Of a stretch of 64,000 nt of DNA, positions 1 to 64,000 are shown piece by piece. The notes below the pieces were generated by a model that was not told where the DNA came from, did not search any database, and saw nothing but the letters and a program-made list of their open reading frames with translations. A program made the position numbers and the translations under genes. This DNA is from Phycisphaerae bacterium (GTDB taxonomy: Bacteria; Planctomycetota; Phycisphaerae; UBA1845; Fen-1342), in contig JASFQK010000017.1 in the NCBI GenBank assembly GCA_050115495.1, forward strand, positions 32,001 to 96,000. Direction: 5' to 3'. How positions within the stretch are numbered: the stretch's first letter is position 1; every line of letters starts with the position of its first letter.

Positions 1-1348
1 GCTGCGTGTGCCCGGCAGCCTGCATTTCGTCATCGTCGATCTTCACGCCGGCAAGGACACCAAGGAGATCCTCGCCAAGCTGAATCGCTGCTACCCGTTC
101 GCCGAGGACGACCTCCAGCGCAGCGTGCAGAAGTACCTCGGGCCGATCAACACGCGGCTCACCGGCGAAGCCGTCGCCGCCATTCGCGCCGGCGACGCCC
201 GCCGCGTCGGCAGATTAATGCGCGAGGCACAGGCCGTCTTCGACGAGCACTTGCAGCCGGCCTGCCCGAGCCAGCTCACGGCGCCCGTCCTGCACAAGGT
301 GCTGAGCTACGAGCCGATTCAACCCTACGTGCTCGGCGGCAAGGGCGTCGGTTCGCAGGGCGACGGCTCGGCGCAGTTCATCGTCAAGGACGAGCTCGCC
401 CAGCAGCGCGTGATCGAGATCCTCGAACGCGACCTGAAGCTCACCTGCCTCAAGCTCGACATCGAATGCGGCCGGCGGGTACGCAGGGCGGTCATCCCGG
501 CGGCGGGCTTCGGCACACGCCTCTTCCCCGCCAGCAAGGTGATGAAGAAGGAGATGTTCCCCGTCATCGACCGCACGGGCCGGGCCAAGCCCGTTATCCT
601 GGCCATCGTCGAGGAGGCGCTCTCGGCGGGGATCGAGCAAATCGCCATCATCATCCAGCCGGACGATCGCGGTTTCTTCGAGGAGTTCTTCGGCCCGCCA
701 CCCATCGAGCACTACAACAAGTTGCCGCGTGAGCAGCGCGAGTACGCCCAATACCTGCTGGACGTCGGCCGGCGGATCACCTGGCTGTCGCAGGAAAGCC
801 AGCAGGGTTTCGGCCACGCCGTGTACTGCGCCCGTGAGTGGGTCGGCGGCGAGCCGTTCCTGCTGCTGTTGGGCGATCACCTGTACGCCGCGGACGGCGA
901 CGAATCGTGCGCGCAGCAGATGGTGGACGCCTACGAGCGTTACGGGCACAGCGTGGTGGGGCTGAAGGTCACGGCCGCCGAGGAGGTGCAGCACTTCGGT
1001 TGCGTCGGCGGCGCGTGGCGCGAGGATGGGCGGGTGCTGTCGATCACCGAGTTCTGCGAGAAGCCGAATGCTGACTTCGCCCGCAAGCACCTGCGGGTCG
1101 AAGGGCTGGACGACGACCACTTCCTGACCGTCTTCGGGCAGTACGTCCTCGACCCGCAGATCTTCGAGCACCTGGGCGAGAACATCGTCCATAACGCCCG
1201 CGAGCAGGGCGAGTTCCAGTTGACGTCCTGCCTGGATCGCCTGCGGCAGGAGCAGGGTTTCACCGGCGTCGTCGTGCGGGGCCGGCGTTTTGACATCGGT
1301 TTGCCCGATGCCTACCGGCAGACCGTCATCGACTTTCGGCAGGCGTAG
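1..1348 (+). CDS. GHMP-kinase C-terminal region fused to UTP--glucose-1-phosphate uridylyltransferase (GalU-like); 5' end lies outside the window
   Basis: GHMP C-terminal motif GGKGVGSQGDG, then nucleotidyltransferase motifs AVIPAAGFGTRLFPASK..KEMFP, GFGHAV, LLLGD, EKP and RFDIG. Confidence 0.8.
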   Translation, partial: LRVPGSLHFVIVDLHAGKDTKEILAKLNRCYPFAEDDLQRSVQKYLGPINTRLTGEAVAAIRAGDARRVGRLMREAQAVFDEHLQPACPSQLTAPVLHKVLSYEPIQPYVLGGKGVGSQGDGSAQFIVKDELAQQRVIEILERDLKLTCLKLDIECGRRVRRAVIPAAGFGTRLFPASKVMKKEMFPVIDRTGRAKPVILAIVEEALSAGIEQIAIIIQPDDRGFFEEFFGPPPIEHYNKLPREQREYAQYLLDVGRRITWLSQESQQGFGHAVYCAREWVGGEPFLLLLGDHLYAADGDESCAQQMVDAYERYGHSVVGLKVTAAEEVQHFGCVGGAWREDGRVLSITEFCEKPNADFARKHLRVEGLDDDHFLTVFGQYVLDPQIFEHLGENIVHNAREQGEFQLTSCLDRLRQEQGFTGVVVRGRRFDIGLPDAYRQTVIDFRQA

Positions 1349-1368
1349 GGGCGAGGCCGGCGGCCCCG

Positions 1369-1397
1369 TTGCCAACGCCGCTCATCTCGCCTACGCT
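1369..1397 (+). promoter_or_regulatory. sigma70-type promoter for the TPP riboswitch transcript
   Basis: TTGCCA (1369-1374), 17-nt spacer, TACGCT (1392-1397); predicted TSS ~1403-1404, just before the aptamer. Confidence 0.55.
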
Positions 1398-1404
1398 CTG
1401 TTAT

Positions 1405-1532
1405 GGCTAGGGGTGGTCCGCCGCGGCGGACATGAGATCCGGGCACGGTCGGTCCGGAGACCCTGTGAACCTGATCAGTGCCAGGCCGACGGTCGCCGGC
1501 AGTGGTGGCCGCGGTCGACTGCGTAGGGAAGC
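1405..1532 (+). ncRNA. TPP (thi-box) riboswitch, variant with extended P5
   Basis: CTAGGGGTG, P3 hairpin, TGAGA, P3a hairpin, ACCC, GAACCTGATC...GCGTAGGGAAG; lies upstream of the thiC operon. Confidence 0.9.
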
Positions 1533-1536
1533 ACCC

Positions 1537-1575
1537 ATGCCACACGCATTCGCATTACACGAGTTCATCCAATGA
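1537..1575 (+). CDS. putative 12-aa leader peptide MPHAFALHEFIQ
   Basis: ATG 5 nt after AGGGAAG (aptamer 3' strand); its TGA overlaps the ATG of the next gene (ATGA at 1572-1575). Confidence 0.4.
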   Translation: MPHAFALHEFIQ

Positions 1576-2672
1576 TTGACCCGAGCACGCTGCGGGAGCT
1601 CTTCGAACACAACGACTGGGCCCGCGACAAGCTTATGACGCTGGCCGCCGATTTGACGGATGCCCAGCTCGACCGGCCATTCGAGATGGGCGAAGGGTCG
1701 TTGCGGGCGACGTTGCGGCACTACTACGGCGCTGAGCGTATCTGGGCGCAGCATGTCCGGATGCCCGGCTGCGAGGCGTTCCCGCATTCGCGCACGCTGG
1801 AAGCGGTCAGCGACCTGCGCCACACCGCCGACATCCTCGCCGAAGTGCGCCGCCGATGGCTGGACACCCTGCCGCCCGAAGCCATGGGGCAGACCGCCAC
1901 GTACACCACGAGCAAGGGTGAGACGTACACGACGCCGCTCGGGGATATCCTGCTGCACGTGTGTAACCACGGATTCCACCACCGCGCGCAGGCCCTGAAC
2001 ATGCTGCGGCACCTGGGCGTCGAGACGCCGATGCTCGACTTTCTGCTGATGAAGCTCGAACGACCGACGATCCCGATCACGCCCACGTTCAGCGATGGGC
2101 TGCGGGCGTTGGGACTGACCGTCCCCGAACAGACCGTCGCGGCGCGGCCGCTCGACCCGGAAACCATGCGTGCCGGCCACGCCTACGGCGACATGGCCAA
2201 TGAGCGTCTGTGCCGCCTGGCCGTCGAGTTGAGCGACGAGCAGCTCGACCGCCCCTTCGAAATCGGGTTGGGCACGCTCCGCAAGACGTTGCTGCACATT
2301 CGCGACGCCGAGCAGTGGTGGTACGAGAACTGGATTAACCCTGCGCCCGTTGAGTTCGCGAAGCTGCCGCCGGAGACGTCGATAGGCGACTTGCAGCGGC
2401 TTTTCGCCGAGACGACCGAGCGGCGCGATGCCTTCGTCGAGCAGGTTCGCGGACCGGACCTGGAGCGCGTCGTGACCGCGGAGGTCCGGCCGGGCGCATG
2501 CCTGAGCTTCCGTCTGGGGGAAACCATGCTTCAGCTCTTCGGCCACGGGACGCATCACCGGGCCCAGGCGCTGAACATGCTGCGGCACCTGGGAGCCGAG
2601 GTGCCGGCACTGGATTACATCGCGTGGCTGTGGGGGCGACAGCCGGGCGTCGCGGGGAACGAAAGGAGATAA
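1572..2672 (+). CDS. tandem (two-domain) DinB/YfiT-family metalloprotein
   Basis: Two repeats of LDRPFExGxGxLRxTLxH...H(G)xHHRAQALNMLRHLG. Confidence 0.85.
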   Translation: MIDPSTLRELFEHNDWARDKLMTLAADLTDAQLDRPFEMGEGSLRATLRHYYGAERIWAQHVRMPGCEAFPHSRTLEAVSDLRHTADILAEVRRRWLDTLPPEAMGQTATYTTSKGETYTTPLGDILLHVCNHGFHHRAQALNMLRHLGVETPMLDFLLMKLERPTIPITPTFSDGLRALGLTVPEQTVAARPLDPETMRAGHAYGDMANERLCRLAVELSDEQLDRPFEIGLGTLRKTLLHIRDAEQWWYENWINPAPVEFAKLPPETSIGDLQRLFAETTERRDAFVEQVRGPDLERVVTAEVRPGACLSFRLGETMLQLFGHGTHHRAQALNMLRHLGAEVPALDYIAWLWGRQPGVAGNERR

Positions 2673-2675
2673 CCG

Positions 2676-4226
2676 GTGACGCAGCTTCAATCCGCCCGTC
2701 AGGGCACCATCACCCCGGAGATGGTCCGGGTCGCCGCGCGAGAAGGCGTCGCGCCCGAGTTCATCCGTGAACACGTCGCCGCCGGCCGGATCATCATCCC
2801 CGCCAACAAGCGGCACCTGGCGGGTTCGAGCGGCAAGGAACCGTCGCAGCGTGCGGAATTCACGATCGACAGCTCGGCGGTCGGCCATCCCGGCTGTACG
2901 GCGAAGGCGGCGCTATGGGTCAACCAGACGGTCGCCCAGCGGCGACAGTGGCTCGACGACGCCAACTACTGCCGCGGCGAGCGGGCGGCCAAACGGCTCG
3001 ATCCGATCGGCATCGGCCGGGCGCTGACCACCAAGATCAACGCCAATATCGGCGCATCCCCCGTTTCCAGCGACACCGCCCACGAGGTCGAGAAGCTCCG
3101 CTGGGCACAGCTCTACGGCGCCGACACGCTGATGGACCTGTCCACCGGCGGTGATCTGGATGAGTGCCGCCAGCAGATCATCGACCACAGCACGATCCCC
3201 ATCGGTACGGTGCCCATCTACAGCATGATCGTCGGCCGCACTGTCGAGGAGCTCGACCACGACACGATCCTGAAGACGATCGCCCACCAGGCCGAACAGG
3301 GTGTCGACTACGTCACAATCCACGCCGGTATCCTGCGCGAGCACCTGGGGCTGATCCGCCGGCGGGTGTGCGGGCTGGTCAGCCGCGGCGGATCGCTGCT
3401 GGCCAAGTGGATGGTGCACCATCTCCAGCAGAATCCGATGTACGAGCTGTTCGACGAGATCAGCGCGATTCTGCGGCAGTATGACGTGGCATATTCGCTG
3501 GGCGACGGGATTCGGCCGGGCTGCCTGGCGGATGCGAGCGACCCGGCGCAGATCGCCGAGCTGCACGTGCTAGGCGAGCTGGTGCAGCGGGCGCGCGAAG
3601 CGGGCGTGCAGGCGATGGTCGAAGGACCGGGCCACATCCCGCTGAACGAGGTCGCCTGGAACATGGAGACCGAGCGGGCCGTGTGCGACGACGCCCCGTT
3701 CTACGTGCTCGGACCGGTGGTCACCGACGTTTTTCCCGGCTACGACCACATCACCAGCGCGATCGGGGCGTGCGAGGCGGCGCGGGCCGGGGCGGCGATG
3801 CTGTGCTACGTCACGCCCAAGGAGCACGTGGGCCTGCCCACGGCTGAAGACGTGCAGCAGGGCTGCGTGGCGTACAAGATCGCGGCCCACGCCGGCGATA
3901 TCGCCCGCGGCATCCACGGGGCGCGGCAGTGGGACGACGACATGAGCCGGGCCCGGGCGACGCTAAACTGGACAACGCAGTTTGAGCTCGCTTTCGACGG
4001 CGATACGGCCCGCGGGCTGCGCGGGGCCGAGCTGCCCGCAGATAGCGATTATTGTGCGATGTGCGGCCGCGACTGGTGCAGCCTGCGAACCAGCCGTACC
4101 GTAATGACCAGTAGCGAGCCGGACGATCCGGATGAGCCGCCCGCGGCGGGTGGCCCACAACGGCGACGGCCGAGCTGCTACGAAGAGCGGCGCCCGGGCG
4201 CGGGCGGCAGCGCTCAGGTCACGTGA
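2676..4226 (+). CDS. thiC: phosphomethylpyrimidine synthase
   Basis: KINANIGAS, MDLSTGG, MVEGPGH, GYDHITSAIG, LCYVTPKEH and C-terminal CAMCGRDWC Fe-S motif; downstream of a TPP riboswitch. Confidence 0.97.
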   Translation: MTQLQSARQGTITPEMVRVAAREGVAPEFIREHVAAGRIIIPANKRHLAGSSGKEPSQRAEFTIDSSAVGHPGCTAKAALWVNQTVAQRRQWLDDANYCRGERAAKRLDPIGIGRALTTKINANIGASPVSSDTAHEVEKLRWAQLYGADTLMDLSTGGDLDECRQQIIDHSTIPIGTVPIYSMIVGRTVEELDHDTILKTIAHQAEQGVDYVTIHAGILREHLGLIRRRVCGLVSRGGSLLAKWMVHHLQQNPMYELFDEISAILRQYDVAYSLGDGIRPGCLADASDPAQIAELHVLGELVQRAREAGVQAMVEGPGHIPLNEVAWNMETERAVCDDAPFYVLGPVVTDVFPGYDHITSAIGACEAARAGAAMLCYVTPKEHVGLPTAEDVQQGCVAYKIAAHAGDIARGIHGARQWDDDMSRARATLNWTTQFELAFDGDTARGLRGAELPADSDYCAMCGRDWCSLRTSRTVMTSSEPDDPDEPPAAGGPQRRRPSCYEERRPGAGGSAQVT

Positions 4227-4305
4227 CAGTCCTTGCCAGAGAGGTGTGCGCAGATCCATGGCCGGTCGCGGGGTGACATCAGCGGGGCGCCCGCCGTGGA
4301 GAGGG

Positions 4306-6018
4306 ATGCGGACGCGGCCGGCGCGGCGGCGCCGTCCATCAGGCGGACGCGCTGTGCCCTTCCTGCTGCTGGTGGTTGCGCTCGTCGCGCTCGTGCTGGG
4401 TGGACGCTGGTACTGGCGGCGGGCGACGCTGCGCTGGGCCGTGTCGGGGGCACTTTCCGCGCTGGCGACCGCCGACTCGCCCGCCGCGGAGGCGACGGCG
4501 CTGAGCAACTGGGCGCGGCAGACGTCGTCCGACTGGGCCGATCGCCGCGAGGAGTTGGTGCAGCTTCTGTGCAAGCAGGTGCGGGCGGGCGATCTGCATG
4601 GCCGCAAGCTGCTGACGTGGTTGACGGGGGCTGATTACGGCGATCGGGCGGACGACTGGGAGCGCTGGCACGAGGCCCGCGAGAAGCAGCGCGACGAGGG
4701 AGCGGAATACGCCGGCGAGGGTGGCGTGCGGCTCAAGCCCGGGTGGGAGGCGCGGATCGGTCTGACGGCGTGGTTCACCACGATTCTGCCGCTGGATGGC
4801 CAGATCTACGTGGCCACGCTGGGCATGGCGTACGACGATCCGCGCGATGAATACGACGGCGTGGTTCGCGTTGACGGCGTCAGCGGAGAGGCGGCGTTCA
4901 TCTTTCAGCCGAGCGACGGGCCGGAGCGCGACATCGTGGGTCTGGCCGCCGGCGACGGTTGCCTGTTCGCCGGCTGTCGCAACGGCGTCGTGTATTGCCT
5001 CGAACCGGACGGGACCGTGCGGTGGGAGGGACGCGCCGGAGCGGCGATCGACGGGCCGCCGCTGGCGATCGACGTGAACGGCGACGGCGTCATCGACGTG
5101 GCCGTGGTCACCGTCGAAGGCCGCGTGGTGGCAATGAGCGGTCACAGCGGGCAGACAATCTGGCGAACGCGAGCGTCGGGGTCATCCGGCGTGGGCGGAG
5201 CCGGCGCGGTGCTCACCGCCGGTAACCTGCTGGGTGGCACCGGGCGTGAAATCGTGGTGACGACGCCAGCCGGCGCGATGCGCGTTCTGGCGGCGCGGAC
5301 CGGCAACGTGCTGTGGGAGAACACGCTCGGGGCGGGCTGCCTGGCCGGAACGATCGTGACGGCGAGGCTGCGCGGTGGTAGTCCACCGGCGTACGTCGCC
5401 GATCGCCAGGCGCGCATCTGGACGCTGTTGCGGGCGGCGCCGGCGATGCAGACCGTGCTGTCCTGGGACCTTGTGCTGCACGAACAAGATGGCATCGTCG
5501 CGGGCCTGCGGACGCTCGCCCGTCGTGATCAGCCACCGCTGGTCATCGCCTGTGTCTCCGGCGGCGGCGACTGGGACGGCAGCGTCTGCGCTGCTGAGCC
5601 GGGCGGTGTGCGCTGGCGCTTCTCCCCTGGCGGCTATATCTGGGCCGCGCCGGCGCTGGCCGATCTGAACGGCGACAAGGAATCCGAGATCGTTCTCGCG
5701 ACGGCCGGCCGCAACGACGCCGAGACAGGTGCCGGACTGATCGTCGTGCTGTCAGCGTCCGGCCATTGCCTTCGCCGCATCACGCTGCCCGCAGCGCCGA
5801 CGTGCTCGCCTATCATTTCCGACGTTGACGGCGACAACGAGTTGGAAGTGCTCGTCGCCGACGCCGGCGGTTGGCTGCGCTGCTTCGATACCGGACGTAT
5901 GGGCGCGGTCGAATGGAGTGTCGGTGGCGGAGATAGCCACAACACACGCGATGCAGAAAACGCGTACAGATACGGCCAGGTTCCGCACGGTGTGCAGTGG
6001 CGCTGGACGCCGGAATGA
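4306..6018 (+). CDS. membrane-anchored PQQ-like/FG-GAP beta-propeller protein
   Basis: N-terminal TM helix; repeated DxNGDG/DVDGD motifs and GxxxW propeller blades; GGAGAGG RBS before ATG 4306. Confidence 0.7.
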   Translation: MRTRPARRRRPSGGRAVPFLLLVVALVALVLGGRWYWRRATLRWAVSGALSALATADSPAAEATALSNWARQTSSDWADRREELVQLLCKQVRAGDLHGRKLLTWLTGADYGDRADDWERWHEAREKQRDEGAEYAGEGGVRLKPGWEARIGLTAWFTTILPLDGQIYVATLGMAYDDPRDEYDGVVRVDGVSGEAAFIFQPSDGPERDIVGLAAGDGCLFAGCRNGVVYCLEPDGTVRWEGRAGAAIDGPPLAIDVNGDGVIDVAVVTVEGRVVAMSGHSGQTIWRTRASGSSGVGGAGAVLTAGNLLGGTGREIVVTTPAGAMRVLAARTGNVLWENTLGAGCLAGTIVTARLRGGSPPAYVADRQARIWTLLRAAPAMQTVLSWDLVLHEQDGIVAGLRTLARRDQPPLVIACVSGGGDWDGSVCAAEPGGVRWRFSPGGYIWAAPALADLNGDKESEIVLATAGRNDAETGAGLIVVLSASGHCLRRITLPAAPTCSPIISDVDGDNELEVLVADAGGWLRCFDTGRMGAVEWSVGGGDSHNTRDAENAYRYGQVPHGVQWRWTPE

Positions 6019-6113
6019 CGCGATATCCGCGCGTGTTCCGGAGGTCGGAAGGCGGGCATGCAGCGGCGCCGTCCGGACGTGTGACCAGCAGCAGCAAGGG
6101 GGAAAGCGAGCGC

Positions 6114-6178
6114 AAAAAAGCACGGGCGGGGGGTACGACCGACCGGGGGGAAATCGGTGCGCACCGCGCGCCGCCCGT
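6114..6178 (-). ncRNA. candidate ~65-nt small RNA (hairpin with C-rich loop ending in U6)
   Basis: TGnTATAAT at 6193-6185 immediately upstream; three stacked helices; TTTTTT at 6119-6114; no minus-strand gene upstream that would need a terminator. Confidence 0.5.
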
Positions 6179-6392
6179 ACAGTGATTATAGCAATGTTCT
6201 GGTCCGCAATCACGTCCGCGCAGCGTAAAAAAACGTCACGAACTGGCGGGCCGGCAACGACCGATAATTCGAAGCCCGCTTCCCCACCCCGCACGCCGGG
6301 AGCGGGCCCGAACACTCTCCCGGACCAGTCGCCCGCAGGCGGCAGCGCGGGTAGACTGCTGACAGAGCATCGAGGCTGGCTGAGGACGCGCC

Positions 6393-7046
6393 ATGGCTGA
6401 GACGGAGCGTTTGCAGGTCAACGAAATCTTCCATTCGGTTCAGGGCGAAGGGACCCGCGTCGGAGCACGCTGCGTCTTCGTCCGGCTAACCGGCTGTCAC
6501 CTGCGTTGCAGCTATTGCGACACGCAATACGCCTTCCAGGGCGGCGATATGCTCACCACGGCTGAGATTCTCGAACGCGTGCGGGCGTACGGTTGCCCCA
6601 CGGTCGAAGTCACCGGCGGTGAGCCGCTGCTCCAGCAGCCGGTGCACCCTCTCCTGCGGCAACTGGCCGACGAATACGCGACCGTGCTGCTCGAAACCTG
6701 CGGGGCCGTGTCCATCGCCGACGTGGATCCGCGGGTTGTTCGTATTGTAGACATTAAATGCCCGGGCAGCAGCCAATCAGACCGCAACGAGTGGTCAAAC
6801 ATGGAGCTGCTCACGGCGCGGGACGAGGTCAAGTTCGTCGTGCTCAACCGCACCGATTACAACTGGGCCAAGGACGTCATCGCCCGGTATGACCTGCTAG
6901 CCCGCTGCCCGGTGCTGATCGCCCCGGTGTTCGGCGTGCTCGAACCGGTGGACCTGACGAGCTGGATTCTCGAAGACCGGCTCGACGTGCGGCTGGGCCT
7001 GCAGCTGCACAAGGTCATCTGGCCGGCGACGAAGATGGGCGTTTGA
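6393..7046 (+). CDS. queE: 7-carboxy-7-deazaguanine synthase (radical SAM)
   Basis: EIFHSVQGEG, FVRLTGCHLRCSYCDT, TGGEPLLQ, QLHKVIW. Confidence 0.93.
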   Translation: MAETERLQVNEIFHSVQGEGTRVGARCVFVRLTGCHLRCSYCDTQYAFQGGDMLTTAEILERVRAYGCPTVEVTGGEPLLQQPVHPLLRQLADEYATVLLETCGAVSIADVDPRVVRIVDIKCPGSSQSDRNEWSNMELLTARDEVKFVVLNRTDYNWAKDVIARYDLLARCPVLIAPVFGVLEPVDLTSWILEDRLDVRLGLQLHKVIWPATKMGV

Positions 7047-7071
7047 GCAACGTGAGGTAGTAACGACGAAC

Positions 7072-7434
7072 ATGCGGGCGCGACTGACGAAAACCATCGA
7101 TTTTGAGGCGGCGCACTGGTTGCCGACGTTTCCCGAAGGGCACAAGTGCCGGCGGCTGCACGGCCACAGCTTTCGCGTCGAGATCGTCGTCGAGGGCGAA
7201 GTGGACGAGGCCCGCGGCTACCTGGTCGACTACGGCGAGATCAAGCGAGCCTGCGCCCCGGTGCGCGAGCAGCTCGACCACTACTGCCTCAACGAAATCC
7301 CCGGCCTCGAAAACCCCACCGCCGAAATGCTGGCCCGCTGGATCTGGCAGCAATTGCGGCCGGCCCTGCCGCTGTTGGCGGCGATCATCGTGCACGAAAC
7401 CTGCAACAGCGTTTGTGAATATCGCGGCGAGTGA
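7072..7434 (+). CDS. queD: 6-carboxytetrahydropterin synthase
   Basis: FEAAH, CRRLHGHS, LDH, NPTAE, ET; adjacent to queE. Confidence 0.95.
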   Translation: MRARLTKTIDFEAAHWLPTFPEGHKCRRLHGHSFRVEIVVEGEVDEARGYLVDYGEIKRACAPVREQLDHYCLNEIPGLENPTAEMLARWIWQQLRPALPLLAAIIVHETCNSVCEYRGE

Positions 7435-7452
7435 CGCGGCTGCCGAAGCCGG

Positions 7453-8136
7453 TCAGTTCATCCGCCAGGCGGCGCCGGGCTGCTGGGTCCGGCGGGCGCG
7501 GGTGATAGCGGCCAGTGTCCGGATGTGGTCGATGAGGATGCTGGTGCGGGCGGCGGCGTCGGGCTCGGCGAGCAAGTCCTGCCGCAGCTCGGCGTCGATG
7601 GGCAGACCGCTGGCGATGAGATCCGCCAGATCGCCGAGCTCCAGTTGCGTGTCGAAGAGCCGCAGCCAGTGGCCGAGAATCTCGGAATCGGCGACGGATT
7701 CGGCACGGAGCGTCTTCTGCAGCGTGCTGCGAAGGAACTTGAGCTGGCAAGGCATGCTCTTCGGCGGCAGCTCGAGCGAGGCGATGCGGGCCATGCGGTA
7801 CGGCTCGTGCGGCACCTCTTCGCAGATGCGGGCCCGGCCGACGCCGCGGAGAAGGATGTTGTAGTTGCCGTCGTCGAGCTCCTCGGAGGCGAGGATCTGG
7901 CCGATGCCGAGGACGGAGTGAATGGGGGCCCGCAATGTGTAGTACGCCGGCTCGAAACCGGGCTTGAGCAGGGCCGTTGCCATGATACGGTCGCCGGCGA
8001 GGGCGTCGGCGGTCATCTCACGATAGCGCGGCTCGAAGACGTGCAGCGGCAACACGGCGCGCGGAAAGAGCACGACCTCCGGCAGTGGGAAGATCGGTAC
8101 GACCGAGGGAATCTCGATGATCTGATCGTCCAGCAA
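7453..8136 (-). CDS. LON peptidase substrate-binding (Lon N-terminal) domain protein
   Basis: PIFPLPEVVLFP..LPLHVFEPRYREM and DGNYNILLRG; TTG start with GAGG RBS; TATAAT at 8179-8174. Confidence 0.85.
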   Translation of the reverse strand: MLDDQIIEIPSVVPIFPLPEVVLFPRAVLPLHVFEPRYREMTADALAGDRIMATALLKPGFEPAYYTLRAPIHSVLGIGQILASEELDDGNYNILLRGVGRARICEEVPHEPYRMARIASLELPPKSMPCQLKFLRSTLQKTLRAESVADSEILGHWLRLFDTQLELGDLADLIASGLPIDAELRQDLLAEPDAAARTSILIDHIRTLAAITRARRTQQPGAAWRMN

Positions 8137-8300
8137 GGGCGAAAGTGCCTCACGAGCAAGTGCCAACAACGGGATTATAGTCCCATTCCGGCGTTCGGCA
8201 CGGTTGATTGTCGATCGAGCTGGCGGCGTAGCGGGAAGATGCCCGCTGCGTAGAGGACGATCGGCGGGTGGAACCCGCCCTACGCCGCGGACGCGACGTT

Positions 8301-9026
8301 TCACCGCCGCGGTTGAAGCGCTGCGGTCAGTTGAGCGGCGCTGCGAAACGGCCGGCCGGCGAGGTGCGTGAGGTGGTAGTCCTGTAACGAGAACCAGGCG
8401 AGTGCGTCGCCGGTTCGCGGGGTGCCGTCGGCCATCCCCGCCGGCAGACGGCGCTTCTCGGTGTAGTGCATCTCGCAATCGCGGCAGAGCAACCCGCCGG
8501 CGGTCGAGCTGAAATACGCCGGCGCGCCGGGTCGGCGGTGACGGCGGCAGCCGACGCAATGCTCGAAGTTGGGCGCATACCCGAGCGCGGCGAGCAGATC
8601 ACTCTGAAAGACAGCCAGCACGCGCGCGGACTCGCCCTCCCCGGCCAGCCCGGCGAGAGCCTCGCACAGGGCGGCGAACAGCTCCGGATGTGGATCGTCC
8701 TGCTCGGTAAGGCCGGCGACGAGCTCCGCGGCGTACAGCCCGCCGTAGAGCCGTTCCGCCGCCCGCCGCAGGCCGAGGAAGGCGTCGCGCTGCACCCACT
8801 CGGTGAGGGTGCCCAGTTGGGCGTCGCCGCGGGCCGGGACGAAGCTGACCTCGCCGAGTTCGAGGACGTCGAGGCCGGCGGCGAAGCGTTTGGCGGTGCT
8901 GCGGCGGGCGCCCTTAGCGATGAGGCGGAGCAACCCATGCCGCGCCGAAAAGAGCGTGGCGATCTGCGACGTCTCCGAATACTCGGTGAGACGAAGGACG
9001 ACGGCCTGATCACTCTGCACGGGCAT
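8301..9026 (-). CDS. recO: DNA repair protein RecO
   Basis: AVVLRLTEYSETSQI, IAKGARR, LGYAP, CVGC...GGLLCRDC zinc finger. Confidence 0.93.
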   Translation of the reverse strand: MPVQSDQAVVLRLTEYSETSQIATLFSARHGLLRLIAKGARRSTAKRFAAGLDVLELGEVSFVPARGDAQLGTLTEWVQRDAFLGLRRAAERLYGGLYAAELVAGLTEQDDPHPELFAALCEALAGLAGEGESARVLAVFQSDLLAALGYAPNFEHCVGCRRHRRPGAPAYFSSTAGGLLCRDCEMHYTEKRRLPAGMADGTPRTGDALAWFSLQDYHLTHLAGRPFRSAAQLTAALQPRR

Positions 9027-9141
9027 ACTGGTCGAGGGTCCCTGGCCCCGAGTGCCTTGGTGGCGACAATCCGGATAGATACAATAGTCCGGCCGCCGGA
9101 CGATGGGGAGCGGGATCCGGCGTAAATGAGGGCAGGCAGCG

Positions 9142-9459
9142 ATGGACGCCCCCGATTTGCAGGAGTTCCTGGGCCGCCGCGTGGTTCTGGATACGCAGGG
9201 GCCGCTGTTATACATCGGGCGGCTAGTAGCCTGGGATCGGCGGGGCTACTGGCTCGAACAGGCCGACATGCACGACTGCCACGACGGGCACGCCTCGAAA
9301 GAGGAGTACGTGAGCGAGGCCCACAAGCTCGAACGGGAGGGATCACAGCACGTCAACCGTCGCCGGGTGTTCGTCGCCCGGCACGCCATCGTCAGCGTGT
9401 CCGCCCTGGATGACGTGGTCACCGACGGCACCGAGGAACAGGGAGCCTGGGTCCCATGA
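9142..9459 (+). CDS. small hypothetical protein, possible Sm/LSm-like fold
   Basis: LGRRVVLD..YIGRLVAWD..LEQAD pattern; ATGA overlap with the next gene; TACAAT at 9080. Confidence 0.6.
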   Translation: MDAPDLQEFLGRRVVLDTQGPLLYIGRLVAWDRRGYWLEQADMHDCHDGHASKEEYVSEAHKLEREGSQHVNRRRVFVARHAIVSVSALDDVVTDGTEEQGAWVP

Positions 9460-10487
9460 GACTGACCTACACGCGCCAGCGCATCCGCCCGCGCCACCGT
9501 TTCGCCACCTCACAGGGCGGGATCGACGAGAAGGAAACGCTCGTCGTCCGCCTCGAAAGCGAAGGCGTCGTCGGCTGGGGGGACGTCGTGCCCTCAGCCT
9601 TGTACGGCCAGTCGCTCGAATCCTCCGCGGCGGCGCTGAACGGCATGGCGGATCTGCTCGGCGACGATCCGTTCGCGGTCGAGACTATTCTGGGGCGACT
9701 GCTCGACGCCTTCGACGATCAGCGAGCGGCGATAGCCGGCATGGACAGTGCGCTGTACGACTGGATCGGGCGACGGCTGGGTCTGCCGGTCTGGCGTCTG
9801 CTCGGCCTCGATCGCCCGCGGAAGCGAACGACGTTCACGATCGGCGTGGCGGAGCTGTCGGAGATTCGCGTCAAGATCGACGAAGCCCTCGCCGCCGGCT
9901 ACGACGCGCTCAAGGTGAAGGTCGGCACGGACCACGACGACGAAACGCTGACGATGATCCGCGAGATCTTCGACGGGCCGCTGTTCGTGGATGCGAACCA
10001 GGCGTGGGCTCCGGACGAAGCCACCGAGCGCATCCGCGCTCTGGCTCGCTTCCGTCTGGCGCTGATCGAGCAACCGCTGCGCAAGGAGGACTGGCGCGAG
10101 ATGGCCGGCCTGCGCAAGCTGGGCGTGGCCCCCATCTTCGCTGACGAGAGTTGCGAGCGTCCGGCGGACGTGGTGCGTCTGCACGGCTGCGTCGACGGCG
10201 TTAACATCAAATTCACAAAGTGCGGCGGCATCCGCGAGGCCATGCGCATGATCACGCTGGCCCGCGGATTGGGCATGGGCGTGATGCTCGGCTGTTTCGT
10301 CTCGAGCAGCCTGGCGATCGCCCCCGCCCTGACGCTCGCCAGCCTCGTCGATCACGCCGATCTCGATGGCCACCTGCTGCTGGCGGACGATCCCTTCGAA
10401 GGTATCGGACGCGAGGGTTCGGTCGTCGAGCTCGGCGACCGGCCCGGCCTAGGCATCGAGCCGCGGCGTAACCGTGTCGCACCCTGA
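9456..10487 (+). CDS. L-Ala-D/L-Glu (dipeptide) epimerase, enolase superfamily
   Basis: KVKVG, DANQ, EQP, ADES, NIKFTKCGG and DLDG motifs. Confidence 0.9.
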   Translation: MRLTYTRQRIRPRHRFATSQGGIDEKETLVVRLESEGVVGWGDVVPSALYGQSLESSAAALNGMADLLGDDPFAVETILGRLLDAFDDQRAAIAGMDSALYDWIGRRLGLPVWRLLGLDRPRKRTTFTIGVAELSEIRVKIDEALAAGYDALKVKVGTDHDDETLTMIREIFDGPLFVDANQAWAPDEATERIRALARFRLALIEQPLRKEDWREMAGLRKLGVAPIFADESCERPADVVRLHGCVDGVNIKFTKCGGIREAMRMITLARGLGMGVMLGCFVSSSLAIAPALTLASLVDHADLDGHLLLADDPFEGIGREGSVVELGDRPGLGIEPRRNRVAP

Positions 10488-10548
10488 GGCGGTGGCTCCT
10501 CCCACCGAACCTTGGTACGCCACCAACGCCCAGCTACAATTACCTGTG

Positions 10549-11766
10549 ATGGACAACACTGACGCCGAAATGCGGATCACCACCGCCGTCGCCACGACGG
10601 TGCAAGCTGAGTCCCTGGTGGACCACCTGGTGGACCAGGTGCGCGCCGGTCTGGCCGGCCAATCGGTCGACCTGTGCCTGGTCTTCGCCAGCGCGGATTT
10701 TCAGGAACGGCTCGACGAGCTAGCCCTCGAACTGCACGAGCGGCTGGCCCCCCATACGTTCGCCGGCACGAGCGCCGAAACAGTCATCGCCGGCGGGCAC
10801 GAATACGAAGGTCAACCGGCGCTGGCGGTGTGGGCGGCGCACATGCCCGGTGTGCACGCGCAAGCGTTTCACCTGGCGGTTGGAGACCTGCCCAACGTCG
10901 CTGCCCGCGACGAATTGCTGGAGCTGGTTGGCGCGCCGCTCGGCGGCAACCCGTCGTTCCTGCTCTTCGCCGATCCGTTCAGCTTCAACCCGCCGCACCT
11001 GCTGAACCTGCTGGAACGCTTGCAGGAACTCTACCCGGGTCGGCCGGTGCTGGGCGGGCTGGCCTCCGCCGCCAAGGAGCCGGGGCAGAACCGCCTGTTG
11101 TTCGAGGGGCAAACGCTGCGTCACGGGCTGGTCGGCGTCGCCTTGTGGGGTAACCTGCGGGTCGACACCGTCGTCTCGCAGGGCTGCCGCCCGATCGGCC
11201 GGCACATGGTCATCACGCGTGCCGATCAGAACATCATCTACGAGCTCGGTGGCCGATCGCCGCTCGAAGTGATCAAGCACCTGCTCATCGACAGCGAGCC
11301 GCGCGATCGGCGGCTGCTGCGCGAGCGCGGCCTGCTGGTCGGCTGCGTCATCAACGAGTATCAGAAGGAGTTCGGCCAGGGCGATTTTCTGATTCGCAGC
11401 CTCATCGGCATCGACGAGAAGTCGGGGGCGATGGCAGTGAGCGACCTGATTCGCACGGGGCAGACGGTCCAGTTCCACGTTCGCGACGGTGACTCCGCCG
11501 CCGAGGATCTGGCCGCCATGCTCACGCCGATGCGCGAGGCACGGGCCGCCGGGGCGCTGCTGTTCACCTGCAACGGTCGCGGCACGCAGCTTTTCGAGGA
11601 TCGGCACCACGATGCCCTGGCCGTGCAACGGGCGGGTGGGAACGCTCCGGTCGCCGGCTTCTTCTGTGCCGGCGAGATCGGTCCGGTCGGTACGCACAAT
11701 TTCCTCCACGGCCACACGGCCAGCATCGGTTTCTTCCGTGCGGCCGAATCGAGATCCGATGGCTGA
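10549..11766 (+). CDS. FIST N/C domain signal transduction protein
   Basis: LFADPF, VLGGLAS, VSQGCRPIG, GQTVQFHVRD, LFTCNGRG, GFFCAGEIGP. Confidence 0.9.
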   Translation: MDNTDAEMRITTAVATTVQAESLVDHLVDQVRAGLAGQSVDLCLVFASADFQERLDELALELHERLAPHTFAGTSAETVIAGGHEYEGQPALAVWAAHMPGVHAQAFHLAVGDLPNVAARDELLELVGAPLGGNPSFLLFADPFSFNPPHLLNLLERLQELYPGRPVLGGLASAAKEPGQNRLLFEGQTLRHGLVGVALWGNLRVDTVVSQGCRPIGRHMVITRADQNIIYELGGRSPLEVIKHLLIDSEPRDRRLLRERGLLVGCVINEYQKEFGQGDFLIRSLIGIDEKSGAMAVSDLIRTGQTVQFHVRDGDSAAEDLAAMLTPMREARAAGALLFTCNGRGTQLFEDRHHDALAVQRAGGNAPVAGFFCAGEIGPVGTHNFLHGHTASIGFFRAAESRSDG

Positions 11767-12178
11767 ACCCGGCGGGCAAGCGGGACGACGGCGACTGACT
11801 CGTGACCTGCGCGTGCGGCGGCGCCGGGACTTCGAGCGTGTCTTCGCCGTGGCCGTGCGCTTCGGCGACAGCCGGCTGACGGTGTGGGGTCTGGCCAACG
11901 AGACCGGGTATACGCGGCTGGGGCTGGTGGTCGGCCGCCGACATGGCAACGCCGTCCGCCGCAACCGCCTGAAACGCGTGCTGCGCGAGGCGTTCCGGCT
12001 GTCGCGGCCGGAGCTGCCGGTCGGATTGGACTTGGTGTGCAGCCCGCGCGTCGGGGCGGACCTGAGGCTGGAGAGCTGCCGCCGATCGCTCGCCCATCTG
12101 GCCGAGCGCATCGCGCAACGTATTCATACGAAACCTGAACGGACCAGGCGAGGGACGGGCGCAGATGGCAATGCGTGA
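11759..12178 (+). CDS. rnpA: ribonuclease P protein component
   Basis: RxxRRRDF, RLGLVVGRRHGNAVRRNRLKRVLREAFR (RNR motif). Confidence 0.92.
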   Translation: MAEPGGQAGRRRLTRDLRVRRRRDFERVFAVAVRFGDSRLTVWGLANETGYTRLGLVVGRRHGNAVRRNRLKRVLREAFRLSRPELPVGLDLVCSPRVGADLRLESCRRSLAHLAERIAQRIHTKPERTRRGTGADGNA

Positions 12179-13370
12179 GGGAAGACCCATCCTGGTTCTG
12201 ACGGCGTCCACCGGCGCCGGGCACAACACGGCCGCCCGGGCCATCGAGGCCGCGCTGCACGCCGCGGTGCCGGACCAGATCGTCGAGTATCACGATGTGC
12301 TTGAATCCGCCGGCCGCTGTTTCCGCGGCTTCTACGGCGGCGGCTACCGGGCCCTGGTACGCCACCTGCCGTGTGCGATGGGCTGGCTTTACGAACGGGC
12401 GGATCAGCCCAACCGCCCGCTCGAAACGCGCGTGCACAAGGCGGTCCAGACCGCGCTCACCGGCGGCATCGCCCGCTACATCGAGCAACGCCGACCGCGT
12501 CTGGTGATCAACACGCACTACTTGCCGGGAGACATCGTGGCCCGGCTGCGGCTGCTCGGCCGGCTCGACTGCCCTCAGGTCGTCGTCACGACCGATTTCG
12601 AGACGCATCGCATCTGGGTCAACGCCTGCACCGAGCGCTACTACACCGCCACCGCGATGGGCCGCGAGTACCTGCGGCAATGCGGCGCACCGGGCGAGCG
12701 CGTGCTCGTCACGGGCATCCCCGTGCGGCCCGGGTTCGAGCAGCCACCCGAACGCGACGCGCTCCGCGCCCGGCTCGGGCTCGATGGCGAGGGGCCGGTG
12801 GTGCTCCTGTTGGCCGGCGGCGTGGGCTACAGCCGCCCGGAGCGCCTGGTCGAAGAGCTGATCCACATGCCGGCCGACGCCCAGATCGCCGTCGTCGCCG
12901 GGAAAAACGAGCGTTTGCAGCGCCGGTGCGAGGATCTCGCCCGCCGGACGCCGCGGCGCGTCGTTGTCAGCGGCTATACAGACCGCGTCTTCGAGTGGAT
13001 GCACGCGGCGGACCTGATGGTGAGCAAGCCCGGCGGGCTGACGACGTCCGAGGCGCTGGTCTGCGGATTGCCGCTCGTGCTGGTCGATCCGATCCCCGGG
13101 CAGGAAACACGTAACGCCGACTACCTGCTCGAACACGGCGCAGCCATCAAGGTGAACGACCCGCGTCTGCTCGGCCACCGCGTGAGCCAGCTCCTGACCA
13201 CGCCGACGCAGCTCGAACGGCGACGGGTGGCCGCCCGTACGCTGGCCCGGCCCGGCGCGGCGGGACGCATCGTGGCCGACGCCCTGTCGCTCCTGCCCGA
13301 CAGCCCCGCCGCCCCTGCGCCGGCGGCCGACCCCGGCCCGCCGTCGACAGCCCGCGTCCCCAGCGTCTAG
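12165..13370 (+). CDS. MGDG synthase/UgtP-like diacylglycerol glycosyltransferase (GT28)
   Basis: STGAGHNTAA, VTTDF..H..W, TGIPVR, SKPGGLTTSEAL, PIPGQE..NA. Confidence 0.85.
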   Translation: MAMREGRPILVLTASTGAGHNTAARAIEAALHAAVPDQIVEYHDVLESAGRCFRGFYGGGYRALVRHLPCAMGWLYERADQPNRPLETRVHKAVQTALTGGIARYIEQRRPRLVINTHYLPGDIVARLRLLGRLDCPQVVVTTDFETHRIWVNACTERYYTATAMGREYLRQCGAPGERVLVTGIPVRPGFEQPPERDALRARLGLDGEGPVVLLLAGGVGYSRPERLVEELIHMPADAQIAVVAGKNERLQRRCEDLARRTPRRVVVSGYTDRVFEWMHAADLMVSKPGGLTTSEALVCGLPLVLVDPIPGQETRNADYLLEHGAAIKVNDPRLLGHRVSQLLTTPTQLERRRVAARTLARPGAAGRIVADALSLLPDSPAAPAPAADPGPPSTARVPSV

Positions 13371-13463
13371 AATCGACCTGCCGGCTTCTCCCGGCGTGCC
13401 GAACGCCGGCCCGCGCCTACAATCGGGCTATAGCCGAAGCGAGCCGCCCCTGGAGCAACGACC

Positions 13464-14207
13464 GTGCGTTATCTGGTCGCCATACCCGTTTACAACGAGG
13501 AGCGTTATCTGCCGCGTGTGCTGGCGGCTGTGATGCGCCTCACACGCGACGTCCTGGTCGTCGACGACGGCTCGACGGACGCCACCCCCGCCCTGCTTGC
13601 CGAGTACCCAGCCATTCACCGGCTGCGGCACCTGGAGAACCGCGGCTACGGCCAGAGCCTGATCCACGCGTTCCGCTTCGCCGCCCGCAGCGGTTTCGAC
13701 TGGGTCATCACGATGGACTGCGACGAGCAGCACGAGCCCGCCCAGATCGGCGAGTTCGTGGCTCATATCCGCGACAACCGGGCCGACGTCATCAGCGGCT
13801 CGCGCTACCTGCGTGAATACCCGAACGATGACACCGCCCCGCCCGAACGCCGCCGGATCAACCAGACGGTCAATATCGTCCTCGCCCAGACGCTGGGCCT
13901 GCACCTGACCGACTCGTTTTGCGGGTTCAAGGCCCACCGCGTGGCGGCGATGCAGCGTCTCACGCTCGACGAGCCGGGTTATGCCTTCCCGATGCAATTC
14001 TGGGTCCAGTGTGTCCGGGCCGGCCTGCGTATCCAGGAGATCCCCGTCCGGCGAATCTACCGCGATACGAACCGGGAGTTCGGCGGGACACTGGACGATC
14101 CGACGGCGCGACTGCAACATTACCTGGAAGTGTTGACCCGCGAGCTCCAACGCGAGCCGCTGTTCGTCGTGCCCCACGATACGTGCACAGGATGTCATTG
14201 CCCCTAA
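13464..14207 (+). CDS. GT2 glycosyltransferase (DPM1-like)
   Basis: IPVYNEE, VVDDGSTD, NRGYG, MDCDEQH, SGSRY, TDSFCGFKA. Confidence 0.9.
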   Translation: MRYLVAIPVYNEERYLPRVLAAVMRLTRDVLVVDDGSTDATPALLAEYPAIHRLRHLENRGYGQSLIHAFRFAARSGFDWVITMDCDEQHEPAQIGEFVAHIRDNRADVISGSRYLREYPNDDTAPPERRRINQTVNIVLAQTLGLHLTDSFCGFKAHRVAAMQRLTLDEPGYAFPMQFWVQCVRAGLRIQEIPVRRIYRDTNREFGGTLDDPTARLQHYLEVLTRELQREPLFVVPHDTCTGCHCP

Positions 14208-15763
14208 TCCCCCGGGTCCGCTACGAGAACCTGGTGACTCCGACGGAGCACCTGGGCGTTCTGGTTGAGCCCGAGCCGGTGGCGTGGCGCGCCCAACTGA
14301 CGGCGGGCCCGGCGCGCGATCTGGCGGCGGTGACGATTCTCGGACGGCCGCTGGAGGCGTGGCGGCGAACGCTGCGCGAGCGGTTGGGGCTCAACTCGCC
14401 GGTCGTCGCCGCCGGCCACCAGGCGGAGTTCAGCCACGCCGGCGTGTTCGCCAAGACGATCGCCCTGCACGCGCTGGCTAGCGCGACGGGTGCCGCGGGC
14501 GTCTTCTTCACCGCCGATCACGACCTGCCCAAGGGCGAGCGGCTGATCGTCCCCGAGATCGCCGCCGGTGGGCTACGACAGACCGAGGTGCCGATTCCCG
14601 GGCATGACGCGCAACGGCCGATCGAGCGCCAAGCCGCCGTGCCTCGCGGGCGATGGCTCGATTTCTTCACGCGCGTGGCGTCGGTGTACGAGCATTACGA
14701 CGTGTCGCTGCTGCGGCCGTTCGCCGACGCGTGGCTGGCAGGTGATGAGGCGGAGATCACGTTTCGCGACGGAGCGCGGCGCGGCTGGACGGCCGTCGAG
14801 CAGGCCCTCGACCTGACCGGGTTGCACCACGTGAACCTGTCGGCGCTGTGTGCCACGCCGGAGTTTCGGGCGTTTGCCGCGCATCTCATCCTGCACGCCG
14901 CCCGCTCGGCCCATGCGTACAACGCGGCGCAGACGGCGTATCGCGTGCGGCACCGCGTGCGAAGCCGGAACCGTCCGGTGCCGCCACTGGTCACATCGCC
15001 CGAGCGCACCGAGGTGCCACTCTGGCTCGTGCTGCCGGACGGCCGGCGCGAGCGATTGCAGGTCGTCATGCGCGGCGACCGGGTGATTCTCTGCGCCGGG
15101 GTCGAGCCGGTGGCCGAGATTCGGCGGCTGGATCTCGCTGACCCGGCGGCACTTGAGCAGGCCTGGCCGTTCGAGCGTGATGGCTGGGACGTGCGGCCGC
15201 GGGCGCTCGCTCTGTCGGCGCTGGTCCGCCTGCTACTCGCCGATTTCTACATTCACGGCATCGGCGGGGCGAAATACGACGAGATCACCGAGGAATGGCT
15301 GACCAGCCTGTTCGGCGCGCCGCCGGCGCCGATCGGGTGCGTGACGGCTACGGCGTTTCTGCCGCTGCCGCGCACGGGCGTGCGGTGGGCCGATGTGCTG
15401 GCCGCTCGGCATGCCGCCCGCGACCTCATCTTCAATCCGCAACGCCACCTGCCCGACGTCCCGGCCGGACTGTTACGCCGCCGGAGCGAGTCCGTGCGGC
15501 GATCCGACGAACTGCGGGCGGCCCGGTCGCGTAACCGGCAAGAGCGGCGGCTCATGTTTGAGGCGATTCGGCTGGTCAGTGCCGAGATTCTCTCGACCGA
15601 TCCGTGGCGGGCGGCGGAGCTGGAGCAGAACGTGCGGACGCTCGAACAGCGGTACAACCTGGACCGCATCGCGTTTGATCGCGAGTACTTCGCCGCGCTG
15701 CACCTCCGCTCGACGCTGCGCGACCTGGTGCAGCGCGTGCGGACGGCGCTCGAACTCGGCTGA
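14192..15763 (+). CDS. BshC-like (HUP-fold) putative ligase
   Basis: VVAAGHQ..K..FFTADHD and IHGIGGAKY resemble the BshC GxQ/K/DHD and GxGxxxY motifs; C-terminal coiled coil; overlaps the GT2 stop. Confidence 0.55.
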   Translation: MSLPLIPRVRYENLVTPTEHLGVLVEPEPVAWRAQLTAGPARDLAAVTILGRPLEAWRRTLRERLGLNSPVVAAGHQAEFSHAGVFAKTIALHALASATGAAGVFFTADHDLPKGERLIVPEIAAGGLRQTEVPIPGHDAQRPIERQAAVPRGRWLDFFTRVASVYEHYDVSLLRPFADAWLAGDEAEITFRDGARRGWTAVEQALDLTGLHHVNLSALCATPEFRAFAAHLILHAARSAHAYNAAQTAYRVRHRVRSRNRPVPPLVTSPERTEVPLWLVLPDGRRERLQVVMRGDRVILCAGVEPVAEIRRLDLADPAALEQAWPFERDGWDVRPRALALSALVRLLLADFYIHGIGGAKYDEITEEWLTSLFGAPPAPIGCVTATAFLPLPRTGVRWADVLAARHAARDLIFNPQRHLPDVPAGLLRRRSESVRRSDELRAARSRNRQERRLMFEAIRLVSAEILSTDPWRAAELEQNVRTLEQRYNLDRIAFDREYFAALHLRSTLRDLVQRVRTALELG

Positions 15764-18400
15764 GCCGGGCGTCTCAGGGGCGGCCAGCATTGTCTCGATC
15801 GTGATTTCCCCCGTGGGCTGAATAGTGACACTGACGGCGCCCGCATCGTGCGTGTTCAGCACGCGCGGGCGGTCGCCGAGCACCTCGCGGACGACGGCTT
15901 CGAACGCCGGCCGGGGCGTCGCCGACGAAACGATGATCACTTCGGGATCGACCACGGCGAGAAACACGGCCGTTTCTTTGCCGGCGACACTGCCGTGGTG
16001 CGGAGCGATGAGCACGTCGGCACTGAGCCGCACGCGGCCGGCAGCCTCCGCGCTGAGCAACCCCTGTATCGCCGCCTCTTCCACGTCACCCGGCAGCATA
16101 ATCGTCCGCCCGCCGGCGTGGACGCGCAACACCAGGCTGCGATCGTTCGCTGACCACGTTTGCGGGTCGAGGTCGGCCGGCGGCCACAGCACCTCGATTG
16201 GAAGCGGTCCGAGCGTACGCTGCTGGCCGGCGAAGACCTCGACGCGCGGTGGTGTCTGCGGCGGCAACAGACTCGTGAACTTCGCCGTGTCCTTGGCCGC
16301 AGCGGCCTCCGCGAAGTGCGGGCTGTGGCAGAGCTGCTCCGTTGGGACGTTCTTCAGCAACGACGGCACGCCACTGTAGTGGTCGAAGTTCGCGTGCGAG
16401 ATGTACACGTCCTGCAAACGCTGGTAGCCCAGCACGCGCATCGCCCGGACCACGGTCTCGCCCGCGTCGGTGTTGTGGATGCTGCCGGCGTCGCAGACGG
16501 ACGCGCTGCCGTTCGGGGCGGTCACCAGCACCGCGTTACCGTTGCCAACACTGAACACGTGCACGTGGCTCGTACCGAGTGCTGGCTCCACGGGTTCGAA
16601 CGACGGAGCCAGCAGCAGCGCGTACAGCGCCACCGCCGTCAGTCCGCCGAGCCAGCGATAGCGCGCCGTGCCGCCCGTGAACGGCGAGGCGGATTCGGTC
16701 CGCTCCGGACGCCGGCGCAGAAGCCAGGCCAGCGGCAACAGCACGCCATAGGCGGCGAACACGGACCACGCCGGCGGTGGCGTGACTTCGCAGACGGCGC
16801 CCGGCCACTGCTGGAACCACTTCGCCACCGTCAGCAGCCAATCGCTCAGCACGTGCGGGGGCGCCGTCAGCCACGCCGAATCGGTCGAGAGCCAGGAACC
16901 CGACCCTGCCGCCGTCCCCACCGTCCACAGCAGCGATCGCACAAGCATCGTCACGAAACTGAGGCAAATCAACATCGCCGCCGGGATGGTGAGCAGGGTC
17001 GTACCCACAATCCCCCACATCGAGCAACGCCCGAAGTGCAGCAGCACCAGCGGCAGACTGCTGCACCAAGCCACGACGCAAACGATAAACAGCCCGACGA
17101 AGAAGCGGTGTAGCCGATGCAGTATGAATCCGCGGATCGTCTCCGGCTCGCGCGGCGGATCGCCGGCGTCCAGCCCTCGCCGCCAGCTCAGCACCAACCG
17201 GCACACCGGCCCGGCCAGGACGAGCAGGGCCAGTACCTGCACGAACGAGAGCTGAAATCCCGGCCGAAACAGCTCACGCGGGTTGTAGATCAGAATGCAC
17301 ATCGCCGCGAGCGCCAGCCAGTTCACGACACAGAACGGCCGTCGCCCCACGAGCGCCAGCGCCGCGATGACCGCCCCCACCGTCGCCCGCAACACGGGCG
17401 CGTTCGGCTCGGCGATGAGGGCGTACAGCAGGATCACCGGCAGCGTCGCCAACGTCGCGGACCTGCGGCCCACTCTCAGCACCCAGTGTGCGAACAACCA
17501 CACCGCCCCGGCCAGCACGGCGACGTGAAAGCCGCTGACCGCCAGGAAGTGCATCCCCCCAGCCGCCAGGAACGCCTCGTTGACGTCGGCGCCGGCGGCG
17601 CCGCGTTGGCCAAGGACCATCGTGTCCAGCAGACGATCCGCCGCTTCGACATCCAGTTCGGCACCCGGTTCGAGCAACATCGCGCCGGCGGCCAGTCGCA
17701 GGTTTTGGATCGCACGCGTGACACTCCAACCATCGGCGTCGTCTGTCGCCGGCAGCGCGCGGACGTAGGGCGCACCCTCAACGCTCAGGCCGGCGTCGAT
17801 GCCCTGAAGCGTGCTCGTTCGGGCCCAATCCGTTTCGCCGGGATTCCGCGGATCGGTCGGCCGGTGCAGCTTGCCCGTCAACTCGACGCGGTCGCCGACG
17901 TGCAGGCCCAGCCCGACAGCGTCCACGCGAACCCGGACGCGCCCGGTGATCGGCCGCGATGCTTCGCCCATCCGCAACTCCCGCAAGTTCACGACGAAGC
18001 GGGTCGTCGGTGGCGGCGTGAAGGGCAGGAATCCGTTCCGGATTTCGGGCGGAGCGGCGTGCGGCCGGGTAAGGACCTCGCCGACGACGCGGGTCAGAAC
18101 CGGCTCGTCGCCCAGCATGCGCGTTACATGGTTCGGCGAAATGGAGAAGATCGCCTGTTGGCGTGCGAAGCCAACAGCCGCCGCCATCAGACACAGAATC
18201 GGCAACACAACCAGCGGCCGGCGTCGAGCGGCTCCGACAGCGACGAGCACAACCAGACCGGCCGGCGGCACGAGCAGACCCACCCAGCGCCACGGACCCG
18301 CCACCGGACCGAGCGTATCCCCCAGCCACACCCCCACCATGAGCGCCACCGCCGGCCAGAGGAGTGGTGTCGGCCGACCCGGCGTCGGCTGCTCACGCAT
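15473..18400 (-). CDS. comEC: ComEC/Rec2 DNA internalization competence protein (C-terminus probably over-extended)
   Basis: PRNPGE, HFLAVSGFHV, FQLSF, multiple TM helices, MBL domain SHANFDH, NDRSLVL, PHHGS. Confidence 0.92.
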   Translation of the reverse strand: MREQPTPGRPTPLLWPAVALMVGVWLGDTLGPVAGPWRWVGLLVPPAGLVVLVAVGAARRRPLVVLPILCLMAAAVGFARQQAIFSISPNHVTRMLGDEPVLTRVVGEVLTRPHAAPPEIRNGFLPFTPPPTTRFVVNLRELRMGEASRPITGRVRVRVDAVGLGLHVGDRVELTGKLHRPTDPRNPGETDWARTSTLQGIDAGLSVEGAPYVRALPATDDADGWSVTRAIQNLRLAAGAMLLEPGAELDVEAADRLLDTMVLGQRGAAGADVNEAFLAAGGMHFLAVSGFHVAVLAGAVWLFAHWVLRVGRRSATLATLPVILLYALIAEPNAPVLRATVGAVIAALALVGRRPFCVVNWLALAAMCILIYNPRELFRPGFQLSFVQVLALLVLAGPVCRLVLSWRRGLDAGDPPREPETIRGFILHRLHRFFVGLFIVCVVAWCSSLPLVLLHFGRCSMWGIVGTTLLTIPAAMLICLSFVTMLVRSLLWTVGTAAGSGSWLSTDSAWLTAPPHVLSDWLLTVAKWFQQWPGAVCEVTPPPAWSVFAAYGVLLPLAWLLRRRPERTESASPFTGGTARYRWLGGLTAVALYALLLAPSFEPVEPALGTSHVHVFSVGNGNAVLVTAPNGSASVCDAGSIHNTDAGETVVRAMRVLGYQRLQDVYISHANFDHYSGVPSLLKNVPTEQLCHSPHFAEAAAAKDTAKFTSLLPPQTPPRVEVFAGQQRTLGPLPIEVLWPPADLDPQTWSANDRSLVLRVHAGGRTIMLPGDVEEAAIQGLLSAEAAGRVRLSADVLIAPHHGSVAGKETAVFLAVVDPEVIIVSSATPRPAFEAVVREVLGDRPRVLNTHDAGAVSVTIQPTGEITIETMLAAPETPGSAEFERRPHALHQVAQRRAEVQRGEVLAIKRDAVQVVPLFERPHVLLQLRRPPRIGRENLGTDQPNRLKHEPPLLPVTRPGRPQFVGSPHGLAPAA

Positions 18401-18496
18401 CCGCCTGTACCACGGGCCCGTCCCCGGAACCGATTCTCGCCCTCGCATGTCCGCTATTAGGCCCTAACGCCCCCCGACGCACAAGCCGCCGCCGGA

Positions 18497-21400
18497 CTAC
18501 GGCGCCTCACTCACCCGGAAGAACACCTCCGCGGGCACCAGTTTGCAGGAGACCGGGCGTCCGCCGGCGGTTACCTCCGGCGCCGGCAGCCGGCATACTC
18601 CCGGCCGCACCATGACGACGTTGTACTCGTGCACTTCCACGTTGCTCAGCGGCGCCGGGCGTTCGTAGCGCACGGTGTCCACCGTCCGCTCGCGGAGCGC
18701 GCCGATCTCGTTGCGGCAGGAAACGTTGCGGAACGCCGGACAGCAGTTGGACGGGACGCGCTGGGTCCACGCCACGCCGGCCAGCGGCGTCGTGGGCGTG
18801 ATCTGCTCCCGGACGAGAACGCGCTGGCCCGGGGCGAGCAGCGTCCCGAACGGCAGCGGGCTGCGCCGCCAGATCTGCTTCTCGGGCGCGTCCAGCGCGT
18901 CGGTCTCCTCGAAGGTGACGGGGTCGACGTGGATCATCACCGGCGTGAGCAGCATGAGGGAACGCTCCACGCGCAGCGACGCACCCTCGGGCGGCACGGT
19001 GCCGGGAGTCAGGACACTGTAGTCCGCGGTGGCCTGCTGCGTGGACGAGCCCACCTCGACCCAGGCCTGCATGACGCTCACGCCCTCCTGCATGGCTTCC
19101 GCGTCCAGACGCATCCACAGCCGGCCATGTGCCGGGACGGTCACCGCGACGCCCTCTTCGGCTTGCAGAATGTCGCCCGATTGCAGCGCTTCGTCGCCGA
19201 TGCGCACCGATTCGACGTGCAACCCCGTACCGACGTCGAGGTGCACACGCACGTCCGACGGCGTCTTGGCCACGCTCTCAAGCAGCAGTGACACGCGCGT
19301 CCGGTCGCCGAGCGTCCAGCGATTCGGGCTATCGGCCAGGAGGAACAGCCCGCCGCGTGTGTCCAGGTCGAGCTCTTCCATCGCCGCCGGCCCCCGCTGC
19401 GGCAGGGCCAGCACGACGAGCCGATACGCACCGGGCGCCGGCGGCATCGGCACGCTCAGCGTGGTCTCGCCACCTGGCGCCGGCTGCGCCGTCGTCCACA
19501 CCGTGGTGCCGGCGAAGAGTGCTTCGGTCAGCAGCGGCGACAACAGCGGCAGACCCCCACCGGCAGGCTCCGGCGGTGCATCGGCCGCGCGCTCCGGTGT
19601 CGACGAAAAACGCACGACGGGACCGGCGGTGGACTCGTCCAGCAATGCTCGTCCTTCACCCGCGAGCCACGGCTCGTAGCCGCGATCCATCGCCGGCACC
19701 AGGCGGGCAACGATCGTGGCGTCCGTCGCCGGCCGGCCGGCGCGCGTGCAGCGCACCCGCACGTCGACCGTGTTGCCCGGCAGCGGAGGCTCCCCGGCAA
19801 CGCGCTCGACGTGCAGCGTGATCGCCCACGCGGGGTCGGGCTCAACCACTTGGCGGGCGACGACGACCGGCGCGCCGCCGCGCTCGCCGACGAGCACGAC
19901 CTGGGCGCCGACCGGCGCCGCCGCGAGCGGCAGAAACGCTTCGGACGTCGTCCCAGCCGCCGGCAACACGCACCCGACCAGTGGATCGCCGGCTTCGACC
20001 ACGGCGATGAGCTGCCGCGGCTGATTGGTCTCGACGTACAGGGCGACGCCGGGCGTGCCGTCGCGTTCGCTGAGCCACGCGCGGCAATGCAGCGCGCCGG
20101 GATCCCCCGCCACCGACTCGGCCGGCGCGACGTGCACGTCGCGAACGACGTGCAGAGGCTCGCCGTCGAGGCGAGGGATGCTGGCCTCGACGCGGTAGGT
20201 GCCGGCACGATCGGGCGACCAGGGCTCGCTGACGGTGCCGCCCGGCGCCGCGTGGAGTGACAGCTCCACCGGCGTTTCATCGGCGGCAGCGATCTGCAAC
20301 TGCGGCGGCGCCACGCCGACCTGGTCGAGCGGGTCATACCAGCCCAGGTCGAAGCGCACGTCCTGCCCGACGCACGGTTCGTCCGGCCGCCAGGTCAGCC
20401 AGGAGAACACGGGCTCGTCCGCGAGCAGCGTTTGGCCGAGACCGCTGGTGCGCTCGCCGTCGTGGCCGTTGACGATGGCCTGCACGCCGAAGGCCCGCGG
20501 GCCGGCGGGCAAAAACCACGCGTCGAGGGGGACGTCAACGAACGCCAGGCCCGACTCATCGAGCTCGGCTTCGTGTATGGTCGCGTTCGTGGCGTGTGCT
20601 TCGCCACGAGCGACGCCACCCAGGTCCAGCGCTCGGGTCAGACAGGTCACCAGGGCGCCGCTGACCGGTGTGCCCCAGGGATACCAGGCCTGGACCTGCA
20701 CCGGAAGGACCCTGACGTTCGGGGGCAGGTGCGGCGGTACGTAGCAGTTGACGAGCGGCACGTGCACGCCGGGGCGAGCCGTCCGGCAACCGAAGCGGCC
20801 ACGGAGGCTGTTGACGGTCTGGCCGCCGCGGCGAACGAGCATATGCACGTGCTGGTCGACGAGGTCGGCGGTGATCGGCACCTTTGTGGAGAACACGCCG
20901 GTGGCCAACGGGTCGAGCGGCGTGCTGTACAGCTCGCGATCGTGTGTATCGAGGACGACGAGCCGGTACGGCTCATCATCGTGTCCGGTCTGCGGCGAAC
21001 GTTCGGGCAGCAGGAGACCGCTGACGCAGAAGTCGTCACCAAGATCCGGAGCAGGCGGACCGCCGGCGAGGGCGACGGTGGCGACGCCGCCGGCTTCCTC
21101 GGCGGTGGGCACGTCGCCGCGGCACAGAGCCAGGTGTTCGCCGACCTGCACGAGACAGACCCAGCGTTTCTCACGCAGCACACGTGATTCGGGTGGCAGG
21201 GCAAACCGGGCGAAGCCGTCCGTGAACGTCTGTTCGAGCGGCACGAACGAGCCGTGCATCCAGAAACTCAGCTTCATGCCGGTCAGGTCCAGGTCGCCCG
21301 CCGCTGACTCGCGCGGTCCGGCCCAGACGAGCATCTCGTGCGGGCCGGCGAGGGCCACGGCGGTCAGGTCGCCGACCACGACGAGTCGGCGCAGGGGGCG

Positions 21401-22609
21401 GACCTCCTCCGTCGGCGAGTTCGGTTGAACCGTGACGGCGTACGCGCCGGGCTCGGCGGTGAAGGTGAGCGGCGCGGTCGGCTCCCAGAAGGCATACGGG
21501 TCGGCGTGCGTATCAAGCCGCTGCGCGAACTGGACGGAGCCGGCCTGCGGCAGCAGCGCGGGGGCATAGCGGCCCTGCCGCGACGTGAGCCATTCGGCCA
21601 GGTCCACCCGCCGGACCTCGACGTCGACCGCATCCAGGTTGCGGGTTTGCAGCTTCAGCGACACGGGTTGTCCCGGCGCCGCATCCGCGGGAACGGCAAG
21701 CTGCACCTGCGGTCGCGTGATCTCGCGCAACCGCTCGGCGGCCTGCTCGGCGAAGGCCGCCGGGGCCTCGGCCTCGATGCGTCGGTACAGCGGCAGGACG
21801 TCCGCCCAGCGCTGTTCCCGTTCGAGATGGCCGGCGAGAGCGAAGCACGCATCGAGGACCGCCGGCGTCAGTTGCAGACTGCCGGCCAGTTGCTCCAAGA
21901 CGCGTATGCCGTCCGCGACGCGGTCGCCGGCGGCGATGAAATCCTGGGCGAGCAGCAGGTCCACGCAGGCCAGGGCATCTTCGTTGTCCGGCAGCGCAGC
22001 CAGCCGATCGCGGACCAGGCCCATCTGCTCGCGGCGGATCTCGCGGGCGTGCGCCGCATCCGGTGGGCGTTTGACGTTGAACCGCGGCGGCGTCACCTCC
22101 CACTCGGTGTGCCGGGACCAGGCTTCGGCCAGGGCCGCCAGGGCTGCGGCCTGCCGTTGCGGCTCATGCAGTGCGGCGAAGCCCGCCGCGGCGTCTTCGA
22201 GGAAGGCCAGCGCGTGGGCCGTTTCGGCCAATTCGGTGCAGGCGATGCCCATCGCCAGGTTGCACTCGGGGCGAGCCGCGATCGTCGCGTCCTCGCGGGC
22301 CACTTGCGCCAATTCGGCGCGGCCCTGCAAGCGGTCGTTGCGGGCCGGCATGCGCAGCATCGTCAGGGCGTGCACGGCCACGGCATCGCGGCGCACGCGT
22401 TCGTCCACCGACGACGCCAGCCGGGCGCACAGGCGCTGCGCGGCCCCGTATTCGCCGGTTCGATACAGATCGAGAGCCTCCGCCACCTCCGGACACCAGG
22501 GCGACGGCGGCGGCGAGTCCGCCCGGCCGAGCGCGATCGGCGCGGCGAGCAACAGAGCACAGACAGCGATGATGGGCAGAGCGCAGCGACGGGTACCGAT
22601 TCGCTTCAT
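18497..22609 (-). CDS. large secreted TPR plus alpha-2-macroglobulin-like MG-domain protein, no thioester domain
   Basis: Signal peptide, helical repeats, then A2M-like motifs (AWYPWGTPV, PGNTVDVRV, FAGTTVW..PGAYRL, PNRWTLGD, LRVER). Confidence 0.55.
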   Translation of the reverse strand: MKRIGTRRCALPIIAVCALLLAAPIALGRADSPPPSPWCPEVAEALDLYRTGEYGAAQRLCARLASSVDERVRRDAVAVHALTMLRMPARNDRLQGRAELAQVAREDATIAARPECNLAMGIACTELAETAHALAFLEDAAAGFAALHEPQRQAAALAALAEAWSRHTEWEVTPPRFNVKRPPDAAHAREIRREQMGLVRDRLAALPDNEDALACVDLLLAQDFIAAGDRVADGIRVLEQLAGSLQLTPAVLDACFALAGHLEREQRWADVLPLYRRIEAEAPAAFAEQAAERLREITRPQVQLAVPADAAPGQPVSLKLQTRNLDAVDVEVRRVDLAEWLTSRQGRYAPALLPQAGSVQFAQRLDTHADPYAFWEPTAPLTFTAEPGAYAVTVQPNSPTEEVRPLRRLVVVGDLTAVALAGPHEMLVWAGPRESAAGDLDLTGMKLSFWMHGSFVPLEQTFTDGFARFALPPESRVLREKRWVCLVQVGEHLALCRGDVPTAEEAGGVATVALAGGPPAPDLGDDFCVSGLLLPERSPQTGHDDEPYRLVVLDTHDRELYSTPLDPLATGVFSTKVPITADLVDQHVHMLVRRGGQTVNSLRGRFGCRTARPGVHVPLVNCYVPPHLPPNVRVLPVQVQAWYPWGTPVSGALVTCLTRALDLGGVARGEAHATNATIHEAELDESGLAFVDVPLDAWFLPAGPRAFGVQAIVNGHDGERTSGLGQTLLADEPVFSWLTWRPDEPCVGQDVRFDLGWYDPLDQVGVAPPQLQIAAADETPVELSLHAAPGGTVSEPWSPDRAGTYRVEASIPRLDGEPLHVVRDVHVAPAESVAGDPGALHCRAWLSERDGTPGVALYVETNQPRQLIAVVEAGDPLVGCVLPAAGTTSEAFLPLAAAPVGAQVVLVGERGGAPVVVARQVVEPDPAWAITLHVERVAGEPPLPGNTVDVRVRCTRAGRPATDATIVARLVPAMDRGYEPWLAGEGRALLDESTAGPVVRFSSTPERAADAPPEPAGGGLPLLSPLLTEALFAGTTVWTTAQPAPGGETTLSVPMPPAPGAYRLVVLALPQRGPAAMEELDLDTRGGLFLLADSPNRWTLGDRTRVSLLLESVAKTPSDVRVHLDVGTGLHVESVRIGDEALQSGDILQAEEGVAVTVPAHGRLWMRLDAEAMQEGVSVMQAWVEVGSSTQQATADYSVLTPGTVPPEGASLRVERSLMLLTPVMIHVDPVTFEETDALDAPEKQIWRRSPLPFGTLLAPGQRVLVREQITPTTPLAGVAWTQRVPSNCCPAFRNVSCRNEIGALRERTVDTVRYERPAPLSNVEVHEYNVVMVRPGVCRLPAPEVTAGGRPVSCKLVPAEVFFRVSEAP

Positions 22610-22700
22610 GCCGGATTCGTTCCCTGATCATCCACTCGGCGCCGAGCCCCAGCGGCCCGGCCGCACGACATTGTACGCCCCCCGGCCAGTCCGGTGGGCC

Positions 22701-23663
22701 TCAGCGCTCGCGGACGAAATCCCCGCGGCCCAGGCCGGCCTGCCCGAGCAGCGGCTCGATATCGGCGAGGTAGCGCAGGGCGTCCTTGTAGTAGCCGGCG
22801 GTGGGCTTCAGCCCCGGCAGCAACCCCTGCCAAAACGCGTTGAGCCGCGTCATGACCACCTCACGCACGTACTTCGCCAGCATGCTGGCCAGGGCGACGG
22901 GCAGGTGATGCTGATCCGCGTCGACGACGAAGTCGATGTACCAGTCGCTGCGGGCCGTGGAGAGCCGGTAGCGGCTGCGCTCGTCCGACATCTCCTCAAT
23001 GTGCAGGTGGCGGTCGGGGAAGGCCTCCTGCAAGACCGGCCGGTAATCCTGCCGCCCGCCGAGCCGGTCGACGTGCACGCAGACATCCTGGTCACCGGTG
23101 GCGGCGGTGCAGCGGAGGATAAGCCGCAGGACCTGTTCGAGCAGGACGGCGGCCTTGTTGTGCGTGTGGTGCACGCGATCGTTGTACGCCGACTCGGTGA
23201 CCAGTTGGGCCATCAGGCCGATTGCCTGGTGGTTGCTGGTCTGCATGGCCTGGCGGAGTCGCGTCGCGGCGGCGGCGTGGGCCGAGCGGGTGGCGTCGAG
23301 CGGCAATGGCTGAGCGAGGTCGCCGTACCAGGGCAGGTGTCGCGCCTCGGGTGGCAGTGGCGGACCGAGAGCGTCGACGAACTCGCCGAGCGAAGCGTGC
23401 GGCAGGTCGAGCGCGGCGGCGAAGGCCAGCACCGTGCGTTCGAGCGTGGCAATGCCCTTGTGCCGATCGTAGATCTTCTTGGAGTCGTTCACCGGGAGGC
23501 GTGAGTCGCGGCGGGACGCCGCCCGGCTCACCGCGGTGTTGAGCTGCTCCCAGAAATCGACCTCGGCAGCCGGCGGTGGCACACGCCAGACCGTGGCCGC
23601 AACAACCAGCGGACCGAGCAGCGGTCCGTATCCGGCTTCGTCGATGCCGACCAGCAGCGGCAC
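22701..23663 (-). CDS. ribonuclease HII-like protein
   Basis: GIDEAGYGPLLGPLVV, DSKK, DAD..VALASMLAKYVRE, GY. Confidence 0.75.
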   Translation of the reverse strand: MPLLVGIDEAGYGPLLGPLVVAATVWRVPPPAAEVDFWEQLNTAVSRAASRRDSRLPVNDSKKIYDRHKGIATLERTVLAFAAALDLPHASLGEFVDALGPPLPPEARHLPWYGDLAQPLPLDATRSAHAAAATRLRQAMQTSNHQAIGLMAQLVTESAYNDRVHHTHNKAAVLLEQVLRLILRCTAATGDQDVCVHVDRLGGRQDYRPVLQEAFPDRHLHIEEMSDERSRYRLSTARSDWYIDFVVDADQHHLPVALASMLAKYVREVVMTRLNAFWQGLLPGLKPTAGYYKDALRYLADIEPLLGQAGLGRGDFVRER

Positions 23664-23664
23664 G

Positions 23665-24522
23665 TCACCACCCGAGGGTGTAAAAGACCACCGTGAAGAC
23701 GGCGTCGGCCCCGATGAGGGCGACGATGCTCTTGACGACGGTCGTGGTCGTGGCCCGACCGACGCCCTCCGCCCCGCCACGGACGTTGAGCCCCTCGTAA
23801 CAAGCCAGGCTGGCGATGATGACGCCGAAGACGCCCGCCTTGAACAGGCCGGTGAAGTAGTCGCCGACGGAGAGGGCCGCCTGGGTAAGGTCCATGTAGA
23901 GCCGCGGGCTGACGTCGAGGACGCCGGTGGCGGTCAGGAAGCCGCCGAAGACGCCGACCACGTCGGCCAGCACGGTGAGCCCGATCATCATGACCGCCGT
24001 CGCCACCAGCCGTGGCACGACGAGAAAGCGAATCGGATCGAGGGCGTGGGCTCGCAACGCCTTGATCTCCTCACCTTCGACCATGGCGCCGAGTTCGGCG
24101 GCGATCGACGCGCCGGCAAAGCCGCTGAGAATGATGGCACTGATGAGCGGGCCGAGCTCGCGGAAGACGGCGATGGCGACGACGTCGGCGACACGTTCGA
24201 GCTGCCCGTAGTCCTTCAACGTCGGGGCGAGGTTCAGGGCCAGGATGACACCGATGAAGATCTGCACCAGCACGATGATGGGAATGCTGCGCACGCCGAC
24301 GCGGACCATCTGTTGCGCCAGGGCGCTCAGACGGACGCGCGTGCCCCGCCCGCGGATAGCCAGCATAAGCCGGCGGGCGGCAGCCAGCAGCAGCGCGATC
24401 AGGCCTCCCGTGTAGCGCACCGCCCCCAGCACCGCCTGCCCGCGCCCGCGGAGTACTCGGCCGAGCGCCTCGGGCACACGCCGCCACAGCGGGGCCGGCG
24501 TTGGCTCGGAGGTGGGGTTCAT
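23665..24522 (-). CDS. mlaE: MlaE-family ABC transporter permease
   Basis: RELGPLISAIILSG..GASIAAELGAM..EEIKAL, LVVPR, GGAEGVGRATT. Confidence 0.9.
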   Translation of the reverse strand: MNPTSEPTPAPLWRRVPEALGRVLRGRGQAVLGAVRYTGGLIALLLAAARRLMLAIRGRGTRVRLSALAQQMVRVGVRSIPIIVLVQIFIGVILALNLAPTLKDYGQLERVADVVAIAVFRELGPLISAIILSGFAGASIAAELGAMVEGEEIKALRAHALDPIRFLVVPRLVATAVMMIGLTVLADVVGVFGGFLTATGVLDVSPRLYMDLTQAALSVGDYFTGLFKAGVFGVIIASLACYEGLNVRGGAEGVGRATTTTVVKSIVALIGADAVFTVVFYTLGW

Positions 24523-24869
24523 TTTCCGGTGGCCTCGTCGACGCTACCTGCGATGATGAAGAACTTGTCGAGCTGGGTGATCTCGAAGACGCCGCGGACG
24601 CGCGGCTGAAGACCGGCGAGCACGACGGCGCCGCCACGGCGTTCGACCATGCGCTTGACCTCGACCATGGTGCCCACGCCGGAGGAGTCCATGTAACCGA
24701 CGCGACTCAAGTCGACGACGAGTCGCTTCGGCTCGCGTTCGACGACCTGGAGCAGGCGAGTCCGCAACTGCGGCGAAGTGCGCAAGTCGATCTCGCCGAC
24801 GACGTGAACGACCTCGGCGCCGGCGACGCTGCTCGTGGAGACCTGGATGCCGTCGGGTTGCTCGCTCAT
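24519..24869 (-). CDS. STAS-domain anti-sigma factor antagonist (RsbV/SpoIIAA-like)
   Basis: GEIDL, VVDLSRVGYMDSSGVG (phospho-Ser motif), VFEITQLD. Confidence 0.9.
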   Translation of the reverse strand: MSEQPDGIQVSTSSVAGAEVVHVVGEIDLRTSPQLRTRLLQVVEREPKRLVVDLSRVGYMDSSGVGTMVEVKRMVERRGGAVVLAGLQPRVRGVFEITQLDKFFIIAGSVDEATGK

Positions 24870-25345
24870 GATGCCTCGTCCGGGGCGTGGCCGGTGCCCG
24901 CCGAGTGGTTCCTGAACTTGCGCATGGTCAACAGCATACCGCCGCCCTCGGCCGGCGTGTACCGCACGGTGCTCATCATGGCCCGGATCAGGTGGACGCC
25001 GAGGCCGCCCGGGCGGACGTCGTCCAGGTCGCGGCCGCGGATGAGGTCGGGGTCGATCTGGCGACCGAAGTCGCGAACGCGGATCTCCAATCCCTCGCCA
25101 GCATCCGGCTCGTCGATGGCGTGCACGTTGACCTGGATAGCGCAGGAGGCGTCGCAGTCGTAGCCGTGGCGAATGACGTTGCTCAGGGCCTCGTCGACCG
25201 CCAGGGCGATCTCCGCCGCCTGGTCCTCGGTCCAGCCGTGGTCGAGGGCCCATTGGCGGAGCGTCTGCCGCGCCTCGGGCAGCACGTCCGGATTGCTCGT
25301 CAGTTCCAGTTCCAGCGTGTCCGCGTCACTCATTCGACTGCTCAT
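24866..25345 (-). CDS. RsbW/SpoIIAB-like serine kinase (HATPase_c_2)
   Basis: LAVDEALSNVIRHGY, RDFG, GGLGVHLI. Confidence 0.9.
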   Translation of the reverse strand: MSSRMSDADTLELELTSNPDVLPEARQTLRQWALDHGWTEDQAAEIALAVDEALSNVIRHGYDCDASCAIQVNVHAIDEPDAGEGLEIRVRDFGRQIDPDLIRGRDLDDVRPGGLGVHLIRAMMSTVRYTPAEGGGMLLTMRKFRNHSAGTGHAPDEAS

Positions 25346-25775
25346 CGCTCCCCTCGGCAGAGGCGGCGTTCTCCGTCGCGGAGGCCGCGGTCCGGGCCGA
25401 CGGCTCCGGCGGCGACAGCGTAATCTCCCCGTCGCGGAGGGCGTCCTGCCAGCGCCGCTCGGCGGCGGCCCGCGCCGGGGCATCGGCGTAGTACTTGTAG
25501 CCGTAGGTGCGACCACAGAGGCGCTGCAAAGCCAGGATGGCGTACATGCGCACCGTGCGATCGCGATCACCGAGCAAGGCGACCAGCCGGTGCACGGCCG
25601 TGGCATCGCCGGCCTCGGCCAACCGCACCGCCGCCGTCACCTGATCGAGGGGATTGGCAGACGCCAGGCGCTCGCGGTCGGAGGCCGCCGAGCGACAACC
25701 CACCGTCGCGAGCAGCAGCACCGGCAGCAGAAACGCCTTCCGCCACCTCAACCGATGCCCGGCTCTGTCCACCAT
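25326..25775 (-). CDS. HEAT-repeat lipoprotein
   Basis: Lipobox-like TVGC; LVALLGDRDRTVRMYAILAL HEAT repeat; TATAAT 7 nt upstream of the ATG. Confidence 0.7.
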   Translation of the reverse strand: MVDRAGHRLRWRKAFLLPVLLLATVGCRSAASDRERLASANPLDQVTAAVRLAEAGDATAVHRLVALLGDRDRTVRMYAILALQRLCGRTYGYKYYADAPARAAAERRWQDALRDGEITLSPPEPSARTAASATENAASAEGSDEQSNE

Positions 25776-25876
25776 GCCGGGCATTATAAGGCCGTACCGC
25801 CACGGCGAAAGCGGTCGACAAGTTGCGACCGCCTCGGCGTTCCAACGGGCGGCGCCGGCCCGTATCATGCTCGGCT

Positions 25877-27598
25877 ATGATCGAGGTCCACAGCGGCACG
25901 AAACCTGGGCGACCGCGGCTTCTGCTGCTGCTCTGCGCGGGCGCGCTGGCGGTCGCGCTCAGCCTGGCCTGGCTCCAGGTGCACTACTCGCGCCAGCTCG
26001 GCCCCGAACGCGAGGTCCCCGGCACACCCTTGCGGGTCCGCCTGCCCCATCGCTGGGTGGCCGATCCCAGCGAGCCGGGGGCGTTCCTTCTGGCGGCACG
26101 CCACCAGCGCGGCGGCCGGCAGCACTTCGACACCGAGCGACGCATCCGCTTCGTATATGAACGCTGGCCGGCGTTCGAGCCCCCGGCCGAGCACCTGCGC
26201 ATGACGGCCTCCGGTGGATACGAACCCGTGCCGACCCACATCGGGCGGTTCCCCGGAGTGCAGTTGCATCAGGTGATTCTCCGCCGCTGGGGCCCGCGTC
26301 CCCAGGACTTGAGGAAGTCAGAGACGGTCCAGCGAATGGCCTGGCTGCCGGGCGGGCAGCTCATCAAGGTCATCTACACGCCCATGACCGACGTGACGCT
26401 TGCCGACCTGCGACTGCTCGACGACATCTGCGCCACCGTTCGCCTCGACGAGCCCGCACTCAACGTCACCGCGGACGAGGCGTTGACCCACACCGGCGTC
26501 CACTTCACCGTGCCCCCCGGCTCGACCGTCACGCTGCCCTACCTGATCGACGTGCCCGGCCTGTTCCTCAGCGGCAACGACAACGGCGTGCCCGCGTGGT
26601 CGATCTGCGTCGTCCGCACCTGGCTGGCCCCACAGCGCACACCACGCGACCTGTTGCTCGACTTCGCGGCGGCGGTGTGGCTGCTGCCCGAGAGGGCGGT
26701 CGAGGTCCGCGAGTGGCAGCGCCCCGACGGATCGGCCGTGGCCACGTTGCGACGGCCGGATGACCTGCAATCGCAGCACCCGGTGGCGTCGGCCTGGATC
26801 GTGGCCCCGTCACCGAGTACGGCGGTCCTGTTGCTCGTGTACACCAGCGAGGTCCACGTGCAGGCGGCGAGCAAGGCCGCCGGCCGCATCGCCGACGAGA
26901 TCACCATCGACCCCCTGCCCTTCTTCTCCGACCTGGCGGCGGCGGAGTCGGCGGGCACCAGGTTGGCCGGACTGCTCACAGCGAAGGGCGCGCTGCCCTG
27001 GTGGGGCGAGCGCAGGCACGAGATGACCTTCCGCCGATCCGACAGGCCGGGCAACGACGAGATCAAGAACACTCGCGAAACCTGGAGCGAATCAGGTCGG
27101 TACGGATACGAGGGGCTGAGAGAGCGCTTCATAGGCAAGAGCGACAACGTGTCTAACAGGCTGCGCTGGGAGATCGACGACCGTGCGACAGCGTACGCTT
27201 CCAAAGAAACAACCATCCTGGGCCAGCTCAACATACTAACCACGAACGACAGGCGCGACGGCGGCAGCGCGGTGCAGCGTGTGGTCCAACTGAACAAGAG
27301 TCCGCTGTGGTCGGGGACGTTCACGCCGGGGGCGGCGTTCGTCTGCCCGCCGGTCGAGGTTATCGCCGAAGCCTGGGTCGCCCGGCAGGCGTCGGGGCAG
27401 TGGCTGCTGGAGGTGGCGACGCCGTTCGGGCGGGCGAGCCACTCGCGTCTGCTCACGCCGCTGGCGCCAGAGGACGGCGCGCACCGCGTGCTGCTTCTGG
27501 ACGACTACGATCCATTAGGGACGATTCGCGGCTTCGACGACAGCGACGAGTTGCTGTACTGGCGCAAGCCGACGGTGCGCTACGATCGCGTCCCGTAG
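25877..27598 (+). CDS. membrane-anchored hypothetical protein
   Basis: Long ORF with N-terminal TM segment; TATCAT 8 nt upstream of the ATG. Confidence 0.65.
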   Translation: MIEVHSGTKPGRPRLLLLLCAGALAVALSLAWLQVHYSRQLGPEREVPGTPLRVRLPHRWVADPSEPGAFLLAARHQRGGRQHFDTERRIRFVYERWPAFEPPAEHLRMTASGGYEPVPTHIGRFPGVQLHQVILRRWGPRPQDLRKSETVQRMAWLPGGQLIKVIYTPMTDVTLADLRLLDDICATVRLDEPALNVTADEALTHTGVHFTVPPGSTVTLPYLIDVPGLFLSGNDNGVPAWSICVVRTWLAPQRTPRDLLLDFAAAVWLLPERAVEVREWQRPDGSAVATLRRPDDLQSQHPVASAWIVAPSPSTAVLLLVYTSEVHVQAASKAAGRIADEITIDPLPFFSDLAAAESAGTRLAGLLTAKGALPWWGERRHEMTFRRSDRPGNDEIKNTRETWSESGRYGYEGLRERFIGKSDNVSNRLRWEIDDRATAYASKETTILGQLNILTTNDRRDGGSAVQRVVQLNKSPLWSGTFTPGAAFVCPPVEVIAEAWVARQASGQWLLEVATPFGRASHSRLLTPLAPEDGAHRVLLLDDYDPLGTIRGFDDSDELLYWRKPTVRYDRVP

Positions 27599-27759
27599 GC
27601 ATGTGCCTCGCTTACCCAGCCACCCGCTCGGGCACGTCGGCGAGCCGGCCCGTTTTCAGAAGGGTTGCGGCGCAGTATGCTGCGCGGTTGAGAAGACACT
27701 TGTGCTCTGAATACAATGCCCCCGCACCGCCGGGCGGTCGGTGCAAACCGTAGCCCCGG

Positions 27760-29646
27760 GTGCTTCACAACATGGAAACGGCAGAAATCTTGTCTACTCT
27801 GCGTCGGCCGGTGACAGCGCCGGCGGCGGAACCGGCGGGCAGCGTGTCCGCCACACCGCCGCAGACCTCGGAGCGAACCGGCTGCGCTGATTTCGACGGC
27901 CTGTCGTGGACGTACCGCAACGGGTTCGACCGCGTCCTGGCGGGCGTGCCGCGCAGCGCGTGGCAACAGCCCGAGCGTCAGGGCTGGCAGCGTATCAAGC
28001 ACAACGCCCGCCGGGAGGTTTGGCGGGCGGTGATCGACGGCACCAGCTTCTACCTGAAATACTACCGGCACGACTGGCTATCCTCGCTGCGCGGTCTGTG
28101 GCAGGCCTCCGCCTGTCATGCCGAATGGCAAGGTGGAATGTACGCCCTGCGGGCCGGCCTCGCCGCGGTGCGTCCGGCGGGGTTCACCACCGGTCTGCGG
28201 CGTGGCAAGAGCACGTTCTCCCTGCTGGTCACCGAGGCGGTCGAGCCCGTCTACCCGCTGAACGAATTCTTCGCCCAGGTGCACGCGGACCGCGACCACC
28301 GCCGTCGCCGACACGACATCGCCCAATTGGCCGAGCTGATCGGCGAGACGATCGCCCGCGCGCACCAGGCCGGCTTCGAGCACCTGGACATGCACGCGGC
28401 CAATATCCTCGTGCAGCCGGTCGCCCCCGGGCGGTACCGTACGCTGTTCGTGGACCTGCAAAGCGCCCGACTGGGCGTTCCGCTCGGCGACCGAGCCGTC
28501 GTCCGCAACCTGGCGCAGCTCAACCAGTGGTTCCGCCGGCACAGCAACGTGACCGATCGCTTGCGTTTCCTGCGGGCCTACGTCCGCTGGCGAAACGAGT
28601 ACGAGGTGGCTTTCCCGCTCGGCCGCCCGCTAAGACTGACCTTCCGCGAACTGGTGCGAGCCCTCGCGCAGGCCGCGCACGTTCACGCCCGGCGGCTGTG
28701 GGCGCGGCGTGACCGCCGAGCCTGCCGGGACGGGCGTTACTTCACCCGGCTGCGTCTGCGGGGTGGCTGGCGCGGCGTAGCCGTCGTGCAGGCCAAGCAT
28801 CGCAAGGATGAATCGCGGGCTTCGCAGATGGTCATCGACCGGGCCTGGTGGACCACGCAGCTCGCCCGGCCGCTGCGCTGGTTCGACGAGGACGTCGGCG
28901 AATCGTGCAAGGACTCACACTCGGCGGACGTCCGCCGCGCCGTGCTGGTGCACCCCAGCGGCAACCTACCCGTGATCATCAAGCGTCCGCGATCACGCAA
29001 CGCGCGCCGCTGGCTGAGCCAGCACCTGACCCGCTCGCGCAGCCTGCGCGGCTGGTGCCGCGGACACGCCCTGCTGAACCGCGACGTACCCGCCGCCCGT
29101 CCGCTGGCCGTGCTCGAACGCCGGCTCGGACCGCTCGTCCTGGACAGCCTGCTGATCACCGAGGCCGTGCCCGGCGGCGTCGATCTCGAAAACCATCTGC
29201 GCCGCGAGCACGAGCGGTGCGGGCCGCTCGAATGGTTCCGCCACAAGCAGGCCCTCGGCCGGCTGCTGTGCCGGCACCTGCGGCTGCTCGAGCAGAAGGG
29301 TTTCACGCACCGCGACTGCAAGGCCAGCAACTTCCTGGTGCTCAGCGAGCCGGCCCTGAAGTTGCTCTGCATCGACATGGACGGCGTGCGTGTGCTGAAG
29401 CGAGCCAGGCCGGCACCGCACCACGTATGCCGCTCGCTGGCCCGCCTGCACGTCAGCCTGCTGGACAACCCCGGGCTGACGCGGACGGACCGGGCGCGTT
29501 TTCTGCGCTGCTATTGCGCCCGCTGGGGCGTCGGGGCGCACGCCTGGCGCACGCTCTGGCGGCAGCTAGCCCCCCATGTGTTAAGAACCGAGGTTGCTTG
29601 CGCAGCGCATCGCCGCTGGAAGCGCGAGCACTACGGCCGGGAGTAA
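27760..29646 (+). CDS. tandem lipopolysaccharide kinase (Kdo/WaaP/InaA-like), two kinase domains
   Basis: YLKYY..HLDMHAANIL..VDLQ and IIKR..HRDCKASNFL..IDMDG. Confidence 0.8.
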   Translation: MLHNMETAEILSTLRRPVTAPAAEPAGSVSATPPQTSERTGCADFDGLSWTYRNGFDRVLAGVPRSAWQQPERQGWQRIKHNARREVWRAVIDGTSFYLKYYRHDWLSSLRGLWQASACHAEWQGGMYALRAGLAAVRPAGFTTGLRRGKSTFSLLVTEAVEPVYPLNEFFAQVHADRDHRRRRHDIAQLAELIGETIARAHQAGFEHLDMHAANILVQPVAPGRYRTLFVDLQSARLGVPLGDRAVVRNLAQLNQWFRRHSNVTDRLRFLRAYVRWRNEYEVAFPLGRPLRLTFRELVRALAQAAHVHARRLWARRDRRACRDGRYFTRLRLRGGWRGVAVVQAKHRKDESRASQMVIDRAWWTTQLARPLRWFDEDVGESCKDSHSADVRRAVLVHPSGNLPVIIKRPRSRNARRWLSQHLTRSRSLRGWCRGHALLNRDVPAARPLAVLERRLGPLVLDSLLITEAVPGGVDLENHLRREHERCGPLEWFRHKQALGRLLCRHLRLLEQKGFTHRDCKASNFLVLSEPALKLLCIDMDGVRVLKRARPAPHHVCRSLARLHVSLLDNPGLTRTDRARFLRCYCARWGVGAHAWRTLWRQLAPHVLRTEVACAAHRRWKREHYGRE

Positions 29647-29681
29647 TCCCGCCAACCATCCCCCCTGCCGATCTCCCCGCG

Positions 29682-30413
29682 TCAGGCGCTGACGGCGGTC
29701 TTGGCCTCGTCTCGAATCGCCGGCACGAGGATCTTCTCGCCCAGGCCGCGGCGCTTGGCGTACTCGTGCAGCTTGGGGACGTCGCGAATGACACTCAGGT
29801 CGTCGTGCGTGTCGGTGCCGATGGTGACGAACACGCGGTGGTTCGGCAGCAGGTTGAACCAGCGATCGTGCTCATCGAGCGGCAGGAACTTGGAGCTGAT
29901 CTCGTAAAACATCCGGGCGTTGGCCACCGTCCGCACGACCTGGTCCATGGAGGTCGTCGGGAACTGCTCGGCGACGACCGTGTGGGCCAGACCCACCGGG
30001 CAGGGCCAGCGCCGCGCCTGGTTGGCCAGCGTGGTCAGGCCGGCCCAGTCGGCGTACTCGAACAGGACGTAGTCGATGCCGGTGAGCATCTCGCGGATGC
30101 AGCCGAGCATCGTCTTGTTCATGGGCCAGTTGATCTCTGCCCCGCACAGGATACGCACTTTGCCCGCCCAGCGCTGGCGTGCCTCACGCACCTGCTCGAC
30201 GTACGCCCGCGTCTCCTTGCTGAACAGCCGTTCGAACTCGCGGTCGTTGGTCACCTCGCGTGACGACGGCGTGCCGAACAAGTGGTCCGAAATGCCGATG
30301 CCGGCCGTTTCGAACTCCTTGCAATCCAGGTGGGCCTCGACGATCTCGTCGATCGTGTAGGCGCCATCCGAGAACGGCGTGTGGTTGTGCAGGTTGTACA
30401 AGCCCTGACTCAT
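29682..30413 (-). CDS. PHP-domain phosphoesterase
   Basis: LHNHTPFSDG, ISDH, GAEI, GTDTH. Confidence 0.85.
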   Translation of the reverse strand: MSQGLYNLHNHTPFSDGAYTIDEIVEAHLDCKEFETAGIGISDHLFGTPSSREVTNDREFERLFSKETRAYVEQVREARQRWAGKVRILCGAEINWPMNKTMLGCIREMLTGIDYVLFEYADWAGLTTLANQARRWPCPVGLAHTVVAEQFPTTSMDQVVRTVANARMFYEISSKFLPLDEHDRWFNLLPNHRVFVTIGTDTHDDLSVIRDVPKLHEYAKRRGLGEKILVPAIRDEAKTAVSA

Positions 30414-31105
30414 GAAATCTCCCTGGCTTCTAGCCCAATCACGATCCAGACGGCGCCGCTCTTCCGCTGCGTTGTTCGCTCAGCGCTTCTGCCGCGGTAA
30501 CGGCGACCCCCCAGGGAACCCCTTCCACTCAGCAATGCCGAACCAACCGGCCCGAATACGACACCAGCAGACCACGCCAACGCCACCCCACGGGCGGCGC
30601 TATCCACCGAGCCCACTGAAAACGAAACCCGTCCTACCGTAGATTCGCGAACGCCGGGCAAACCCCAGGACCCACGCCTGCGTTCACGACTCCAATATAG
30701 CACCATCTCCCGGCCCCGTCCACCCCGGACGTAGCAGTACGTTCCTTCGGCCCGAATCCTTCCCTGTCACTCCGCCCGGTTCCCTCGGGGCTCGGCCACC
30801 AAGTGGGCTCGGCAGTCGAGCTCCCCTCACTTCATCGGCCCAGCACGCCCCGAGCCCTTACCAGATTCTATGCCGCCTGCCGGCCCGGCTCCCCTCGGTT
30901 CCAGCCTCCGGCGGCGCAGCGCACGATGCGTCGGTGAACGATGGCGCGGCGGTCGAGTTGCGCGTGTCCCGGAGCGATCGACCCCATTTCGGCCCAACGT
31001 AGCCCTCTTCGCCACCCTTCCCTTTACCTTAGTATAACATCGTCACGCGGCGAAGCAATGGTGTTCCGCCCGCCATATACCCATTGCCGCCACCGCCCGG
31101 CCCGG

Positions 31106-32503
31106 TCAGCCGACCCCGACGCATTCGGCCACCGCATCCGCCTCTGTCGGCAACGCCTCGGACATCACCTCGGGGCCGCCGGTCTCCCGCACGCAGATCG
31201 TGTGCTCAACGCGAATGCCGCCGAACCGGTCGCGCAGTAGCGCGTCCACCTTCGGACGATTGACGACGTCCGCCAGCGGCTGCACCAGCTCGGCACTGGC
31301 CCAGATGGCCGGCACGAGATAGATGCCCGGCTCGACCGTCAGCGTCATCTGCGGGGCGAGGTCGCGGTCCAGCCGTACGTACTTGTTGCCGAACTCCGGA
31401 CGGCGCGTCCGCCCCGGCGGATAGCCGGCGATGTCCCCGAAGTCCTCCATGTCGTGCCCGTCCAGGCCGATCAGATGGCCCAGCCCGTGCGGGAAGAACA
31501 GAGCGTGCGCGGTGCGGGCGGCCAGTTCGGCGGGATCGCCGCGGAGCAATTCCGCCTCAACCAGTCCGGCACAGATGACTTGCGCCGCCAGATCGTGCAC
31601 GTCACGGAACCGTCGGCCGGGCACGCACGCCGCCGTCGCCTGGTTCAGCGCGGCCAGCGTCGTGCCGTACAGGTGCCGCTGGATCGACGTCCAGCAGCCG
31701 TTGACCGGGAACGTCCGCGTGATGTCGCTCGAGTAGCCGCCGGGCTCCTCGCCGCCGGCGTCGGTCAGCAGCAGCGCACCGTCGGTCATCACGTTGCCGT
31801 GACCGTGGCCGTGCAGCACCTCGCCGCGAATCGTGATGATTGGGTTAAAAGCGACCTCGCACTGCTGCGCGGCCAGCACGGCGACGTACGCCGCCACGAC
31901 GTCCGCCTCGCGCCGTCCGGGACGCGTCGCCGCCATGGCCGCCCGGTGTGCCGCCATCGACACCTCGGTGGCCCGGCGCATGGCCGTCAATTCGTGCTCG
32001 TCCTTCAGCAGGCGCAGGTCGACGACCTGGCGCAGCTCGTCGGCACTGGCCGGCTTGAGCCCCAGACGGGCGACCCACGCCAGCGTGTCCACGTGCGGCG
32101 GGGCGATGTACGCCGCCTCACGTCCGGCGAGCAGCGCCGGCAACCGGTCGGGATCGGCCAGACTGGCCGGCGGCAAGCCGCACGCTGCTGCCAGCGCCTC
32201 ATCCGCCGGCGGCACGCCGATCCACAGGGCATCGTCCGGACCCACCGGCGGCCGGACGAGCGTGCAGCCCGTCTGCCCGTCGCTGCCGGGCTCGATCAGC
32301 AGGGCCGCGTTCTCCAGCGGCGGCCCGCCGAAGTACAGGTACGAACTGCCGGCGCGGAAGTGGTGCGTGTTGGCGGCGTAGTTGCGCGCCGGGGCATGCC
32401 CCGCGAACGCCACGAGCGGCCGCTGCAAGCCGGCGGCGAGTCGCCCGCGTCGCTGCTGGTACACGTTCGCCGGTGCCGTCATCGGAATGCTCTCGCGCGT
32501 CAT
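31106..32503 (-). CDS. pepP: Xaa-Pro aminopeptidase (M24B)
   Basis: LH, DAGGE..YSSDITRTFP, HGLGHLIGLDGHD, TVEPGIY, GIRVE. Confidence 0.88.
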   Translation of the reverse strand: MTRESIPMTAPANVYQQRRGRLAAGLQRPLVAFAGHAPARNYAANTHHFRAGSSYLYFGGPPLENAALLIEPGSDGQTGCTLVRPPVGPDDALWIGVPPADEALAAACGLPPASLADPDRLPALLAGREAAYIAPPHVDTLAWVARLGLKPASADELRQVVDLRLLKDEHELTAMRRATEVSMAAHRAAMAATRPGRREADVVAAYVAVLAAQQCEVAFNPIITIRGEVLHGHGHGNVMTDGALLLTDAGGEEPGGYSSDITRTFPVNGCWTSIQRHLYGTTLAALNQATAACVPGRRFRDVHDLAAQVICAGLVEAELLRGDPAELAARTAHALFFPHGLGHLIGLDGHDMEDFGDIAGYPPGRTRRPEFGNKYVRLDRDLAPQMTLTVEPGIYLVPAIWASAELVQPLADVVNRPKVDALLRDRFGGIRVEHTICVRETGGPEVMSEALPTEADAVAECVGVG

Positions 32504-32579
32504 GTGTGATACCTCGCGTCGGCCCGTCCCCGACGCGTCTTGTATGCCACCACCCGCGGAGATGCAAGCCGCCGCAACG

Positions 32580-35333
32580 CTAGTCGTCGATTAACAGGTG
32601 GATGAAGGCGCCGATGTCGAAGTTGTCGAGGGCTCCGTCGTTGTTGGCATCGCCGGACATGATGTCGCATTCCGGAAACGCCGCGTGGTACGCCGCCGGC
32701 ATCCTCAGAGCCAGCACGAACGGCGAGATGTCAAAGTTGTTCACTACCCCGTCACCGTTCATGTCGCCGGGACACGGGCCCGGCGGCATGACGGTGCCCG
32801 CCTCGAACTCGTACGCCCCGCGATCCACCAGCGGCGGCGGACCGTTGCCCGTGTTCGGCGATGCCGGATCGTCGTGGTAACGGACCCGCCCATCCAGATC
32901 CAGCGGTGCCGGGTCGGTGTAGCACATGTCTTCGTCGAGATCGCACGGGTCGCGTGCCGGATAGGTATTGTCGCCCGAATCGATGCATGGCGAGCCAGCC
33001 GTCAGACGGTAGTCGTACACTCGGTAGCTCATGCCGATGGCGATCCAACTCGCCACACTGTCGACCGTCTGCCAGTCAGCGTGGATGACCATGGTCGTCG
33101 CGCCGTTGGCCACGATGAGGAAGTGGCCAACGCGGGTTGTGTCCGGTCGCACGGTGCGGCCAACGAGCGCGCCCGGTGTCCACGCCGCCGCGTTGTCGGT
33201 CAGCACAACGGTTCTGGTCTCGGGGTTGTACGCGCCGTTCGCGGTCCACGTGCCGCCGGAACCGGTGGCGAACTGTGGGTCGGCGGCGAGGTTCGTCGGG
33301 CCGGGCCAGCCGCCCCGCACCATGCAGTAACGGACGACCGGCGCGGAGAGTACGAAGTTGAACTCGCCCGGAACGTTGTCCCAGAAGACGTTGTCCTTGA
33401 TCATGGGTTCGCTGTTCAGGCAGTGCAGACCGCCGCCGACCGGGGCGGAGTTGCCGCTCAACGTGCAATCGGCCAGCAGCGGTAGACTCGCTTGGCAGCA
33501 GGCGATGCCGCCTCCGGCTCCGGTCGCCGCCGAGTTGCCGACCAGCAAGCAATTAGCCATGCTCCCCCTGGCCTCGACCCAATTCGCCCCTCCACCATCG
33601 TCGTCGGCCGTATTACCGGTGAAGTGGCAGTTGGCCACGTGCGCGACGGTGTCGTCCGAAGCACTCAGCCCACCGCCGGACATGCCGGCTTCGTTGCCGC
33701 TGAACATGCTGCACGCCAGGCAGGCCCTGGACTCGTGGAAAACGTAAACGCCGCCGCCGGAGCAGTCTGCACGATTGCCCGTCCAGGTGCAGCCCGCAAA
33801 CTTCAATTCGCTGTGTTCACCGTAGGTGCCCCCGCCGTTCCCAGCAGTGCTGTTGCCGGCGAACGTGCAGAGTCTGGCGGTGATCCTGCTCCCACGGGCC
33901 ATCAACCCACCGCCGACAGGGCTTACGTTGTCGAGGAACGTGCATTGGTCGAGTTCGGCCCGGTCACTGGTGTAGTAAGCGCCCCCGCCGCACTCGGCAG
34001 CAGCGCTCGACTGAATCGTGCAGGTGGTCATGGTAATGCCCAACCCCTCGCCGGAAACGCTGCCACCGCGGAGGGCGTGGTTGCCGCTGAACGTGCAGTC
34101 GATGGCCTCCAGGCCGGAGGCGTTCCCGTCGTGGCACAGGGCTCCACCGTATTCGTACGCCACGTTACCGGTGAAATCGCAGCCGTCTACCACGATTCGG
34201 CTGTACAGACCGTTATACAGCCCACCGCCGCCATGCTGAGCGGTTTCGTTGTAGTAGAAGAAACAACCGTCTACCGTCACGCCGTTGGCGCTGAGGATGG
34301 ACAGCCCGCCGCCCTGCTGTTCGGCGTCGTTGTAGTCAAAAACGCAGTCGGTCACCCATCCCGCGGTCGTTTCCCGGAGCGACATGCCACCCCCGACGCT
34401 TCCGGCGTAGTTGCCGGTGAAGCTGCTTTCGGAAACGTTCGGCTCTGCGTTCCCGTGCGTGTTCACGCCACCGCCCTCGTCGGTGGTGTGATTGTCGATG
34501 AACGCGCAATCGTTGATCACGATCGGCCCACCAGTTGCGTCCACCGCTCCGCCGTTGAAAGCATCGTTGCCATCGAACACGCTGCCCTGCAGCGTGACGG
34601 AGCTGGTGCTCGATGACTGGAGGGCGCCGCCGCCGTACTCCGCCGAGTTGCCCAGGAACTGGCAGTCACTGACCGATGAGGTGCTGGCGCCGTGCAGTTC
34701 CAGGCCGCCGCCCCGCAGGGCGGCGTTCGCCACGAACGTGCAGCCGTGCAGATTGGCACAGCCGTCGCCGATCTGCATGCCGCCGCCGGCGTCGAAGGGC
34801 ATGACGGAACCGTCGGCGTTTCCGCCGGTCACCGTCACGCCGTCCAGCACCGTCAGGTTGTCCACGTTGTGTACGAAGAGCACGTGGTAGCTGTTCTCTC
34901 CGTTGTTCACGAAGTCGGGCTGGTCGTCGCCCGCCAGGTCGCCGCTCAGCGTGGTGACGAAGGTGGCGACGTCGCGGTCGTCAGCAGGCAGGCCGCTGCC
35001 GTCATAGGCCCCGCGATACCCGCCATAGACGACCACGCCATCCCTGAGAACAAACGGGGCCGTGCGATCACCGGCGGTGACCTGACCGGCCTCGTCCTGG
35101 TCCGGCCGGTACATGCCCTGAGCGACGCGCACCTCGTCAACGCCGGTCGCGTCGGCGAGGGCGTCCTGCAAGTAGCGATGAGCCGTCGCCCATGACTCGC
35201 CGTTCCCGCCGAGCGGTGCGTCGTCATCTACGTAGATGACGGCGGCACCGAGCGGCGGCACCGCGAGAACGACGAAGATACAGAGTATCAAGACAAGACC
35301 CGTCCGCGTGCGCATGATGTGTGCTAATGACAT
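32580..35333 (-). CDS. secreted right-handed beta-helix (Pmp-like GGA/FxxN repeats) protein with C-terminal dockerin-like domain
   Basis: Signal peptide, IYVDDDA..GESWATA, many FxGNxA..GGG repeats, SPCIDSG, DRGAYE, GDMNGDG..NFDI twice; GGAGG RBS. Confidence 0.8.
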   Translation of the reverse strand: MSLAHIMRTRTGLVLILCIFVVLAVPPLGAAVIYVDDDAPLGGNGESWATAHRYLQDALADATGVDEVRVAQGMYRPDQDEAGQVTAGDRTAPFVLRDGVVVYGGYRGAYDGSGLPADDRDVATFVTTLSGDLAGDDQPDFVNNGENSYHVLFVHNVDNLTVLDGVTVTGGNADGSVMPFDAGGGMQIGDGCANLHGCTFVANAALRGGGLELHGASTSSVSDCQFLGNSAEYGGGALQSSSTSSVTLQGSVFDGNDAFNGGAVDATGGPIVINDCAFIDNHTTDEGGGVNTHGNAEPNVSESSFTGNYAGSVGGGMSLRETTAGWVTDCVFDYNDAEQQGGGLSILSANGVTVDGCFFYYNETAQHGGGGLYNGLYSRIVVDGCDFTGNVAYEYGGALCHDGNASGLEAIDCTFSGNHALRGGSVSGEGLGITMTTCTIQSSAAAECGGGAYYTSDRAELDQCTFLDNVSPVGGGLMARGSRITARLCTFAGNSTAGNGGGTYGEHSELKFAGCTWTGNRADCSGGGVYVFHESRACLACSMFSGNEAGMSGGGLSASDDTVAHVANCHFTGNTADDDGGGANWVEARGSMANCLLVGNSAATGAGGGIACCQASLPLLADCTLSGNSAPVGGGLHCLNSEPMIKDNVFWDNVPGEFNFVLSAPVVRYCMVRGGWPGPTNLAADPQFATGSGGTWTANGAYNPETRTVVLTDNAAAWTPGALVGRTVRPDTTRVGHFLIVANGATTMVIHADWQTVDSVASWIAIGMSYRVYDYRLTAGSPCIDSGDNTYPARDPCDLDEDMCYTDPAPLDLDGRVRYHDDPASPNTGNGPPPLVDRGAYEFEAGTVMPPGPCPGDMNGDGVVNNFDISPFVLALRMPAAYHAAFPECDIMSGDANNDGALDNFDIGAFIHLLIDD

Positions 35334-35555
35334 GTCCGCCTCCCGGGTGAGTGTCTGCGCGGGGCGCCGTGCCGCCCCTGGCACGGTCAGCGCCACCGGT
35401 CGCGATCCTCTTCCGACCTTCTACTAACCCGCGCGATACTCAGCCGGGCACGGCTGACTCCCCGCACCGCGCCGGTACAGAACTGCTAAATCATCATATC
35501 AACCTTGTCGGACGGACACAAGACAAACGCACGCGGTGAGGGCAGTAGTTGGCTG

Positions 35556-37991
35556 CTACGGCGTCGTCAGCAACTGCACGAACGGGCTGATGTCGAAGTT
35601 GTCCACGCTGCCGTCGCCGTTGATGTCGGCGTTACTGATGTTGCATTGCGGGTACTGCGCCGCGTACGCCGTCGGATTCGTCAGCGCCAGGATGAACGGG
35701 GCGATGTCGAAGTTGTCCACCGTCCCGTCGCAGTTGAGATCGCCAACCGTCGAATCCACGCACTCCAGTGCTTCGAGCCGAATGTCGTCGATGTTCCAGC
35801 CGCAGTACCGCCAGGACGTGTCCGTCGTGCCCATCGTCCAGCGCAGGTACAGCGTCGGCTGGTTGTCGGCGATGCCGGACAGGTTGAACGACATCTCCTC
35901 CCAGGCCCCGCCGTCGATCGTCGCCCCGTTCTGCCAGAGCGTCGTCCACGCCGAGCCGTTGGTGCTGACGCGGAAGTAGGCGTGGTCCCACTGCGGCTGC
36001 TCGACGCCCAGCCAGCGCCAGAAGCGCAGCGAGATGTTGGTCTTCCCGGTGCAGTCGATGGGCGTGCTGGTCAGGTGCCGCTCGGGCAGGTTGTTCTCGT
36101 AGTCACCGTTGAGGTTGTAGCCGTAGACGCTCGTCCCGGTGTAGCCATTGGCCGGGTCGGGCGCACCGTGGTCCCCACCGCCGCCGGTCGGGTGCCCGAA
36201 AGCCCACAGGCCCTGCGTCGTCCAGCCCGGATTGCTGTCGAGGAGTTGCTCGTAGAAGACGTTCAGCACGCCGACGCCGGCGGTGTACACATCGGCCGGC
36301 GCGGTCACCGGGCGGTGAATCACGCCGCTCTGCGTGCCCTCGGCGCTGAAGTAGAACTCCGGCGTCGCCGCACAGCTCGGCGGCGGCAACGTGGCCCGGT
36401 AGAGCTCCCCGCCCAGCGACTCGAAGGCTACCTCGTGATACGCCCCACCGTCATAGCGATAGTACAGCGTGCCGCTGCCCGGCACGTAGCTCTCCTCGCC
36501 GTCCATGATCTGTACGGTGATGTCCGTGGGCTCGCCCGGCGGCAGCAGGTCGGGCAAACCATCCGGGAAGCCGATCGTCATCGACGGCGTCAGGTACACG
36601 TAGTAGACGTCTTCCTCGCCGTTGAACGTCGCCGCGTAGGCCAGGTGCGCCCCGCCGAGATCCGAGGTCATGTCGAAGTAGTCGCCCATCTTCTGCTGCT
36701 GCGGCCAGCCGACATGCGGGTTGAAAGTGGGTGTAACGGCCACGTTCGGCGACCAGGTCTGGCCGCCGTCCGCCGAGTACGCGTAGTACAACGCCGAGTC
36801 ATAGCCGCCCGGGTCTTCCCGCGTATCCAACCAGGCCGCGTCGATGCGACCGTTCGGGGCGACGGACATCGTGCCGAACCACTGCCAGGCCCCGTTGTTC
36901 ACCGGGTCGTCGTTGACGCGCACCGGGGCGCTCCACGTACTCCCGCCGTCTGTGCTGCGGGCGAACATGATGTCCAGCGGGTCGGACGACGAGCTCCGCG
37001 AGACCGAGCACAACAGGTATACGTTCCCGCGCGTGACGCCCAGCGTGCGGTCCACCGCGATCCACGTCTGGCCCAGCAGGCCGGAGGGGTTCGGGCCGGC
37101 GGACATCTCCATGCTGCCGTCGAGGCTGACCGTCCGCGAGAAGTCCCACTGCGTCCCCACGCTCGGGTACTGCATGGTCGACGACTTGAGCACCGTGAAG
37201 CCGATGCCGCAGACGTACAGCTCGCCGTCGGGCCCGACCGCCAGCGTGCCCCAGTAGGGGTTGCCGGGCAGGTCCGTGCAGGCCCGAAACGTCCCAGCCC
37301 CGTCGTACGAGCGCGTGAAGTCACCGTTGCACGCGCTGTACGTCCGGTTCCAGCAGGCGTACAGGTTGCCGTCGCCGACGCCGCCGGTCGTGTCGATCAC
37401 CTGCCACTGCTTGTCGCCGCCGTAGGCGTATGTGCCCGTATCCCAGGTCTCGCCGCCGTCGAACGACCTGTAGACGTGGCACCAGAAATCGGTCTGGTAT
37501 TCGTTCGCCGTCAGGCTGTTGTAGTAGAACACGCCGTTGGAGTCGGCGTCGACCACCGGGTCCGAGCGGAACACGCCCGGCTCGATCACGCCGGGGAACG
37601 TCCACGTCTGGCCCCCGTCGTGCGAGTAGGCATAGCCGGCCTGCCGAAAGTCGCTGCTGATCGTGTCGAACTGCCGCCAGCCGACGACCATGCGGCTCGG
37701 ATTCGACGGATCCACGGCCAGCGACGGCTCGTTGGCCGCGTCGCCGATGATGTTGTTCCCCTGGGCGTTGACGTTGACCTGCACGCTGACAAAGCCGCTG
37801 CGGCTGACGCGGGCCGGCGGGTTCGTGGGCCGCCCCTCGCGGTCGATGTGGATGTAGGCGTCACGCGGGTATTCCAGATGCCCCACGTCGGTCCTCTGCG
37901 CCTCGCCCAGCTTGTCCGGAGCCTGTCCCCAAACCGGGCACGCCACGGCGATCATCAACACTGCCAGCCAACTCTGGACGCGCAAGCTCAT
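35556..37991 (-). CDS. secreted BNR/Asp-box (sialidase-like) protein with C-terminal dockerin-like domain
   Basis: Several SxDGGxTW Asp-boxes, ANEPSLAVDP, GDY, GWNIDD, GDLNCDG..NFDI / ADINGDG..NFDI. Confidence 0.82.
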   Translation of the reverse strand: MSLRVQSWLAVLMIAVACPVWGQAPDKLGEAQRTDVGHLEYPRDAYIHIDREGRPTNPPARVSRSGFVSVQVNVNAQGNNIIGDAANEPSLAVDPSNPSRMVVGWRQFDTISSDFRQAGYAYSHDGGQTWTFPGVIEPGVFRSDPVVDADSNGVFYYNSLTANEYQTDFWCHVYRSFDGGETWDTGTYAYGGDKQWQVIDTTGGVGDGNLYACWNRTYSACNGDFTRSYDGAGTFRACTDLPGNPYWGTLAVGPDGELYVCGIGFTVLKSSTMQYPSVGTQWDFSRTVSLDGSMEMSAGPNPSGLLGQTWIAVDRTLGVTRGNVYLLCSVSRSSSSDPLDIMFARSTDGGSTWSAPVRVNDDPVNNGAWQWFGTMSVAPNGRIDAAWLDTREDPGGYDSALYYAYSADGGQTWSPNVAVTPTFNPHVGWPQQQKMGDYFDMTSDLGGAHLAYAATFNGEEDVYYVYLTPSMTIGFPDGLPDLLPPGEPTDITVQIMDGEESYVPGSGTLYYRYDGGAYHEVAFESLGGELYRATLPPPSCAATPEFYFSAEGTQSGVIHRPVTAPADVYTAGVGVLNVFYEQLLDSNPGWTTQGLWAFGHPTGGGGDHGAPDPANGYTGTSVYGYNLNGDYENNLPERHLTSTPIDCTGKTNISLRFWRWLGVEQPQWDHAYFRVSTNGSAWTTLWQNGATIDGGAWEEMSFNLSGIADNQPTLYLRWTMGTTDTSWRYCGWNIDDIRLEALECVDSTVGDLNCDGTVDNFDIAPFILALTNPTAYAAQYPQCNISNADINGDGSVDNFDISPFVQLLTTP

Positions 37992-38198
37992 CTGTGACCT
38001 CCTTCGCGGCGTAGCTCGCCTTTGCCGGGCTCAAGAAATGCGCGGGCACATCAGCCAACATCGGCTCAGTCGGCCTTGTCCCGGATCGTGATCTCTGCAC
38101 GGAGCGCCGGCTCCCCCCGCCGCTCACAGCCCCCAGCGCACACCTGCGCCGGTCACTCTGTCTGTGAGACTAGCAAAACGCCACCCCCGAAACAACCA

Positions 38199-38738
38199 CT
38201 ATTCCCCGCCGTCCTCCGCCGGCGCCGAGGCGGTTTGCGGCAGGGGCTGTCCGTGATCGAAGCTCGCCTGCCACTTGATGCGTCCGTCCCCCGTCCAGAC
38301 CGTCCACGTGCCGTGTGGCAACCCGTCGGCGTACCGCTCCTCCTTACGGAGCCGCCCCTCCGGATCCCACGTGAAGCAGGAGCCCTGCTTGAGCCCGTGC
38401 GTGTAGCGCTCCTCGATCCAGACCCGGCCGTTGTCGTGCCAGCGTTTCGTGATCCCCTCCTTCTTCCCGCGCACAAACTGCCCCTCGAACTCCTTCTGGC
38501 CGTTGGCATACCAGCGCGTAAACAGCCCGTGGTCCAGCTCCTGGCCGTCGTCCAGCCGTAACACGCCCCGCCGCAGGCGCAGCGTCCCGTCCGGCCAGCG
38601 CTCTTCGATGACCTCGGTCGGCGGCTCGGCCATCTCCGGGCGTGCCTCGACGCCGGCGCCCCGCTCCGGCGACTGACACCCGCCGCACAGAATCAGCCAT
38701 CCCACGAGCAACGCCGCCAGACTCGCGCATCTGAGCAT
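38199..38738 (-). CDS. MORN-variant repeat lipoprotein (YwqK-like)
   Basis: Lipobox-like GGC; repeated G.xxW..NG...E..Y..G. Confidence 0.75.
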   Translation of the reverse strand: MLRCASLAALLVGWLILCGGCQSPERGAGVEARPEMAEPPTEVIEERWPDGTLRLRRGVLRLDDGQELDHGLFTRWYANGQKEFEGQFVRGKKEGITKRWHDNGRVWIEERYTHGLKQGSCFTWDPEGRLRKEERYADGLPHGTWTVWTGDGRIKWQASFDHGQPLPQTASAPAEDGGE

Positions 38739-38761
38739 GTCCTGACTCCTTCCCGCGAAGG

Positions 38762-38898
38762 GTGCCACCGCCGGGTGCCACGCCACAGTGTGCCACTGCT
38801 CTTGAGCAGTGTCTGCCGAAGCGCGGCGTATTCAACGGCCGACGTCGGCCACGGGGGGCCGACGCTACAAGACGGCCGGCACGGAGACCGGCCGCTAC
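38762..38898 (-). repeat. cluster of REP-like palindromes (two GTAG-type REPs plus GTGGCAC repeats)
   Basis: Minus strand GTAGCGGCCGGTCTCCGTGCCGGCC (38898-38874) and GTAGCGTCGGCCCCCCGTGGCCGACG (38868-38843); GTGCCAC x3; CACTGCTcttgAGCAGTG. Confidence 0.7.
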
Positions 38899-38907
38899 GG
38901 AGCGGCG

Positions 38908-40965
38908 CTACGCCTTCAGCCACTTATCCAGCCAGGCCAGCACTTCCTCGTGCCATTGGATGCTGTTCGCCGGCTTCAGCACCCAGTGATTCTCGTTCGG
39001 GAAGTACAGCAGGCGGCTCGGCACGCCACGCCGTTGCAGCGCCGTGAACGTCGAGATGCCCTGCGTGTCGACGACCCGGTAGTCAAGCTGCCCGTGAATC
39101 ACCAGCGTCGGCGTACGCCAGTTCTGCACGTGATCGATCGGGTTGTGCCGGGTATACGCCTCGGGCACCTCCCACGGCGGACCACCGCGCTCCCACTCCG
39201 GGAACCACAGCTCCTCTGTATCGTAATACGCCATCCGCTCGTCAATGTTGCCATCGTGACAGACGAAACACTTGAACGGTTCCGCCCAGTTCCCGGCGAT
39301 CCAGTTGATCATGTACCCGCCGTACGACGCCCCCAGGGCCCCCACCCGCGTGCCGTCCATCCACGGATAGCGGGCCAGCGCCGCCGCCAGGCCTTTTCGC
39401 AAATCCTCCACGGGCCGGTCGCCCCAGTGGTTGTTGATGGCGTCGGTGAAGGCCTGCCCGTAGCCGGTCGAGCCGTGGAAGTCCACCATGATCGCCGCAT
39501 AGCCCGCACCGGCGTACGCCTGCGGATTCCAGCGATAGTGGAAGTCGGCGCCGAACGAGCCCTGCGGCCCACCGTGAATCAGGAACGCCACCGGGTACTT
39601 CTTCGCCGGATCGAAGTCCACCGGCTTCACCACGTACGCGTACACCTTCTCTTCGTTCCAGCCGGCGAAGGTGAACTGCTCCGCGTCGCCCATGCGAGCC
39701 GCGGCCACCTTGGTGGCATTGATCCGCGTCAGGGCCTGCCGACCCTTGCCATCGGGTCCGACCGCGTGCAGCTCGACCGGGTGTTGCAGATCCCGCAGAC
39801 CAAACACCACGCGCCCGCCGGCCACGACGATCTCACTGACCCGCCCCTCGCCCACCACCGTGCGCACGTCGCCACTGGCCACGTCTACCGCAAACAGCGG
39901 GTGCTGTCCCAGGTGATCGGCACTCGTGTAGATCGTCTTCCCGTCCGCCGACCACGTGATGCTGCCCGCCGAGCGGTCCCACTTCTCGGTCAGCACGCGC
40001 GGCTGACCCTCCGGCCACGGCCGCAGCGCGATCCGCAGCCGATCCGCCTCGTATCCCGGCCGGGCCATAGCCAGCCACGCCAGCGTCCGCCCGTCCGGCG
40101 AGAACACCGGGTTTGTGACCGTCGCCCCCTTGCCGTCCACCAGCACGCGCGGCGGCGTCGATCCGTCAATCGGCGCGGCGAACAGGTCGAAATGCGTCGA
40201 CCATGCCTCGGATGCCCCCACATTGCGAGCCGCGAAGACGAGCGTCTTGCCGTCGGGCGAGAAGGTGTATTCCTCAGCGCCGCCGAACGGCTTGCTCGGC
40301 GTGTCGGCTTCCATACCGGCCATCACGTTCACCGGCTCGCCCGCACCGTCAAGCGGCACGACAAACACGTGCGATCGCCGCCCGTCTTTCCACGTATCCC
40401 AGTGCCGAATGAATAGCTGATCGAACGTCCGCCCCGTGCATTTGCGCTTCTCGATCTCGTCGAGGCGGCTCTTGGTGTCGGCCGGCGTCTTGGCGTCGGG
40501 GAACACCTCGAGGCTCACGGCCAGGTGCTTGCCCGTCGGCGACACCGCGAACGAACCGACGTCCAGCGGCAGGTCCGTAACCGCCGTCGCCTCACCACCA
40601 TCCGCCGCGATCCGCCACACCTGCGTCGTGTCGCCGCGAGCGGAGAGAAAGTAGACGCTCTTACCGTCGGGCGACCAGCGGGCGTGGCTGCTGCCCGCGG
40701 AGTGCGTCGTCAGCCGCCGCAGACCGGCGCCATCGGCGTGGACGAGCCAGACGTCCTGCACGCCCTTGTTCTCTTCGAGGTTGGTGACGCGCAAGCTGAA
40801 GGCGATGCGCGAGCCGTCCGGCGAAGCCTGTGGATCGGTGAGGCGCTCCATAGCCAACATGTCATGCACGGAGAACGGATGCGTCCCCGCCCCCATCTCG
40901 TCCGCGAAACGACTCATGAGCAGAACCGTCCCGAATAGGAAGACGGCTGCCGTCAACATCAACAT
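38908..40965 (-). CDS. S9-family (dipeptidyl/acylaminoacyl) peptidase
   Basis: SPDG propeller repeats, IHGGPQ, GASYGG, DYRV, ENHWV. Confidence 0.93.
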   Translation of the reverse strand: MLMLTAAVFLFGTVLLMSRFADEMGAGTHPFSVHDMLAMERLTDPQASPDGSRIAFSLRVTNLEENKGVQDVWLVHADGAGLRRLTTHSAGSSHARWSPDGKSVYFLSARGDTTQVWRIAADGGEATAVTDLPLDVGSFAVSPTGKHLAVSLEVFPDAKTPADTKSRLDEIEKRKCTGRTFDQLFIRHWDTWKDGRRSHVFVVPLDGAGEPVNVMAGMEADTPSKPFGGAEEYTFSPDGKTLVFAARNVGASEAWSTHFDLFAAPIDGSTPPRVLVDGKGATVTNPVFSPDGRTLAWLAMARPGYEADRLRIALRPWPEGQPRVLTEKWDRSAGSITWSADGKTIYTSADHLGQHPLFAVDVASGDVRTVVGEGRVSEIVVAGGRVVFGLRDLQHPVELHAVGPDGKGRQALTRINATKVAAARMGDAEQFTFAGWNEEKVYAYVVKPVDFDPAKKYPVAFLIHGGPQGSFGADFHYRWNPQAYAGAGYAAIMVDFHGSTGYGQAFTDAINNHWGDRPVEDLRKGLAAALARYPWMDGTRVGALGASYGGYMINWIAGNWAEPFKCFVCHDGNIDERMAYYDTEELWFPEWERGGPPWEVPEAYTRHNPIDHVQNWRTPTLVIHGQLDYRVVDTQGISTFTALQRRGVPSRLLYFPNENHWVLKPANSIQWHEEVLAWLDKWLKA

Positions 40966-41071
40966 GGGTGTGCTCCTGTGGATGAGCTCCGGGTTGACGA
41001 TGCCCCACGGCTCGTGCGCCGGCCCGATTCCTGTACATACAATACCGCTGGCGCTTCCGTTTGGCGAACGG

Positions 41072-41530
41072 TCAGTTCGTCTGGCCCGGAATCAGGAAGC
41101 TCAGATGATGCGCCCCGTGCAGCAAGTGCAGCGCGCGGGCCTCGTCGCGTGTGAGGCGGTCGAAGATCGGCGACGGGTGCAGTTCGCCCTGGTGCTGCTC
41201 CAAGCGTGTGATGAGCTCCTGCGCCTCGGCGATGCAAGCGGTCTCGTCCACCGCGTCCGGCGGCACCGACGCCGGAATGGTCCGCCCGCCGGTCTTCATG
41301 TGCCCGCCCGCCAACACCTTGCGCAACAGCGACCGGCCGAAGAGCTTGCGCACCAGCCACGGCAACAGGAACGGATAGCCCTCCAGCGAGCCGCGCATGT
41401 AATACGACAAATGCTTACAAATCTGCCCCAGGTTCCACTGCCCGGCCCGCTCATAGCCGCCCCGTTCGAGCCGGGCGATCTCGCCCCGCATGTCCGCGTA
41501 CGTCGCAAAGGTAAGCGTCCGTCGTTCCAT
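41072..41530 (-). CDS. DUF1569-like DinB-superfamily protein
   Basis: GQWNLGQICKHL, HPSPIF, HGAHHLSF. Confidence 0.8.
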   Translation of the reverse strand: MERRTLTFATYADMRGEIARLERGGYERAGQWNLGQICKHLSYYMRGSLEGYPFLLPWLVRKLFGRSLLRKVLAGGHMKTGGRTIPASVPPDAVDETACIAEAQELITRLEQHQGELHPSPIFDRLTRDEARALHLLHGAHHLSFLIPGQTN

Positions 41531-41722
41531 GGCTCTCTCGCTCCGCTGTACGACCCGTCTCCCCGGGGGACATCATAGCCGCCGCCCGCCCGTCGGTAGA
41601 ACCCCGCGCCGGCTGGCGGAGCTTGGCCCGCCACCCGCTTCGAGCTATCCTGCTGGGCGGCACGACCCGCGCCGGTAGCGGAGAGTGCCGCCATCTGCAT
41701 CGTGTGCAGTCGGGACCGACCC

Positions 41723-42631
41723 ATGAGTGCCAGTGAAGCCGACGCCTTTCTCATCGAGGCCGTCCAGCGCGGTGACCAGGCCGCCTGGCGCGAGGTCATC
41801 GACCGCTACCAGGGCCGGTTGCTCAGCTTCGCCCGCCGCATGCTCGCCCAGCGCGGCGACGCCGAGGACCTCGTGCAGGAAACGTTCTTCGGCCTGCTGC
41901 GCAGCCTGCCCAACTACGATTCCGACCGCTCGCTCGAAACGTACCTGTTCGCCATCCTGCGGAACAAGCTCCACGACCACTTCCGCAAACAGGATCGCGG
42001 CCAGCGCCAGAGCCTCGACCAGCTCGAGCTCGGCGACGCCCCCGACGCCTGGGTCGACGCCGAGACACCCAGCCGCTACGTCGCCGGCCAGGAAGACCTC
42101 GCCGCCCAGCGCAGCGCCCTGTGCGACGGTCTGCGGCGATGGGTCGACAAGTGCTGCACGCAACGCCGCTTCCAGGAACTTATCGTCGTCGAGATGCTCG
42201 TGGTCCTCGGCCTGCGCAACAAGGAGGTCGCCGCCGACCTCGGCCTGACCGAGACCGCCGTCGCCGGCATCAAGTTCCGCGTGCTCGACGAATGGCGGCG
42301 GCAAACACAATCCGCCCCGACCGCTCACGAATGGCAGGAAGGCGACCTCGCCGGCGACAGCAGCGTCGCCCGCATCTGGCGGGAAGAGGGCATCTCCTGC
42401 CTGAAGCGCACGACCCTCGGCCGCTTCCTGCTCGGCGCCCTCGACGACGACTGGGCCTTCTACATCGACTTTCACGTCAACCAGGCCGCGTGCAGCCGTT
42501 GCCGGGCCAATCTCGACGACCTCCGCGAAGAAGACGCCCGCGACGCCAGCGAGCACGAACGGCTCCGCGAACGCTGCTTCGCCTCCTCGGTCGGCTTCCT
42601 CTCCAACCGCCCCACCTCGCCCCCAGCCTGA
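41723..42631 (+). CDS. ECF sigma factor fused to C-terminal zf-HC2 zinc finger
   Basis: DAEDLVQETF, YLFAILRNK, NKEVAADLG; C-terminal C..LGRFLLGAL...HVNQAACSRC. Confidence 0.8.
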   Translation: MSASEADAFLIEAVQRGDQAAWREVIDRYQGRLLSFARRMLAQRGDAEDLVQETFFGLLRSLPNYDSDRSLETYLFAILRNKLHDHFRKQDRGQRQSLDQLELGDAPDAWVDAETPSRYVAGQEDLAAQRSALCDGLRRWVDKCCTQRRFQELIVVEMLVVLGLRNKEVAADLGLTETAVAGIKFRVLDEWRRQTQSAPTAHEWQEGDLAGDSSVARIWREEGISCLKRTTLGRFLLGALDDDWAFYIDFHVNQAACSRCRANLDDLREEDARDASEHERLRERCFASSVGFLSNRPTSPPA

Positions 42632-42637
42632 GCCCCC

Positions 42638-42723
42638 GTTGAAACAGGGGACAGGCTCCGAGCCGAGGAGGTCACGTGGCCGCGTAAACGGCCTGCGGCG
42701 GGGTGCCTGCCCCCTGCTTCAAC
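42638..42723. repeat. 19-bp imperfect inverted repeat between convergent genes (REP/MITE-like or terminator)
   Basis: GTTGAAACAGGGGACAGGC ... GCCTGCCCCCTGCTTCAAC (17/19 complementary). Confidence 0.65.
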
Positions 42724-42747
42724 GAGGAACTGCCAGGCTCCGCCCGA

Positions 42748-43656
42748 TCACTTCCGCGTCATTCCGTCATACACGATGCCGACCCACTGGTCCGGCGGAA
42801 AGCCGCCCTGACCCCACTTCTCGTCCAGCTCCGCCGTCGGCTTGGCGGCGATCACCTCGTCCCGCGACTTGCCCTGCTCGACCAGCGGCTTGATGCGGTC
42901 GCGGGCCGTGGCCAGCATGTCGCGATACGCCCGCAGCTCCGTCACGTTCGACATCGCCCCGTGCCCGGGAATGATCTTCGTCTCCGCGTCGGCCATCACC
43001 AGGGCCTTGTCCACCGCCTGGATCATCCCATCCAGCGTCCCACCCGCATTCACATCGATGAACGGGTACATGCCGTTGAAGTACACGTCGGCCACATGCA
43101 GCACGTTTGCCTTGCGGAAGTAGACGAAACTGTCGCCGTCGGTGTGCGCCGGCGGATCCACGTGCGACACTTCCACGTCCTCGCCGTTCCAGTGCAGCGT
43201 GAGCTGATCGTTGAACGTTAACACCGGCAGCGCTCCCGGCGGCGACGGCGGCACGGTCCGCCCGAGCGCACCGAGCACCTGCTCGCTGCTCATCTTCTTC
43301 CGCACGTTCTCGTGGGCAATGAGCAGCGCCCCGGCCTTGGCCAGGTTCTCGTTGCCGCCCACGTGGTCGAAATGCCAGTGCGTGTTGATCACCAGCCGTA
43401 GCGGCTGGTCGGTCAACTCCTTCACCGCCGCCAGCACGAGGTCGCTGATCTGCCCGTACTCGGCATCGACCATCAGCGCCCCATCGTCGCCAACCAGCAG
43501 TGCCAGGTTCCCGCCGGCGCCGGCCAGCATGTACACATGTTCGCCCGCGGGGAACGTCCGGATGGTGATCGCCGGCCGCGACTGGGCCAGCACACCGACC
43601 GCCAGGACCCCGAACGCCACAAGAACAACGACAACGCGAGTTCGCCTTGCCAGCAT
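42748..43656 (-). CDS. secreted MBL-fold metallo-hydrolase (cyclase-like)
   Basis: NTHWHFDHVGGN, AHTDGD, IIPGHG; signal peptide. Confidence 0.88.
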   Translation of the reverse strand: MLARRTRVVVVLVAFGVLAVGVLAQSRPAITIRTFPAGEHVYMLAGAGGNLALLVGDDGALMVDAEYGQISDLVLAAVKELTDQPLRLVINTHWHFDHVGGNENLAKAGALLIAHENVRKKMSSEQVLGALGRTVPPSPPGALPVLTFNDQLTLHWNGEDVEVSHVDPPAHTDGDSFVYFRKANVLHVADVYFNGMYPFIDVNAGGTLDGMIQAVDKALVMADAETKIIPGHGAMSNVTELRAYRDMLATARDRIKPLVEQGKSRDEVIAAKPTAELDEKWGQGGFPPDQWVGIVYDGMTRK

Positions 43657-43712
43657 GGGACTGCCTCCCTGTTCGCGCCGCGGGCTGCGCGACGCCGCCA
43701 TTCAACTGCCCT

Positions 43713-44792
43713 CTACTCGGCCGGAACGACGAGCTTCACCTCGAGCGGCTTCTCCCGGCCGACCCACATGTTCATGACCCGGTACGACAGGCCGGCGGAG
43801 AGCGTCTCGGCGGGCACGTCGAAACGCAACAACGTGGTCGCGCCCGCCGGCAGCTTGATCTCCCGCGGTCCCTGCTCACCAATCCGCTGGAGTTCGAGAT
43901 CCAATTCACAGAAGTTGTCGATTCTCACCCAGATGTGTTTGTCCGTCCGATAATGCGGAGCGCGCACCCGCACACACGCCGGGAAGAGCTGCTCCATCTC
44001 CGCCGACCGCCCGATCAGCCGGTTCTCGCACCACACCGCCGTCCGGCCGGCGAAGAGCGCGTCACGCACGGCCTCGACCGTCCGTTCCTTCGCGAAGACG
44101 AGCGTCATCGTGCGATGCACGGCGGGCGTTCGTGGCTTGTCCGAGGCCGGGCTGTGGATGTCGGAATCGCCCAGCAATGTCAGCCCGTGCTCGACCGCCA
44201 GATCGTGGGCATAACCCCAATAGTCGTCGCCGTTGCAGATCTCGATGCCGTGCAGTTGCTTCTTCTCGAACGGCTTCTGCTGCCACTCGTCCCACTGGCC
44301 GCGATCCTCGCCCTGCCAGCCGGGATGGTTCCAGAACACGAACGCCCCCTGCTTCTGCGCCTCGTCGAAGACGGCGTAGTAGTCCTCCAGGTCCAAAGCG
44401 TCGACATCGCTGAGGAAGATCGCGTTGTGGTGCCCGGGCGGCGTGTCACGGGTGATTTCGGCGCCGCGGATCAGGAGGAGGCCCCGCTCCGCCGCCCGTC
44501 GCTCGGCGATCTCGTGCGGCCGGTTGAGCGACGTTGGCACGTCCCGCTTGAACGGCCGGTACTCGATATGGTCGGTGAGGGCGATGACGTCGAGCCCCTC
44601 GCGCCACGCCTCGTCCACCCGCACCGTCGGCCAGACGTAGCCGTCAGAGAAAACCGTGTGCATGTGCAAGTCGCACTTGAGTGTGAGCAGGTCGGGCAGA
44701 TTGGGGAAGCGGACCTCCTGCCGCGGCTCCGCCGCCATCGCCGCCGCACACAGCATCACCGCCGCAATCACGCCTGAGATGGTCCGTCGCAT
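43713..44792 (-). CDS. secreted PHP-domain phosphodiesterase
   Basis: DLHMHTVFSDG, LTDH, GAEIT, GHHN, NHPGW, SDIH. Confidence 0.88.
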   Translation of the reverse strand: MRRTISGVIAAVMLCAAAMAAEPRQEVRFPNLPDLLTLKCDLHMHTVFSDGYVWPTVRVDEAWREGLDVIALTDHIEYRPFKRDVPTSLNRPHEIAERRAAERGLLLIRGAEITRDTPPGHHNAIFLSDVDALDLEDYYAVFDEAQKQGAFVFWNHPGWQGEDRGQWDEWQQKPFEKKQLHGIEICNGDDYWGYAHDLAVEHGLTLLGDSDIHSPASDKPRTPAVHRTMTLVFAKERTVEAVRDALFAGRTAVWCENRLIGRSAEMEQLFPACVRVRAPHYRTDKHIWVRIDNFCELDLELQRIGEQGPREIKLPAGATTLLRFDVPAETLSAGLSYRVMNMWVGREKPLEVKLVVPAE

Positions 44793-44895
44793 CTCCGCTC
44801 CTCGATAAGCTGTTGGGGAAGGAAGTCTCGCACAACCGCCCGCGCACCGTACCGCGTCGAACCGGCGGCGACAACGTCCCCCATGCCCCCTGCCC

Positions 44896-45675
44896 TCAGC
44901 GCCCCGTCCCCACCAGCAGCAGCCCGCCCAGCACCACCAGCAGCACCGCCACCCCCCGGGCGAACTGCCGTTCCGACACCGACCGGTGGATCGCCATCCC
45001 CGCCACGATCCCCGTCAGCGAGCCCGGCAGCAGCCAGGCGGCGGCGAGGAGGATGTCCGCCGTGAGTATCCCCTTCTGCACGTAGACACCCCCCCGAACC
45101 ACGCTCATCGTCATGAAGAACCACAGTATCGTCGCCCGGAACGCACCCTTGTCCAGCCGGCAGGACCGCAGGTACACGATCACCGGCGGCCCACCCGTGC
45201 CGTACATGCCTCCCAGCACACCGGAGATGAACCCCACCGGCCCCGCCAGCCACCAGTTCCGCCGAATTGTCCCCGGCGTGGCGTCGGCGTTCAGCGCCGC
45301 CCCGTTCCGCTCACAGAAGAACCACACGCCCGCCGCCAGCACGACCAGCCCCAGCACACGTTTGAGCGCCGCGGCGTTGCCGGCGACGAGAACTTGCGTT
45401 CCGAGCACGAGCCCCAAGACCATCCCGGGCAGAAGCGTCAGCAACAACCGCGGCCGAGCCTGCCGCCACGCATGAGCCAGCACCCAGACTTCGGTCACCA
45501 GCGTCAGGATGACCAACACGCTGACGACGCCGGCCAGGTCCGGCAGCAGCATCGCCATAAGCGAGACGGCAAACATCCCCGCCCCGAATCCGACGGTGGC
45601 ATAGATGAGCTGCGCGCCGGCCATGATCAGCACGCAGGCGACAAGCGACGGAATATCCGGAAACAGCGCCGGCAT
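44896..45675 (-). CDS. TauE/SafE sulfite exporter family protein
   Basis: GFGAG and GTGGPP motifs, ~8 TM helices. Confidence 0.85.
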   Translation of the reverse strand: MPALFPDIPSLVACVLIMAGAQLIYATVGFGAGMFAVSLMAMLLPDLAGVVSVLVILTLVTEVWVLAHAWRQARPRLLLTLLPGMVLGLVLGTQVLVAGNAAALKRVLGLVVLAAGVWFFCERNGAALNADATPGTIRRNWWLAGPVGFISGVLGGMYGTGGPPVIVYLRSCRLDKGAFRATILWFFMTMSVVRGGVYVQKGILTADILLAAAWLLPGSLTGIVAGMAIHRSVSERQFARGVAVLLVVLGGLLLVGTGR

Positions 45676-45699
45676 TTCCCCCGCAACCTACCGCCCCCC

Positions 45700-45939
45700 A
45701 TTTGAGATCTCAAATTTCAAATCTCAAATCTCAGATCCACCCAACGCCGCCCCGCGTAGCGGGCGGCGGAATCCAGCCCCGGGTGGAGCGCAGCGGAACC
45801 CGGGGGAACGCGCTGCCTCTCCCACCAAGCCCCCGCAGGGGGCGGCGGAACCCGCCGCCCGCCGGCTGACTACCCGCCTCCGAAGAACACCGACACCTTC
45901 CACTCGCCGCGGCCCCCTGTCTGAGATCTCGAATCTCAG
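45700..45939. repeat. heptamer (ATCTCAA-type) repeats and REP-like hairpins
   Basis: ATTTGAGATCTCAAAT palindrome plus ATTTCAA/ATCTCAA units; second copy at 45920-45939; CCCCGGGTggagcgcagcggaACCCGGGG. Confidence 0.6.
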
Positions 45940-45995
45940 GTCCACGTTCCCCCGCCGCACCCGCACTCGAACACCGCACGCCGGACTGCCGCCGC

Positions 45996-49874
<3,879 letters not shown>

Positions 49875-49990
49875 GTCGGCAGCCCTCAAATGGCACGTGG
49901 GCGGTGTCCGGAGGCCCCGGTCCACCGTCCGTCAATCCGCATTCGCCGGGAGAAGACACGCGCGGGCCTGTCCGCCGGCGGGCCCCGCCG

Positions 49991-50575
49991 CTACGCCTCG
50001 GGGGCGTCCCGGGTGCGCAACTCGCGCTCCAGCCACGCCCGCACGTAACGCCACTCGCGGCCCACGGTGCCCACGGAAATGCCCAGGGCGGCGGCGGTTT
50101 CGGCCGCGGTCATGCCCGCATAGTAACGCATGTTGACGATCTGCCCCTTGCGGGGGTCGTCCTGCTCCAGCCGCTTGAGGGCCTCGTCGACGGCCAGCAC
50201 ATCCTCCGCCGGCGGAACGAACGCGGGCTCGACCTCCTCCAGGGCCACCCGGTGCCGCCCCCCGCCACGTTTTCGGGCCATCTTCCGCCGGGCGTACTCG
50301 ACCAGGATATCCCGCATGGCCCGAGCGGCGGCGGCGAAGAAGTGCCCCCGCCCATCCCACGATGGGTCGTTCCGGTGAATCAGCCGCAGGTAGGCTTCGT
50401 GGACCAGGGCGGTCGGTTGGAGCGTCTGCCCGGGCGGAATATGCCGTAACCGCGCCCGGGCCAGTGTCCTAAGTTCTTCATAAACAAGCGGTAACAGGTC
50501 CCGCGACGCCGACGGATCCCCCGCCGTCACGGCCTCCAGCAACCGAGTTGCAGTTCGGCGTTCGTCGGTCGCCAC
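49991..50575 (-). CDS. ECF sigma factor, kinase-associated (TIGR02999-like)
   Basis: LLPLVYEELR, TLQPTALVHEAYLRL, FFAAAARAMR, KRGGG, TVGREW. Confidence 0.9.
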   Translation of the reverse strand: MATDERRTATRLLEAVTAGDPSASRDLLPLVYEELRTLARARLRHIPPGQTLQPTALVHEAYLRLIHRNDPSWDGRGHFFAAAARAMRDILVEYARRKMARKRGGGRHRVALEEVEPAFVPPAEDVLAVDEALKRLEQDDPRKGQIVNMRYYAGMTAAETAAALGISVGTVGREWRYVRAWLERELRTRDAPEA

Positions 50576-51201
50576 GGTCGCCTCTCCATGGTCCGATAAT
50601 TCGACCCACATACTCCGCCGCCGATCCCCAACGTTACCAGTGTACGCGACCCATTGCCTCGTTTACACAAACGCACAATTGGCGGCGTGGGGCCACCCAT
50701 AACCGCTCCCGACCGACATGTCGCCCTTGGATCGCTTGGACATGGAGGTTCGTCCGTAACGTGCACGCTCGGCGCGAGCACAGTGCCGGCGAAATCAAGT
50801 CTGACACCCACCCGGCAACCCTGCTCTGCCGCGCCCGACGAACGGTCCGGGCCAACATCCGCCAGGGTCGTCACGAAGCCCGCGCCACGCTCATGGCGAA
50901 TTCATGGACTCTTCGCATAGCTCCGCGCGGGCCCCGCGCACATGCAGCCCGGGGCAAGAAACCGGGCCGCACATCTCCCCAGCAAACGCGCCTTCGCGGC
51001 GTACCGTGTCCTCACCAGCGATACGCACATCCCGCAGCAATTCGTACACATCCACGCAAGCAGGACAAACCTATCGATTATTCATGTGTGCAACGCACTG
51101 GAGACAGCCACGGTGCAATACTCACGTGTGACGAGTCCATCGATTGTGTTGTGCTGGCGTACATCTGCATTACGACACCTGTTGCCTTATGACTATTCTG
51201 C

Positions 51202-51230
51202 TTGACAGCCGCTACGGCTCGTGCTATGGT
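51202..51230 (+). promoter_or_regulatory. sigma70 promoter of the two-lipoprotein operon
   Basis: TTGACA, 17 nt, TATGGT with TG extension. Confidence 0.7.
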
Positions 51231-51350
51231 TACACGTGGTTCGGGCGAGCCAATAATCAAGCCATCCAGAGCGAATCGGGTTGTTTCGCCACAGGGGACA
51301 CCGTGCGTTTCTGATGCGCGCTGGTGAGAGAGGGTTCCGGGAGGCTACCT

Positions 51351-53222
51351 ATGATATCTCTGTCGGATCGCAGGCGATTCTGGAAACTCACCGTCGCGAT
51401 GCTGTCGCTGGCCGGCCTACTCGGCTGCTCCACAGCGTTTCACGAACGCTACTACGTTGGCGTTTACGAGCGCGACGCCACCAAAGGATCAGAGTCTGAG
51501 GGCGGACCAGCCCAGTTCTATCGCTACACGATCGACGGCGCGACGTCGCTGTTCAACAAGACGCGCTACGAAGCCGGCTGGTATGATGCGGCTGTCGTGG
51601 ACAAGCTCTTCGGTGAAGTGCGACCCGGTAGCGCAAAGGTCGCCAGCCGGCAGACGGCCGGAACCGCCCCTCTCATCACGGACATTCCACTGCTCTTCGC
51701 GGGCGGCAAGACCGGCCGCGTCGACGCCAGCGAACAGCCCGATCTGGCCGGGACGGCGAAAGCGAAAGAGTGGGCGGTCGTCAACGCCGAGGCCACGGCG
51801 GCGCGACTGCGTTCCTCTGCCGGGCCGTGGTCCATCCCGTTGGAGAATCTGACGCGCGTGCGCTGTGCCAAGGCGACGTTCCACTTCAGGCGTGGCGATT
51901 CAAGCGCTGGCGAGAGCCCGCCTCGTATCCTGGTGGACCGCATCGAACTCCACGGCGCCGGTTACGCCACCCTCGCAAACGGAGAGGGGTTCCTGCCGAC
52001 CACCGAAGACGCCAGCGGGTTCTTCGGCGACATCATCCCCGGGGCGGATGCCGGTCGCTTCTCCGCCGGTCTGCTCGATTCACTGTGGGTGGCCGGTGCG
52101 CGAACGACGGTGGTCGGCCAGATGGCCCGCGGCAGCGGCGACGACTGGAGTGGCCCGGCCGCATACGGGGAGAGCAACTCGCAGTTCCACCACGCCGAAT
52201 GGGGCCAGCACGAAGCGAAGATCGTCGACGGGGCGGTGGAAAGTGGTGGTGCCGCCGGCCGCATCGTGGCGGTGGACTCGCACGGGCATTTCACCGATGT
52301 GCACGGCTTCAGCGCCACCGCCGGCTGGCTGGCCCAGGCCGTGGCGGCCCGGCTCACGCTCGAGGGTGTCCAGGTGACGTGGCCCACCGAGACGAACGAG
52401 ACGTGGGTGTTGGTCCTGAGCGATGGGCAGGTGACAACGTCGTTCGACTTCACCACAGATGATGCATCGTCGCGTCGACTGACGGAGTACAAGAACAGCC
52501 TGAAGCCGTCGACACAGCCGGTCGAGGCCATCGCCCCGCTGGAGTTGGCCGATGTGACGCTGACTCCCCAGGACGCGAGCGACAAGCGTCACGTGAGGGC
52601 GGTGTCGGCGGAGACGTGGAAGAACTGGATGGCGAATCCGGGGCAAGGCGGCAACTCCGCCCCGACGGCGGCGAAGGTCGTCACGAGTGAGATCACCGCC
52701 GAGCACCTCGCCGTGCAATCGGGGAACATCAAGTTGACGTTGACGACCGCCGTCGAGCAGGCCCGTCAGGCCGGCAACCGCGTGGTGCTGAAGGGTCCCG
52801 AACAGGCCACATTCTACAACTTCGGGCCCGAAGGCGTGCGCGAGGCGCAGCGCGAGAACGAGCGACTGGTTGTTTTCATGAGCGCCAGCCCGCGCGTACT
52901 GGTCAACCACATCCGGGCGTTGGTCAATGCTCGCCAAACACAGCAGGTCGTCGCCTCCGCGCTGCTTGCCCCGAGGCTGATCGAGGACGCGCGGCGAGCC
53001 AAAGAGAGCCGGTCTGCCGTTGACGAAGCAAAGGCCCTGGCGAAGGAAATGGCGGACTACATCGTTTCGGACTCGTTCAACGGCGCCGACCTGCCAACGC
53101 TGCAACAGAAGGCGATCGGTTGGCTGGCCCGCACCGGTGGGGACAACACGGGGATGAGCGCTTGGCTGAGCGTGGTGCTGGATGGACTCCGGGCCACCCA
53201 TGGAGAAACGGACCATGAGTAA
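51351..53222 (+). CDS. hypothetical lipoprotein
   Basis: GGGAGG RBS; signal peptide with lipobox LLGC; long ORF. Confidence 0.75.
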   Translation: MISLSDRRRFWKLTVAMLSLAGLLGCSTAFHERYYVGVYERDATKGSESEGGPAQFYRYTIDGATSLFNKTRYEAGWYDAAVVDKLFGEVRPGSAKVASRQTAGTAPLITDIPLLFAGGKTGRVDASEQPDLAGTAKAKEWAVVNAEATAARLRSSAGPWSIPLENLTRVRCAKATFHFRRGDSSAGESPPRILVDRIELHGAGYATLANGEGFLPTTEDASGFFGDIIPGADAGRFSAGLLDSLWVAGARTTVVGQMARGSGDDWSGPAAYGESNSQFHHAEWGQHEAKIVDGAVESGGAAGRIVAVDSHGHFTDVHGFSATAGWLAQAVAARLTLEGVQVTWPTETNETWVLVLSDGQVTTSFDFTTDDASSRRLTEYKNSLKPSTQPVEAIAPLELADVTLTPQDASDKRHVRAVSAETWKNWMANPGQGGNSAPTAAKVVTSEITAEHLAVQSGNIKLTLTTAVEQARQAGNRVVLKGPEQATFYNFGPEGVREAQRENERLVVFMSASPRVLVNHIRALVNARQTQQVVASALLAPRLIEDARRAKESRSAVDEAKALAKEMADYIVSDSFNGADLPTLQQKAIGWLARTGGDNTGMSAWLSVVLDGLRATHGETDHE

Positions 53223-54414
53223 AATGGTGATCGAAATACGACCGCAGCCGGCCCGTCGCGCCACCGCCCTCGGCTTCGGGTTGGCCGTGTGTGTGCTGTG
53301 TTCGTGCACGGCCGGCTGCGCGGCGCTCAAGATTCAGGTGGACGTGTACAAGGGCGAGCTCATCCGCACGAAGGAAGCGAGGCTCGCCGAGGCCGTTGCC
53401 ATCTCGCGAAACACCTATCACTGGGTGAAGGACTACCAAGTGCCGCGTGACGAAGACGTCAGTGAGCGCGGCGCAGGCCGCAGTGGCATGCCGGCCGATG
53501 AGCTGGGGCACTTGGCCGCGTATCGCCGGCAGGCCGTGGATGTCTACGAAGGAGTTGGCGGCAGTCCCGGCATCGAGAAGCTCTGGGCTGCCTATCTCGC
53601 AGACCCTGGCAACCGCGCCAACACGGAAGCACTCGCCAAGCAACTGGTTCTCTTTGGGTCAGCGGCACAGGGCCTGGGTCGCGGGCAGGGCCTGGGCCCG
53701 GCGGTGGAGCTCGCGTCGCGTCCGGGGAAGGTCAGTGCGCTCTTCAACTGGCGGAACATGCGGGACGACCTCGAGGAAGGCATCACGCTGGAAGAAGCCG
53801 GCAACTGGATCGTCTCCCTAGCGGATTCCGTGCTCGACAAGAGCGAGCGCAGTTCGATCGCTGCCATCATGGAATCCGTGTCTTTCGGGCACGTGGCCAC
53901 GGTCACCGCGGCCAATACAGGTGGCGATTCGGGGACTCTCAGCAGCATTGACGAGCGTTACTGGCACAACATCAACCACGTGAAGGTGTTCGGCGCCGGC
54001 GAGACGGAGTTCGTGCTCGCCAAGGACGACATCGGCAACTGGCACATCAAGAGCGTCCAGACCAGCCAGGACGAAATCGTCAACGCGATCTTCGACGGAG
54101 CTGAGTCCGTTATCACAGTCCTCGCGGCCCAATATGGGATCACCGGCGGAGGCCAGCCTTTGGAGAAAAACCGTGACCCGGCGAATCTGATCTCCAAGGA
54201 CTACATCAACCGCCAGACCAACGCCGACTCCGCCGAACGCATCACCCGACGCGTGCGCAACGCGCAGCTCGGCCTCGCCGCGATGCTCATCTCGACGTCG
54301 CGAGCCAGTTCGCCGGCCCAGGCCCAGGCCCTGCTTCGCGCCGCGGCTGCAGCGTTCAACAGCCAGCTCCAGGGGCTTGAATCGGGCGACGAACCCGCCA
54401 AGGGCTCGTCCTGA
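53215..54414 (+). CDS. hypothetical lipoprotein
   Basis: GGAG RBS, overlaps the upstream stop; lipobox TAGC. Confidence 0.75.
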   Translation: MSKMVIEIRPQPARRATALGFGLAVCVLCSCTAGCAALKIQVDVYKGELIRTKEARLAEAVAISRNTYHWVKDYQVPRDEDVSERGAGRSGMPADELGHLAAYRRQAVDVYEGVGGSPGIEKLWAAYLADPGNRANTEALAKQLVLFGSAAQGLGRGQGLGPAVELASRPGKVSALFNWRNMRDDLEEGITLEEAGNWIVSLADSVLDKSERSSIAAIMESVSFGHVATVTAANTGGDSGTLSSIDERYWHNINHVKVFGAGETEFVLAKDDIGNWHIKSVQTSQDEIVNAIFDGAESVITVLAAQYGITGGGQPLEKNRDPANLISKDYINRQTNADSAERITRRVRNAQLGLAAMLISTSRASSPAQAQALLRAAAAAFNSQLQGLESGDEPAKGSS

Positions 54415-54472
54415 CGGCCCGACGCGTCATCGAGCCGTCCGCACGGGACCGGCAGCGCCTGGCAGAGGACGC

Positions 54473-56427
54473 CTAGAGTGTCGCGCCGCCGGCGTTGACG
54501 GTCCTCGGCTCACCCTGCCCGCTGACGATCGCGGCCAGGCCGTCCATCATGCCCTTCAGCGTCGCCGACTGGGCGTTGAGCTCTTCGGAGGCACTGGCTA
54601 GCTCCTCGGCACCGGAGGCGTTCAGCTCGGTGACCTTGTCCATCTCCGAGACGCCGCGGTTCACCTGGTCCACGCCCTGGGCCTGCTCCTGGCTGGCCTG
54701 GGCGATGGCGTTGATCAGGTCGGTGATCTTGTTCACGTCGCCGACCATCGTGCCCAGGGCCTGAGCCACTTCGCCCGCCACTTCCGCCCCCTCCTTCGTC
54801 TTGCCGATCGAGTCCTGAATCAGACCCGTCGTGTCGCCGGCGGCCTGCGCGGCCCGCTGCGCCAGGTTGCGAACCTCGTCCGCCACGACGGCGAAGCCCT
54901 TGCCATGCTCACCGGCCCGGGCTGCCTCGACCGCCGCATTCAGGGCCAGCAGGTTCGTCTGGAAGGCGATCTCCTCGATCACCTTGATGATCTTGCTGAT
55001 TTGGCCCGAGGACTCGTTAATGGCCGTCATCGCGGTGTCGAGCCGCGCCATGGTCTGGTCGCCGTGTTCGGCCGCAGTCCTCGCCTGCGCGCTGAGCTCG
55101 CTGGCCTCCTGGGCCCGCCCGGCGTTGGCCCGTGTTGTGCCGGCCACTTCCCCCAGCGCCCGGGAGGATTGCTGCAACGCCGCCGACTGCTCGCTGGCCC
55201 CCTGGGCGATGCGCTGAGATGCGGACGACACCTCCGACGCCGCGTCGTGCACCTGGTCCGCTCCGGCGTTCAGCCCCTCGATAAGCCGGTTGATCGGGCC
55301 GGTAACCCGCGCCCGCACGTAGACGGCGGCGACGGCGAAGACGACCAGCGCCAGCCCCAGCGCCGCGTACTGCGTGTTCTGCATGAGCGCCGAGCGCGCC
55401 TCGGAGCTCTCCTGCATCAGGCCGACGACCTTGTTCATCTCCGCCAGCAGTGTCGTGTTCTGGGTCAGCACAATGTTGAGCGACGGCAGGAATGCCTTGC
55501 TCTCCTGGGCCTTTTCCGCCATCACCACGTCCACGCTGGCGTTGAACCTCTCCCACAATTCGCCCACCTTCTGCAGCTCGGCGCGGATGTGCTCCTCGCG
55601 GCACGCCGGCAGAATAGGCCGCTCGTCGCCCATCGGCGCCGGTCCGCCGTTCAGCAGGGCCTTCAGCGTTTCGTCGAACATGGCCCGCGCGGCCAGCGCC
55701 TCGGTCCGATACTCCTCGGCGTTCTTGGCGCGCGTCGGCCACGCCACGGACATCGCCCCGCGGATATCCCCCAGCTCATAGCCGGCGGCCAGGTCGCTGT
55801 TGTAGTTCTGCTGGAACACCGCGGGCACCTCTTCCGGCGTACCGTGGCACGTCAGGCAGGACTCGGTGGCCACCAGCGGCCGCATGTACCGCATGGTCAC
55901 CTGGCCGTTCTCAACGACCTTCTCGTTCCAATCCCGATCCTGCCACTCGGTTGGATGCGCCTCCATCTGCGCCAGCATCTTCTCCTCGTAGGCGTCCGGC
56001 TTGTTGGCTTCGTTCAGGTACTTCCGCGACACCTGCCGTACGGACAGCGGCTTGCCTGTCGTGAAGTGCTCCGCGATCACGCGCACGGCCACCGCTGGCG
56101 CGAATTCCAGCGTCTCCGTGGTAAGTTGAAGTCTCCCGCCGGCGTGGCTTCGGCGATCGCCCGGGACAGGTGCTCGCGCGTCTCGATCAGCAGGTCCACC
56201 TGCTTGCGGGCCTCGTCCACCTCGCGCAGCTCGATCACATAGCCCAGCGCCGCCTTGGTCAGCTTCTGCGTCAGCATCCGCTGGCGTCCGGCGAGGTTGA
56301 TCACCACTGCGTCGGCTTTCTGCGCCGAGGTAACCCAGTAGGTCACGCCGGCCACTCCGGCCATCAGCCCCGCGAACAGACCCATCACCCCCAGGACTTT
56401 CGCGTTCAATGACATCGACATACGCAT
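54473..56427 (-). pseudogene. methyl-accepting chemotaxis protein with NarX/PilJ-type sensor and inserted c-heme (DUF3365-like) domain; single frameshift near 56120-56150
   Basis: TM1 and [13 protein letters not shown] in ORF 56077-56568; CLTCH, TM2 and [20 protein letters not shown] in ORF 54473-56092; adding one base joins them. Confidence 0.8.
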
Positions 56428-56679
56428 CGACCCTCGCACGTAACCCGTCGGTTCACCGGCGGCCCTCGCCCGGCTCGCCGGCGCCCACCGCGGTGCAGCA
56501 GGCAAACATGTCCGCTCGGCAATGGAGCAAGCGTCCAGCGCCGGCCGTCCCCTGAGACCGGCTGGCAACCTGCCGCGCCATCACCGCCCCGCTCATACGT
56601 CTACATGACTTCTGTCACAGCTCGCGCGTCGACCTGAGGGGGACAGCCCAACTGCGTTCAGTCAGGCCGTATGGGGTAA

Positions 56680-56705
56680 ATCGGTTCGCCGCTCCAGGTG
56701 CGTGA
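56680..56705 (-). promoter_or_regulatory. sigma28/FliA-like promoter (leftward MCP)
   Basis: TCACG-N16-CCGAT, mirrored at 56899-56924. Confidence 0.55.
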
Positions 56706-56780
56706 GTTCCGGCCGGCAACTTCCGCGGCCCGCGGCGCCAATGCGCGGAGACCGCCATTGGCGTCATCGCCTACAGCAGA

Positions 56781-56807
56781 TGTAGCCAATATCCACGGCT
56801 GGCTACA
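56781..56807. promoter_or_regulatory. palindromic operator candidate
   Basis: TGTAGCCA-N11-TGGCTACA between the divergent MCP promoters. Confidence 0.45.
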
Positions 56808-56898
56808 AGTCATCGCGAGTCGCCGTGTCGCTGGTATTGTGGTGAAGACGGATCGGTGGTGTCGGGCTCGGCTGCCGCAGGCGGACGGCCCCCGCTAA

Positions 56899-56924
56899 TC
56901 ACGCGTCAGCAGACTCGAACCGAT
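56899..56924 (+). promoter_or_regulatory. sigma28/FliA-like promoter (rightward MCP)
   Basis: TCACG-N16-CCGAT. Confidence 0.55.
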
Positions 56925-57022
56925 GCTGCCTGCAGGACACTGCCGTCCGCTTTTGACGCCGGGCAGCGTGGGTAACAGGGAGCCTGCCGGCGCGCTCACG
57001 TTCATGCAGGAGTGCAAACCCC

Positions 57023-58561
57023 ATGGGATTCAGAGCTAAGATTGTGCTGGCGGGCGTGCTGTCGCTGCTGGCGCTGGCCGGAATCATGTTCTGGCTGTAC
57101 GCGAAGGACTCGCGGGCAACGGTGCAAAAGCACTACATCGAGAAGGCGCGGAGCATCGTGCTGGCCGTCGAATCGATGCGGGAGGAAATGGCCTCCAAGT
57201 GGAAGGCGGGTATCTTCACGCCCGAGCAAATGCGAGCCTGGGCGCAGGAGGGGCAGCTCGACAAGATTCTGCACGCGATACCGGTGGTGAGCGCCTGGCG
57301 CGCGGCCATGGCCAAGTCGAAGGAAGTCGGCTACGAGTTCCGCGTGCCGAGGTTCCATCCGCGCAATCCCAAGAACACGCCCGATGAAGTCGAGGGCCGC
57401 GTCCTCAAGATGTTCGCCGAAACAGGGACCCCCGAGCACTACGAGATCGACCCGGCCCTCAACGCCATCCGCTACTTCCGGCCGATCCGGCTGACGGACG
57501 ACTGCCTAATGTGTCACGGCGATCCAGCGACGTCCATGACGGTGTGGGGCAACGACCGGGGTGTGGACCCGACGGGCGTTCGCCTGGAGAACTGGAAGAC
57601 GGGTGAGGTCCACGGGGCGTTCGAAGTGGTGCAGCCGCTGGCTGAAGCGGACCAGGCGCTGGCCACGACCATGTGGCGTGGCACGGGTATCGTCGCCATG
57701 CTCGTCGGCCTGAGTGCCGTGGCGCTGTTCCTGGTCGTGACGCGAGTGGTGATGCGCAACGTTATCCGGCCGGTGCAGGGCATCGCCGGCAAGCTCGACG
57801 AAGGCGCTGAGCAGGTCAACGAAGCCTCAGCCCAGGTGGCGAACGCGTCGAGCATGCTCGCCCAAGGTGCCAGCGACCAGGCCGCGGCGTTGGAAGAGGC
57901 GTCCGGCTCGCTGACGCAGGTCGCGTCGATGAGCCAGGAGAACGCGAAGAGCGCGGCGGACGTAAATCGCCTGAGCCGCGACGCGTGCGATACCGCACAA
58001 TCCTGCGATCAGACAATGCACCGGCTCAGCGGGGCGATGGTGGCGATCAACGACTCCGCCGGCGCGATCCGCAAGATCATCAAGGTAATCGAGGAGATCG
58101 CCTTCCAGACCAACCTGCTGGCCCTGAACGCGGCGGTCGAGGCGGCCCGGGCCGGCGAACAAGGCAAGGGTTTCGCAGTGGTCGCCCAGGAAGTGCGCTC
58201 GCTGGCGCAGCGTGCAGCGCAGGCCACGGGCGAAACGACCGCCCTGATCGAGACGTCCGTCGAACGGGCCCGCGAAGGCAGCGAAGTGTCGACGGAAGTC
58301 ACGTCGGCGATGAGCCTGATCGTGACGGGCGTAACACAGGTGTCGGACCTAGTGGGCGGTATCTCCAAAGCGAGCACCGACCAGGCCGAAGCCGTGGATC
58401 AACTCAACAAGGCCATCACTCAGCTCAACTCGGCGACGCAGCAGAATGCGTCGGCGTCCGAGGAGTCGGCGTCGGCGTCCGAGGAACTCTCGGCCCAGGC
58501 GGAAACCGTGCGGAACACCGTCGTCGAGCTGATGCGCGTGGCGGGAATCAAGCGGCGCTGA
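57023..58561 (+). CDS. methyl-accepting chemotaxis protein with periplasmic c-heme (DUF3365-like) sensor
   Basis: TM1, [25 protein letters not shown]2, MCP signalling hairpin. Confidence 0.92.
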
Positions 58562-58687
58562 TCCTGGCGCGACGAATAGACGGAGGGTGACGGCGAAAGC
58601 GGGCGGCGTGGCGCGCCGTCTGCGTCTGGGCGGCCAACGCGCTCCCACTCCCCCCCTCGGGCCGCCGGACCCGCTACAATGCCCGCC

Positions 58688-59371
58688 ATGACCACGCCCC
58701 TTCACCTTGATGTCCGCACCGGCTACGACCGCTGGGCCGAGATCTACGATGACGAGGACAACCCCCTCATCCTGCTCGAAGGCCCCGTCGTTCGCGACTG
58801 GATCGGCGAGCCCCGCGGCCTGCGCGCCGCCGACGTCGGCTGCGGCACCGGTCGCCACGCCGTCTGGCTCGCCCAAGCCGGCGCGACGGTCGACGCCTAC
58901 GACAGTTCACCCGGCATGATGGCCCGGGCCCGCACCAAGCTCGACCTCCCCGGCGTCCGCTTCGTCGAGCACAGCCTGCCCAACCCCCTGCCCGCCCCCG
59001 ACAACACCTACGACCTCGTCCTCCTCGCCCTCGTCGCCGACCACCTCGCCCAACCCCGCCAGACCCTCGAAGACCTCCGCCGCGTGCTCCGCCCCGGCGG
59101 CTCTCTGATCTTCACGGTGCTCCATCCGGCGATGAACCTGCTGGGGATCACGGCCCGCTTCGCCGACCCGCAGACGGGGCAGGAGGTGCGCGTCGCCGCC
59201 TTCGACCACACGTTCAGCGATTACGTGATGGCGGCACTGCGGGCGGGCCTGACGATCGACGAGCTCATCGAGCGCAAGGCCGACGCCGACCTGGCCGCTC
59301 GCACTGCGCGGGCGGAGAAGTATCTCGGCTGGCCGATGCTGCTGGCGATGCGCCTGCGCAAGCCGGCCTGA
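58688..59371 (+). CDS. class I SAM-dependent methyltransferase
   Basis: YDRWAEIYD, DVGCGTGRH, RVLRPGG; TACAAT 7 nt before the ATG. Confidence 0.9.
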   Translation: MTTPLHLDVRTGYDRWAEIYDDEDNPLILLEGPVVRDWIGEPRGLRAADVGCGTGRHAVWLAQAGATVDAYDSSPGMMARARTKLDLPGVRFVEHSLPNPLPAPDNTYDLVLLALVADHLAQPRQTLEDLRRVLRPGGSLIFTVLHPAMNLLGITARFADPQTGQEVRVAAFDHTFSDYVMAALRAGLTIDELIERKADADLAARTARAEKYLGWPMLLAMRLRKPA

Positions 59372-59483
59372 CGCCGGAAGCAGCCTACTAACTACTGCCA
59401 CTACAACAACTTACTTACGACCACCCAGTCCGGGACGCGATTGAGGCCGAGCGGATCAGCCGCCCAGGCTTGCCGTCCGCCAT

Positions 59484-59513
59484 TCAGGCCACGTGCGGCT
59501 TTTGTCCGATATT
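59484..59513 (+). promoter_or_regulatory. conserved upstream element (sigma28-like) of adhesin 1
   Basis: TCAGG-N16-TCCGATATT; a matching element precedes the paralog at 63113-63142. Confidence 0.5.
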
Positions 59514-59624
59514 CACTGTCGCCTTTATTGTTATCTGTGTCGTGCTCGCGATACGGCGCAGGGGAGCCTGAGCGTCGTGCAGGCCTATGCCACGCGGCGG
59601 TGCCCTGTCGGAGAACGAACAACC

Positions 59625-62600
59625 ATGGCCCGAGCCCCGAGAACACTCTCGTTCCCTAGCGGTCGGCTCGCGTGGCTCGCGCTCGTCAGCTGTCTGGCGA
59701 CGTGCCCCCATAGCGTCGCCGCCACGTATACGGTCACGAACACGAACGACAGCGGTGGCGGTTCGCTGCGTCAGGCGATCATCGACGCGAACGCCAACGG
59801 GGGGCCAGACGCGATCGCCTTCGATGCTGCCGTCACCGGTACGATCACGCTCGCCTCCGCCCTGCCGGCCATCACCGATGACCTCACCGTCACCGGCCCG
59901 GGAGTCTCCTTCCTCACCGTCAGCGGCGGCGGCGCCTGCCGCATCCTGTCCATTACCGCCGGTACCGTCGCGGTCAGCGACCTCACGCTCGCGCACGGCC
60001 TCCATCAGGGACAAGCCGGATCCCCCCGCGCCGACAACTCCGCTGGCGGCGGAGGGGGCGGCGCCGGCGGTCTGGCCGGAGCCCTCTACATCACCGGCGG
60101 AACCGTGAGCCTCACGAACGTCGCCTTCGACAACAATACCGCCACCGGCGGAACCGGCGGTGCGTCCGGTTATCCGTCGGCTAACTTCGGTGACGGCGGC
60201 GCCGGCGGCGGACCGGCCGGCGGCGCCGGAGGATCCCATTCCGGCGGTACTGGCCTGCCCGGTGGCGACGGCGGCGATGTCAGTGGTGGCGGCGGCGGCG
60301 GGGCAGATTACGGCGTCGGCGGAGACGGCGGTGCGGGCGGCTACGCCAGCGGCGGCGGCGGTGGCGGTGGACGAACCCTAGGCGGCACGGGCGGAACCGG
60401 CGGCGCCGGAGCGAACTTCGGCGGAAGCGCCGCCGACGGACGATACTCCGGTGGCGGGGGTGGCGGCGGCGGCGCAGGACTCGGCGGCGCCATCTGCATC
60501 CGTGCTGGCACGCTCGATTTGTACAACACCACGCTGACCACAAACACGGCCACCGGCGGCAACGGCGGCAACGGAGCGGGATCTCTGGATGGCGCGGCAG
60601 GCCGGGGCAAAGGCGGCGCCCTCTTCGTCGACGGCGCGGCTACCGCCCGCGCCTGGAACCTGACCCTCGGCTCCGGCGGCACTGCCAACAGCGCCAGCGA
60701 CGCCGGCTCTACCAACACGGACAACGACGACTGGTACGGTACCCTCGATTTCTACCCGGGGGTCGTCTCCATCGTTCGCGCTGACGCCAATCCCACTGCG
60801 GCCACCACACTGCACTTCACCGTTACGTTCTCCGAGGCCGTCACGGGAGTCGATAGCAGTGACTTCGCGGTCCAGACCACGGGCGACCTGGGCACACCGA
60901 CGGAAGTCGTCGTCAGCGCCGACTCCGGCACCACTCGAACGGTCACGGTTACCGTCAACAACGGGACCGGCACCGTGCAGCTCAATCTCGTCGACGACGA
61001 CAGCATCGTCGACAGCTCGAGCCTGCCCCTGGCGACGGTCGGCACAGGTAACGGTAACTCGACGGGCGAGACCTACATGGTGGACAGTGTTGGTCCGACG
61101 GTGACCCTCGCCAGCACCGCCCCAGCGCAGGTGAACAACGCCTTCGCCGTCACGATCACGCTGGATGAACAGAGCAGCGACTTCACGGTCGACGATCTTA
61201 CGTTGACCAACGCCACCGCACAGAATTTCGCCGGCGGCGGAAGCAGTTACACGGTCACCATCGTCCCCACGGCCGCCGGTCAGGTCGTGGTCGAGGTCCC
61301 CGCCGACGTGCTTCACGATGCGTTCAGCAACCCGAATTCCGCCGCCACACCGCTCACCCGCGCGTTCGTGGAGGATTACACCGGGCCAACCGTCACGCTT
61401 GCCAGTGCCGCCGCAGCGCGAGTGAACAACGCTTTCACCGTCACCATCACCCTCGACGAGTCTAGCAGCGACTTCACCGTCGATGACCTTACGTTGACCA
61501 ACGCCACCGCACAGAACTTCACCGGCAGCGGAGCCAATTACTCGGTCACGATCGTCCCCGCCGCCGCTGGCCAGGTCGTGATCGAGGTCCCTGCCAGCGT
61601 GATGCAAGACACGTTCGGTAACCTCAATCCCGCCGCCACGCCGCTCACCCGTGAGTTCGTGGAGGACTACACTGGGCCAACCGTCACACTCGTCAGTGCC
61701 GCGCCCGCGCAGGTAAACGACGCCTTCGCTGTCACCATCACGCTGAACGAGCAGAGCAGCGACTTCACGGTCGGTGATCTCACCCTCGCCAATGCCACGG
61801 CTCAGAGCTTCACCGGTAGCGGGACCAGCTACTCCGTCACGATCGCGCCAACCTCCGCCGGACAGGTCGTGGTCGAAGTCGTTGCCGGCGCGCTCCACGA
61901 TGCGTTTGGCAACCCGAACTCCGCCGCCACACCGCTCACGCGCGAGTTTGTCGAGGACCACACTGGGCCCACCGTCACGCTCGCCAGTGCCGCCGCGGTG
62001 CAGGTGAACAGCGCTTTCACCGTCACCATCACGTTGGACGAACAGAGCAGCGACTTCACCGTCGATGACCTTACGTTGACCAACGCCACGGCCCAGGACT
62101 TCGCCGGCGGCGGAAGCAGCTATTCGGTCATCATCGTCCCCGCCGCCGTCGGCCAGGTCGTCATCGCAGTCGGCGCCGGCGTGATGCATGACGCGTTCGG
62201 CAACCCCAACCCGGCCGCCGTGCCCCTCAAACGCGACTACACAATCCACACGCCCACCGAGAGCCTCACTATCACGATCGAGCCCGAAACCACCGATGTC
62301 GCCGTGGGCGACGAGCTGCGCTACGCGCTGACGGTACAGAACGTCGGCGACGGCGACGCGGACGACGTGACTGTGCTGTTCGCCCTCCCCGCGGACGTCG
62401 AGTTCGTGTCCGCAGCGCATCTGAGTGAGATCTCGGCACCGACCGCCCCCATCGTCGCGTACACGTCGGAAGAGGGCACGTTGACGATTCCGGTCGGTGA
62501 GATCGCCGCCGGCACAACGGTGCGTATGCGTCTGACCCTGCGGCCACTGGTCGCCGGCGAGATCACATTCACCGCAGACGCCTACGTGGGTGACGAACCG

Positions 62601-62765
62601 GCGGTCACGGCACAGCCGAACAGGGGCGCCACGGCGACCGACGTGTATGACGTCCGCTTGACCACGATGGTCGTGACACCGTGTTTCGTGCCGGTGCTGG
62701 CCGTGCTGTTACCGTTGTGGTGGCTGGCCTGGCGGGGCGTGCGCCGCTCCGACCGCCGCCGATAG
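59625..62765 (+). CDS. surface adhesin-like protein: Gly-rich head, Ig-like repeats, DUF11-like domain, C-terminal Cys/TM/Arg anchor
   Basis: VTNTNDSGGGSLRQAI, Gly-rich region, VTFSEAVTG, four ~97-aa repeats, tail TPCFVPVLAVLLPLWWLAWRGVRRSDRRR. Confidence 0.8.
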   Translation: MARAPRTLSFPSGRLAWLALVSCLATCPHSVAATYTVTNTNDSGGGSLRQAIIDANANGGPDAIAFDAAVTGTITLASALPAITDDLTVTGPGVSFLTVSGGGACRILSITAGTVAVSDLTLAHGLHQGQAGSPRADNSAGGGGGGAGGLAGALYITGGTVSLTNVAFDNNTATGGTGGASGYPSANFGDGGAGGGPAGGAGGSHSGGTGLPGGDGGDVSGGGGGGADYGVGGDGGAGGYASGGGGGGGRTLGGTGGTGGAGANFGGSAADGRYSGGGGGGGGAGLGGAICIRAGTLDLYNTTLTTNTATGGNGGNGAGSLDGAAGRGKGGALFVDGAATARAWNLTLGSGGTANSASDAGSTNTDNDDWYGTLDFYPGVVSIVRADANPTAATTLHFTVTFSEAVTGVDSSDFAVQTTGDLGTPTEVVVSADSGTTRTVTVTVNNGTGTVQLNLVDDDSIVDSSSLPLATVGTGNGNSTGETYMVDSVGPTVTLASTAPAQVNNAFAVTITLDEQSSDFTVDDLTLTNATAQNFAGGGSSYTVTIVPTAAGQVVVEVPADVLHDAFSNPNSAATPLTRAFVEDYTGPTVTLASAAAARVNNAFTVTITLDESSSDFTVDDLTLTNATAQNFTGSGANYSVTIVPAAAGQVVIEVPASVMQDTFGNLNPAATPLTREFVEDYTGPTVTLVSAAPAQVNDAFAVTITLNEQSSDFTVGDLTLANATAQSFTGSGTSYSVTIAPTSAGQVVVEVVAGALHDAFGNPNSAATPLTREFVEDHTGPTVTLASAAAVQVNSAFTVTITLDEQSSDFTVDDLTLTNATAQDFAGGGSSYSVIIVPAAVGQVVIAVGAGVMHDAFGNPNPAAVPLKRDYTIHTPTESLTITIEPETTDVAVGDELRYALTVQNVGDGDADDVTVLFALPADVEFVSAAHLSEISAPTAPIVAYTSEEGTLTIPVGEIAAGTTVRMRLTLRPLVAGEITFTADAYVGDEPAVTAQPNRGATATDVYDVRLTTMVVTPCFVPVLAVLLPLWWLAWRGVRRSDRRR
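61092..62255 (+). repeat. four tandem 291-nt coding repeats (Ig-like domains)
   Basis: GPTVTL units start at 61092, 61383, 61674 and 61965. Confidence 0.85.
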
Positions 62766-62798
62766 GTGCAACAGAAAAGCGCACCCGGGAGGTACGCC

Positions 62799-62999
62799 AT
62801 GCGACGACGCCCGTTACTCATAACGTTCATGATCGCTTCGCTGCCCCTGCCGTTCCTGGGCGGGTGCTTCACTGATCCCGCTGCCTGGATTGGCATCGGT
62901 GCCAGTGTCTTCCTCGGACGTCTGACTGCCCCGACGGTCACAGTCCAGGAGTGCTACCGCAACGGCGAGTTGATCGACTGCACCGAACTGCCCGAGTAG
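62799..62999 (+). CDS. small lipoprotein with a Cys pair
   Basis: GGGAGG RBS; lipobox-like LGGC; CYRNGELIDC. Confidence 0.65.
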   Translation: MRRRPLLITFMIASLPLPFLGGCFTDPAAWIGIGASVFLGRLTAPTVTVQECYRNGELIDCTELPE

Positions 63000-63112
63000 C
63001 TACATGCGGAATAGTGGGACCGAACGATAGCAGTCTCCGCTAAACCGTTTCAAAATCAGCACTTAACCGGATTGCGCCCGGTGTCGCCGAGACGCATTGG
63101 CGAGCCGGCCGC

Positions 63113-63142
63113 TCAAGCCGCGCGCCGTTTCTGTCCGATATT
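63113..63142 (+). promoter_or_regulatory. conserved upstream element (sigma28-like) of adhesin 2
   Basis: TCAAG-N16-TCCGATATT; an extra GCCGATAA at 63149-63156. Confidence 0.5.
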
Positions 63143-63246
63143 ACCGCCGCCGATAATCCGGCCACGCATCGCGAGCCGGGAGCGGTCACGGACACTTCGC
63201 GGCCTTCGCCACAAACGGTAGTGCCACAAGTGGAGATAGAGGGACC

Positions 63247-64000
63247 ATGATGTCAGCCACATGCGCTCGTCCGCATCGCAGCAGCCGCACTCTCTGGGCT
63301 GCAATCTTAAACCTCGTCTGGGTCTGTGCTTACAGCACAGCCGCCACGTACACTGTGACGAACACGAATGACGCCGGCGCGGGCTCCCTCCGCCAGGCGA
63401 TCACTGACGCCAATGCCAATAGCGGCGCCGACACGATCGGCTTCAACCTCGGCGCCGGAACCCACACGATCACCCTCGCCTCCAGCCTGCCGGCGATCAC
63501 CGGCGACCTAACCATCGTTGGCCCGGGAGCCTCCTCTCTCACCGTCAGCGGCGATGGTACGTTTCGGATCCTCTCCATCACCGCCGGCACCGTCGACATC
63601 AACGCCGTGACCTTCGCCCACGGCCTCCACGCCGGCGGCGCCGGCAATCCGCGGGCGAACAACGCCGCGGGAGGCGGTGGCGGCGGGGCCGTTGGCCTCG
63701 GCGGCGCCCTGTACATCAGCGGCGGTGACGTGACCATCACCGACGCCGTCTTTGACGACAACAACGTCACCGGCGGTGCCGGCGGCGACACCGGATACCC
63801 CTCCAGCTTCACCGGCGACGGCGGCGCGGGCGGCGGACCGGCCGGCGGCGCAGGCGGCTCATTCTCCGGTGCCAACGGCACGGCCGGTGGCAACGGCGGG
63901 GACATCAGCGGCGGCGGCGGCGGCGGAGCCGCGAACAACTCCGGTGGTGCTGGCGGCGACGCCGGCTATGGCAGCGGCGGCGGCGGCGGCGGCGGACGAA
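63247..64000 (+). CDS. paralog of the 59625 adhesin (runs off the window)
   Basis: Open frame MMSATC...AATYTVTNTNDAGAGSLRQAITDANAN..., collinear with 59625; absent from the ORF track because it has no stop. Confidence 0.85.
   Translation, partial: MMSATCARPHRSSRTLWAAILNLVWVCAYSTAATYTVTNTNDAGAGSLRQAITDANANSGADTIGFNLGAGTHTITLASSLPAITGDLTIVGPGASSLTVSGDGTFRILSITAGTVDINAVTFAHGLHAGGAGNPRANNAAGGGGGGAVGLGGALYISGGDVTITDAVFDDNNVTGGAGGDTGYPSSFTGDGGAGGGPAGGAGGSFSGANGTAGGNGGDISGGGGGGAANNSGGAGGDAGYGSGGGGGGGR

Follow-up and report, generated by a model that had tools for sequence, protein, structure and literature searches.

A conserved structural variant of the TPP riboswitch with an extended P5 in an order of Phycisphaerae

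In TPP riboswitches, L5 is a conserved U-turn loop, while P3 and P3a are the variable parts (PMC2258182, PMC4260697), and the docking of L5 on P3 is treated as part of the closing of the aptamer (PMC2018614, PMC4775224, PMC3764141). What becomes of such an aptamer when its docking loop is interrupted? The question is raised by a leader in a 64,000-nt stretch of DNA from a Phycisphaerae bacterium (called the window below). A sequence-only reading had placed the two strands of P5, CAGT and ACTG, at positions 1476-1479 and 1518-1521, with 38 nt between them, and the motif AUGAGA at 1432-1437. These letters and positions are exact, so that a P5 of 4 bp encloses 38 nt instead of the usual 6. We conclude that the RNA is a genuine structural variant among TPP riboswitches, conserved but under-annotated in its lineage, and typical of that lineage rather than unique to the window. 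Our overall reading, to which we assign a probability of roughly 0.78, is that of a TPP-class riboswitch in which a 33-nt hairpin, P5a, has been inserted in L5; it likely binds TPP, and it is predicted to act as a translational repressor of a unit composed of a short upstream ORF (uORF), a DinB-family gene and thiC.

An intact aptamer core below the Rfam threshold

The leader lies in the intergenic region 1349-1571, downstream of a nucleotidyl-transferase gene (8-1348) and upstream of a tandem DinB-family gene and thiC (Table 1). thiC is the second gene behind the riboswitch, which thus holds a leader position before a thiamine biosynthesis gene. No other TPP-like match to RF00059 was found in the assembly (5.97 Mb, 92% complete). 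One metatranscriptome run yielded a single 160-nt contig covering 2523-2682, the leader remaining uncovered. Further downstream, an ORF of 628 aa encoding a beta-propeller protein (PQQ_2, FG-GAP; 4132-6018) is listed with a start that overlaps the 3' end of thiC by 95 nt; its real start is probably located further downstream.

Table 1. Features of the riboswitch and of the genes behind it (positions in the window)
Feature	Position	Strand	Basis
TPP riboswitch aptamer	1399..1546	+	RF00059 model 1-105, 40.2 bits
P1, 5' strand; pairs with 1530-1534	1404..1408	+	RF00059 alignment; standard pairs only at 1406-1408/1530-1532
P2, 5' strand (AGGG, bulged G, U); pairs with 1458 and 1461-1464	1409..1414	+	Alignment, pair counts
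P3 hairpin; closing pair G-A, not G-C	1415..1432	+	Alignment, pair counts
J3/2 UGAGA, pyrimidine-sensing T-loop-like motif	1433..1437	+	Invariant in 30 of 30 relatives; U39-A43 in PMC3764141
P3a hairpin, optional, 6 pairs	1439..1457	+	Alignment, pair counts
P4, 5' strand CCUG; pairs with 1524-1527	1470..1473	+	Standard pairs in 23 of 23 at three positions, 21 of 23 at the fourth
P5, 5' strand CAGU; pairs with ACUG 1518-1521	1476..1479	+	Letters, pair counts
Internal loop, 5' side GCCA, read as L5 remnant; 3' side G1517	1480..1483	+	Register count
P5a hairpin: 5 + 9 pairs, bulged A1489, loop GCAG 1499-1502	1484..1516	+	Folding, register of relatives
J5/4 CG, pyrophosphate-sensing (C77 and G78 in thiM numbering)	1522..1523	+	Invariant; PMC3764141
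uORF, 12 codons (MPHAFALHEFIQ); TGA overlaps the DinB ATG (ATGA, 1572-1575)	1537..1575	+	ORF reading
DinB-family protein, tandem, 366 aa; first gene predicted to be regulated	1572..2672	+	PF05163, 1.6e-39, two stretches
thiC (HMP-P synthase), 516 aa	2676..4226	+	PF01964, 4.5e-175

A permissive Rfam scan of positions 1300-1650 gave an alignment with the full-length RF00059 model (E-value 1.2e-6 for the stretch and 4.8e-6 for the genome). The earlier claim that every core TPP element is present is borne out by this alignment, since the ligand-site nucleotides are intact and all helices and conserved single-stranded segments are in place, the interior of P5 excepted. P1 to P5 could be arranged around a three-way junction by the full-model alignment and by pair counts on two alignments, A1 and A2. 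In the interior of P5, 8 model positions were skipped against 40 nt of sequence, which is the kind of large P5 insert that had been expected from a search with this family.

At 40.2 bits, the aptamer is 14 bits short of the gathering cut-off of RF00059 (54.3 bits), an annotation threshold that is operational and expresses no biological property. For this reason the Rfam scan in gathering mode returned no match over the whole window. The sources of the shortfall that can be seen in the alignment are the 40-nt P5 insert, two non-standard pairs in P1 and the G-A pair in P3; it is the P5 extension together with P3a that holds the score below this threshold. R1, a covariance model of the lineage made from 30 of its sequences, gave 117.4 bits and spanned 1399-1537.

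The architecture is that of the E. coli thiM TPP riboswitch, or THI element (RF00059; PDB 2GDI, cited in PMC3764141), with the same three-way junction and the same P1-P5. Also shared are the UGAGA of J3/2, the two strands of the pyrophosphate sensor (CCUGAUC and GCGUAGGGA), a P5 of 4 bp, and a thiamine gene downstream. Unlike thiM, where P5 is capped by a hairpin loop of 6 nt, the window has a 4x1 internal loop continuing into a 33-nt hairpin, and it departs from the RF00059 norm by a G-A pair at the base of P3. AUGAGA is found in place of CUGAGA because of this closing pair (1415/1432), which is G-A in 13 of the 30 relatives and G-C in the other 17; it is a lineage polymorphism that leaves the sensing nucleotides untouched. 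P1 has 3 standard pairs in the window in the register of the model, compared to 5 in most relatives, and this was counted against our main reading. When the ligand-stabilised fold was sought among unconstrained minimum free energy folds, the aptamer was not recovered and P5a was obtained alone (z = -1.67 for 1399-1546, z = +0.17 for 1385-1600).

P3a is an optional stem-loop, present in 552 of 907 TPP riboswitches (Barrick and Breaker 2007, PMC2258182), and the window has it too. The top of this stem is conserved as R-C-G-N-N-C-G in the window (1439-1457) and its relatives (columns 65-90 of alignment A1), most family members having a bulged purine, a C-G pair and a 4-nt loop, which is unusual for a variable stem.

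The nucleotides described as highly conserved are UGAGA in J3/2, U59, G60, C77, G78 and A80 (PMC3764141). All ligand-site positions on this list are found in the window (1433-1437, 1472-1473, 1522-1523 and 1525) and are invariant in 30 of 30 aligned relatives, as are UGAGA, CCUGAUC and GCGUAGGGA taken whole. The suggestion that the ligand might have changed is not upheld by these nucleotides. As far as the letters of the binding site can tell, the RNA is a member of the known TPP class and likely still senses TPP, and they point to no new ligand, class or biology.

The P5a hairpin and what is left of L5

The 38 nt between the strands of P5 had been proposed to fold on themselves, and in this the proposal stands: their folding energy is -24.5 kcal/mol, compared to -16.7 +/- 2.7 kcal/mol for 200 dinucleotide shuffles (z = -2.9; 2 of the 200 as good). 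The pairing that had been drawn, with a 7-nt bulge, CGAC/GTCG and a 3-nt bulge, has to be given up, as it reaches -15.7 kcal/mol against -25.0 kcal/mol for the register common to the relatives. The latter has a 4x1 internal loop GCCA/G, followed by GGCCG/CGGUC and a bulged A, and the upper helix of P5a, CGGUCGCCG/UGGUGGCCG around GCAG, is identical in the two candidate folds. Nor does the hairpin replace L5, as had been described: it is inserted, and a 4-nt segment on the 5' side and a purine on the 3' side stay as an internal loop. The inserts of 36 relatives, each compared with 200 dinucleotide shuffles, had a mean z of -2.21, with negative values in 34 of the 36 and values below -2 in 20.

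The register was determined on the 24 sequences starting CAGY-GNCN, by counting pairs outward from P5. Registers with three extra nucleotides on the 5' side (3/0, 4/1 and 5/2) had 69 to 74% of the cells paired, compared to 33 to 47% in the 13 others, and the 4x1 register was the best, with 124 of 168 cells. On alignment A2, made with MAFFT from 23 of these 24 sequences, the six basal pairs of P5a were 75% paired, and five of the six varied on both sides. Covariation among the relatives' leaders, which had been put forward as a check on the insert, was indeed found at this place: the score was 0.259, compared to 0.105 for shuffles (none of 500 reached the observed value) and to 0.024-0.112 for slid partners, a figure that is valid for this subgroup only, because the subset was picked by its 5' motif. 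We conclude that P5a is a real helix, of which the structure is conserved across the order while sequence and length are free to vary. Some of the inserts are branched (L032 and L034), and no conserved terminal loop or tetraloop of P5a was seen by eye in the folds of the relatives. An origin of the 38-nt insert from a repeat or a mobile element was rejected, a single copy of the segment being present in the genome when up to 3 mismatches are allowed (reversed control, 0).

P5a resembles P3a (PMC2258182) in being optional, peripheral, and variable in length and sequence. P3a, however, is located at the P2/P3 junction and is remote from the docking loop, whereas P5a interrupts the loop of the long-range contact; also unlike P3a, it is rare outside the phylum (3 of 105 among the matches listed).

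In the thiM aptamer, L5 meets P3 by the stacking of A69 on C24, and its final nucleotide, G72, is directed at the thiazole ring (PMC2018614); U68-U71 contact P3 in a way that resembles a tetraloop and its receptor (PMC3764141). Within the phylum, canonical L5 loops follow the pattern N-U-C-R-N-R. No hexaloop with a UNR U-turn is found in the window, where the remainder of the loop, once P5a is set aside from the 38 nt, is GCCA/G. We examined this junction in 122 distinct extended sequences. P5 had four standard pairs in 102 of them and three in 20. The four nucleotides following its 5' strand started with G in 86 (GNCN in 43, GNRA in 17, other GNR in 26), and the nucleotide preceding its 3' strand was a purine in 115 and, within the GNCN subgroup, G in 24 of 24. 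At the second position of the junction loop, no conserved U was present in the 24 CAGY-GNCN sequences, a point that was also counted against the main reading.

With the hexaloop U-turn absent and no conserved U at loop position 2, the known form of the L5-P3 contact is not available to these RNAs; if the dock is kept, it would have to differ in detail, the U of the U-turn not being conserved in the subgroup. We infer that P5a entered L5 at a site flanked by loop positions 4 and 6 and that the junction loop represents the remainder of L5. This remnant may take over the docking on P3, or modify it, and P5a itself would be a peripheral extension, either stabilising or merely tolerated. A bolder version, which we put forward as tentative and do not favour, is that these RNAs form a subclass closing the aptamer by a GNCN- or GNRA-like turn of 4 nt in the internal loop, or by the packing of P5a beside P3. 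If this were true, such a different closing contact might confer distinct folding kinetics, a distinct TPP set point or a distinct discrimination between thiamine phosphates.

Occurrence within the order and beyond

RF00059 was searched in 61 genomes of the same order (G000 included). A match at E <= 0.01 was obtained in 37 of them, and a score above the cut-off in 3, so that the RNA is indeed missed by the standard model at its threshold, as had been predicted. Of the 38 matches, 36 had a P5 region of 19 to 126 nt and 2 were canonical. The canonical ones (L002 and L003) are 97 nt long, have 12 nt between the P5 anchors, that is, an L5 of 6 nt, and each precede a Thi4 gene. The extended matches precede thiC directly, a DinB-family gene or, in one case, Thi4; the first ORF downstream encoded ThiC in 21 of 34 scanned relatives, a DinB-family protein in 7 and Thi4 in 3. 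Clipping by the standard model, another consequence that had been foreseen, is observed at five loci with long inserts (L032, L033, L034, L036 and L038), where the match ends inside the insert. At two loci, the first ORF behind the riboswitch was not a thiamine gene: a small nucleotidyltransferase (PF01909) in L037 (577-906) and a DUF6429 protein in L038 (468-806). Lying between leader and thiC, these ORFs possibly belong to an inserted cassette that resembles toxin-antitoxin systems.

When 151 genomes of the order were searched with R1, 120 had a match. Among the 97 further matches that it provided, both anchors could be located in 87, every one of which had a P5 region of 23 to 108 nt. The 3' anchor was not found by pattern in the remaining 10; in 8 of these, inspection by eye showed an insert starting right after CCUGAUC and overrunning the extracted piece or, for L401, the end of the contig, and the other two (L404 and L406) are weak matches. 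The total for the order is therefore 135 matches, of which 123 are P5-extended, 2 are canonical and 10 have no parsed 3' anchor. In the aligned relatives the cores are near-invariant, and the inserts have no common sequence. What is special to the order is that the whole of it uses the P5 extension for the thiC leader. Some R1 matches lay close together, with three of them within 2.5 kb in one genome (G025, contig C10, 39572-42051) and two within 1.3 kb in another (G211, contig C56, 5781-7084); they may represent TPP riboswitches arranged in clusters or in tandem, or leaders that were duplicated.

A search with R1 in 150 other genomes of the phylum gave matches in 31 genomes. For 29 loci of these other genomes the P5 region was canonical (12 nt) in 24 and extended (23 to 34 nt) in 5, the extended ones coming from three families, two of them in the same class. 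Metagenome contigs were searched with an exact-core pattern, allowing a gap of 8 to 38 nt, and a TPP-like upstream half was recognized by a regular expression. At least 120 matches were obtained, and among the 120 listed, 105 were TPP-like; the gap was 12 nt in 102 of them, and 24, 28 and 32 nt, with a hairpin, in the other 3. This agrees with the earlier remark that length variation in P5 is unusual.

The exact-core pattern was also applied, with a gap of 19 to 49 nt, to one genome per species, and at least 80 loci were obtained. Of the 80 loci listed, 36 exceeded 30 bits with R1. Many of these are from Planctomycetota, and others are from Halomonas, Billgrantia, Chromohalobacter, Shewanella, Polaromonas, Thiomonas, Minwuia, delta-proteobacteria, Chloroherpetonaceae and Ktedonobacterales (Chloroflexi); all of them have a P5 of 4 bp, an internal loop and a hairpin. 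Among 20 P5-extended examples from other taxa, 11 reached the Rfam gathering score. Whether long P5 extensions might already be common in RF00059 thus receives a divided answer: the extension is rare (a few per cent), yet it recurs in several phyla and is partly inside the Rfam annotation. Like the window, the extended RF00059 matches of other taxa have a 4-bp P5, an internal loop (about 4x4 or asymmetric) and a hairpin of 20 to 47 nt. Unlike the window, they have CCGG, CCAG or CUCG as P5 and other loop sequences, and universality within a taxon is a property shown for none of them. As both P5 and the loops differ in sequence, these extensions are probably independent or very old.

Predicted regulation and alternative readings

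The ATG of the uORF is 7 nt behind the GGGA of the aptamer. In 27 of 38 relatives an ATG was found 0 to 12 nt behind the aptamer, compared to 0 to 9 of 38 in six control windows of equal size. This ATG is the start of thiC at five loci (L007, L008, L027, L032 and L036) and that of the DinB gene at L011. At six loci including the window (L001, L006, L010, L023, L028 and L035), it opens a uORF of which the stop overlaps the main start by 4 nt; these uORFs have 12 to 56 codons, start 4 to 9 nt behind the aptamer and end with ATGA or GTGA, and their peptides are unlike. No terminator-like or sigma-70-like site was detected in 1250-1750 by a scan for simple consensus forms. In a crude fold of the flank duplex, run without a control, at least two of the three letters of the ATG were paired in 16 of the 27 relatives; the optimum for the window was a different pairing.

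These observations are consistent with a translational OFF switch. TPP binding would stabilise P1 and P4, whose 3' strands are directly before ATG 1537; lying within the footprint of a ribosome at this ATG, the stabilised helices would block its access. Repression would then be relayed to the DinB gene, and likely to thiC, through the overlapping stop and start, an arrangement that suggests control by translational coupling. Ribosome-binding signals are poorly defined in planctomycetes, which is why occlusion is something that we infer. A DinB gene between the riboswitch and thiC was observed in the window and in 7 of the 34 scanned relatives, as a tandem form in the window, L011, L018, L028 and L035 and as a single one in L005, L006 and L019; by this position, the DinB protein would come under thiamine control in the lineage.

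Several other explanations of P5a were considered. It might be a neutral expansion segment, which arose once in L5, is tolerated, and drifts without a role in sensing. The range of insert lengths (19 to 126 nt), the branching of some inserts and the absence of sequence conservation in stem and terminal loop are what such drift would leave, and canonical riboswitches without the insert work in relatives (L002 and L003, before Thi4). On the other hand, the insert is kept in 123 of the 135 matches, no thiC leader has reverted to a hexaloop, compensatory changes keep the helix, and the junction loop is conserved. Because an inserted helix must stay a helix anyway, this conservation speaks weakly against neutrality, which we regard as possible but, on balance, doubtful. 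P5a might instead serve the expression platform, for instance by base-pairing with the start region in the ligand-free RNA, or offer a site to a trans-acting factor. There is a precedent in eukaryotes, in which a splice site is paired with part of P4-P5 as long as the ligand is absent (PMC2258182). P5a, however, has no conserved sequence for a protein to read, and a role of this kind appears very improbable. P5a was rejected as an anti-start or anti-terminator strand, as its duplexes with the 40 nt behind the aptamer were no better than those of shuffled inserts (mean z = +0.15; 0 of 36 below -2).

The remodelled loop could also have shifted the specificity or affinity of the aptamer, which would then respond to HMP-PP, TMP or thiamine, or else to TPP with a strongly shifted set point. 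L5-P3 docking has been tied to tight, phosphate-dependent binding (PMC4775224), and it is the docking loop that is changed. This reading is nevertheless improbable, since all pyrimidine- and pyrophosphate-sensing nucleotides are invariant, the gene context is thiC, the commonest target of TPP riboswitches, and the same extension is carried by otherwise ordinary RF00059 matches in other phyla. That the RNA should be a decaying relic, broken by the insertion and no longer functional, is hardly credible: although its score is under the cut-off, its P1 is weak and P3 is closed by a G-A pair, 120 of the 151 genomes searched in the order have this architecture, the core is invariant, and the insert is no repeat. 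A TPP riboswitch carrying P5a within L5 is thus the reading that we retain.

A P5 extension is undescribed in the TPP-riboswitch literature that was searched, including the accessible parts of PMC2258182, PMC4260697, PMC11751092, PMC2018614, PMC4775224 and PMC3764141, and an earlier mention elsewhere is possible. We consider the variant moderately interesting, both for the study of RNA structure and for the curation of Rfam. More than 100 natural sequences with a helix-interrupted L5 make up a ready set for probing the need for the L5-P3 contact. In this order, standard pipelines overlook the thiC riboswitch almost entirely (3 of 61 genomes, compared to 120 of 151 with the lineage model), and surveys of vitamin B1 would, as a result, wrongly score a mostly uncultured order as being without TPP riboswitches; the addition of P5-extended members to the Rfam seed would mend this gap in annotation.
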